DNA from: a virus
Lineage: Duplodnaviria > Caudoviricetes
Virus record (IMG/VR): IMGVR_UViG_3300037313_000296
Location: 1 to 35,119 of that record
Reading direction: 5' to 3' (one strand)
DNA: 35,119 bases
Shown here: positions 1-35,119 of the stretch, one piece after another
Layout of the letters: each line of letters begins with the position of its first letter
How positions within the stretch are numbered: the stretch's first letter is position 1
Program-made: the position numbers and the translations under genes
Notes under the pieces: model-generated
Databases searched by the model: none
The model's input: the letters and a program-made list of their open reading frames with translations, nothing else
What the model was told of the DNA's origin: nothing

Positions 1-240
1 GGATTTTTTTTTGAGGCAAGATCTGCTTTAGTGATCACCCAAAAAACGTGTATGCTCGGTTCTGTATACAGCCCTGAACAGGTGTTTGGGGCTTGACAAA
101 CGACACGGGACCACTCAAAGGATCGAGACACTCCGGGCGGGCCTGCCCAAGGGGATTGGCCTTCTCCCCACCGACCTCTTTGGCGCATCTCGGTCCCTTG
201 AGTCGCCCCGTGTAGGGCGACAGGATCGACGCTAAGGGGC

Positions 241-441
241 CTAGGCGCCCTTCTGAGCGGCTTTCCCCTTCCGGACGACGTTCAGGCCCAGTGAGACGCC
301 GGGGGCGCCCTCAATCGACGTGAAGCCAGATGTCGTGGCGATGATGTTCGTCTTGCCAGAAGTGGAGGGGCCGAAGTCCTGCGACAGGTCGATCTCGATG
401 GTCAGCTTGGTGCCCTTAACCGTGGTCTTAACGTTCTGCAT
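241..441 (-). CDS. Small early protein (66 aa), conserved-looking hypothetical
   Basis: ATG at 441 with RBS GGGAGGA upstream; phage-like codon usage; KLTIEIDLS..GPSxSGKTxIIA pattern resembles a widespread small beta-rich family I cannot name. Confidence 0.8.
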   Translation of the reverse strand: MQNVKTTVKGTKLTIEIDLSQDFGPSTSGKTNIIATTSGFTSIEGAPGVSLGLNVVRKGKAAQKGA

Positions 442-464
442 ACAAAATTCCTCCCAAAGGTGTA

Positions 465-538
465 GTAGGGAACGGCCTCTTCAGTGACCGCTTGACGGTC
501 AGACCCCTCGTGTGGAGGGGTTTCGGCCTGCACTCTAC
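465..538 (-). ncRNA. Type II hammerhead ribozyme
   Basis: Minus strand 528->474 reads GGCC GAA ACCCCUC CACAC GAGGGGU C UGACCG UCAAG CGGUCA CUGAAGA GGCC: complete CUGANGA and GAAA core, perfect 7-bp stem III, GUC cleavage triplet (cut between 502 and 501), perfect 6-bp stem I, open stem II closed by G10.1-C11.1. Confidence 0.9.
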
Positions 539-606
539 CCCAGTTCCTAGGCGCCCAGACGGTGGGCGAAGTCGGCCCGAAACCCGGTGCTTCATGTTGA
601 GCATGG

Positions 607-795
607 TTACACCCTCTCCAGTAGGACTTCCGGATCGAAAAGGTCCTCCAGCAGGAACAGAAGGCCGTAGTTACGCTCAAGGACCTTGGGCGGATCGATG
701 TCAAGGCCGTATTGGGACGCTTGGACTGCGTCACACTCGAAACGGTTGCTCAGACTGTTCAGGGTCTCGTAAGCCTTGCGGAAAGCCTCCAGCAT
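607..795 (-). CDS. Hypothetical early protein (62 aa, MLEAFRKAYE...)
   Basis: ATG at 795 with RBS AGGAGGAG; the longer ORF-track start at 873 overlaps the upstream gene. Confidence 0.75.
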   Translation of the reverse strand: MLEAFRKAYETLNSLSNRFECDAVQASQYGLDIDPPKVLERNYGLLFLLEDLFDPEVLLERV

Positions 796-806
796 GGTTA
801 CTCCTC

Positions 807-983
807 CTACTTGGTCAGCATAATGGTCTTGGAGCGGATATCGGCAGAATACCCGGCGCCTTGTTCTTCCCACTCATACTGGGCACGCCATGCCGAGCCG
901 TAGCAGGCTCCGAAGCCCGTACTGTGATCCCAAAGACCGCCCTTGTAGAAATGTACGATGTAGCGAATGGTAGCCGTAGGCAT
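807..983 (-). CDS. Hypothetical early protein (58 aa, MPTATIRYIVHFYKGGLWDHSTGFG...)
   Basis: Not in the ORF track (<60 aa); ATG at 983 preceded by GGGGAGTGATGGGAG; its TAG overlaps the RBS of the next gene. Confidence 0.7.
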   Translation of the reverse strand: MPTATIRYIVHFYKGGLWDHSTGFGACYGSAWRAQYEWEEQGAGYSADIRSKTIMLTK

Positions 984-989
984 CTCCCA

Positions 990-1336
990 TCACTCCCCAG
1001 TTCTCTGTCGGATCGGCCCAGCTTTTCAGCTTCTGGCCTCAATTGCAGGCCCAGCCTTGCGGCTGAGTCCTGCTATCAGGTCAGAAACCTGTTACTTTGG
1101 TTGGTTGTTTTTGCGGGGCATCATACCCGGCTAGCACTACACGCAGGGTTAAACATCTGCGCTAGTTGACTTGCGACTATGGCCTACTGCCTATGGTGGC
1201 AGGTCACGGTCATAGAAGGCCCGTTTGACGCTCGGACAGCGCATTCGCTAGATCTGGTCTTACGTGCAATCTGGCTAGGCCAGTTCCCACTGCCTCATTC
1301 TGGGGGCCGGGGCCGGGTCCGTCGCTTCCGGATCTG
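990..1336 (-). ncRNA. Long structured non-coding leader / candidate ncRNA (~340 nt)
   Basis: No credible ORF; starts just after the promoter at 1342-1370; terminal pairing CGGCCC/GGGCCG and many hairpins (CUGGC/GCCAG, CUGCC/GGCAG, CUAGC/GCUAG, CAGGU/ACCUG, CAGCC-GCAA-GGCUG). Confidence 0.5.
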
Positions 1337-1341
1337 AGACC

Positions 1342-1370
1342 ATCTTACCACACTACCGATTCGCTGTCAA
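1342..1370 (-). promoter_or_regulatory. sigmaA early promoter P1
   Basis: TTGACA-17-TAAGAT with extended -10 TG. Confidence 0.85.
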
Positions 1371-1562
1371 GATCGATTTTGTAGTTTGGTTCGATGGGGT
1401 TGGGTCTTGCCCACTGTCCAGCCGTCCTGCCCTACAAAGAGGAGATGTGCCAGACCTGTGGAGCGTCGGACGAATCCAGCCGATCAACGGATCGGCCTTC
1501 ACCTTCTATCCAGACCGCCCCTCTCGGGTACGGCCCAGACCCGGCGCTTTCGACTTGATCCC

Positions 1563-1591
1563 ATCTTAGCATACTACGTTTTCGATGTCAA
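1563..1591 (-). promoter_or_regulatory. sigmaA early promoter P2
   Basis: TTGACA-17-TAAGAT with extended -10 TG; upstream AACTACAAA(A/T)TCG shared with P1. Confidence 0.85.
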
Positions 1592-1792
1592 CACCGAATT
1601 TGTAGTTCGTTGGGTCCGGGTCCGGTCTAGGATCGGCGAGCTAGCCTGCACCGTTTCGGTCTCACTCCCGTACCTGCCCCCATACTGGGATGACAGTCCA
1701 GAGGAAAGGTGTTGACCTACCTGCCGTGCTTCTAGTCCAGCCAGACCGTCCCTTGCGGGATGGGTCTCGCTCCGTGCCCTTGACCTGAGACC

Positions 1793-1821
1793 AGTGTAGC
1801 ACGTGGCACATGCTATGTCAA
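1793..1821 (-). promoter_or_regulatory. sigmaA early promoter P3
   Basis: TTGACA-17-TACACT with extended -10 TG and AT-rich upstream tract. Confidence 0.85.
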
Positions 1822-1855
1822 TGACAAATATGTTACAAAACGCAGGGGTTAGGGG

Positions 1856-1869
1856 AGAACTTTTGTTCG
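1856..1869. promoter_or_regulatory. Putative LexA/DinR (Cheo) box
   Basis: AGAACTTTTGTTCG matches the Bacillota GAAC-N4-GTTC core; lies between divergent early and late promoters. Confidence 0.45.
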
Positions 1870-2042
1870 GCTTTTGTACTGACTGGTCAGTTCAGTAGGG
1901 GAGGGGTTGCTTAATTCATTTCGCAAGTACGGGGTGGGGTCCAAAACACCTCCTCCCCCGCAGACCTTCGCCGCCAAAATCACCACCCATGCAAATCTCT
2001 GTCCCTTTCTTGCAAAAAATCTCCCCAAAATACCATTTCTCG

Positions 2043-2051
2043 TGCTATAAT
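2043..2051 (+). promoter_or_regulatory. Late promoter, extended -10 without a -35
   Basis: TGcTATAAT upstream of RBS AAGGGGTGA and the GTG at 2078; -35 position reads CCCCAA, so probably activator-dependent. Confidence 0.6.
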
Positions 2052-2077
2052 GACTACAAAAGGGGTGACATAACGCC

Positions 2078-2569
2078 GTGCTGATCGAGATGCTCAAGAA
2101 AAGCCCGGTCTTCGAACCTCTCTCTGAAGAGGACAAGCAGATCTTTGCTCGGCTGGCCCATGCTTTTGAGTCCCAATCGTCCAACCTGTTCCTCGCTCCT
2201 GACGAACTCGAAGTGTCCACATCCGTTGGCAACCGTTTTCAGTGGTCGGCCTTCCTAGTTCTGGAGCCTGTGCAGGCATACATCAAGACCCAGATGGCCC
2301 AACGTACGCAGATCGCTCAACGTAAGGCCGTCTTCCATCTTGAACAGCAGGCCAAAGCAGGCAACGTCCAAGCGGCGAAGGAGATCAACGTCCTCTCCGG
2401 CATTATGTCGCAGGAAGACCAGAACAAAGTCGTCATCCTCCATCAGATCCAGAGGCCCAAGCTCATCACCGCTCAGCCCCAAAACAGGACCTACCTCACC
2501 CAGTCAGAGGTCCCAACAGAGGAGGAAGAAAAGGATGGCCCGATACCGTCAGAAACCCCCGGTCATTGA
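2078..2569 (+). CDS. Putative terminase small subunit
   Basis: First gene of the late arm, helical, AKAGNVQAAKEI motif typical of TerS oligomerisation helices; GTG start with RBS. Confidence 0.55.
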   Translation: MLIEMLKKSPVFEPLSEEDKQIFARLAHAFESQSSNLFLAPDELEVSTSVGNRFQWSAFLVLEPVQAYIKTQMAQRTQIAQRKAVFHLEQQAKAGNVQAAKEINVLSGIMSQEDQNKVVILHQIQRPKLITAQPQNRTYLTQSEVPTEEEEKDGPIPSETPGH

Positions 2570-2789
2570 TGCTGAACAATTCCTGCCGGATGCCAACCAG
2601 ATCCCGATTGGTGTCTACTCCAGTGGACAGGGCGATCCTCGCACGGATTCGGCCTTGTCTTGGATGATCAACACCATCAACGGTCCCCAGCAGATCCATA
2701 ACGGTGATTGGGTCATCACGGACAGCGGCTTCAAGCGCATCATGGACCCAGCAACCTTCGCCAATACCTACGAACTGGAGGAGAGCTAA
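2535..2789 (+). CDS. Small conserved phage protein (YRxKPxVIxAEQF...GDWVI...FxxTYE family), possible nucleotide-signal sponge
   Basis: ATG at 2535 after GGAGGAAGAAAAGG; family motif recognised; adjacent to the DUF2829 gene. Confidence 0.7.
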   Translation: MARYRQKPPVIDAEQFLPDANQIPIGVYSSGQGDPRTDSALSWMINTINGPQQIHNGDWVITDSGFKRIMDPATFANTYELEES

Positions 2790-2790
2790 A

Positions 2791-3045
2791 ATGACGCAGG
2801 ACGCAGGCTTCGGTTTTGACTCGGCTTTGATCCATCTGAAGCAGGGCAACAAGGTTGCCCGAAAGGGCTGGAACGGCAAGGGCATGTTCCTGTTCCTGAT
2901 CGAGAACTGGGCCTTCACGGACGGCAAGCATGATAACTACCCGAACCTCCCCTTCATCGCCATGAAAACCGCCGATAACAAGGTGGTGCCATGGCTGGCG
3001 TCTCAGACTGACATCCTTGCTTCGGATTGGGAGGTTGTGAACTAA
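2791..3045 (+). CDS. tad2: DUF2829 protein, Tad2-family (Thoeris anti-defence) sponge
   Basis: F..AL..LK.G.KVARKGWNGKGMFL ... MKTADNKVVPWLASQTDILASDW signature; ATG at 2791 with GGAGGAG RBS. Confidence 0.8.
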   Translation: MTQDAGFGFDSALIHLKQGNKVARKGWNGKGMFLFLIENWAFTDGKHDNYPNLPFIAMKTADNKVVPWLASQTDILASDWEVVN

Positions 3046-3611
3046 TGGGCCTTCCGATGCAGATGCCTGCGCCTAATGGCGCCCCGGTTCAAACCCCACA
3101 GGCTACCCCAGTTCCTCAGCCCCAACAGGCCCCTCCTGATCCCAAGCAGGTCGTCTTGGACCTGATCATCCAGTCGGCTCAGCAAGATCTGAACTTCGAC
3201 GTGAAGACGAAGGGGGTTTTGGCGCTTGCCCAAGCCTATAAGACGTTGGTCGATGCCGAAAACCCGCAGGGTCAGCAGGGGATTCCTCCCGAGATCCAAG
3301 CCCAGATCGCCCAGCAAGAGTCGGCGCACGGCATGCAGTTGAAGGAGCTTGAACTTCAAGCCAACCTCAAGCTGAAGGCCGCAGAGCTTCAGATGAAGCA
3401 ACAGGCGACGATGGCGAAGATCCAGAGTGACCAGCAGGTCGCAGGACTCAAGGCCCAGACTGTTGCTCAGGACGCCCAGATCAAGGCGGCTCAGGCCGAG
3501 CAGGCCATGCAACAGCAGGCCGAGGCCCATCAGGTCGATCAGGCCGTCAAGGTTGCCGACGCCCAGACCCGTAAGGAGCAGGCTAAGGATACTCCGAAGA
3601 AGGAGGGTTAG
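3045..3611 (+). CDS. Gln/Ala-rich coiled-coil protein, likely virion-associated
   Basis: ATG at 3045 overlapping the previous TAA; RBS GGAGG; Pro/Gln-rich N-terminus and long helical C-terminus. Confidence 0.75.
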   Translation: MGLPMQMPAPNGAPVQTPQATPVPQPQQAPPDPKQVVLDLIIQSAQQDLNFDVKTKGVLALAQAYKTLVDAENPQGQQGIPPEIQAQIAQQESAHGMQLKELELQANLKLKAAELQMKQQATMAKIQSDQQVAGLKAQTVAQDAQIKAAQAEQAMQQQAEAHQVDQAVKVADAQTRKEQAKDTPKKEG

Positions 3612-3613
3612 AG

Positions 3614-3733
3614 ATGATCTGGATAAACTTTGAACTCTGGTCTTATTCAGCAGGGCGATGGTTTATCTGTGATCGGATCTACCAAAAGGGCCGTTGGACG
3701 CCGTTCATCTGGGTATCCCGCCGCTATCGGTGA
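3614..3733 (+). CDS. Putative 39-aa Trp/Arg-rich peptide (MIWINFELWSYSAGRWFICDRIYQKGRWTPFIWVSRRYR)
   Basis: Strong RBS AAGGAGGG a few nt before ATG 3614, directly after the previous stop; below the ORF-track cutoff. Confidence 0.45.
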   Translation: MIWINFELWSYSAGRWFICDRIYQKGRWTPFIWVSRRYR

Positions 3734-3918
3734 CATCATGCCTTTGTGGGCCGACGCACCCTCTTCAGCAGGGTCGGAGGCTATCACACCCCGCTCCACC
3801 CATCCTTCCCTAGTTCTCCAGCCATTCTAGAACCGATCTTGCTATGGTAGTTGTGCCCAATCAGCTACCATAGCAAGGCTCCCCAACAACTATGCCAACA
3901 AAGGGGCGAAAGTCGAGG

Positions 3919-5448
3919 ATGATCTGTCTCCACTGTCATGTTGGCGAGATGCAGAAACCCGCCGACAATCACCCCAGTTATATCGTCTGTAGTTCGTGTG
4001 GAGCCATCGAGCTTACATACACCCCACAGGACTACCAGCAACCGATCCATGAGGTCCCCTACATCCCAATGGTCGATCCGGAAACTGGGGAAGAACGTAC
4101 CCGGATGCAGATTGTGGGCGCCTTTGGCGGCTATGGTTCGGGCAAGTCAAAGTCCTCTCTGACCGAGGTCCTGATTCGGGCCTTAGAAAACCCCGGTGGC
4201 ACGGGCCTTTTGACCGCTCCAACTCTTCAGCAGTTGAAGCGCACGACTTTGAAGACCTTCTTCCAAGAGATTTGCCCTCCTCCGCTCATCGAAAACTACA
4301 ACAAGACCGATGGCGAAATCCGGCTGATTAACGGGTTCACCTTCTTCACCATCCCGAGTGATGATGAAGAGAAGCTCCGTTCAATCAACGCTGGCCTGAT
4401 CCACATGGAAGAGGCTTCGGGCATCAAACGAACCATTTTTGACCAGCTTTTGACCCGTATGCGTGACCCTTTTGTCAAAAATCGCATGTTTATGGTCTGT
4501 TCCAACCCCGACTTGGGCTGGATCAAGGAAGTCTTGGTCGATAATGACGCTCGAAAAGACCCGAAGCACCCTGAGCATGAGGACTACAACCCGGCGATCA
4601 CGGTCTTTGTGTGGCCTACCCACCTTAACAAGCACCTGCCGCCCGACTTTATCGAGATCAACTCGAAGGGCAAGCCGGAATGGTGGATCAAGCGTTACCT
4701 GTTGGGGTCCTTCGAACACTCGGAGGGCATGGTCTACCCCAGTTTCGCCAACACCTTCGTCGATTCCAGCGAGTATGGTCCAATCCCGGCACACTGGGAA
4801 CGATTCGTCACGCTCGACCACGGTCTGCGTAACCCAACGGCAGTCTACTTCCACGCTATCAACCCAGATAAGGGCGAAGTCGTCACCTATGACGAATACT
4901 ACTTCCCTAATCGTCTAGTTCCGGCCCACGCTCAAGCTCTAAAGCCGATGATCGAAGAGATCCCACTCGGGCGCCTTCGCTTCATGGTGGCAGACCCGTC
5001 GATTAAGAACAAAACTGACCCAGTTAATGGCAAGTCAGTACAGGGCCTCTATCAGGAATACGGCCTCTTCTTCCAGCCGGGCAATAATAGCATCGAAACA
5101 GGCATCCTTCGGGTCAACTCTTACATCGAACGGGGCAAGTGGAAGATCTTCCGTGACAAGTGCCCCAATCTCTGTCGGGAAGGCATCGGCTACAAATTCC
5201 CCGACTTGTCGATGGATGATGCCGACGAAAACCTCGATGAAAAGCCCGTCAAGAAGAATGACCATGCGATGGACTCCGTTCGGTACGGATTCATGCGTCT
5301 GCCGGACGACCCAGATCTCCTCGCAACCGACGCCTTCGAGCCGGGCAAATATAAGAGGACAGATAAGGACCGCAACCGGGACTGGGAAGACGAAGACGAC
5401 GACCTGATGGCAGAACACGCAGGGAGGGACTGGACGAGCTATGTCTGA
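3919..5448 (+). CDS. terL: Terminase large subunit
   Basis: Walker A GGYGSGKS, Walker B IHMEEA, coupling motif CSNP, RNase H-like nuclease LDHG...DPS...DHAMDSVRY; start likely 3919 (alternative 3892). Confidence 0.95.
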   Translation: MICLHCHVGEMQKPADNHPSYIVCSSCGAIELTYTPQDYQQPIHEVPYIPMVDPETGEERTRMQIVGAFGGYGSGKSKSSLTEVLIRALENPGGTGLLTAPTLQQLKRTTLKTFFQEICPPPLIENYNKTDGEIRLINGFTFFTIPSDDEEKLRSINAGLIHMEEASGIKRTIFDQLLTRMRDPFVKNRMFMVCSNPDLGWIKEVLVDNDARKDPKHPEHEDYNPAITVFVWPTHLNKHLPPDFIEINSKGKPEWWIKRYLLGSFEHSEGMVYPSFANTFVDSSEYGPIPAHWERFVTLDHGLRNPTAVYFHAINPDKGEVVTYDEYYFPNRLVPAHAQALKPMIEEIPLGRLRFMVADPSIKNKTDPVNGKSVQGLYQEYGLFFQPGNNSIETGILRVNSYIERGKWKIFRDKCPNLCREGIGYKFPDLSMDDADENLDEKPVKKNDHAMDSVRYGFMRLPDDPDLLATDAFEPGKYKRTDKDRNRDWEDEDDDLMAEHAGRDWTSYV

Positions 5449-5701
5449 TAAAAAGAAACAGCGACCCGGCCCTTATGTCGAAGATATCGTCGTGATTCGG
5501 CGCCGACTCCGCATCAACAACGATAAGGTCGAGGGGAGTCTTAAAGTCTGGGCCAGCTCTGCCGACGACGAGCTGATTCTCGGAGTTCTAGAACGAGCCA
5601 AATGGTTCGTACTTGAAGGCGAGTACACCCATGAAGAAGGCATGAAGGTCGAGGGCTTGATGGGTGCCGATGATAAGAAGGAGGATAAGCCAAATGCGTA
5701 A
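5441..5701 (+). CDS. Hypothetical protein
   Basis: Translationally coupled to terL; coding-like composition. Confidence 0.65.
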   Translation: MSDKKKQRPGPYVEDIVVIRRRLRINNDKVEGSLKVWASSADDELILGVLERAKWFVLEGEYTHEEGMKVEGLMGADDKKEDKPNA

Positions 5702-5996
5702 GCCTCGGGCCAAGACAAGGCTCTATGCTATCTACTACAAGGACAACTCCTACATGACCTACGAACTGACCGAAGCTGACTACAATGCTTTAACAAAGGC
5801 AATCGACGCCAAAATGCCTGTCAAGTTGAGTGTCGGTCAGCTTGTGACAGAGGACATCCGGGCCGTCATTATTCAGAAGGAACAGCCGAAGGTTGAGACT
5901 AAGCCCGACAAGCCTGCTGTTCCGGACCTCTCTGTCGAGGAAATGACGTATCTAAAGGCCGTGCTGTCTGGTACGTATGAGGAGGATATGCAGTAA
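5694..5996 (+). CDS. Hypothetical protein
   Basis: ATG at 5694 after AAGGAGG; stop overlaps the portal start. Confidence 0.75.
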   Translation: MRKPRAKTRLYAIYYKDNSYMTYELTEADYNALTKAIDAKMPVKLSVGQLVTEDIRAVIIQKEQPKVETKPDKPAVPDLSVEEMTYLKAVLSGTYEEDMQ

Positions 5997-7957
5997 TGGC
6001 GAAGAAGGCCAAGGCCACCGATGACGTGAAGCCTCCGAAGGATGAAGAGGTAAAGAAGCAGATCGGTCAGATGTATGCCCGATTCCGCAAGGCTGAAGGC
6101 GCCGTGTCTCCTAAGCTCCACCCCATGTGGAAGATGCTGGACACCTTTGACCGGGGTGATCAGTGGAAGGATGCCGCCGTCCCCCCGTGGGTCCCGAAGC
6201 CCGTCACCAACTTCATCCGGTACATCCGGACCCTGAAGAGGGCCAACCTCGCCTCAGCTATCCCGAAGGCTAAGTTCTCCCCAGTTTATCCACAGGATGT
6301 GGACATCGTTGGGCGCCTGCAAAAGGCGTACGACCATGTTTGGGAGACGGAAGAAGTGGCCCGTAAGGTGCGTCGGGCAATCGACCGTGCGGTATTGCAG
6401 GGAACTGCCATCATCTACGTCTACAACGACGACGACTATGTTGGTGGTCGGTACTACAGCGAGGGCAATCCGGCAAACCAGCTTTACAAGGGCAAGATCT
6501 GCACGAAGCGGTTCCCGAACGCCAACTTCTTCCCTGATCCGGACGCCTACTGCATCGAAGAGTGCAAGTGGATCGAAACCACGGAACTCCTTCCGTTCGA
6601 GCAGATTCGGGAGAACATGGCCTTCCGCAACTACTGCGAGAAGAACGGCACTCTCGACAAGCTCGACGCCCTCAACGCGGATCTGTTGGAGCGGTCGGAT
6701 AGCTCGGCTGGCACGATCTATGGTCGGGACAACAAGCCAACCGATGGATTCAGTGCCGTCTCCGGTGATGAAATGGCCCTGCTCCATACCCACTGGGAAC
6801 GCAACTTCAAGCGTGGCAAGTGGCACCTGACCTGCACCTACTACATCCCGAACCTCGACTTCTACCTGCTCCGGCTCGAAGATATCCAGCCGAACGAGTA
6901 CCCCTTCGCCATCCTCTACGACGAGGAAGAGGAGAACTCGTTCTGGGGTTCCTCGACCTGCATGGATGTGCTGGAGAACCAGAAGATCATCAACAAGCTC
7001 CAGCAGACGGCGGCGATCATCGGTGTTCTGCATCAGAATCCGCAGAAGATCGTGGGCCGGGAATCTGGCATTAACGCTCAGGAATTGGCCCGAACTGGCA
7101 CTCTGCCCGGCAAGGTTTGGACCGCCAACGGCGACCCGTCGAAAGCCATTCATGTTCTTGAGCCGATGGATATTCCGAAGGGTCTATTCGAGCTTGACGA
7201 CCGGACCCAAAACAACATCCGGCAGATCGTCGGCGTCAACGAGGCTTACACGGGTCAGTCAGTCGGCTCCCTGACCACCTCGACTGGTGTCCAAGACCTG
7301 ATCGAACGGGCCACGATTCGGGACAAGGACAAGATGGTTCAGATCGACGCCTTTGTCGAGCGGCTGTCGCACCTGATCGTCCTGATGATCCTTCACAAGT
7401 GGGAGGACGAGCGGCCCATTACGACCGTCGCCCCCAACGGCACTCCCCAGTTCGAGATGTACTCTCCAGTTTCTAAGATCGATCGGGAGAATCTTGAGTG
7501 GCGGGTCAAGTCGAACGTCTACGCAAAGGCGCCCATGACGCAGGCCGCAAAGCGCCAGCAGGCCGACAAGCTCCTTCAGACGCAGGGGCAGTTCCAATTC
7601 AATCCTCCAGTTATCACACCGGAGGAGTGGGTCAAGATGCAGGAGTTCGACGAGACTCCGGACATCCTCAAGCGCATGGAGGCCGACCGCCAGCAGATCG
7701 AGCAGGACAAGGCCAACAACCTTGCCGATCAGATGGCCCAGCTTTCCCAGCAGGCTTTGCAGTTGGCGCAGAAGGGTACATCCGTTGACCAGATCGCCCA
7801 GTTCCTCCAGCAGGCCGCTCAGGAGATGCTTGCTAAGCAGGAAGCTCAGGACCTCAAGAACGGCATCTCCAGCCAGAAGCCCCCGATGGCTTCCCCAGTT
7901 CAGGGGCCAAAGGGAGTTACTGGGGAAGTGCAAATGGCTAACATGGCACGGGGATAA
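5996..7957 (+). CDS. Portal protein (P22-like, with C-terminal helical barrel)
   Basis: 653 aa after TerL; GDQW, NFIR, FFPDP, YPF and QKIINK patterns typical of podoviral portals; Gln-rich coiled-coil tail. Confidence 0.9.
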   Translation: MAKKAKATDDVKPPKDEEVKKQIGQMYARFRKAEGAVSPKLHPMWKMLDTFDRGDQWKDAAVPPWVPKPVTNFIRYIRTLKRANLASAIPKAKFSPVYPQDVDIVGRLQKAYDHVWETEEVARKVRRAIDRAVLQGTAIIYVYNDDDYVGGRYYSEGNPANQLYKGKICTKRFPNANFFPDPDAYCIEECKWIETTELLPFEQIRENMAFRNYCEKNGTLDKLDALNADLLERSDSSAGTIYGRDNKPTDGFSAVSGDEMALLHTHWERNFKRGKWHLTCTYYIPNLDFYLLRLEDIQPNEYPFAILYDEEEENSFWGSSTCMDVLENQKIINKLQQTAAIIGVLHQNPQKIVGRESGINAQELARTGTLPGKVWTANGDPSKAIHVLEPMDIPKGLFELDDRTQNNIRQIVGVNEAYTGQSVGSLTTSTGVQDLIERATIRDKDKMVQIDAFVERLSHLIVLMILHKWEDERPITTVAPNGTPQFEMYSPVSKIDRENLEWRVKSNVYAKAPMTQAAKRQQADKLLQTQGQFQFNPPVITPEEWVKMQEFDETPDILKRMEADRQQIEQDKANNLADQMAQLSQQALQLAQKGTSVDQIAQFLQQAAQEMLAKQEAQDLKNGISSQKPPMASPVQGPKGVTGEVQMANMARG

Positions 7958-8014
7958 TGGTGTATACTAAAGGTGTCCTCCTTAGTGGATATATGAGGTG
8001 GGGCGGTGACAGCG

Positions 8015-8044
8015 AGACCCTCGGCGAAAGCCGGGGGTCTTTCT
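8015..8044 (+). terminator. Intrinsic terminator after portal
   Basis: AGACCCTCGGC-GAAA-GCCGGGGGTCT followed by TTCT. Confidence 0.7.
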
Positions 8045-8094
8045 GTATGCCCAAAAATTCTTGGACCGTATGCCAAAAAGATGCCGGAATGGTA

Positions 8095-8123
8095 TTGTCA
8101 ACTAGGGACGATTATTGTAAACT
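8095..8123 (+). promoter_or_regulatory. sigmaA-like promoter of the scaffold-capsid operon
   Basis: TTGTCA-17-TAAACT; direct repeats GTATGCC(C)AAAAA at 8045-8057 and 8068-8079 upstream. Confidence 0.6.
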
Positions 8124-8129
8124 GAAGAG

Positions 8130-8205
8130 GACGAGATGAAATTTCGGGTTGCTCCGCAAAAAGCACATCTTGTCAATCTCGCTTCCCAAGCGCAAAAAGG
8201 GGAGG
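8130..8205 (+). promoter_or_regulatory. Structured scaffold leader with two tandem pseudoknot-like units, the second covering the RBS
   Basis: GACGAGATG/CATCTTGTC stem; CGG-GTTGCT-CCG-CAAAA-AGCA and CGCT-TCCCA-AGCG-CAAAAA-GGGGA share the CGCAAAAAG motif. Confidence 0.55.
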
Positions 8206-8212
8206 AACCAGA

Positions 8213-9085
8213 ATGAACCTGCAACGGTTTGCTGGCCCGAACGAGCCTGATAACGAAGGGTTTCTGAAGCTGTTCGAAGTGGATGTGCCTACCGACGAAT
8301 TCGGCAACGAGATCCCCAAGGAGGAGACGCCGGAAACGAAGGTTGAGCCGATCGCCGAGCCGGAGAAGGTCCCCGAGGTTGTGCCTGAGCCGGAGACGCA
8401 GGTCGAACCGACCCCGGAACCGGAGAAGAAGGTGCAGACTCCGGAGGAGAATTCGAAGTTTGCCGAGATGCGCCGTCAAAAGCAGGTGCAGGAGCAGGCA
8501 GACAAGCTGGCAAAAGAACGGCTTGAGAACTCCCCTGAGTACAAGGTTGCCAAGACTCTTGCAGACCAGTACGGCATGACAACTGAACAACTGCTGGAAA
8601 AGATGCAGGAGGCTCTCGTTCAGAAGCAGGCCAAGGAGCAGGGCGTCCCGGTCGAGATCATTCAACAAATCAACGCTGAAAAGCAGGCTCGTCAGGAGCT
8701 TGAACAGCGCCTTAACCAAACGGAGTTCACCAACTGGATGTCACAGATGGATCAGCAGAAGGCCGAACTAAAGGCCAAGTACAGTGTCCTAACGGACGAC
8801 GATCTGACTGACGCTGTTCACTACCAGTTGACCGAACTCAAGAACACAAAGCTACCGTTGGAGAAGGCCGTCTTTGCCCTTCATGGCGCCAAGATCACGG
8901 CTGAAATCCAGCGAGTCGCCAAGCAGGAGGCCCTTGCGGAGATCAGTGGTCGTAAGCAAAGCCCTCTTGCCCCCCAGCAAGGTGCTACGGCGAACGACTC
9001 GTCCGTCGCCCAACTCACCGCCGAAGAACACTACGTGGCGAAGAAGATGGGCATGACGCCCGAGGAGTACGCCAAGTACAAGTAA
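8213..9085 (+). CDS. Capsid scaffolding protein
   Basis: Between portal and capsid genes; acidic Pro/Glu-rich N-terminus, coiled coil, C-terminal LTAEE..VAKKMGMTPEEYAKYK helix-turn-helix; N-terminal LQRFA motif. Confidence 0.85.
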   Translation: MNLQRFAGPNEPDNEGFLKLFEVDVPTDEFGNEIPKEETPETKVEPIAEPEKVPEVVPEPETQVEPTPEPEKKVQTPEENSKFAEMRRQKQVQEQADKLAKERLENSPEYKVAKTLADQYGMTTEQLLEKMQEALVQKQAKEQGVPVEIIQQINAEKQARQELEQRLNQTEFTNWMSQMDQQKAELKAKYSVLTDDDLTDAVHYQLTELKNTKLPLEKAVFALHGAKITAEIQRVAKQEALAEISGRKQSPLAPQQGATANDSSVAQLTAEEHYVAKKMGMTPEEYAKYK

Positions 9086-9109
9086 ATCTATCAAGGAGGA
9101 CCGAAGAAC

Positions 9110-9529
9110 ATGGCCTTTTGGTTTCGTTATTCCCTAAATGAGGGGTCCATCCTTCCGGCTAAGGACTTCCCTCTCGATTCCACCTATGCGGCTACTGCGG
9201 CTCCGGGCGATGTCGTTCGGCTGAACGCATCCGGCAATCTGGTCAAGGCCCTTACGACCGACACGACCGTTCTGGGCGTCCTCGATGGCGTCAGCTACGA
9301 TGGCGTCGGCGTCACCCCGACGAAGGGCAAGGTCCGGGTCTCCCCGGACGCCATCTACGAGGCCACGAAGGTCGGCGCTGGTGCCCTGATCGCAGGCACG
9401 GCCTACGGCATCGATGGTTCGAGCAACGTCGATACCGCCGACACCACGACCCTGATCGTCAAGATTGTCGGTACGTCTGGCACCACGGGCAACCCGCTGG
9501 TTGTCATCACGGCCCGTCAGCTTGTCTAA
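9110..9529 (+). CDS. Capsid decoration/cement protein
   Basis: 139 aa Gly/Thr/Val-rich beta protein immediately upstream of the MCP; GDVVRL...VLGV pattern. Confidence 0.7.
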   Translation: MAFWFRYSLNEGSILPAKDFPLDSTYAATAAPGDVVRLNASGNLVKALTTDTTVLGVLDGVSYDGVGVTPTKGKVRVSPDAIYEATKVGAGALIAGTAYGIDGSSNVDTADTTTLIVKIVGTSGTTGNPLVVITARQLV

Positions 9530-9557
9530 GTAGGTACGAAGGAGGTAAACCCCTAGA

Positions 9558-10451
9558 ATGGCTATTCAGTCCGGCTATTATGGTAAGCTCCTTGAGCCGG
9601 GTCTACGCAAGATCTTCTTCGAGACCTACAAGGAAAAGCCCGAGCAGTACCCCAACTTCGTCAACATCCTCACCTCTGAGAAGGCCATCGAGACCGATGC
9701 CCGGTTCGGCGGCTTCAGCCAGTGGAACAAGAAGGGTACGTTGGATGCGACCGAGTACGAAGACCCGAGCGGCAAGCTGACCACCACCTACAAGCATGAC
9801 ACCTTCTCGAAGGGCTTCCAAGTCGAGAAGGAGCTTGTGGATGATGAGCAGTACAACATCATCAACAAGATGCCGAAGGCCCTCGCTCGGGCCGCTCGTG
9901 CTACGATCGAGCAGAACGTCTCCACCCTGCTGACGACTTCCTTCACGGCTTCGCCTACCAACCCGAACGGTGAGGCCCTGATCTCCGGCACCCACGCTCT
10001 ACTGGGCGCCCAAGGCGGCACGACCTCCAACCTGATCGGTGCGCTGACCCTCTCCGAAGCCAATCTGGAAGTCGCCCTCAAGCTGGCTTCCCAGCAGGTG
10101 GACGAGCGCGGCCTGAAGATTCAGGTTATGCCCGACACCCTGATCGTCCCCCGTGCGCTGGAGTTCACGGCTGAGAAGATCGTGAAGTCTGTCCAGCTTC
10201 CGGGCACGAACAACAACGACATCAACCCGCTTCAGGGCCGCTTCAAGGTGGTCGTCCTCGACTACCTGACCAGCGACACCAACTGGTGGATGGTTGACTC
10301 GACCATGAACCCCCTGAACTTCTTCTGGCGCGAGAAGCTGAACTTCAAGTCGGAGAACGACTTCGACACGGACGCCGCCAAGTACAAGGGCCGGATGCGC
10401 TTCAGCTACGGCTGGACCGACTACCGTGGCATCTTCGGGTCGAACGCCTAA
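9558..10451 (+). CDS. Major capsid protein (HK97 fold, Mu gpT-like)
   Basis: LLEPGLRKIF, ELVDDEQYNII, PDTLIVP, NNDINP and RFSYGWTDYRG motifs; highly biased codon usage. Confidence 0.9.
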   Translation: MAIQSGYYGKLLEPGLRKIFFETYKEKPEQYPNFVNILTSEKAIETDARFGGFSQWNKKGTLDATEYEDPSGKLTTTYKHDTFSKGFQVEKELVDDEQYNIINKMPKALARAARATIEQNVSTLLTTSFTASPTNPNGEALISGTHALLGAQGGTTSNLIGALTLSEANLEVALKLASQQVDERGLKIQVMPDTLIVPRALEFTAEKIVKSVQLPGTNNNDINPLQGRFKVVVLDYLTSDTNWWMVDSTMNPLNFFWREKLNFKSENDFDTDAAKYKGRMRFSYGWTDYRGIFGSNA

Positions 10452-10476
10452 TCGACCCAGCACATATTCCAGTCGG

Positions 10477-10513
10477 ACAACCCCCTTACCCTCTTCGGTG
10501 AGGGGGTTGTTTG
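10477..10513 (+). terminator. Intrinsic terminator after MCP
   Basis: ACAACCCCCTTACC-CTCTTC-GGTGAGGGGGTTGT followed by TT. Confidence 0.65.
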
Positions 10514-10529
10514 CAAAGGAGGGTAAGTC

Positions 10530-10739
10530 TTGCGACACGAGAAGTACGGCAGTATTGTGACCCCGACCGAGGCACTTCTTTACGACCTTCTGCTTGAACA
10601 GCAGAAGACCAACGAACTGCTAACCGAACTGCTGTCCCGGACCCCGGCACCTTCCCTAGTTACTCAGTCCAACCTCACTTCGATGCAGAAAGCGAAAAAG
10701 CAAACCACCGAGAAGACTGATGAAGGGACTGAATCCTAA
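10530..10739 (+). CDS. Hypothetical protein
   Basis: TTG start with AAGGAGGG RBS; stop overlaps the next ATG. Confidence 0.7.
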   Translation: MRHEKYGSIVTPTEALLYDLLLEQQKTNELLTELLSRTPAPSLVTQSNLTSMQKAKKQTTEKTDEGTES

Positions 10740-11173
10740 TGGCGGCACAAGACGCCTTCCTCTCCGGCACCCGACTCGTCCACGAAATGGCTCCTTGGGC
10801 CTATGACCCCAATACGGACCAGACCAAGACCAGCCTTGGCGTCCGGCAGTCCGTCACCATCCAGACACATAACGCCGTAAGTGTGGCGCTAAGTAGCAAC
10901 AATCTGGGCGCCACTCAGACCTCGAACGGCTACGATCAGTTGGCAGTTGGCGTCAAGGTCGATGTCTCGACAACTCGAAGCGTCGAAGTCTGGTGGTATG
11001 CGGACAGTGGGGCAACCAACCTCATCGGGCAAGAGGTTGTTGTAGCCGTCTCCAACGCAAACAACGGCACAGGCCGGACCTCGGTTAAGGGTCCGTACTT
11101 TAAGGTGAATGCAGTCAACGGCGATGCCGGATCTGCCCACACCTTCTCGACTTGGGCGCACCTGATCCCGTAA
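10739..11173 (+). CDS. Beta-rich virion protein (head/tail accessory)
   Basis: Coupled start; beta-sandwich-like sequence ending YFKVNAVNGD..AHTFSTWAHL. Confidence 0.7.
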   Translation: MAAQDAFLSGTRLVHEMAPWAYDPNTDQTKTSLGVRQSVTIQTHNAVSVALSSNNLGATQTSNGYDQLAVGVKVDVSTTRSVEVWWYADSGATNLIGQEVVVAVSNANNGTGRTSVKGPYFKVNAVNGDAGSAHTFSTWAHLIP

Positions 11174-11186
11174 GGAGGAACCAGCG

Positions 11187-11429
11187 ATGGCTGACTTCAT
11201 CATCACCGATCCTTCCCCAGTTCCCTCTGTCCGTACCAACCAGACCAAGTACAAGGCCCTAAATTCGACCATTAAGAAGCTCTTGACTGGGGTCACGGCA
11301 ACCCCCGAGCAGGTTGACATCTTTGCCCTGTCGGTTGCCATTCGAGGCGCCCTGCCCAGTGGTCTCAACGCTGACGACTTCGACGGCAACGATGTGGCTG
11401 AGATCGTGCAGACTCTTCTGGGGGTGTAA
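11187..11429 (+). CDS. Hypothetical protein
   Basis: RBS TAAGGAGGA, ATG 11187. Confidence 0.75.
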   Translation: MADFIITDPSPVPSVRTNQTKYKALNSTIKKLLTGVTATPEQVDIFALSVAIRGALPSGLNADDFDGNDVAEIVQTLLGV

Positions 11430-11432
11430 TCG

Positions 11433-12263
11433 ATGCCGATGCCTCCGGTTCGGGATTCCTTCGTCCAGTTGGTCCCTCTCTTCACTGACGCCGGATGGAT
11501 TAAGCATGCGAACACAGTAGTAAGTGCAGACGGAAAAACTCTGACGTTGAGTGCCACGGCAACGGGTCAATCAACTTACATGTACATTAACGTCATTCCC
11601 GGCGTGACGTACACGTTGTCTATGGTCACTACAGCGTCTTCAGGTAATACCGTTCTTTCCGTGCGTAAGCTACCCGGTTCCAACAGCGTAGACGACATTA
11701 CACCGCAGACAAATAAGTCTGGTAATGTTACTGTAACCTTTGCTGTGCCACAGGGCACCACTCAGATACGAGTTATTCTGTGGAACGACGCCATTGGCAC
11801 TTTCACCTTCTCCAACCTCTCCCTAGTGAAGGCCGTTCCCGCCTACGACCCTACCAAGATCCAACCCTACGATTCTGCCAAGAGGCAGGACTACTTCAAG
11901 GAACTGGTCGTCAACGGTGACTTTAGTCAAGGGCTGATCGGGTGGACAGTGGTCGGCGGTACTTGGGATACGCTTAACAGTAAAGCTGTTCTCACATCTA
12001 CCGGGAACTCCCAATCCATGTACCAAACGTTGAATATATCTCCCAATACCCAATACGTGTTGAAGGCAGATGAAGCGACAGCTAAAGTTGCCATCTATAA
12101 TGCACAGGCATCTGCATCGATCATTGGGTACACCCAAGGACAGCAAACGCGCTCATTCAACTCGGGCAACAACGCTTCAGTTCGTCTGTATTTGAGTAGC
12201 GACAATCTAGGTGCAGGAGTCTTCACTTTCGACAACATCAGTCTCAAACGAGCGATCCCATAA
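11433..12263 (+). CDS. Tandem carbohydrate-binding-module (CBM4/9-like) virion protein
   Basis: Two jelly-roll repeats (VIPGVTYTLS...FTFSNLSL; LVVNGDFSQGLIGW...ISPNTQYVL...FTFDNISL); more A/T-ending codons than neighbours. Confidence 0.7.
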   Translation: MPMPPVRDSFVQLVPLFTDAGWIKHANTVVSADGKTLTLSATATGQSTYMYINVIPGVTYTLSMVTTASSGNTVLSVRKLPGSNSVDDITPQTNKSGNVTVTFAVPQGTTQIRVILWNDAIGTFTFSNLSLVKAVPAYDPTKIQPYDSAKRQDYFKELVVNGDFSQGLIGWTVVGGTWDTLNSKAVLTSTGNSQSMYQTLNISPNTQYVLKADEATAKVAIYNAQASASIIGYTQGQQTRSFNSGNNASVRLYLSSDNLGAGVFTFDNISLKRAIP

Positions 12264-12275
12264 GGAGGGCAGAAC

Positions 12276-12860
12276 ATGAACCTTCAGCAGATGATCGATC
12301 GTCTGAACACCAACGTTGACGATGTGGTTGATCCAAGTGACGCCACAGGCTGGTTTAACGAGGGCAAGGACAAGATGGCGATTGCTGTCGAAGCAACCTT
12401 TCCCGACCTCGACTCGACCAATCTGAACGGAGCCTTCGTCTTCCCGGCGAAATGGCACTCCCTCCCAGTTCTCTACGCCAGCGCCATGTACAAGAAGCAG
12501 GATACGGCGCTGTCGGAAGCGAATGACTATATGGCCCAGTTCTTCGACGGACTGAAGGACTTCGTTAAGAGCTACGAGATCCCGCCTCGCTACCGGGACG
12601 ACAGGCTCTCCCAGCAGTTCACCGCTACGGCTGGGCAGACGACCTTCACAATCACGAAGCTGGGGTATGATCCCGTCTACGGCGATGTGAAGGTCTACGT
12701 GAACGACCGGATCGTTGACTTCACGCAGGGTGATCCGACCACGGCGCCGAACGATATCATCCTGACCACGGCGGCTTTGCTTAATGACGCTGTGACCATG
12801 ATCTGGGAGGAGCATGTGGATCTGCTCGAACCTCCCTATAACTGGCAAAAGAACTGGTAG
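12276..12860 (+). CDS. Head-tail adaptor (P22 gp4-like)
   Basis: MNLQQMIDRL...WFNEG...FPAKWHSLPVLYA helical adaptor pattern, directly before the nozzle. Confidence 0.7.
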   Translation: MNLQQMIDRLNTNVDDVVDPSDATGWFNEGKDKMAIAVEATFPDLDSTNLNGAFVFPAKWHSLPVLYASAMYKKQDTALSEANDYMAQFFDGLKDFVKSYEIPPRYRDDRLSQQFTATAGQTTFTITKLGYDPVYGDVKVYVNDRIVDFTQGDPTTAPNDIILTTAALLNDAVTMIWEEHVDLLEPPYNWQKNW

Positions 12861-12870
12861 GTGACATAAC

Positions 12871-15060
12871 TTGGCACGGCAGAGCATCACTCCGAACCCG
12901 TCCCTGAAGCTGTTCGAGGCGTACATGGACTTCTCTGGGGGCCTCAACTCGGAGCAGTCCAACGAGCGCCTGCGGGACAACGAGTTTATCACGCTCGACA
13001 ACGTTGACCTCAGTTCCCGAGGTTCGGCAAAGCGTCGGACGGGTCGGGTGTTGCTCAACACCCAGACGGGTCGGGGGCAGGGCCTCTTCTACTACTACCG
13101 TCAGGGCCAGTCGAAGCCGGACATCATCTTGGCGATCGGCGGGGCGCTTTACGTGCGGGAGAACGGCTCGACTACGCTGAAGCCCATTACGATCGTTGAT
13201 GGTGCCGGGACGCTGACGTTCCAAGCAACCCAGAACATCAATGCTGTTCAATACGGCATTAGCATGTTCGTTGCCACGGGGACTAAGTTGTGCGAACTGT
13301 CCTATGATACTTCTCCGGCTTGGGCACCGAGTACGGTCTATGCGGTCAACGCTATGGTCAACGCCAACGGTCTGATCTACACCTGTACCGTTGCTGGTAC
13401 TTCCGGCACTGTGGCGCCGACCCACACATCCGGTATTGCTACGGACGGAACGGTCACATGGCAGTACACTAGTCAGGTCTGGAACGCCAAGGTCGTTGAC
13501 CCGTACAAGCCTACCGTGCAGGAGGCCATCTTCATCGGGACGAACGGCCTTGCCGCAAGTCCGGACGCCTATGTGCAGGACGGCACCGACACGGCTCTTG
13601 CTGTTGCCGGGATCAAGCCGAGCCGACGCACGGGTGTTGTCAATGCAAAGACGACCATGACGGGCTACATAAACAAGCCCTCTGGCATGGGCGGTATCGA
13701 CTACAAATGGGAGTACAAGAAGTCTGCGGATTCGACTTGGGTGTTAGGCCGTGATTTTACCGCCGACACTTCGGGAGGAAAAACGTGGGACTTTACGCCG
13801 GACACGGCTGTCAACTACGACATCCGGCTCACCGTCCGGGCCACGGGTACATCCACTCCGACTCCCAACTCGTCGCTTACCAACTACGTTGTCAACAAGA
13901 CCGAGGATAAGCTGAACACACCGAAGCCCGTCTCGGGGATTCAGACGTGCCGGAAGATCCTCCTCCACTGGGATCGTTTGATCCTGTCGGGGGATAGCAG
14001 TAACCCCTACCAAATGTACATCTCGGATCTCAACGCTCCCCGGTACTTCCCGACGACAAACACGATCAGTTTCGACACCGGGAAGCTGGAGCCGATCACG
14101 GCGATTACTCGATTCCGGGACATGCTGGTGATCTTCACCAAGACCACGATCCAGACGCTCTCGGGCAAGTCGCCGGATGACTACCGCCACAGCCTGATCC
14201 ATGATGGGATCGGATGCGTTGCTTCTCGATCGGCGGCTGTCGCTGGGAACGTGGTCATCTTCCTCAGTTCTGAGGGCCTGCACCTACTGAAGCCGAACGC
14301 TCTGACGCTGGAGGTTATGAACGTCGCCCGGATCGACTTCCCGATTCGGTCAGCCATCGCTTCCCTAGTTAAGCTGTCGGCAACGGTGACAGATGGTAGC
14401 TACTCTGGATCTTACGGCGCCTCAGACGCCTGTGCGATGGTCTATGATTCTCAGTACTGGCTGTGCTTCCCCAGTTCTCAGGTTGTCTACCGCTTCTACT
14501 ATGACGGCAATATGTGGGTGCGGGACACCTCCAGTCGCCTCACATTCAATCAAATGTCCAACTACGGCGACGACATCTACGAACTGTCGGTCGGCGGTAA
14601 GCTCTACCAGCAAGACAAAACCGTCTGGACCGATGACGGAGAGGTCTACCCAGTTACCGTGGAGTCGAAGGCGTTTGACCTGAGTGCCAGCTTCAACTTC
14701 AAGAAGCTGAAGCGTGTCTACATGCTGGGCAAGCACTTCCAGACAACCAACACCAACTTGAAGGTGACGATCACAGCCGATTCGGCGATCGTTATGACGC
14801 CGGAGACTGGGCAGGCTCAAGTCATCGACGATCGGGCAGTTTGGATCACGACTTCGACGCCGAATATGCACTTCTACACGGGTACAACGGTAGGCTCATG
14901 GATCTTGTCGAAGATCCCGCTTGGCAACGTGCAAGTGTCGGTGCAGAAGGCTTCAATTCGAGGCAAGTGCCGTCGAGTCAAGGTCAAGATCGTCCATGAC
15001 GAGAACACGCCCTGTGAGGTCTTCGGATTCGGCCTTGAGTTCAAAGAGAAGAGGCCGTAA
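12871..15060 (+). CDS. Tail nozzle/hub (P22 gp10 / T7 gp12-like) with an inserted CBM5/12-like module
   Basis: DFSGGLN...NVDL...KRRTG start, beta-propeller repeats (ITAITRFRDMLVIF, GIGCVA), FKKLKRV motif; insert AWAPSTVYAVN...DGTVTWQY. Confidence 0.8.
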   Translation: MARQSITPNPSLKLFEAYMDFSGGLNSEQSNERLRDNEFITLDNVDLSSRGSAKRRTGRVLLNTQTGRGQGLFYYYRQGQSKPDIILAIGGALYVRENGSTTLKPITIVDGAGTLTFQATQNINAVQYGISMFVATGTKLCELSYDTSPAWAPSTVYAVNAMVNANGLIYTCTVAGTSGTVAPTHTSGIATDGTVTWQYTSQVWNAKVVDPYKPTVQEAIFIGTNGLAASPDAYVQDGTDTALAVAGIKPSRRTGVVNAKTTMTGYINKPSGMGGIDYKWEYKKSADSTWVLGRDFTADTSGGKTWDFTPDTAVNYDIRLTVRATGTSTPTPNSSLTNYVVNKTEDKLNTPKPVSGIQTCRKILLHWDRLILSGDSSNPYQMYISDLNAPRYFPTTNTISFDTGKLEPITAITRFRDMLVIFTKTTIQTLSGKSPDDYRHSLIHDGIGCVASRSAAVAGNVVIFLSSEGLHLLKPNALTLEVMNVARIDFPIRSAIASLVKLSATVTDGSYSGSYGASDACAMVYDSQYWLCFPSSQVVYRFYYDGNMWVRDTSSRLTFNQMSNYGDDIYELSVGGKLYQQDKTVWTDDGEVYPVTVESKAFDLSASFNFKKLKRVYMLGKHFQTTNTNLKVTITADSAIVMTPETGQAQVIDDRAVWITTSTPNMHFYTGTTVGSWILSKIPLGNVQVSVQKASIRGKCRRVKVKIVHDENTPCEVFGFGLEFKEKRP

Positions 15061-15077
15061 GAAAGGAGTGATGACTC

Positions 15078-15614
15078 GTGGCAAAAGTTGATAAGTCGGC
15101 CCTTCACGACTTCTCGACTGGCGAGATCGTTACAGACACGATGCTCGATCAGAACTTCGAGGTTTTGCGAACGGCGCTGAATGACCTTGTAGACTCCCTG
15201 ACTACGCAGATTTCGAACGCTGGTCTCGGCGTACAGACGGGCGGTGTAATCTCCGATCGCTCCGGCGCAAATCCTCACTGGACGCTGAAGCAGGGCGGCG
15301 TCAATACGTGGGACTGGGAACTGGACGCATCCGGCAACCTCCTGCTGAACGTCTGGAACGGGTCCGGCTGGACGAACCTTGCCCAGTTCTCAAAGGCGAA
15401 TGGCATCATGTCCTTGACCAAGTTCATTGTTAATGGCGCTACCTGCTACGGACGCCTCGCCAACTCTTCTTCCATCACGGCGCCTGTAGGTGGTGACTTC
15501 TACTTCGACACGACGCAGAACAATTGGATGTACTACACCGGATCGGTTTGGACAACTTTCGGCCTGTCAGCGGCTCAAGTCCGAATCGAAGCTCTCAAGA
15601 GTGGAGGTGCCTAA
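15078..15614 (+). CDS. Tail fibre/spike proximal protein
   Basis: GTG start with RBS; LDQNFEVLR N-terminal anchor helix; GDFYFDT...YYTGSVWTT fibre motif. Confidence 0.65.
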   Translation: MAKVDKSALHDFSTGEIVTDTMLDQNFEVLRTALNDLVDSLTTQISNAGLGVQTGGVISDRSGANPHWTLKQGGVNTWDWELDASGNLLLNVWNGSGWTNLAQFSKANGIMSLTKFIVNGATCYGRLANSSSITAPVGGDFYFDTTQNNWMYYTGSVWTTFGLSAAQVRIEALKSGGA

Positions 15615-15617
15615 AAG

Positions 15618-16505
15618 ATGCCAATGTGGATGAAAGCCATCAGCATTTCTGGTGCAACAACGTTCACGCCCGGTCCTAACGAAGTTTGGATGCTGAACTC
15701 CCTCACAGGATTCACTGGAACAAAAGTATCCTTCGGAGTAGCAAACTTGCCTGATATCGTTGTCACAGGAAGGCTAACAACAGCGGGTGACATCGGATAC
15801 GGCTCTCGGACTACGTTGGCGCCAGTGTTCACAAGTGCCATTCCGCTTCTCATTACTCCGGGCGCCGCTGTTACTGGTATTGTCTCCGGAGCTTTGTTTA
15901 CCCCAAGTACAGCACCATATCTTCCTGTTCAGTTCAACAACGTCAGCGTAGCGGCTGGCGCAAGGCTCTCGCTTCAGCCTCCGGTCGGAAAGTTGTGGCG
16001 TCTGATCACGGGTACAAATGCAGGCGCCACAGGGTCTCTTTTCCTCGATGTCAGCACAGATAGCGGCTCATCTTGGCAGGCAGGTGTGTTGGATGTCAGC
16101 CCGTCGAGCCAGAACGTCTTAACATGCGGTCGTGCTGATGTCTGGTCGTGGCGCGACAAGCCTTTGTCTCTACGTGCGGCGAGTGCCACGACCGTAAACG
16201 CCTACCTGCTTGAGTTCAACGAGTCGGACTTCCTGCCGTACCGCATCCACGGAACGCAGGCGATTGCGGCTTCTGGTACTTACGACATCAGGCCACCCGT
16301 GGGCGAAGAGTGGGTGATTGACGCCACTCACATGACCCAAACATGGTCGGCAACTCCGATGGTGTCCGGTACGCCCACGACTGCGATCACCTTCTCGACA
16401 AAATCAGTAGGTCCGTTCCGGATCGATAACACCAACTACATCCGGATCACCAACACCTCTGCCAGTTCCGCTACCTTGGTCTACTCGGGTCGAAAGGTTA
16501 ATTAA
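15618..16505 (+). CDS. Putative receptor-binding / distal tail protein
   Basis: Beta-rich with three repeated P-x-x-x-E/K-x-W units (PGPNEVW, PPVGKLW, PPVGEEW); atypical codon usage. Confidence 0.6.
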   Translation: MPMWMKAISISGATTFTPGPNEVWMLNSLTGFTGTKVSFGVANLPDIVVTGRLTTAGDIGYGSRTTLAPVFTSAIPLLITPGAAVTGIVSGALFTPSTAPYLPVQFNNVSVAAGARLSLQPPVGKLWRLITGTNAGATGSLFLDVSTDSGSSWQAGVLDVSPSSQNVLTCGRADVWSWRDKPLSLRAASATTVNAYLLEFNESDFLPYRIHGTQAIAASGTYDIRPPVGEEWVIDATHMTQTWSATPMVSGTPTTAITFSTKSVGPFRIDNTNYIRITNTSASSATLVYSGRKVN

Positions 16506-16520
16506 GTGCATGCGAAACTG

Positions 16521-16549
16521 GGGAGATGTAGGTGCATCTCCCTTGTTTT
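16521..16549 (+). terminator. Intrinsic terminator after tail genes
   Basis: GGGAGATGTA-GG-TGCATCTCCC then TTGTTTT. Confidence 0.75.
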
Positions 16550-16552
16550 GTG

Positions 16553-16581
16553 TAGTCAAGTGTCACGAATTATGGTATTCT
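16553..16581 (+). promoter_or_regulatory. sigmaA-like promoter for ejection and lysis genes
   Basis: TAGTCA-17-TATTCT with extended -10 TG, directly after a terminator. Confidence 0.6.
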
Positions 16582-16606
16582 AGTTATGGAAAGGAGGGCT
16601 TTCCAG

Positions 16607-18448
16607 ATGCCTCTCACAGATCAACAGCAGATCCAGCTTGACAATCTTGGCAAGGCGTGGATGGCGGCAAAGACGCAGGAGGAAAAGGACCGCCTCCACT
16701 CTCAGGCCAACCTCATTCGATCTCAGGCTGGACTCCAAGCTGGGACTGATTACGACCCTGTAACAGGTGCGGCACTCAATACTCCGGCTCCTGCGGCGCC
16801 GGGTCAGACGCCGCCAACGCCGCCGACCGCACCAGCACCAGCGCAAAAGACTACATCTCAGACGCTTCTCGAACAGTGGATGAAGCTGATGAACGGAACA
16901 GGCGGCATTGATGATGCAACTCTTCATCAGCAGGCCCTCGACCAAGCTAATAAAACGGTTGGTCAGCAGACCACTTCTCTCAATAGCCTTATCTCCAGTT
17001 TGAACAGCCAACGGGCCAATGCTTTGCGGGGCATCCAAAACGGTGTTAAGGACGCCAAGCAGTCACTCGAAGACCACACGTTCCAGAACTACTTGAACGT
17101 CCGACAAAGCATGGCGAACCGTGGACTTTCTCAGTCTGGCATCGCCGACGATCAAAACACCCGGCTTTTGCTGGCACGGGATCAGGACCTTGCTGGCATC
17201 ATGAGGGATGCGGCTCTCAAGAATGCTGAGGTCAACAATCAGTACGACACTCTGCAAACGCAGGCCCGCCAGCAACTTTCCCAGATTGATGCACAGGACT
17301 TGGCAAGCCAGTACTACACGACACTGAAGAACCAAGCTGGACAGGCCGGATCGGAACAAGCGAAGGCTTTCGCAGAGATGCTAAAGAACTTCTTGCCGTA
17401 CGATCAGGCCACAGTCAAGGACCAGATGGACTACGCTTTGGGCCAAGGCAAGCTGTACAACGAAGCCAGCCAGAACAACGCTCAGAACCAGATCGACTGG
17501 GCCAAGGTGGACCTCGACAAGTGGAAGGCCCTCGGGTTCATCCCGGTCGGCGATAAGTTGGTGCCCACACTGGACGCCAACGATAAGAACCGACAGGCCG
17601 CTCTTGATGAGGCCAAGGCTCGGGGCTACTTCGTCAATCCGGATGGGTCGATCTCACTCACCGAAGATGCTCGGCACAATCAGGCTGGCGAAACCATTGA
17701 TCAAAACAAGCTCATCGCTCAGATGGATCAGTGGACCCAGCAGAACAAGTTGGACGCTGGCAAGCTGGACCTCAGCCAAGCCGAGTTCGAGCACAAGGTT
17801 GAGTACGATCAGGCTACACTGGACAAGGCTTCTGCCCAGCTTGCTTTGGACAAGGACAAGACGCAACTCGATGCGCTCAAGTCTCAACTCTCGGGCGTTG
17901 ATGCTCAGATTCGGGCGATGATCAACAACGGTCAGGCCGTCCCACCCGATCTTGCAAGTGCTCGAAACAACCTCGTCGATCAGATCGGGAACCTGTTCAA
18001 GTCAGCGCCCAAGGTCCAAAGCACAGGCTCTCCCAGTTCCCCGAACGTTGGTGGGCAGATTGGTCAGTTCCAAACGTGGATTGACCAAGGCGCTAAGACG
18101 GCTGGCGTAGACCCGAACGTGGTCTACAAGATCATGATGGCTGAATCTGGTGGAAACCCCAACGTCGAGAACTCGTCGGCTGGCGCCATCGGCTTGATGC
18201 AGTTCATGCCGGACACGGCAAAGGGACTTGGCATCAATCCGAAGGACCCACAGCAGGCCATCACTGGAGCCATCAAGTACATGAAGGATCTGCTCAACAT
18301 GTGGGGCGGCGATTACCGAAAGGCTGTCGCCAGCTACAACTGGGGAGAGGGCAACGTCCAACGGGCCATCTCTCGCTACGGCAACAACTGGGAGATCGCT
18401 CTCCCTACTGAGACTCGGAACTACTTGAAATCGGTCCTTGGGAGGTAG
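16607..18448 (+). CDS. Internal virion (ejection) protein with C-terminal SLT lytic transglycosylase
   Basis: Long Gln/Ala helical body; IMMAESGGNP, GLMQFMP, ASYNWG and ETRNY SLT motifs; ATG 16607 after GGAGGG. Confidence 0.88.
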   Translation: MPLTDQQQIQLDNLGKAWMAAKTQEEKDRLHSQANLIRSQAGLQAGTDYDPVTGAALNTPAPAAPGQTPPTPPTAPAPAQKTTSQTLLEQWMKLMNGTGGIDDATLHQQALDQANKTVGQQTTSLNSLISSLNSQRANALRGIQNGVKDAKQSLEDHTFQNYLNVRQSMANRGLSQSGIADDQNTRLLLARDQDLAGIMRDAALKNAEVNNQYDTLQTQARQQLSQIDAQDLASQYYTTLKNQAGQAGSEQAKAFAEMLKNFLPYDQATVKDQMDYALGQGKLYNEASQNNAQNQIDWAKVDLDKWKALGFIPVGDKLVPTLDANDKNRQAALDEAKARGYFVNPDGSISLTEDARHNQAGETIDQNKLIAQMDQWTQQNKLDAGKLDLSQAEFEHKVEYDQATLDKASAQLALDKDKTQLDALKSQLSGVDAQIRAMINNGQAVPPDLASARNNLVDQIGNLFKSAPKVQSTGSPSSPNVGGQIGQFQTWIDQGAKTAGVDPNVVYKIMMAESGGNPNVENSSAGAIGLMQFMPDTAKGLGINPKDPQQAITGAIKYMKDLLNMWGGDYRKAVASYNWGEGNVQRAISRYGNNWEIALPTETRNYLKSVLGR

Positions 18449-18454
18449 TGTTTG

Positions 18455-21400
18455 ATGGCGGGGACTTTTGAACAGGAGTTTGCAAAGGCTTTGGCAAACC
18501 TGTCGGGGAGTGGGGATTTTAGCCCCCTCCCCTCCCCGGCGTCTGCCCCGGCTGTCACGTTCACCAATCCAAGCTACAAGCCGATCGACATGACTGCTGG
18601 CATGATCTCACCCAGTTCCTTTAAGGGAAGCCCGGCTGGCGGTCCCAGCTACTTCAGCTTCGGTGGTCTTGGATCTGACCTGCTTCATGGGCTAATGGGT
18701 GTCAGTAACTTCCTTACCGACTACCTAGCCAAACAAACTGGGTCGGAGCATACCAAGGTCAACGACATCGCCAACATGGTCGGTGGCCCGGTTGGCAACT
18801 TCCTCTACAACATCACTGCCAACCAGTGGGGCGCTTGGAACGACGGTAAGTGGACGCTCGGCGATGTGCCCGGCCTTGGTGGGCTTATTGGCACAGGTGC
18901 TAACGGGTACACGACCCACGACATCTTTGGCAACATTGGCTACAAGGAAGCTGAGGCACAGCCGGGAACGGGCTGGAGTCCTCTCCAGCACCGCAAGGGC
19001 AACCTCGACATCGGCGATGTCGGTGAGTTCGCTGGCGATGTCTTGCTCGATCCGCTAACTTATCTGACCTTTGGCACCGGGTCGGCAATTAAGGCAGGTG
19101 CCCAAGGCGCCGCCAAGGAAGCGGCGGCACAGCTTGCGGCTCATGGATTGGAGGCCGGGCTGGAGATTGGTGGCAAGAACCTTGCAGTTCGGGTCGCTGA
19201 ACGTGTCGGCGCCAAGGCCACGGAAGACGCCATCGCTAAGGGAGCATCCCTCGAAGCGGCAAACGCCATCGGCGAACGGGCGGCGACTGCGGCTCGGGTT
19301 GCCGTGGAAAATGCTGGCAAAACTGCTCGGGCGGCGGCGCAGAACTCCCTAGTTGGCGCCAGCCTGCCGTTCTCGAACAAGATCGTTACATTCGGCGAAA
19401 AACCGGGCTTCCTGAAGGTCGCTGACAGCCTGATTGGTGAGGTAGGCAAGGCTCCAGTAGTCCGGAAACTGTCTGAGTTGGGCTTGAACCCCGAACAGCA
19501 GGCCGCGTTCCTGAAGTCGGTCTACGGTGTCGAGGATGCGGCTAAGATGACCTCTCAGATGTCTGAACATTTTGCTCAGAACATCGGCAAGGTCACAAAG
19601 GCCGAGGATCTTCTGCACTACGTACCATTCAATCCGGAGTCGGCCCTGTTCACGATTACAGACCCGGCAGAACGTGGGCTTGCTCGGTCGATGATCGAAG
19701 ACATCGGCACTACCAGCGAGACCCCAGCGATCCTTGGAAACACCAAGACCAACCTGCACGATCTGACTGCACTCAAGAGCAACCTTCCCCAGTTACTTGG
19801 TCAACGTGCTGAAGAGTTGTTCCAGTTCGCCCATGACGCTCCGGGCATGGTGAACCAAGAGGACATCCTTCAGTCTATCGAAGAGTTGACCAAACTTGGA
19901 GAAGGCATTAAGGATGTTGGGCACACCGCCGAGTTCTTGCCTGCTCTCCCACGGACGATGCAGAGTATGGACGACGTGTTCAACCTCTTCAAGTTCGCTC
20001 AGGACATGGGCGGATCTTCACCGCTAGGCCGAGCGATTGGTGACAAGTTGGCCTTCCTCAACCCTCGGTCTCTTGGTTCAAAGATCCCGTTCATCAACGA
20101 GGCGGCTGGCAAGGTTCGCAACGCCGAGAACTTCATCCGGTCCAATCAGGACTGGTCCTTCCGGGAACTGGCTGGCATCCAACGCATGGCAAAGGGACTG
20201 TCCGAAGCGGACATGCGGAAGATCCCCTACATCCTCGAAGGCAAGTTCCCCGGAGAACAGAATCTCTCCCAGTTCCTTGCCGACTCCACGAACAAGGAAC
20301 AGCTTCTCCAAGTTGCTGACTCGCTGAAGCAGGTCTTTGATCGTCAGGCAACTAGGGAAATGGGCGCCGGAGCTTTGAAGGGAACGATCGACGGATACTT
20401 CCCGCACGTTCTCGACAAGAGCATCGACCCCGAGACGCTTCAGAAGATCCTCTCCGATCCGGAGATGTCGAAGTACCTTGGGCGGTCAGCGGCGAACCAG
20501 TTCAACAAGACCCGTAAGGGCTTCGAGTCTTTCGCCCAGTGGGACGAGGCAATCCACAGCCTCCAGACTGCTCGAAAGACCGTCACTGATCCGGAACAAC
20601 TGGGTAAGATCGATGAGACTCTTGCCCGGCTTGAGAACCTCTTCCAGCGAGACCCGATCAAGGCCACAGCAGAGCGCATGGCGAAGGGCATCAAGTCCAC
20701 AGCGATGTCCCAGCTTCAGGGCGAACTTCGCAACATGGGCACCCTTCGGCTTCCGGAAGATCTCGCCAAGGATGGGGCCCAGTCCCTCACCAAGGATTTC
20801 ATCCGGCTCGATGCGGCTACAGCCCAGAAGTTCGGGCTTCCGGCTGGGACCGCCATCCACAAGGAAGTTCTCCAAGGACTAGAAAAAACGCAACACCTCT
20901 TCACGGATGCAGGAATCAACAAATTCGTGGAGAATCTTACAAGTGCGACGAACATTTGGAAGAACCTTGTGACGACCTACGTTCCGGCCCACCACTTCAA
21001 CAATCTGCTGGGCAACATCGCTAACACGACGCTGGCAGGAGTCGGGATCTCCGACTACAAGGAAGCTGGGGAGCTTCTGGCGAAGGTCCGGGCTGGAACG
21101 ATCACCAAGGCCGAGCGAGAGTTCTTGCAGGAGGCGGCTGACCACGGTGTTCTTGGTGGCGGTCAACTGATCGATGTGATTGATCCGCTCCGGCGCTCTC
21201 GACTGGCGCAAGAGAAAGGTGTTCTCCACACGATCGAGAACAAGATAACGGACACCAAATGGGCACAGACGATGCGGGGTCTCGGCAACAACATCGAAGA
21301 CCTCTCTCGGCTGGCTACCTACATCCACGGCAACGAGGTCACGGGTTCAGCGAAGCTGGCGGCTGACATGGTGCGGAAGTACCTGTTCAACTTCGGCGAA

Positions 21401-22006
21401 CTGACCAACGCTGACCGAGGCATTAAGTTGCTGGCACCCTTCTGGTCGTGGACCAAGAACAACCTGCCTCTGCACCTTCAGGAAATCCTGCACCAGCCCA
21501 AGTACTACGCAACCCTCCAGAAGATCCAACAGACCCTCAACGTGGATAATCAGGACGGTGTGTTGGCGCCGGACTACATCCAGAAGGATTACCTGAAGAT
21601 CCCCGGCACCGAAAACTCCTACTTCAACCCCCGGATTCCGGCAAACGATCTGAAGAAGTTGGACGACCCGTTGGGCCTCGGTCTCGGCCTCATGTCTCCG
21701 TTCCTCAAGATGCCGTTCGAAGTTGGGCTGAACAAGCAGGTCTTTAACGGCGCTCCGATCGATCCCTACAAGACCGACAACGGTAGCTACGACCCGGCCC
21801 GGCTGGGTAAGTACTTCCTCCAGCAATCTGGTGTTGGCAACAAGGCCGCTTCCTTCTTCGACTCGAACTCCAGTATCCTTGAAGATCTCGCCGCCCTCCT
21901 ACTTGGCAAGGTCCAGACGGTCGATCCCGCTAAAGAACTTCGTAGTCGCATGTATGATCGTAAGGCTGAACAGAGGGCGCAAAAAGCCCGAGCCAAGGCC
22001 AACTAA
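18455..22006 (+). CDS. Large internal virion (ejection) protein
   Basis: ~1180 aa; DVLLDPLTYLTFG, YFPH, HHFNNLLGN and PFWSWTKNN patterns typical of podoviral inner-core proteins. Confidence 0.75.
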   Translation: MAGTFEQEFAKALANLSGSGDFSPLPSPASAPAVTFTNPSYKPIDMTAGMISPSSFKGSPAGGPSYFSFGGLGSDLLHGLMGVSNFLTDYLAKQTGSEHTKVNDIANMVGGPVGNFLYNITANQWGAWNDGKWTLGDVPGLGGLIGTGANGYTTHDIFGNIGYKEAEAQPGTGWSPLQHRKGNLDIGDVGEFAGDVLLDPLTYLTFGTGSAIKAGAQGAAKEAAAQLAAHGLEAGLEIGGKNLAVRVAERVGAKATEDAIAKGASLEAANAIGERAATAARVAVENAGKTARAAAQNSLVGASLPFSNKIVTFGEKPGFLKVADSLIGEVGKAPVVRKLSELGLNPEQQAAFLKSVYGVEDAAKMTSQMSEHFAQNIGKVTKAEDLLHYVPFNPESALFTITDPAERGLARSMIEDIGTTSETPAILGNTKTNLHDLTALKSNLPQLLGQRAEELFQFAHDAPGMVNQEDILQSIEELTKLGEGIKDVGHTAEFLPALPRTMQSMDDVFNLFKFAQDMGGSSPLGRAIGDKLAFLNPRSLGSKIPFINEAAGKVRNAENFIRSNQDWSFRELAGIQRMAKGLSEADMRKIPYILEGKFPGEQNLSQFLADSTNKEQLLQVADSLKQVFDRQATREMGAGALKGTIDGYFPHVLDKSIDPETLQKILSDPEMSKYLGRSAANQFNKTRKGFESFAQWDEAIHSLQTARKTVTDPEQLGKIDETLARLENLFQRDPIKATAERMAKGIKSTAMSQLQGELRNMGTLRLPEDLAKDGAQSLTKDFIRLDAATAQKFGLPAGTAIHKEVLQGLEKTQHLFTDAGINKFVENLTSATNIWKNLVTTYVPAHHFNNLLGNIANTTLAGVGISDYKEAGELLAKVRAGTITKAEREFLQEAADHGVLGGGQLIDVIDPLRRSRLAQEKGVLHTIENKITDTKWAQTMRGLGNNIEDLSRLATYIHGNEVTGSAKLAADMVRKYLFNFGELTNADRGIKLLAPFWSWTKNNLPLHLQEILHQPKYYATLQKIQQTLNVDNQDGVLAPDYIQKDYLKIPGTENSYFNPRIPANDLKKLDDPLGLGLGLMSPFLKMPFEVGLNKQVFNGAPIDPYKTDNGSYDPARLGKYFLQQSGVGNKAASFFDSNSSILEDLAALLLGKVQTVDPAKELRSRMYDRKAEQRAQKARAKAN

Positions 22007-22025
22007 TGGAAGGGGACCCCCGCTA

Positions 22026-22247
22026 ATGGACTTCCTAATGCAGATTGCCAAGGAACACGGGCTTTTTGTGGCTCTTGTCGCTTATGTACTCTGGGACGGC
22101 AGGCAACGGGAACAGCGGCTTCTTCGAGTGATCGACACGCTATCCGATGATGTCAAGGTCCGGATCTCGAAGATCGAGGCCAACATCAGCCATCTGTTCA
22201 GCTATCTGTTTGGCAAGAAGAAGGAGGACGAGAACCATGGTCGCTAG
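22026..22247 (+). CDS. Holin-like protein (BhlA/UviB-like)
   Basis: MDFLMQIAKEHGLFVALVAYVLWDGRQREQRL: one TM helix then REQRL coiled coil; precedes the lysin. Confidence 0.75.
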   Translation: MDFLMQIAKEHGLFVALVAYVLWDGRQREQRLLRVIDTLSDDVKVRISKIEANISHLFSYLFGKKKEDENHGR

Positions 22248-22983
22248 ACCCGACATCAAGTGGATCGGTACGGGTTCCGTTCCGAAGTTCTATCCGGGTC
22301 GCAAGGACGCCAGCGGTCGCATCTACAGGCCCGTGGCGATTGTCATGCACATCATGCAGGGCACCCTCGCCGGAACCGACTCGTACTTCCAGCAGGATTC
22401 GACCCAAGCCTCTACGAACTTCGGCATCGGCAAGAATGGTGAGATCCACCAGTACGTCGATCTGAAGGATGGCGCTTGGGGCAACGGCAAGGTCGCCAAT
22501 CCGAACTGGGGAATCCTCTCCCAGTTCCCCGGCGTGAACCCGAACCTCTTCACCATCTCGGTCGAGCATGAGGGGTTCCATGATCTCACGAAGGGCGACT
22601 TCTACCAGTTCACCGATGCCCAGTACGAGGCCGACATCAAGCTGGTCGCCTATCTGTGTGATCTCTACATGATCCCCTGTGACCGGGACCACATCGTCGG
22701 TCACTACCAGATCGACGGGGTTAGCCGGGCCTTCTGCCCCGGCCCAACCTACGACTTCGATCGGGTCATCAACGGCGCCAAGGCCCTGCTCGACGCCACC
22801 CCCGAGCCTGCCCCAGTTCTGAAGGCCGCTCCTCGGGACATGTTGACGAAGGCCGACGCCGACAAGATTGTCACGCTACTGGGCGCCCTCTGGGGCATGG
22901 CGGTATCCGAGACCGACCGGAAAGAGTACCATCGCCTTGCCAACGAGGTGCGAAAGGCCAGTGGACAGGAGGTGATTGCGTAA
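22237..22983 (+). CDS. Endolysin, N-acetylmuramoyl-L-alanine amidase (Amidase_2)
   Basis: IVMH, ASTNFGIG, ISVEHEG, IVGHYQI and CPG motifs; ATG 22237 after AAGGAGG. Confidence 0.92.
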   Translation: MVARPDIKWIGTGSVPKFYPGRKDASGRIYRPVAIVMHIMQGTLAGTDSYFQQDSTQASTNFGIGKNGEIHQYVDLKDGAWGNGKVANPNWGILSQFPGVNPNLFTISVEHEGFHDLTKGDFYQFTDAQYEADIKLVAYLCDLYMIPCDRDHIVGHYQIDGVSRAFCPGPTYDFDRVINGAKALLDATPEPAPVLKAAPRDMLTKADADKIVTLLGALWGMAVSETDRKEYHRLANEVRKASGQEVIA

Positions 22984-23198
22984 TGCCGCAGTTTAACAAG
23001 GCCCTGATTGTCCCGATCATCACGCTCATCGCCATGCTGGTCAAGCAGAGCGCCCACATCGAGATCCCGAATCCTCTGATCGATCAGACCGCCGATGCGG
23101 TCATGGCGGTCGTGACGCTGGCTGGCCTGTTCATGCACCCGCATGCCACCTACACCCCGCCCCCGGCCCCTCCGTACCAGCCGGACGATCGGCGGTAA
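22983..23198 (+). CDS. Second holin-like membrane protein
   Basis: Two hydrophobic segments; coupled to the lysin stop. Confidence 0.7.
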   Translation: MPQFNKALIVPIITLIAMLVKQSAHIEIPNPLIDQTADAVMAVVTLAGLFMHPHATYTPPPAPPYQPDDRR

Positions 23199-23202
23199 AC
23201 AC

Positions 23203-23238
23203 AAAAAGGACCCCCTACCTAAGTGGTAGGGGGTTTCT
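23203..23238. terminator. Bidirectional terminator at the convergence of late and replication arms
   Basis: AAAAA-GG-ACCCCCTACC-TAAGT-GGTAGGGGGT-TTCT. Confidence 0.75.
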
Positions 23239-23527
23239 CATTTGCCTTGACCAAACGGTCCAGATACCACTGGGCTTTCTTCAGATCCTCCAGCTTGCCC
23301 TTCATCGGGTAGCGGCTCACATACTTGATGACGTTGCCAGCAAGGAAGCCTTCGAACGCCTCGGGCGATAGCGTGGACTCAAGGTAGTCGATGGTCTCGA
23401 TCCCACCCCGATTGTAGTGAGCCGGATGCTCCACGGCTTCGAACTTCGGCATCTCTGGCACATATTCACTCACGGGCGGCACCACCTTCAGTCCCGTTGG
23501 GACGATTTTCGACTCGGTTCCCGGCAT
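23219..23527 (-). CDS. DUF3310 protein (T7 gp1.7-like nucleotide kinase family)
   Basis: VEHPAHY..GGIETIDY...GNVIKYVSR..KG.LEDLKKAQWYL signature. Confidence 0.85.
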   Translation of the reverse strand: MPGTESKIVPTGLKVVPPVSEYVPEMPKFEAVEHPAHYNRGGIETIDYLESTLSPEAFEGFLAGNVIKYVSRYPMKGKLEDLKKAQWYLDRLVKANEKPPTT

Positions 23528-24164
23528 GCGGATCTGCCTCCTTCAGGGTAATCAACTGGGAGTATGGCAGGGTTTCAATCCAATCGCAGAATTCCCGCCA
23601 CTCTTGTAGTCTATGCCCCTTCCGGCTACGATACATGTTCTTCAGGTTCTCGTAGCTCATGGTTACGGTGCGGCGGTAGACGAACCCGATGGGTACGAGC
23701 TTCTGAAGCAGGCGCCAAGTCGGAGAGCCAACTTTCTTGCCTTCAGCCCACCACCTCTGGATAACGTTGTTCACAATCACCAAGGTGTTCAGAACAACCG
23801 GGTGATCGGGGTCATCGAAGCTAAAATCGTCAGCAGTTAGCAGACGGCTTCCCAGCTTGTGCATCATGCTGGTCGAGTTGGCGACGGTGCCGACCTTATA
23901 TGTGTCGAACTCCTTCCACCATTCAGCCCCGGCGATGATGTCTACGCCGACGAGGATCTGGCGCATAAATTTACCGTGATCGGACCCGCCCTTGGACAGC
24001 CGGAGAGCTAGAGAGAAGTCGTTCGGACCCATGTAAAACTTGGTGCTTAAATCGGGTTCAAGGGTCTCGCCCGAGTCGCCCTTATCCCAGCTTTCCCAGC
24101 TATTCCGCATACCACGAATGGCGTTCTCCCAGTTGTAGATGCCTAAATGCTCAAAGCGGATCAT
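23466..24164 (-). CDS. ThyX-like (flavin-dependent thymidylate synthase fold) phage protein
   Basis: AIRGMRNS, HGKFMRQI, WWKEFDTYKVGT..NSTS.MHK and R..HRL.EW motifs; canonical RHR motif absent. Confidence 0.6.
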   Translation of the reverse strand: MIRFEHLGIYNWENAIRGMRNSWESWDKGDSGETLEPDLSTKFYMGPNDFSLALRLSKGGSDHGKFMRQILVGVDIIAGAEWWKEFDTYKVGTVANSTSMMHKLGSRLLTADDFSFDDPDHPVVLNTLVIVNNVIQRWWAEGKKVGSPTWRLLQKLVPIGFVYRRTVTMSYENLKNMYRSRKGHRLQEWREFCDWIETLPYSQLITLKEADPHAGNRVENRPNGTEGGAARE

Positions 24165-24652
24165 ACCTGCCGCCCCTTTCCGTACCGATGGAAGTAGACG
24201 CCGTGCCGAATCGCATCCCGTTCGTGGATCAGAGTTGGGCGTCCGAGGCAGGTGTAACTCCGGCCCTTCTTCTCTAAGACCCCGAGCTTCACCAGTTGCT
24301 CATCAGCAACTCGAACCTTGTCAGCCGGATCTTGGAAGACAAAGGCGATTCCCTCGTTCCAAGCAACCATCCGAAGATACCCGATTAACTGGGGAGTTTC
24401 AAGGGCTGACCAAGATTGAGCCTGAGCCTTCGAAGCCTGAAGCCGATACGATTCGCAAACAATAACAGACGGCGCCAACATGTGGATCATTTCAGCATGG
24501 TTTCCCCAGTAGAACTCTTGACCCGAAAACTGTGCCGAAGCGATATGCCCAAACGTCTCCAGTTTCCCATCGACATATAAGGCCCAACCAGTCGTGCCCT
24601 TGCCTTCGTCAAAGTTACCGGACGGATCTAGGCAAAGCACCCTCGCCATCAT
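24161..24652 (-). CDS. RuvC-like Holliday junction resolvase
   Basis: VLCLDPSG...TTGWA, IVCESY and HERDAIRH acidic RNase H-fold motifs. Confidence 0.75.
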   Translation of the reverse strand: MMARVLCLDPSGNFDEGKGTTGWALYVDGKLETFGHIASAQFSGQEFYWGNHAEMIHMLAPSVIVCESYRLQASKAQAQSWSALETPQLIGYLRMVAWNEGIAFVFQDPADKVRVADEQLVKLGVLEKKGRSYTCLGRPTLIHERDAIRHGVYFHRYGKGRQV

Positions 24653-24682
24653 ATCTCCTCCAGTTCTCTTCCCGTCTTTTGT

Positions 24683-24711
24683 AGCATATCACGTAGCATG
24701 TAATCTGTCTA
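24683..24711 (-). promoter_or_regulatory. sigmaA promoter restarting the replication arm after the inserted cassette
   Basis: TAGACA-17-TATGCT with extended -10 TG. Confidence 0.7.
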
Positions 24712-24722
24712 GTGGGGACAAG

Positions 24723-24751
24723 CTATATTCGCTCCCATAGTTGCATAAGAT
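24723..24751 (+). promoter_or_regulatory. sigmaE-like (mother-cell sporulation) promoter of the FtsK-Replic_Relax cassette
   Basis: CTATATT-14-CATAAGAT versus B. subtilis sigmaE consensus (T/G)(A/C)ATA(A/T)(A/T)-N14-CATACA(A/C)T; no sigmaA promoter seen on this strand. Confidence 0.55.
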
Positions 24752-24772
24752 GGGAGCAAGAGGTGATGAAAC

Positions 24773-26095
24773 GTGCTGATTCCTGCAAAAATCGGCTTGA
24801 GCATGGCTGTGATAGGCGGGTACGTGGCGATCAAGTACTTGCTGACTCCGAAGATCCGGCGAGAGGCTGAGGAGACCAAGGCCCTGCTGGTCGAAGCCCT
24901 CGAACTGTCCAAGATCGAAACTAGGGCAGACGACGAGATCCACCGACCGGAGGTGTGGGGCTTGGAGCGCACCCGGTACGGCTGGAAGGCTCAGGTTCGA
25001 CTGCCCAAGGGGTTCACGGTAGAGGCTTTCAAGAAAAAGCTGGGCGCCATTGAGCAGGCCACGGTCTCGAAGATCGACGTCCAGCACGTTAAGGGCCGGG
25101 AGATCTTGCTGAAGCTGGGAATGAAGCCCCTACGGGATCGGATGGACTATGACGACTCTCTCCTAGTTCTGGGGGAACTGAGCCTACCCTACTTCACGCC
25201 GTTTGGCGTCCGGCACCTGAACTTCAGCGACGAGGCGTGTTGTCACCTGATTGTCGCCGGAGCTACCCGGATGGGCAAGACCGTCTTCCTTCGGCTCCTC
25301 TTCACTCACCTGCTTCGGGCAACATCAGGAAAGGTCAAATTCTATTATGTCAACAACAAGCTGGAGGACTACTATCCACTGGCAGGGGTGCCCCAAATCC
25401 CCAAGCCTGCTGAGTCCACAGCCGATGCCTTCGCCATGCTGAACAGCGCCCGGCAGGAGATCGCCGCTCGAAAGGAAAAGCTCCGGGCCAGCCGAGATTC
25501 GGTCAACGTCCGGCAGTACAACGAGAAGCACCCAGACGATCCAATCCCGCCGTTGTTCGTTGTCTTCGACGAGTATGGGAGATTCGCTGAAGATGACGAC
25601 CTTCAAGACATCGTAACTGAGATCGCAGAGACAGCCGGATACCTTGACGTTCATCTCGTCATCGCCACGCAAAGACCGGATGCGACGACCGTATTAAAGC
25701 CCCGGATTCGGGCAAACATTCTAACGAGAGTCTGCTTCCAAACAGCCGATGAGAAGAACAGCGAAATCGTCGTGCATGTACCCGACGCCTATCACCTCAG
25801 TTCCATCAGGGGCCGGGCAGTTGTCCTCGACGGGATGCCGATGCTGGCTCAGATCCCCTACATCTCGGAGGACCGGGCGATGGAATTGCTTCAACCATTC
25901 AGGAGTGAACAAGATGTTGAACCAGAGAGACCAGATGATTTTGGACTATCTTCGGCACTTCCGGGTTTTGTCAAGGGACCAGTTAGGCCAGCTAGTATGC
26001 CCGGAACTGGCAAGGCCATGGGCTACGGTGAACCGGATTATGAAGCGCCTCGACCGAGACGGCCTCGTAACAACCGTACCCCGGCCCAAAGATGA
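24773..26095 (+). CDS. Membrane-anchored FtsK/SpoIIIE-family ATPase
   Basis: N-terminal TM helix; HLIVAGATRMGKT Walker A, FVVFDEY Walker B, VIATQRPD and IRAN motifs; GTG start with RBS AGAGGTGA. Confidence 0.92.
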   Translation: MLIPAKIGLSMAVIGGYVAIKYLLTPKIRREAEETKALLVEALELSKIETRADDEIHRPEVWGLERTRYGWKAQVRLPKGFTVEAFKKKLGAIEQATVSKIDVQHVKGREILLKLGMKPLRDRMDYDDSLLVLGELSLPYFTPFGVRHLNFSDEACCHLIVAGATRMGKTVFLRLLFTHLLRATSGKVKFYYVNNKLEDYYPLAGVPQIPKPAESTADAFAMLNSARQEIAARKEKLRASRDSVNVRQYNEKHPDDPIPPLFVVFDEYGRFAEDDDLQDIVTEIAETAGYLDVHLVIATQRPDATTVLKPRIRANILTRVCFQTADEKNSEIVVHVPDAYHLSSIRGRAVVLDGMPMLAQIPYISEDRAMELLQPFRSEQDVEPERPDDFGLSSALPGFVKGPVRPASMPGTGKAMGYGEPDYEAPRPRRPRNNRTPAQR

Positions 26096-26483
26096 GTGCT
26101 ATCTCTACATGCCAAACCCGGTCCTAATCCACACAGAATCAGCTAAGATCCGGCACTTCCTTGCGATCGCTGACTTCTACATCCGACTTGGATGCCCAGA
26201 GATCTACGAAGTCGAGCCACAGTTCGACGCCGAATACATTCCAGATGCGTACACCCGGCTCGGGCCAAACGGTGAGGCCATTCTAATCGAGGTCCAGCGA
26301 TCGCACATCAGCCATAAGCAGATGCAGAAGAAGATCGACGGGTTTGTCAAGACCTACAAACTGGGAAAGCATGATGCCCGAACAATGTACCTCGTAACCG
26401 ACGAGAACTTTCGGTTTGCGGTGCCCGAGGGGTTCCGGGTCGAGCGGATTGCCCTGAAAGAGCAGAAGCAGGGGGTATCGTAG
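25914..26483 (+). CDS. Replication-relaxation (Replic_Relax-like) protein: winged HTH plus PD-(D/E)xK-like domain
   Basis: RDQMILDYLRHFRVLSRDQL wHTH, HFLAIADFY, IPDAY...IEVQRS; ATG 25914 with RBS AGGAGTGA inside the ATPase gene. Confidence 0.8.
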   Translation: MLNQRDQMILDYLRHFRVLSRDQLGQLVCPELARPWATVNRIMKRLDRDGLVTTVPRPKDECYLYMPNPVLIHTESAKIRHFLAIADFYIRLGCPEIYEVEPQFDAEYIPDAYTRLGPNGEAILIEVQRSHISHKQMQKKIDGFVKTYKLGKHDARTMYLVTDENFRFAVPEGFRVERIALKEQKQGVS

Positions 26484-26510
26484 GTACTCCCTGCTCCAGT
26501 TCTCCCAGCC

Positions 26511-26536
26511 AGCGGCCTAAAGTGGGGCCGCTTTTT
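26511..26536 (+). terminator. Terminator closing the FtsK-Replic_Relax cassette
   Basis: AGCGGCC-TAAAGTGG-GGCCGCT-TTTT; a second 13-bp hairpin at 26467-26495. Confidence 0.75.
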
Positions 26537-26540
26537 CGAT

Positions 26541-26864
26541 TTATGAACTAATCTTGCGGACTGGAGTCCCGATCGGCAACGGCTCGACTCCGAGCTTTCG
26601 AAGGCGCCGGGCTATCCAACGATAGGTATACCCAGTCCTCTTGGCTACCCGGCTGGGACTCCTCAGTTCTTCGTAGAGCTTGAGAAGGTCCTCGTCTGAC
26701 CACCGATCCCGCCGATTGTACCCCAACTGCTTCAGTCGATAGTACAGGGTACTCTTGTGCGGGTAGCCCGTCTGGTCCAAGGTCTTCTTGATGTTGCGCC
26801 CGGTTTCCAGCCAGATCCGCAAAAGGTCCTCATCACTGACGAGCTTCGGGCGCCCCGCCGCCAT
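26541..26864 (-). CDS. Tandem HTH DNA-binding protein
   Basis: Two repeats SDEDLL....TGY....Y/A.RL..LG (Fis-like HTH). Confidence 0.75.
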   Translation of the reverse strand: MAAGRPKLVSDEDLLRIWLETGRNIKKTLDQTGYPHKSTLYYRLKQLGYNRRDRWSDEDLLKLYEELRSPSRVAKRTGYTYRWIARRLRKLGVEPLPIGTPVRKISS

Positions 26865-29051
26865 TTATGCCACCACCTTTTTCTTCTCTGCCCAGTTCGT
26901 CTCGGTGAACTCGACTTCAGCCACGATCGGAACCATGATGTCCGGGGCATCCTCCATGATCCGCTTGATCTCAGCGATGGCCCAGTCAGCACCCTCAGCC
27001 ACTTCGAACTGGAGTTCATCGTGGACACAAAGCTCCATCACGACCTGCTCATCAAGGTCGTTCTTGACGATGAACTCGTCAATCTCGATCATCTTCTCTT
27101 TGAGCATGTCAGCGCATGACCCTTGAATCAGGTAGTTCGCCAGCTTGTAGTGCTTGTTCCAGTTCGATAGGTAGTACCGACGACCGGACATGTTGGCGAC
27201 GTAGCCCTGCTGACGTGCCGACGAGACGACTTGATCTTGGTAGACCACAACAACTGGGAAAGCGTCTGTGTAGCCCTTGTTCATGGCCTTGGCCTGCTCA
27301 AGCGTGATGTCCAGCGTTTCGGACGCCTTCTGGTCGCCGCCGCCGTAGTTCCGCATGAAGTTGAAGGTCTTGCCCTTCTTGCGCCACCACTTAACGACAT
27401 CCTTCTCCATCTCGTCCGGGTTCAGGCCCATCGCAACGAGGGCCTTGAGAGTGGTCGCCATATGGACATCGGTCGGAACCCACGGCTTTCCGGTGTCCGG
27501 ATTGGTCCAAGCCGACCAGCCCTTCTCCAAGGCTTCCTCCCAGTGGAGGCCAGCCGGGGCGCCCTTCCTCAGTTCTCCCCAGCGGGACCGACCGACAACT
27601 GTTCGATAGTCATACTCCTCGTTGGATTCATAATGCGTACAGCGATAAGGCATGTAGGCTCGGCACAGGTTGACATCTCCACCGAAGTAGAGAGTATAGT
27701 GACCTTGCACCCGCAACTCCACTTGAGAGTAGTCGAGATAGTACATCCGACCTTCAAAAGCTCGCCGGGGGTGGTAAAGTACCATCTCTTCTGGAACGTG
27801 TTGGTTGGGGTGCTGTCGCTCAAACTCGTAACCCTCCTCCGTGTAGATGGGGTCTTTGGGGAACTGTTGGGCATCACCAGAGAATCGACCGGAGACCGGG
27901 TTGAACTGGTTCATGGAGGTGTAGAACCGACCGTCATAGGCCGACACTTCCAAGATCCGTTCGATGTAGGTCTTCAGCCACTTTTCCAAGCGGCGCAGAC
28001 GAGAGATCAGGGCCGCAGACTCATCGCCCTTGTCGGCCATCTTCTTCAAGAACTTCTTGTCGGTAGACTCCGGCTCCTCACCAAGGAGTTCTGTGTAGAT
28101 CTCCCTGATTCTCTTGTGCTGTCCAACCGTGAACTCGGACCCCGACAGAAGATGGAGCTTCACATACAGCTTTTGGATGTATTCTTCCATCTTTTTGCCG
28201 CACTCTTGCAGGTAATCCCGGTTGACCTTGATCCCGGCCCGTTCCATCTTGTAGACGACAGGCAGGACTCGGAACTCCCGGTCAATGGTCTTCCCCTGCT
28301 TGCGGAAGGCGATCACCGGGCCAGCCTTTTCGACGAGCATCTGGGTCAGGATTACGTCCACCGCAAGGTACGGAATCATCAGGTCAAGAGGTACGTCCTG
28401 ATAGGTCGGCTTCGGGTAGTGCTGGCGCCACTCGTTGTAAACGTTCAGGACTGCCTCGGGCAGGGTCCCATCATCCAAAGCAGACTGGAACCGCTTCATC
28501 GACCACTTGCCGCCCTCATCCTTGATGCCAGCAAGCAGGGCAATCAGGAGCTTCCGGTTGGCGGCTTCCTTCGCCTTCAGCCAAGCCTTGACATCCTTCT
28601 CGTACCTGTCAGCGTTCTTGTCGATGTACTTCTTGCCGACCTCCTTCAGGCCGAGCTTATCGCCGCCATCTCGGGCAGAGATGGCCTCGAAGGTCAGTCG
28701 GCAAAGCCCCATCGTGTCACCCCAGTTCTTAATCTGGAGTGGGAACTTGTCGCCCATGATGTTTGCAACCATGTGCATGTCGTAGGTGACGTTATGCCCG
28801 TAGACCCGACGAACTAGGGTAGACCACACGAACAAGAACCGCAGGATCTCAGCGATAGCCGGGAAGATGTAGACCACGTTGCCGAAGCAGACGCCAGCAA
28901 GGAAAGGACGATCCTTCTTGATGTGCAAGCCCGTGGTCTCCGTATCGAAGGTGAAGAAGGTCGGCTTGCTGGTCGAGAGGGCCTGACTGATCTCAAAGGC
29001 GTTGGTCGTGTAGATAACCTCGTACTCTCGACCAGCAATCGTTATGACCAC
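26865..29051 (-). CDS. polA: Family A DNA polymerase with 3'-5' exonuclease
   Basis: FDTETTGL, HNVTYD and YLAVD exonuclease motifs; DYSQVELR (A), RKKGKTFNFMRNYG (B), VHDEL (C). Confidence 0.95.
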   Translation of the reverse strand: MVITIAGREYEVIYTTNAFEISQALSTSKPTFFTFDTETTGLHIKKDRPFLAGVCFGNVVYIFPAIAEILRFLFVWSTLVRRVYGHNVTYDMHMVANIMGDKFPLQIKNWGDTMGLCRLTFEAISARDGGDKLGLKEVGKKYIDKNADRYEKDVKAWLKAKEAANRKLLIALLAGIKDEGGKWSMKRFQSALDDGTLPEAVLNVYNEWRQHYPKPTYQDVPLDLMIPYLAVDVILTQMLVEKAGPVIAFRKQGKTIDREFRVLPVVYKMERAGIKVNRDYLQECGKKMEEYIQKLYVKLHLLSGSEFTVGQHKRIREIYTELLGEEPESTDKKFLKKMADKGDESAALISRLRRLEKWLKTYIERILEVSAYDGRFYTSMNQFNPVSGRFSGDAQQFPKDPIYTEEGYEFERQHPNQHVPEEMVLYHPRRAFEGRMYYLDYSQVELRVQGHYTLYFGGDVNLCRAYMPYRCTHYESNEEYDYRTVVGRSRWGELRKGAPAGLHWEEALEKGWSAWTNPDTGKPWVPTDVHMATTLKALVAMGLNPDEMEKDVVKWWRKKGKTFNFMRNYGGGDQKASETLDITLEQAKAMNKGYTDAFPVVVVYQDQVVSSARQQGYVANMSGRRYYLSNWNKHYKLANYLIQGSCADMLKEKMIEIDEFIVKNDLDEQVVMELCVHDELQFEVAEGADWAIAEIKRIMEDAPDIMVPIVAEVEFTETNWAEKKKVVA

Positions 29052-29053
29052 AC

Positions 29054-29320
29054 CTAGCGCCTCCCCAGCACCTTTAGCTGTTTGAGTGAGTCAAGAAGGA
29101 AGAAGATCTCGGATGCCTCGTCCTTGTCGGCAACTCCGATCGTAATAGACACCCACTGACCTTCCATATCGGGTCGCGGTTCACAGGCGACAGGAAACTC
29201 CTTCAAGATCTGAGTTGCCAAGCGTTTTGCAAGCTCATTCTTAACGGCAGACTCCACATCATAATTTGCCGATTCTAGCTCACGGTCAGATACAAACGCA
29301 GATATCGACAACTTTTTCAT
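29054..29320 (-). CDS. Hypothetical protein
   Basis: ATG with AAGAGG RBS; fills the gap upstream of polA. Confidence 0.7.
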   Translation of the reverse strand: MKKLSISAFVSDRELESANYDVESAVKNELAKRLATQILKEFPVACEPRPDMEGQWVSITIGVADKDEASEIFFLLDSLKQLKVLGRR

Positions 29321-29322
29321 GT

Positions 29323-29424
29323 CTAACCTCTTCCTTTCTGGATCAGACTGTAGAGAGCGGCTAGGCCGATCCCAACGACCCAGCCGCTCAAGACTACATC
29401 AAGAAACCAGTTTTCGAGACTCAT
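29323..29424 (-). CDS. 33-aa single-pass membrane peptide (MSLENWFLDVVLSGWVVGIGLAALYSLIQKGRG)
   Basis: ATGA overlap with the primase stop; exactly fills the intergenic gap; hydrophobic core plus basic tail. Confidence 0.65.
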   Translation of the reverse strand: MSLENWFLDVVLSGWVVGIGLAALYSLIQKGRG

Positions 29425-32261
29425 ATAAACGCTCCACCCTGCTGTGATAGTGGGGTCATCTTCTGCTTGTCGATGCTATTTGCGTAGGCATCTCGGGCCT
29501 TGCGGAATCGGAGGGTCGGCATCACGCCGTTCTTAGTGGTCTCAACCAGCCCGTGCCGAACCATGTTCGAGATCGCGTCGTCAAAGACCTTGGAGTCGAG
29601 GCCGCAGACGGTACGCAACTGGGGAAGGCTGATCTCTGAAGCCCGAGAAAGCGTCTTCATCAGCATCGCCTGCCCATGTACCAATCCGGCGAAGACGTTG
29701 TTGACTTCTTCGTTCGTGGTCGTGGTCATCTTCTGCTGTTCGGCATATTCGGGAAGCCGGAAGACATCGTTATCGTAGCATCGGACAAGATAGTCTCTTG
29801 CCCAATCCACATGCTCCTTTTGAACGAGGACCCTTTCCCCAGTTCCATCGTGGCTGAAACAACAGGCCGCAACTGAAACAGCAATACGGGCCAGCTTCTT
29901 GTGCGCTTCGGCACCGAAGAACTTGACATCTGTGTCATACTTCTCATTTAGCTCCTGAGCAACCTGCCAGATGTACTCTTCCACACCGGGGAAGAAGAGA
30001 ACCTGATCAGCAGTTCGACTCCAAGCCCAGTAGACCAAATTCCGGTAGGGCGTATTGTCGATCTCTACGGCCTCTTCCTTCGATGTGAAGGGTGAGATGT
30101 AGACCTCGATGTTTGGAAGGATCACGACAGCATCAAACCGAGCCACATCTTCGTCCGATCCGATCAGATCCAACACGATCTGGACCCCGGTCGGGTAGAG
30201 GTTAATGTTCCGGCTCTTGCCGTCTGACTGAACCCGAGGGTTCGAGATCCAGCCCAGCCGGACCTTTGCCGGGGCCGCACCGTTCACGATCTTCTCCAGC
30301 CGGGCGATCCGCTCCGACCGGAGTGCTGTCAAGGTTGACATAACTCCCATCGGCATGCCGGATAGCTCGTCGAGGAGAAGCAGGCCCTTGTGGTTCCGGG
30401 GGATCTTGCCCCACCGGATGCGATGGGCGCCGGACGGGAGCTTGTCGGCGCCGCCCAGCAAGCCAGCCGTGGTCGCCGTCTTGCACTCGGTCAGGTTCCC
30501 AAGACCGAGGAACTGCATCCACTTCTTGGCTGTGTCGGTCTTACCCGTTCGGGAAGGGCCGATAATCAAGATCTCGGGATGGCCCTTCATCAGCTTGCCA
30601 GCATACCGGAAATCAAGGATCGAGTGGTAGAGGATGTTGACCGTTTCGACAACGGAAGCTGGGGCGAAGGGGCCGACGATTCGCTTGGCTACGTCGAGAC
30701 GCTTCTGCATGACCTCAACCGGATGGCCTTGGAACTGGGAGAGTTCTGTGATGGTCTCAGGCGTCAACTTGAACGTGTTGACAGCGTTGTCGGACTCCTC
30801 AACCCGATCAACAACCGAGACGATTTGCTGAGTCTTGGGGTGAGGGTAACGCCGGAAGTAGATTCGATAGCGTTGCCCATCCTCAAGATCAAGGCCGATC
30901 ACATAAGAGTAATGCTCAGTAGCCCGGAAACCACTCAGTTCATCCTCCGTCTCAGCGTCCGGAGCGAAGATCACCTTTTGAACGTGCTTCTTCTCTCGCC
31001 GGGACTTCCAGACGCCGGGACACTTCGGGGGCAGGCCGATCATTCGGTTGATCGCTGACTCCTGAGCTTTTTCGTCAACCTCAACCAGCTTCAAAACATC
31101 GTTGAGATTGTGGTCCTCCAGTATCCACCAGCCGGATTGCTCTTTGAGCGGGCAGACTTGGCAAGGTGAACCCTCTACGTCAAGGATAGGACGATTGCAC
31201 TTCCACTCGATTGCCGTTGGTGTTTCCATCGGCATGTCGAACTTACCCATCATGATCACCCGGCTAGAGATCCGCTTGCCGGAGAACTCACCGTGGTTGA
31301 CCTGCCAAAGATCAACCAGTGGGTAGTGCTCGTTCTTGGCCTGCTGGAACATCTCGCCCGTGTAGGGTTGAGCCGCATCAGCAACAGCTTGGAAGTCCTC
31401 AGCAGTCTTGCCGTGCTTGATGAAGAAGTCGGTAACGTCCTTATCTTCTTTAGTTCCTTGGAGGCCAAGATCCATCAGGAAGACCATCGCTCCGGCCTCA
31501 TGCAGTTTGAACGCAGTCTTTTGAGCGCCCTGCTTCCCAGCTTCGTCGCAGTCATAGCAGATGTGAACCCGCTTGCCCCTGAACAGACCGAGGAAGATGT
31601 CAGGGAAACTGCCCTCACCAAAGGTCGTTGTTACGGCATTAAAGCCCTTAATCCGAGCTAGAAGAGTGTCGTTCTCGCCAGCCGTTAAGAACGTGTCCCG
31701 AGGGTCATCCTTCCAGTGGTCGAAAGGAAAGAGGAGAGTCGAAGCCCCACTCTCCGACTTGATCTTAGGTTCGCCGGGAGCGGGGTTCATGTTGTAGGTT
31801 CGCTTATCGAGCAGGATGCCGTTGACGAAGACCGGATAGACGATCCCCGACCCAACATACCCCAGTTTGTAGGTATGGATAGCCTCAAGGGTAATGCCCC
31901 GGTTGTTCAGGTACTTGACCGCTTCGGCGTTGCTGGTGAGGTTACTAACAGCAACCTGCCAGTTGTCGATGGTCTCTGACTTGACCTCAAACTGGGACAT
32001 CATCTTGATGGCCTGTGAGTACGGAACTCCGTACCACTTGGCGATGAAGTTGGCCTCCGAAAGACCGCCGTCCGAGAACCGACCTTCTGCCATACAGGTC
32101 TTACAGTGGAAGATCGCCTTATCGATGTTCACATGAGCGGAAGGTCGGCGCTCGAAGCCCTTGGCATGCTCGAAGGGGCAAAGCACATCGGCCTCGCCAT
32201 TCGGCTTGACTTGCACCTGCCCCCGTTCCTCGAAGAAGCTACGTAGAAATTCACCTGCCAT
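29421..32261 (-). CDS. Zn-finger/TOPRIM primase fused to an MCM-like AAA+ helicase
   Basis: CPFEH...CKTC Zn finger; AGENDTL and YDCDEAG TOPRIM; second Cys cluster; GPSRTGKT, TTAGLLGG, LLLDELSGM, ISNP and ARFD MCM-type motifs. Confidence 0.85.
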   Translation of the reverse strand: MAGEFLRSFFEERGQVQVKPNGEADVLCPFEHAKGFERRPSAHVNIDKAIFHCKTCMAEGRFSDGGLSEANFIAKWYGVPYSQAIKMMSQFEVKSETIDNWQVAVSNLTSNAEAVKYLNNRGITLEAIHTYKLGYVGSGIVYPVFVNGILLDKRTYNMNPAPGEPKIKSESGASTLLFPFDHWKDDPRDTFLTAGENDTLLARIKGFNAVTTTFGEGSFPDIFLGLFRGKRVHICYDCDEAGKQGAQKTAFKLHEAGAMVFLMDLGLQGTKEDKDVTDFFIKHGKTAEDFQAVADAAQPYTGEMFQQAKNEHYPLVDLWQVNHGEFSGKRISSRVIMMGKFDMPMETPTAIEWKCNRPILDVEGSPCQVCPLKEQSGWWILEDHNLNDVLKLVEVDEKAQESAINRMIGLPPKCPGVWKSRREKKHVQKVIFAPDAETEDELSGFRATEHYSYVIGLDLEDGQRYRIYFRRYPHPKTQQIVSVVDRVEESDNAVNTFKLTPETITELSQFQGHPVEVMQKRLDVAKRIVGPFAPASVVETVNILYHSILDFRYAGKLMKGHPEILIIGPSRTGKTDTAKKWMQFLGLGNLTECKTATTAGLLGGADKLPSGAHRIRWGKIPRNHKGLLLLDELSGMPMGVMSTLTALRSERIARLEKIVNGAAPAKVRLGWISNPRVQSDGKSRNINLYPTGVQIVLDLIGSDEDVARFDAVVILPNIEVYISPFTSKEEAVEIDNTPYRNLVYWAWSRTADQVLFFPGVEEYIWQVAQELNEKYDTDVKFFGAEAHKKLARIAVSVAACCFSHDGTGERVLVQKEHVDWARDYLVRCYDNDVFRLPEYAEQQKMTTTTNEEVNNVFAGLVHGQAMLMKTLSRASEISLPQLRTVCGLDSKVFDDAISNMVRHGLVETTKNGVMPTLRFRKARDAYANSIDKQKMTPLSQQGGAFI

Positions 32262-32280
32262 AAAGACCTCTCCCCTTGGA

Positions 32281-32441
32281 TTCGCCGCTCTAACTGGGGT
32301 AAGGCGAGAGCATGGGAGGTCGGGAACTCACACCCGACTGGCCTCCTCTGCCACCCGTTACGACAGCCTATCCCTTACAGTCGGGAAGCACCCCTGCGTT
32401 GCCTCCCGCCTTACCCCAGTTACAGGGGCGAAGCCCCTGTA
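32281..32441 (-). ncRNA. Structured element between SSB and primase-helicase
   Basis: Perfect 16-bp inverted repeat TAACTGGGGTAAGGCG (32291-32306 / 32407-32422) enclosing three hairpins; competing hairpin at 32421-32441. Confidence 0.55.
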
Positions 32442-32447
32442 CGGCCC

Positions 32448-32969
32448 TTAGATGAAGGGCACATCGTCGTCGGAGCCAGTAGCCGGACCAGCCGGAGTCG
32501 TGGCGAAGGGGTCAGCCCCAGCACCCGGCACGACAGCCAGCGGAGACTTGGAGGCCATGTAGAAGGCCACCTTATCGTTGGTGTTGCCAGCCCCAGCGCC
32601 CTGCGTCTGGACCTCGTGCTTGTTCTTGATCCGGACGGACTTGTAGGCGAGGGCCTGAGCAACCTCCTGCACAGTGTTGAACTTCTGACCGTCCTCGAAG
32701 GTGACGGCCTTGGCAAGCTGTTGCCACTTCCAGATGGTGGACTCAGCGAAGATGATGTTGTCCCAGATCTTGCGCTTCTTGCCCGGCTGGTCGATGTCCT
32801 CACGGACGGTCAGGGTCAGCTTGAGTACATCGGCGCCCTTGGTCTTGTCGCCGTTGGACTTGCCGATCTCGATGCCGGAGATGACAACCTCGTACTCGCC
32901 GATCGGAAGGGGTTCGAAGGCGCCGCCCTTGGCCTCAGCATGGTTCACGGTGAAAAGACTGTTGCTCAC
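32448..32969 (-). CDS. Single-stranded DNA-binding protein (DUF669-like)
   Basis: FEPLPIGEYEVVI...LKLTLTVREDIDQ..KRKIWDNI OB-fold pattern; acidic C-tail DDDVPF. Confidence 0.85.
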   Translation of the reverse strand: MSNSLFTVNHAEAKGGAFEPLPIGEYEVVISGIEIGKSNGDKTKGADVLKLTLTVREDIDQPGKKRKIWDNIIFAESTIWKWQQLAKAVTFEDGQKFNTVQEVAQALAYKSVRIKNKHEVQTQGAGAGNTNDKVAFYMASKSPLAVVPGAGADPFATTPAGPATGSDDDVPFI

Positions 32970-33007
32970 GGTGGTTTCCTCCTTGGGTTTTGAAACCTGA
33001 CGTAGGT

Positions 33008-33037
33008 AGCATATACCAGAAACCTTGGATCTGTCAA
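33008..33037 (-). promoter_or_regulatory. sigmaA promoter upstream of SSB
   Basis: TTGACA-18-TATGCT. Confidence 0.6.
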
Positions 33038-33051
33038 CTGGGACTTTTATG

Positions 33052-33192
33052 TCAATCGTCGTTCGGATTCCGAACGGCCCCCAGCATCTCCCCCGCCAAA
33101 GCGTCGATAGCGAAAGGCGGGTAGCCGGGGAACCAGCGACGAAGGACCTTTTTGATCGCCTCTAGCTCTTTTTCCCAGAATGGGCTAGCCAT
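33052..33192 (-). CDS. Hypothetical protein (46 aa, MASPFWEKEL...)
   Basis: ATG at 33192 with AGGAG RBS just after the ATPase stop. Confidence 0.55.
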   Translation of the reverse strand: MASPFWEKELEAIKKVLRRWFPGYPPFAIDALAGEMLGAVRNPNDD

Positions 33193-33194
33193 GG

Positions 33195-34088
33195 CTACTC
33201 CTGCTCGACGTAGCCCATCTTCTCGAAAATCTCGGACCACACCGGGTTCGGGATTCGAGCAGGCAGGGAGCCACGGTTGGCCTTGGACTCACGGACACCA
33301 GCGACGAAGATGCCGACCGTCTTGGTGATGATGCCACGCTCGATTTCAGGCACCTGCTTACCATCAACTTCGACCGTGTAGGGCCGATTGTAGAAGTAGA
33401 AGAAGCCGTCCACGATAGACATGACGACTTCGGCTGTGTTGCCGCCCTGAAGCTGGATCTTGGTAGCTACGGCCTGTTCGGTAACAGGGTCCTTGGTCTG
33501 AGCAACGTGAGCAATCCAAATCCAGTGGACCACCTTGTCCCGTCGCTTAGTTAGTGCATGAACCCGCTTGACCGTCCGGGTGATCAGATCCTTCAGATCG
33601 CCCCAATCGGACTGGGCCGAGTCGCCGAACTTCTTGGTCTCGCCACGCTTCCGGTTTGGGGCGTACTTCGTGGCGATGTAGTCCTTCAGGATGTCTTCGA
33701 ACTGGGTGAGAGAGTCGAGAGCATAGCCGTCGAATCCCTTGATGACGCCAGACTCAATCGCCATGATGAACTGGACGATGGCCTCGAACGGATGGATGCC
33801 CTTCTTTCGAGCATGCTCTTGGATGTTGACGATCCGGGCGTTCGGGCTACCTGCCAGAACTTCGTTACCGCCTTCCAGATCAGCAACAAGAATCTTCATG
33901 TTCGGGTCGTCAAGAGTCGAAGTCTTGCCGGACTTCGGGGGGCCGTAGAGAATGATGTGCTTGCCCTGCTTCGCAATCTGCGGGGCCTCGATATCGAAAC
34001 CGCCAAGCACATAGTCACCCATCGTCTCAGCCATTTGAGTCGCCATGTGATCGCCGGGGATGGTCGCCTGATTAGGTACACCTGCCAT
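33195..34088 (-). CDS. AAA_24 / Sak4-like ATPase (recombination)
   Basis: ILYGPPKSGKT, DLEGG, ALDSLT and WIAH motifs; sits between nuclease and SSB as in Sak4 modules. Confidence 0.85.
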   Translation of the reverse strand: MAGVPNQATIPGDHMATQMAETMGDYVLGGFDIEAPQIAKQGKHIILYGPPKSGKTSTLDDPNMKILVADLEGGNEVLAGSPNARIVNIQEHARKKGIHPFEAIVQFIMAIESGVIKGFDGYALDSLTQFEDILKDYIATKYAPNRKRGETKKFGDSAQSDWGDLKDLITRTVKRVHALTKRRDKVVHWIWIAHVAQTKDPVTEQAVATKIQLQGGNTAEVVMSIVDGFFYFYNRPYTVEVDGKQVPEIERGIITKTVGIFVAGVRESKANRGSLPARIPNPVWSEIFEKMGYVEQE

Positions 34089-34134
34089 GCTTACCTAGCT
34101 CCTTGCACACACAGAATTTGTATCCGGGGCTAAC

Positions 34135-35118
34135 TTACTGCCGCTCACCCTTGGTGAAGAGGGTGTTGAGCAGAAGGTTCACGTTAGAGCCATCGAAACC
34201 AGCGACACAGACATCCCGGAACGGGCAATCCCACGAGCAATCGGCGGTGATGTTGCGGTAGATCGGAGCGTCCACAGGCTCACCAGTTGCCGTCTTGGGG
34301 TTCTCGATGACTGAGCGGATCTGGTTAAGATCCTTCACAGTATAGAAGAACTCCTTGATCGAAGCATCGATCTCGGCCTGATTCCGCATGACCTCGACAC
34401 GCCGGAAGAACTCCTTTGGGGTCTCCAGCAGATAGGTCAGGAAGTCCTCGTAGCCGGGGGCGTCGATCTGGCCCTCCAGCGTCTCAGTTGCCAGCCCAGC
34501 TTGGAGCAGGGCCTTGACATAAAGCTCATAGGTGGTCTTCTGGGCCTTGTCCTTGGAGATGTTCGGCTTGCCCGTCTTCTTATCGGGCTTAATGAAGTTG
34601 GGCGGGACCGGGTAGTCCTTGAGAACGATGTTGTAAGTAAACGGGCCAATCTCCCGGCCCTTGATCTGGAGACCAAAGACGGTCTCTGAAACCGGGCGCC
34701 ATTCGCCGTCGAGCTTAATGTAGCCCTTCCCAGCTTGGAGTTGCTGGAGCGCCCACCAGTACCGGGAGATCTGCCGATCCATAGCGGCGTTCTTCTCATA
34801 CTTGTCGAGGGACGTCGTGGTCTTGTGGTCCATGAACCGAACCCGGCCCTCGTTGTCGAGGTAGACCAGATCGATCGTTCCGGTGTACCCGGTCTTGGTG
34901 CTGATCTGAATGGCGAAGGTAAGCTCTTGGGCCAGCACTTGGAAGGTGTCTTGATCCCGATAGGTTCGCTGGTAGTTGGTAGTTACGTTACAGACCAGTT
35001 CCCAAAGTTCGTCAAGCTCTACTTGACTCATACCGGACGTATCCGTGGCCTGCTTGAGCAGGACCATATCGTCGTGAGCCTTGAGAAAGTCACGGTTTGA
35101 GCCATACCACGACTCAAC
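34135..35118 (-). CDS. PD-(D/E)xK (Cas4/AddB-like) exonuclease, 5'-truncated by the window edge
   Basis: GTIDLV...MDHKT, QISRY and C-terminal CSWDCPFRDVC cluster; frame stays open to the window end. Confidence 0.85.
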   Translation of the reverse strand, partial: VESWYGSNRDFLKAHDDMVLLKQATDTSGMSQVELDELWELVCNVTTNYQRTYRDQDTFQVLAQELTFAIQISTKTGYTGTIDLVYLDNEGRVRFMDHKTTTSLDKYEKNAAMDRQISRYWWALQQLQAGKGYIKLDGEWRPVSETVFGLQIKGREIGPFTYNIVLKDYPVPPNFIKPDKKTGKPNISKDKAQKTTYELYVKALLQAGLATETLEGQIDAPGYEDFLTYLLETPKEFFRRVEVMRNQAEIDASIKEFFYTVKDLNQIRSVIENPKTATGEPVDAPIYRNITADCSWDCPFRDVCVAGFDGSNVNLLLNTLFTKGERQ

Positions 35119-35119
35119 G

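What the first reader, a model, noticed from the sequence alone, without database searches (positions are those of the whole stretch)
465..538. Complete hammerhead ribozyme inside the early mRNA, cutting 60 nt upstream of a gene
Seen: all conserved core nucleotides and three stems of a type II hammerhead on the minus strand, the strand driven by promoters P1-P3, with a GUC cut between 502 and 501. Established: cleavage leaves a 5'-OH downstream product, and in B. subtilis the glmS ribozyme 5'-OH product is degraded by RNase J1. Inference: the phage uses self-cleavage to uncouple, stabilise or destroy the message of the 66-aa gene (241-441). Functions of phage hammerheads are largely unknown, and this one has an obvious target.
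Basis: partly seen in the sequence, partly recalled or inferred. Interest (0 to 1): 0.82.

Follow-up and report, generated by a model that had tools for sequence, protein, structure and literature searches.

The report
Lone phage type II hammerhead ribozyme
A soil phage carries a complete self-cutting RNA motif (a type II hammerhead) 60 bases ahead of a small gene; it likely trims a long early message into a hairpin-protected single-gene message rather than destroying it, a kind of element known in phages since 2011.

Summary
The hammerhead is real: minus strand 529-474, full core, cut predicted at 502|501, 60 nt before the AUG at 441. Rfam RF02276 scores 28.7 bits (cut-off 37); 0 of 600 shuffles give equal stems. 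It belongs to a pseudoknot-free subtype with a loop-I U and stem-II A, and stem I covaries in 48 aligned copies. In 95 related phage hammerheads, 77 precede a ribosome site and start codon and 70 abut an upstream stop: gene-junction punctuation, described by Perreault 2011 and noted often by this scan on other phages. The cut leaves a base-paired 5' end, unlike glmS, so stabilisation is likelier than decay. The 66-aa gene is no dedicated target: 73 of 81 relatives lack a nearby hammerhead, and enrichment over controls is not significant. The host is likely Bacillota. Cleavage and transcription are untested. Extras: an upstream strand (585-574) predicted to sequester the core, within a defective ZTP-riboswitch look-alike (unique, possibly chance), and a long RNase III-like stem (214-102) after the gene. 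New member of a known kind.

The parts
474..529 (-). Type II hammerhead ribozyme, pseudoknot-free subtype; predicted cut between 502 and 501
485..501 (-). Stem I hairpin (6 bp, 5-nt loop starting with U495); becomes the 5'-terminal hairpin of the downstream product
503..521 (-). Stem III hairpin (7 bp); becomes the 3'-terminal hairpin of the upstream product
529..529 (-). A just 5' of stem II, predicted partner of loop-I U495 (tertiary contact, inferred)
   Evidence: 56 of 56 subtype relatives; 9 of 11 independently found type II copies have the whole signature
450..455 (-). Shine-Dalgarno site of the 66-aa gene
241..441 (-). 66-aa gene of a large unnamed family, all-beta predicted fold, function unknown
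574..585 (-). Strand complementary to the 5' half of the core (528-518): candidate anti-ribozyme helix, not conserved
546..620 (-). Weak ZTP-riboswitch look-alike (P3-like hairpin 568-552) lacking the pseudoknot strand; probably chance
428..604 (-). 58-codon open frame with a ribosome site, running through the ribozyme; codon use like non-coding DNA
607..795 (-). Upstream small gene (62 aa)
807..983 (-). Upstream small gene (58 aa)
102..214 (-). Long imperfect stem after the 66-aa gene, candidate RNase III-type processing site (inferred)
1342..1821 (-). Three extended -10 sigma-70/sigma-A type promoter-like sites (1821-1793, 1591-1563, 1370-1342)

Best explanation
This is a complete type II hammerhead in the sense strand of the phage's early operon that likely cuts the long early transcript constitutively at 502|501 and would release the 66-aa gene's message with a hairpin-protected 5'-OH end, so it is predicted to act as gene-junction punctuation that insulates and stabilises, not as a decay trigger. 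Shown: the anatomy, its non-randomness, covariation in relatives, and their position between a stop codon and a ribosome site. Inferred: transcription from the three promoters, cleavage through a loop-I U / stem-II A contact, and the effect on stability. In type II topology both products end in a hairpin (stem III upstream, stem I downstream), which suits processing without decay. The stem at 214-102 may be cut by host RNase III, which would bound the message on its 3' side too. The element is not tied to this gene; it serves whichever small gene follows.
For: Core and stems complete; 0 of 600 shuffles. In 48 aligned subtype copies 97.7% of cells pair, with 141 two-sided changes against 38.6 in shuffles; 6 of 6 stem I pairs and 2 of 4 stem II pairs show compensation. 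77 of 95 relatives have a ribosome site plus start within 45 nt (random positions 24%, antisense 13 of 96); 70 of 95 have an upstream stop within -2..+4 nt of stem II (random 2.3%); median leader 54 nt, here 60. All 37 hammerheads near 66-aa-family genes lie on the gene strand, up to 11 in 6 kb, mostly at gene junctions. 5' end of the product predicted paired. No predicted gain in ribosome-site access on cutting (unpaired 0.16-0.42 before, 0.14-0.35 after). Literature passages: tandem prophage hammerheads cleave in vitro and in E. coli (PMC3088659); three D. vulgaris type II hammerheads cleave in vivo (PMC8782182); a hairpin at a cleaved 5' end protects against RNase J1 in B. subtilis (10.1101/2023.03.12.532304); RiboJ raises transcript about twofold in E. 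coli (PMC6206723).
Against: No cleavage, transcript or half-life data. This copy is alone and atypically placed: the upstream stop is 78 nt away, not adjacent. It is absent from the one closer relative with enough upstream DNA (L207) and from Paenibacillus phage API480. An upstream strand is predicted to out-compete the fold in some contexts (stem II 0.14 in 620->400 and 0.07 in 800->400, against 0.92-0.96 without that strand). Stem I of the product can swap for a pairing with the coding sequence in some contexts (0.18-0.30 stem I). B. subtilis trims 2 nt from 5'-OH ends by an unknown enzyme, whose action on paired ends is not known. The Rfam score is below the gathering cut-off.
Confidence: 0.66

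Rival explanations
1. Regulated ribozyme: the upstream strand 585-574 pairs with the GAAA half of the core and holds it off; ribosomes on the 604->428 frame, or a ligand bound by the ZTP-like fold at 620-546, would release it, so cutting would report translation or metabolic state.
For: 11 pairs with one bulge; duplex -20.0 kcal/mol, p 0.0034 against 5000 shuffles of the upstream 100 nt; pairing 0.83 in 620->400. The strand lies in codons 7-11 of an ORF with a ribosome site (-6.9 kcal/mol) that starts 2 nt after the upstream stop. Rfam ZMP-ZTP look-alike directly upstream.
Against: Only 1 of 96 hammerheads (this one) has a 9-nt complement, and 4 of 96 reach p<=0.05, as chance predicts. By the same folding measure this copy is no worse than most relatives (rank 76 of 95). 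ORF604 scores like non-coding frames (127 of 251 null frames lower, 1 of 90 real windows lower). The ZTP match is 14.5 bits, E 3.5; 27 model positions are replaced by 12 nt, so the pseudoknot strand needed for binding (10.1101/521930) is missing. 0 of 120 viral loci with the P3-like word plus GAAA hold a hammerhead; 0 of 95 relatives have the P3 word upstream.
Confidence: 0.12
2. glmS-like decay: the 5'-OH product would be attacked by RNase J1, so the ribozyme would lower or shut off the 66-aa protein.
For: Host likely Bacillota, a group with RNase J1; the glmS product is degraded by RNase J1, and 5'-OH ends are trimmed by 2 nt to a monophosphate.
Against: No single-stranded 5' end is left. 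No cofactor domain is seen. Arrays with a hammerhead before nearly every gene (L135, L198) make blanket destruction unlikely.
Confidence: 0.1
3. Passenger or relic: the ribozyme came in with a small-gene cassette from an array-bearing phage and is now neutral or mostly misfolded.
For: Single copy; none in closer phages; not adjacent to an upstream stop; competing helix predicted; in three array phages the same gene family has a hammerhead just upstream.
Against: Every core base and every stem pair is intact, and the U/A signature is kept, which drift would erode.
Confidence: 0.1

Closest known systems
Type II hammerhead ribozymes, Rfam RF02276 (Perreault et al. 2011, PMC3088659)
   Same: Same circular permutation, consensus core, GUC site and phage/prophage context among small genes.
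   Different: Scores 28.7 bits against a cut-off of 37; lacks the loop I / 3'-tail pseudoknot of the published consensus; has a 4-bp stem II with a U/A loop-type signature instead (a class that paper's Figure S5 also counts).
Clustered prophage hammerheads of C. scindens, A. caulinodans, A. tumefaciens (PMC3088659) and D. vulgaris (PMC8782182)
   Same: Sense-strand ribozymes ahead of small phage genes, proposed to cut polycistronic RNA into gene-length messages; flanking genes vary.
   Different: Those are clusters with shown cleavage; this is one untested copy in the 35 kb held, 78 nt from the upstream stop.
Loop 1 U / loop 2 A interaction of natural hammerheads (Dufour et al., PMC2632901, abstract)
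   Same: U at the 5' side of loop 1 and A at the 3' side of the stem II closure.
   Different: Stem II is open here; the loop has 5 nt and no extrahelical pyrimidine at the usual place in this copy.
glmS ribozyme-riboswitch of Bacillota
   Same: Self-cleavage in a leader leaves a 5'-OH on the downstream message.
   Different: Different fold, no cofactor site, and a base-paired 5' end after cutting.
RiboJ insulator (synthetic; PMC6206723)
   Same: A ribozyme removes upstream sequence and leaves a hairpin-bearing leader ahead of the ribosome site.
   Different: Engineered, derived from a plant satellite RNA, tested in E. coli.
RNase III processing of B. subtilis phage SP82 early mRNA (cited in PMC4838370)
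   Same: Processing of a phage early transcript at structured sites; the stem at 214-102 resembles such sites.
   Different: Needs a host enzyme; RNase III cleavage here is untested.

Membership tests
Hammerhead ribozyme | Core CUGANGA, GAAA and NUH around a three-way junction | tested here: met
Hammerhead ribozyme | Stems I, II, III with covariation in relatives | tested here: met
   stem III and the inner two stem II pairs were fixed by the search pattern and say nothing
Hammerhead ribozyme | Self-cleavage after H17 giving 2',3'-cyclic phosphate and 5'-OH | not testable with these tools
   needs in vitro transcription or end sequencing
Type II hammerhead (RF02276) | Stems I and III closed, stem II open | tested here: met
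Type II hammerhead (RF02276) | Rfam gathering score 37 bits | tested here: not met
   28.7 bits, E 0.00044 on 261 nt
Pseudoknotted type II consensus (Perreault 2011) | Pseudoknot of 4 or more pairs between loop I and the 3' tail next to stem II | tested here: not met
   no Watson-Crick match of 3 or more here; 9 of 57 in this subtype against 28 of 39 in the other
U/A loop-contact hammerheads | U first in loop I and A closing stem II | tested here: met
   U495, A529; 56 of 56 (U was part of the subtype definition, A was not); 9 of 11 in an independent set
U/A loop-contact hammerheads | Contact formed in three dimensions and needed for fast cleavage | not testable with these tools
   needs mutants and kinetics
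Clustered phage hammerheads | Two or more ribozymes flanking genes | tested here: not met
   one copy in the 35 kb held; the contig is incomplete
glmS ribozyme | glmS fold, cofactor dependence, position before glmS | tested here: not met
   no Rfam glmS match; downstream gene unrelated
ZTP riboswitch (RF01750) | P1-J1/2-P2 with a pseudoknot from J1/2 to the P3 loop | tested here: not met
   P3-like hairpin present, J1/2 strand missing; 14.5 bits against 39
RNase III site (stem 214-102) | Long stable stem with small internal loops, cut by RNase III | tested here: inconclusive
   shape met; cleavage untested

The most novel reading that the evidence does not exclude
A naturally gated hammerhead: the upstream strand 585-574, embedded in a ZTP-riboswitch-like fold and in a ribosome-loaded frame, sequesters the catalytic core until a ligand or a translating ribosome frees it, so the phage would release a one-gene message (hammerhead at the 5' end, RNase III stem at the 3' end) only on a signal.
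Probability: 0.07. Interest if true: 0.75.

Novelty: new member of a known kind. Interest (0 to 1): 0.27.

Why it matters
What phage hammerheads do to their messages is still open (review PMC6765202, section 13). This copy is a compact test case: one ribozyme, one downstream gene, a likely Bacillota host where RNase J1 genetics exist, and a clear prediction (protection, not decay) that follows from type II topology. It also shows that the Rfam cut-off misses a common pseudoknot-free subtype. It is an uncultured phage and adds no new mechanism unless the upstream strand proves to gate cleavage.

Tried and rejected
Whole-window Rfam scan: nothing; short scans of 1-400 and 540-2100 gave only chance-level matches, no second ribozyme. 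Dedicated ribozyme-gene pairing: rejected. Pseudoknot: not found. Seventh stem I pair U-G: never compensated, 15 of 48 unpaired, read as loop. ZTP riboswitch tandem: 0 of 120 loci. Function of the 66-aa protein: no Pfam or PHROG family, no PDB sequence match below E 0.1, no fold match, atlas neighbours unnamed, none in cultured phages. Close relatives of the locus: none in cultured phages by blastn; three metagenome loci with the gene have no hammerhead; no portal relative in genomes. Expression: no RNA holder listed, which is no evidence either way. The contigs of the one DNA run, possibly the source, cover 1-2400 without differences and end at position 1 too. In one search the ribosome-site window and a stem III index were misplaced; one search replaces those figures. 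My notebook gives the anti-core strand as 572-583; 574-585 is right.

Full report
Observation. The minus strand holds a complete type II hammerhead at 529-474: stem II 528-525/477-474, GAAA 524-521, a 7-bp stem III, GUC at 504-502, a 6-bp stem I with a 5-nt loop, and CUGAAGA at 484-478. The predicted cut at 502|501 leaves a 60-nt leader before the AUG at 441. Rfam RF02276 matches at 28.7 bits, under its cut-off of 37, on a 261-nt stretch, and not at all in the whole-window scan. A descriptor for all three topologies finds only this site; 2 of 600 shuffles gave a loose hit and 0 of 600 one with stems this long. The 86-nt fold has z -2.7.

Setting. The window is a whole 35,119-nt contig, incomplete at least at its right end, where a gene is cut. 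It encodes terminase, P22-like portal, capsid, amidase, DNA polymerase A, primase and a PD-(D/E)XK nuclease. The best cultured match to the terminase is Paenibacillus phage API480 (38%), which has the same layout, with leftward small genes behind several promoters. Most of the best amidase matches are from Desulfosporosinus. A Bacillota host is therefore likely, not shown. Three extended promoter-like sites point toward the ribozyme, and no minus-strand terminator-like site lies between. The one run that holds the DNA is a soil metagenome and may be its source.

Relatives. Two subtypes appear. One (39) mostly has the published pseudoknot (28 of 39 with 4 or more pairs). The other (57 with this copy), defined by a 17-nt stem-loop I with U in position 7, mostly lacks it (9 of 57; none here). 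I aligned 48 of these 57, leaving out nine near-duplicates by eye. 97.7% of cells pair, with 141 two-sided changes against 38.6 in shuffles and at most 35 in slid controls; all six stem I pairs and the two outer stem II pairs compensate, while the seventh U-G never does. Stem III and the core were fixed by the pattern and carry no information. An A precedes the 4-bp stem II in 56 of 56 relatives, and 9 of 11 type II copies found without the pattern show the same signature. This matches the loop 1 U / loop 2 A contact of natural hammerheads (PMC2632901, abstract), which Perreault et al. also tallied for type II (Figure S5 legend and text layer; bar heights not readable). The contact is inferred.

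Position. 77 of 95 relatives have a ribosome site and start within 45 nt of stem II (random 24%, antisense 13 of 96), 70 of 95 have an upstream stop within -2..+4 nt (random 65 of 2820), and 61 have both. These ribozymes fill gene junctions. This copy fits on the downstream side (32 nt) but not upstream (78 nt).

The downstream gene. It scores as coding and belongs to a large unnamed family (3267 clusters at E<=0.001) with a confident all-beta model (pLDDT 90) and no sequence or fold match. Of 81 viral loci with a relative, 8 hold hammerheads, 37 in all and all on the gene's strand, up to 10 and 11 in 6 kb. In L135, L137 and L198 one cuts 28-35 nt before the gene. But 2 of 38 control loci (32 DUF3310, 6 terminase) hold one too (p 0.40; 7 of 80 against 1 of 37, p 0.21), and none of the 124 hammerhead loci encodes the protein. 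The gene is a frequent passenger of small-gene regions, not a dedicated target.

Mechanism. Shown: anatomy, covariation, junction position. From established chemistry: cutting gives a cyclic phosphate and a 5'-OH (PMC6765202, passages). Inferred: in type II topology the downstream product begins with stem I and the upstream product ends with stem III. The first 4 nt of the product are predicted paired in four contexts, though in two the partner is coding sequence; the median over 95 hammerheads is 0.07 unpaired. In B. subtilis a hairpin at a cleaved 5' end raises product level in an RNase J1-dependent way, while the glmS product is degraded (10.1101/2023.03.12.532304, passages); RiboJ raises transcript about twofold (PMC6206723, passages). 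Ribosome-site access shows no clear gain on cutting. I favour constitutive processing with protection (0.66). The stem at 214-102, the most stable of 1078 130-nt tiles of the window (z -3.3 for 1-240), resembles RNase III sites, which are known in SP82 early mRNA (PMC4838370, passages and reference list). It could bound the message on the 3' side; this is untested.

The odd part. 585-574 can pair with 528-518 (p 0.0034 against shuffles) and dominates the predicted fold of 620->400 (0.83). It lies in a frame with a ribosome site (604->428) and in a weak ZTP-riboswitch look-alike (14.5 bits, E 3.5). Against it: 1 of 96 hammerheads has such a complement and 4 of 96 reach p<=0.05; the frame scores as non-coding; the pseudoknot strand that ZTP binding needs (10.1101/521930, passages) is missing; 0 of 120 loci show the tandem. 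I give a gated ribozyme 0.12, and the full novel case 0.07.

What is known. Perreault et al. 2011 (PMC3088659; passages, section 7, supplement 5) reported type II hammerheads, clusters flanking prophage genes of varying identity, cleavage in vitro and in E. coli, and the proposal of gene-length mRNAs. Three D. vulgaris copies cleave in vivo (PMC8782182, passages). The purpose remains open (PMC6765202, section 13). Two searches for later work on phage mRNA processing by hammerheads found no primary study; the library lacks most subscription journals, and Perreault's alignment dataset was not read, so the subtype may already be catalogued there. This scan has noted many larger arrays on other phages (134 notes) and nothing on this genome or sequence. 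PMC7509114 (passages) added only general support for 5' stem-loops.

Verdict. A real, probably active hammerhead; a new member of a known kind; interest 0.27.

Noticed in passing
window 102-214, minus: Long imperfect stem (29 pairs, -64.9 kcal/mol), the most stable 130-nt tile of the window, 27 nt after the 66-aa gene; candidate RNase III site; no Rfam family.
   Followed up: partly
window 546-620, minus: ZTP-riboswitch look-alike with a near-consensus P3 hairpin but no pseudoknot strand, whose linker is complementary to the hammerhead core.
   Followed up: yes
L135 178-5540, L198 739-5405, L137, L168, L169, L131: Dense arrays of 2-11 hammerheads in 6 kb, mixing types I and II on one strand, mostly one per gene junction; several genes are flanked on both sides, so their fragments would carry ends that an RtcB-type ligase could circularise (inference).
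   Followed up: partly
window 241-441; proteins P0013-P0047: The 66-aa family has over 3000 clusters, no Pfam name and no fold match; it has an invariant S-x-S-G-K motif and also occurs as 2-4 repeats inside larger proteins.
   Followed up: partly
L003-L124, 5' edge of stem II: In many relatives the upstream gene's stop codon overlaps the ribozyme edge and supplies the conserved A (TAG at that place in 37 of 96).
   Followed up: partly
window 1335-1407 and 1556-1628: 73-nt direct repeats (73% alike, 221 nt apart), each holding one early promoter-like site.
   Followed up: no
window 600-613 and 791-804: The start regions of ORF604 and of the 62-aa gene share 13 of 14 nt, suggesting that ORF604 is a decayed gene start.
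   Followed up: partly
L207 107-2811: A related phage carries, in the same leftward region, two genes that look (from recalled motifs, not scanned) like an amidoligase and a class II glutamine amidotransferase; it has no hammerhead there.
   Followed up: no
L215, L216: A hammerhead lies near a DUF3310 gene in two probably redundant control contigs.
   Followed up: no

Follow-up and report, generated by a model that had tools for sequence, protein, structure and literature searches.

A two-gene cassette carried by phages and plasmids of spore-forming bacteria is, we tentatively propose, an intracellular conjugation device: the host's mother-cell sigma factor would switch it on, its products would cut their own replicon and pump it across the septum into the forespore, and the motor would be an ATPase with a repeatedly swapped arginine. 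Transcription of the cassette in the mother cell is likely, judging by the promoter motif. That the sigmaE-timed pair cuts phage DNA and pumps it into the forespore is the best mechanism we can offer, and we would give it an even chance. The pair itself is very common, was already known as a gene pair and has so far had no function assigned to it; new here are the arginine swap and the tested conservation of the sigmaE motif. Entry of phages and large plasmids into endospores is only partly explained in the accounts open to us (PMC12991052, PMC10294663). If true, the proposal would mean that conjugation parts have been newly put to use within one cell, would provide lytic phages and plasmids with a route to long-term survival, and would give a general answer to how non-integrated elements enter spores. 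The arginine swap stands apart from this and can be tested in its own right as a question about FtsK-family motors.

The cassette and its two proteins

The window (the whole stretch of DNA analysed, 35,119 nucleotides of a viral record) holds most of a podovirus-like phage genome, as judged by an ORF profile scan. Its plus strand encodes terminase, a P22-like portal, capsid and lysis genes, and a minus-strand arm encodes DNA polymerase A, a primase-helicase, SSB, Sak4 and an exonuclease. Relatives of the DNA polymerase are found in Bacillus and Paenibacillus phages (39–42%), and the endolysin was uninformative as to the host. Elsewhere, a Tad2-like (Thoeris anti-defence) domain lies at 2704–3045 (PF11195, E 2.5e-26), and two virion-region proteins at 11433–15060 gave weak matches, below the cut-off, to carbohydrate-binding modules. 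The cassette consists of two plus-strand genes within the minus-strand replication arm that overlap by 182 nt:

24760..24766, plus strand: ribosome-binding site of gene 1 (from the sequence)
24773..26095, plus strand: gene 1, FtsK/TcpA-type ATPase of 440 aa (PF01580, E 3.3e-11; phrog_1358, E 4.8e-55)
24776..24844, plus strand: single N-terminal hydrophobic helix of gene 1, predicted membrane anchor, residues 2–24 (helix in the model; 19-residue hydropathy 1.71)
25259..25282, plus strand: Walker A loop, GATRMGKT, containing Arg166, which is specific to the clade (alignment)
25919..26092, plus strand: disordered run-on tail of gene 1 within gene 2, no gamma domain (pLDDT <50)
25914..26483, plus strand: gene 2, Replic_Relax/MobC-like protein of 189 aa (PF13814, E 4.5e-10; phrog_2190, E 8.6e-25)
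26467..26495, no strand assigned: 13-bp hairpin spanning the gene 2 stop codon (from the sequence; stop-codon hairpins occur in many relatives)
26511..26540, plus strand: intrinsic-terminator-like hairpin with T tail (from the sequence)

The preliminary description had reported two overlapping genes opposed to the replication arm, with their own terminator and no mating-pair genes in the window. These points were borne out: both ORFs have profile matches, a hairpin with a T tail lies at 26511–26532, and none of the 35 ORFs scanned in this record, which is an estimated 73% complete, was identified as a mating-pair gene. It had also called the cassette inserted. The opposed orientation stands, but a recent insertion does not, since the GC content of the cassette is that of the genome (56.2 versus 56.0%) and the upstream neighbour family, phrog_1981, is present in 9 of 13 relatives tested. 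We therefore regard the cassette as an old resident. The first downstream gene runs in the opposite orientation in 15 of the 16 relatives that have a called one.

The model of gene 1 (pLDDT 84) comprises the N-terminal helix, an alpha domain and a RecA-type beta domain. Its best fold matches are TcpA (6o1x, E 1.3e-21) and the FtsK alpha-beta motor, and both Walker A and Walker B are kept. The fold ends at about residue 376; past this point there is no structure and no Pfam match for a gamma domain, and the last ∼58 residues are frame run-on. Gene 1 stops at varied codons of gene 2, with a constant frame offset, in 19/19 loci, and overruns gene 2 by 89–293 nt, in one frame throughout, in 28/28 close loci examined, an overlap that might couple translation of the two genes or permit a frameshift fusion. 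Because the tail is unfolded and ends at the first stop arising in the other frame of gene 2, we conclude that gene 1 has no gamma domain, as first described for this membrane-anchored FtsK/SpoIIIE-type ATPase. A gamma domain or a gene 1–gene 2 fusion was dropped as an explanation in view of the unfolded tail; a longer protein fused with gene 2 was not found among 305 candidates, which is weak evidence.

Gene 1 is thus an FtsK-like motor without a gamma domain, encoded beside a relaxase-like gene, as is typical of TcpA. It shares with TcpA of Clostridium perfringens pCW3 the alpha-beta motor, the absence of a gamma domain and a similar alteration of the basic residues of loop I. However, TcpA keeps its arginine finger (LARLSRATG) and, in the descriptions available, serves a complete mating pore together with a relaxase of the tyrosine-recombinase type. 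With chromosomal SpoIIIE/FtsK it shares the alpha-beta motor, the Walker motifs and the basic residues of pore loop II (R632/K643, kept as R301/R313), whereas it lacks the gamma domain and has one helix in place of the multi-pass membrane domain. Among 120 close homologs, R301 and R/K313 are each kept in all 120. The basic residues of pore loop I (K657/R661 in FtsK) are lost; E327/E331 stand in their place and are variable.

The FtsK arginine finger, R620, is also lost: the corresponding residue of gene 1 is a glycine (G289, window 25637–25639; glycine in 116/120 close homologs). In a set of 163 sequences, 135 have an arginine in the P-loop and no finger and 25 have the finger and no P-loop arginine; none has both, none has neither, and three were left unscored. 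The choice between the two arginines is thus strictly either-or in 160/160 scored sequences. A quick tree of 67 of the 163 sequences needs four changes, at least three of them forced by strong branches. The ATPase looks maintained, since the Walker motifs are kept and exactly one of the two arginines is always present. We infer from these alignments that gene 1 is an active ATPase whose catalytic arginine could come from its own subunit.

Gene 2 is modelled as a winged helix (residues 1–64) followed by a PD-(D/E)XK-type nuclease fold (80–187). Foldseek gave no match for the model under E 0.001. VIA-align gave Z-scores of 8.9 (rmsd 3.1, 102 residues aligned) and 8.1 against PD-(D/E)XK nuclease folds and 7.9 for the winged-helix domain. 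With the PF13814 match above cut-off, these values agree with the winged-helix, nuclease-fold Replic_Relax protein proposed earlier. All 49 sequences compared share E101, D111, E126, Q128 and K140. On this model gene 2 has the architecture of a MOBC relaxase, with a putative nicking activity. CloDF13 MobC and pAD1 TraX, as far as their accessible descriptions go, likewise join an N-terminal winged helix to a restriction-endonuclease fold and adjoin a coupling ATPase. Gene 2 differs from them in its E-x-Q active-site variant and in its setting, phages and non-mobilizable plasmids.

The sigmaE-type promoter motif

The features upstream of gene 1 are:

24725..24751, plus strand: sigmaE-type promoter motif ATATT-14-CATAAGAT (ATATT at 24725–24729, CATAAGAT at 24744–24751)
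24714..24723, plus strand: SpoIIID-box-like site abutting the −35 element, identical at 9/10 positions to the footprinted spoIID site (PMC517825 Table S2)
24731..24757, no strand assigned: perfect inverted repeat of 8 bp that surrounds the −10 element, a possible operator or gene 2 binding site
24683..24711, minus strand: divergent sigmaA-like promoter TAGACA-17-TG-TATGCT (9/12, extended −10), facing the phrog_1981 gene at 24161–24652

The motif pattern was taken from print, from PMC3789822 and Table S2 of PMC517825. The sigmaE consensus in the table is TCATATT-13..15-CATANANT, and the −35 element separates the regulons, with ATA for sigmaE and AC for sigmaK (PMC3789822). Apart from the site before gene 1, neither strand of the window holds a perfect ATA-N15..17-CATAnnnT; the total is one perfect and one one-mismatch copy (0.42 expected). 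Conservation was scored in a clade of loci in which gene 1 leads the operon, 18 in number and chosen by architecture after earlier results had been viewed; 16 of them, the window included, were left below 85% identity (pairwise identity 37–70%). A perfect ATA-N16-CATAnnnT was present 15–35 nt before gene 1 in 9/16 members. With at most one mismatch the count rose to 13/16, or to 15/16 if spacings of 15–17 were admitted. In the same DNA, 0/115 other crudely called genes had the perfect motif and 2/115 had it with at most one mismatch, and the shuffle means were 0.03 and 0.58. The boxes of the clade promoters are kept while the spacer has drifted. In L119, at 64% the closest relative, the −35 element is a sigmaK-like ACA, and the motif is missing from L120. 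Where a small gene precedes gene 1 (L009, L010, L011, L018 and L043), the motif is shifted upstream. TCATATT-14-CGTATACT stands upstream of the pair in the B. subtilis phage 268TH004, and a sigmaE-type motif was seen by eye on a Thermoanaerobacterium plasmid.

More distant loci (81, reduced at 70% identity to 32 lineages) gave a motif with p ≤0.1 in 9/32, where about 3 are expected, and 23/32 were not significant; the automatic choice of leader in this set was imperfect. The sigmaE-matching promoter motif of the preliminary description is present in the DNA, and a motif upstream of homologous pairs, which it had suggested looking for, is found in the close clade but is clear in only nine of the distant lineages. 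A sigmaA-like site answering to its back-to-back sigmaA promoter, which in that description would rescue the downstream replication genes, is likewise present, on the minus strand from 24711 to 24683, and has a counterpart in 8/16 clade members versus 1.4 in shuffles.

The window holds two SpoIIID-like sites versus 2.6 expected, and the one at the promoter is not conserved in the close clade. In the distant lineages a SpoIIID-like word, again based on the sites in Table S2 of PMC517825, stands 9 nt before a −10 element in 8/32 (null 1.0) and 20–23 nt before one in 9/32 (null 1.3), both patterns having been drawn after the data were viewed. Inverted repeats similar to that at the promoter were seen by eye in L004, L119 and L127 and are absent in others. 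No origin of transfer was identified: a look for repeats gave only this one at the promoter, and no conserved element was found downstream of the cassette in relatives. In three distant relatives (L154:1480-1611, L148:1330-1511 and L155:1390-1569) the promoter motif is separated from the first gene by a long leader with short direct repeats, noted by eye, which might be sites for relaxase binding or serve as origins of transfer.

The four complete relatives contain no detectable sigma factor, tyrosine integrase, serine-recombinase domain or parS (4/4). The likely reader of the motif is thus the host enzyme, and a phage-made sigma factor was rejected in this role. Use as a late promoter was rejected on copy number, with one perfect copy in the window and 0–4 per relative. 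Two of the complete relatives (G002 and G003) have three and four further perfect matches, most of them away from the cassette, which possibly mark other sporulation-timed phage genes. In a more distant locus, a sigma factor gene lies directly downstream of the cassette (L018:4672-5238). Conservation of the mother-cell motif across relatives suggests that the pair is switched on as the host begins to sporulate. The predicted sigmaE timing, first inferred from one motif, is backed by the 13/16 count and by the host range described below.

Relatives in phages and plasmids

Relatives of gene 1 were found in 246 phage records, 212 of them named Bacillus. All 344 plasmid records with gene 2 relatives come from genera that we take to be endospore formers, and 224 of these plasmids are typed non-mobilizable. 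Phage records with gene 2 relatives have spore-forming hosts by label in 23/26 and 103/105 cases. These counts come from similarity searches, which follow host kinship. Gene 2 is present in every close locus long enough to contain it; 18 long FtsK loci (L023–L040) that belong to another family and have no gene 2 match were left out before counting. A single-protein scan of viral contigs gave no match.

Apparent non-sporulating hosts were rejected in several cases. One record labelled Staphylococcus matches Bacillus phage DZ1 at 96.9% identity across 4.5 kb, and the scores of SpaA1 and TS-12 are identical to those of Bacillus phages. In the Staphylococcus-labelled phage that is 96.9% identical there to DZ1, the FtsK gene is annotated as two pieces (L161:1254-2395). 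A further close copy comes from a bin that is labelled Prevotella and has no SpoIIID; with at least 85% identity to a viral contig, it is probably phage DNA that was misbinned. The predicted restriction to phages of spore-formers thus agrees with the plasmid and phage counts, while the Prevotella-labelled copy and the confounding with host kinship tell against it.

The carriers include replicons whose replication systems are unrelated (phi29-like, siphovirus and plasmid), and among them are integrase-bearing phages and integrated prophages. FtsK genes without an adjacent gene 2 relative occur in SP-15, LIS04, two Bastillevirinae phages and a mycobacteriophage. In many relatives, and in none of the window's clade, a small gene lies upstream of the pair, in some cases annotated or predicted as a membrane protein. 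A clostridial plasmid operon (L162:2176-4990) consists of a SpoIIIAC/AD-family gene, an unknown gene, FtsK, Replic_Relax and a Spo0E-family gene; the AT-rich DNA upstream of it contains a sigmaE-type motif.

Similar pairs in Bacillus phages, which the preliminary description had mentioned, are in print as a 'DNA translocation operon' (0305phi8-36 orf200/201, SPO1 gp27.3/27.4, GBSV1 and Gamma; PMC3357382, Pathria 2012). There too a MobC-like nuclease adjoins a conjugation-type ATPase, and GBSV1 is directly matched by both our genes. In the published operon, however, the ATPase is described without a membrane helix and with separate anchor genes, whereas the present cassette has two genes, its own anchor and a conserved sigmaE motif. 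The accessible part of PMC3357382 proposes transfer in biofilms and contains no word starting 'spor' and no link to sporulation. PMC3853049 and PMC3853050 remark on the likeness to SpoIIIE, and one of them proposes DNA injection. Within the literature covered, with most subscription papers and bioRxiv supplements outside its scope, we found no paper linking the pair to sigmaE or to spore entry.

Possible roles in the sporulating cell

For an element in the mother cell, escape from loss at lysis takes one of four routes: entry into the forespore, a block to sporulation, completion of a lytic round or exit to a neighbour. Forespore entry fits best because the pair combines a pump with a DNA-specific nuclease and is common to plasmids that need host spores. 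Host sigmaE would transcribe the cassette in the mother cell as soon as the polar septum has formed, possibly limited by SpoIIID. Gene 2 would mark or cut a phage site, its winged helix supplying the DNA specificity that a gamma domain would otherwise provide, and gene 1 would assemble into an active ring, either at the septum or at the engulfing membrane. The direction of pumping would be set by production solely in the mother cell; SpoIIIE subcomplexes are reported to export DNA from the compartment in which they reside (PMC7780723). Both membranes would have to be crossed via a host opening, either the SpoIIIE pore or the SpoIIIA–SpoIIQ channel, and the phage would then survive starvation inside the spore. 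This two-membrane passage is the weak step, since there is no channel gene and one helix cannot span both membranes. Deletion of a related operon left plaques unchanged, so that the operon is dispensable for plaques (PMC3357382), which fits a role outside vegetative growth.

Several observations count against delivery into the forespore. Integrase phages carry the pair, yet an integrated prophage enters the spore with the chromosome. Host kinship confounds the apparent restriction of hosts, and in non-sporulating hosts true MOBC relaxases are functional (PMC12857230). The modest motif count in distant lineages, the sigmaK-like L119 and the motif-less L120 count on the same side, as do the Prevotella-labelled copy and the phage FtsK genes without an adjacent gene 2 relative.

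The pair might instead sabotage sporulation: a mother-cell pump would compete with or block host SpoIIIE, the nuclease would damage the chromosome in transit, and the cell would stay free for phage growth. No channel would be required, and the sigmaE timing, the restriction-type nuclease fold and the integrase-less phages are all consistent with such a role. However, the pair occurs on hundreds of plasmids that depend on host spores, and the retained catalytic arginine suggests work beyond obstruction; we consider sabotage unlikely. Export from the doomed mother cell to neighbours, alone or via the mating pore of a co-resident conjugative element, would make the pair a mobilization module that rescues DNA before lysis. 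A coupling ATPase beside a MobC-like relaxase is the layout of mobilizable elements, cell-to-cell passage was proposed in PMC3357382, and export accounts for, and is favoured by, carriage in integrating prophages. There is also a pilin-like neighbour in 268TH004, albeit weak (E 0.001, below cut-off), but no pilin-like gene in the window's clade. Any helper pore would need to function in the mother cell, and general mobilization would not predict restriction to spore-formers; export seems improbable to us.

It is rather less plausible that the pair processes DNA in the mother cell without transport, starting, resolving or tethering phage DNA at the membrane and so letting the lytic round finish during sporulation. 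The PHROG label of gene 2 ('replication initiation protein'), the position of the cassette in the replication arm and the loss of the FtsK loop I basic residues would suit this. However, the phage already has a polymerase, a primase-helicase and SSB, and the pair is found across replicons whose replication is unrelated. A plasmid–prophage maintenance module or relic with no role in sporulation, as suggested in PMC9658697, is very unlikely: partition genes (ParA, ParM) often adjoin the pair and 23/32 distant lineages have no significant motif, but it leaves unexplained both the conserved sigmaE motif and the covariation of the catalytic arginine in a clade without adjacent partition genes.

parS sites of phi29 have a part in spore entrapment. 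The outcome of delivery into the forespore, phage DNA inside the spore, would be the one proposed for entrapment through parS sites and Spo0A boxes (PMC12991052). That route borrows host segregation before septation, in contrast to the phage-made, post-septation pump proposed here. Searched with one parS pattern, the window gave a best match with three mismatches, which is chance level, and 0/5 records had a match within two. Spo0A boxes numbered 11 versus 5.05 in dinucleotide shuffles, but Markov models predicted 7.7–9.7, sibling words were equally common and the word ranked 2617 of 16384 heptamers; an excess was not retained after these controls.

Since both the mother-cell promoter and the spore-former host range are supported, delivery into the forespore can be tested directly in B. 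subtilis, for which the cultured phages 268TH004 and 268TH007 are available. Two small phi29-like phages (Salasmaviridae), Bfsp1 and DLc1 (L142 and L154), also carry the pair, and the motif of Bfsp1 has a sigmaK-like ACA.
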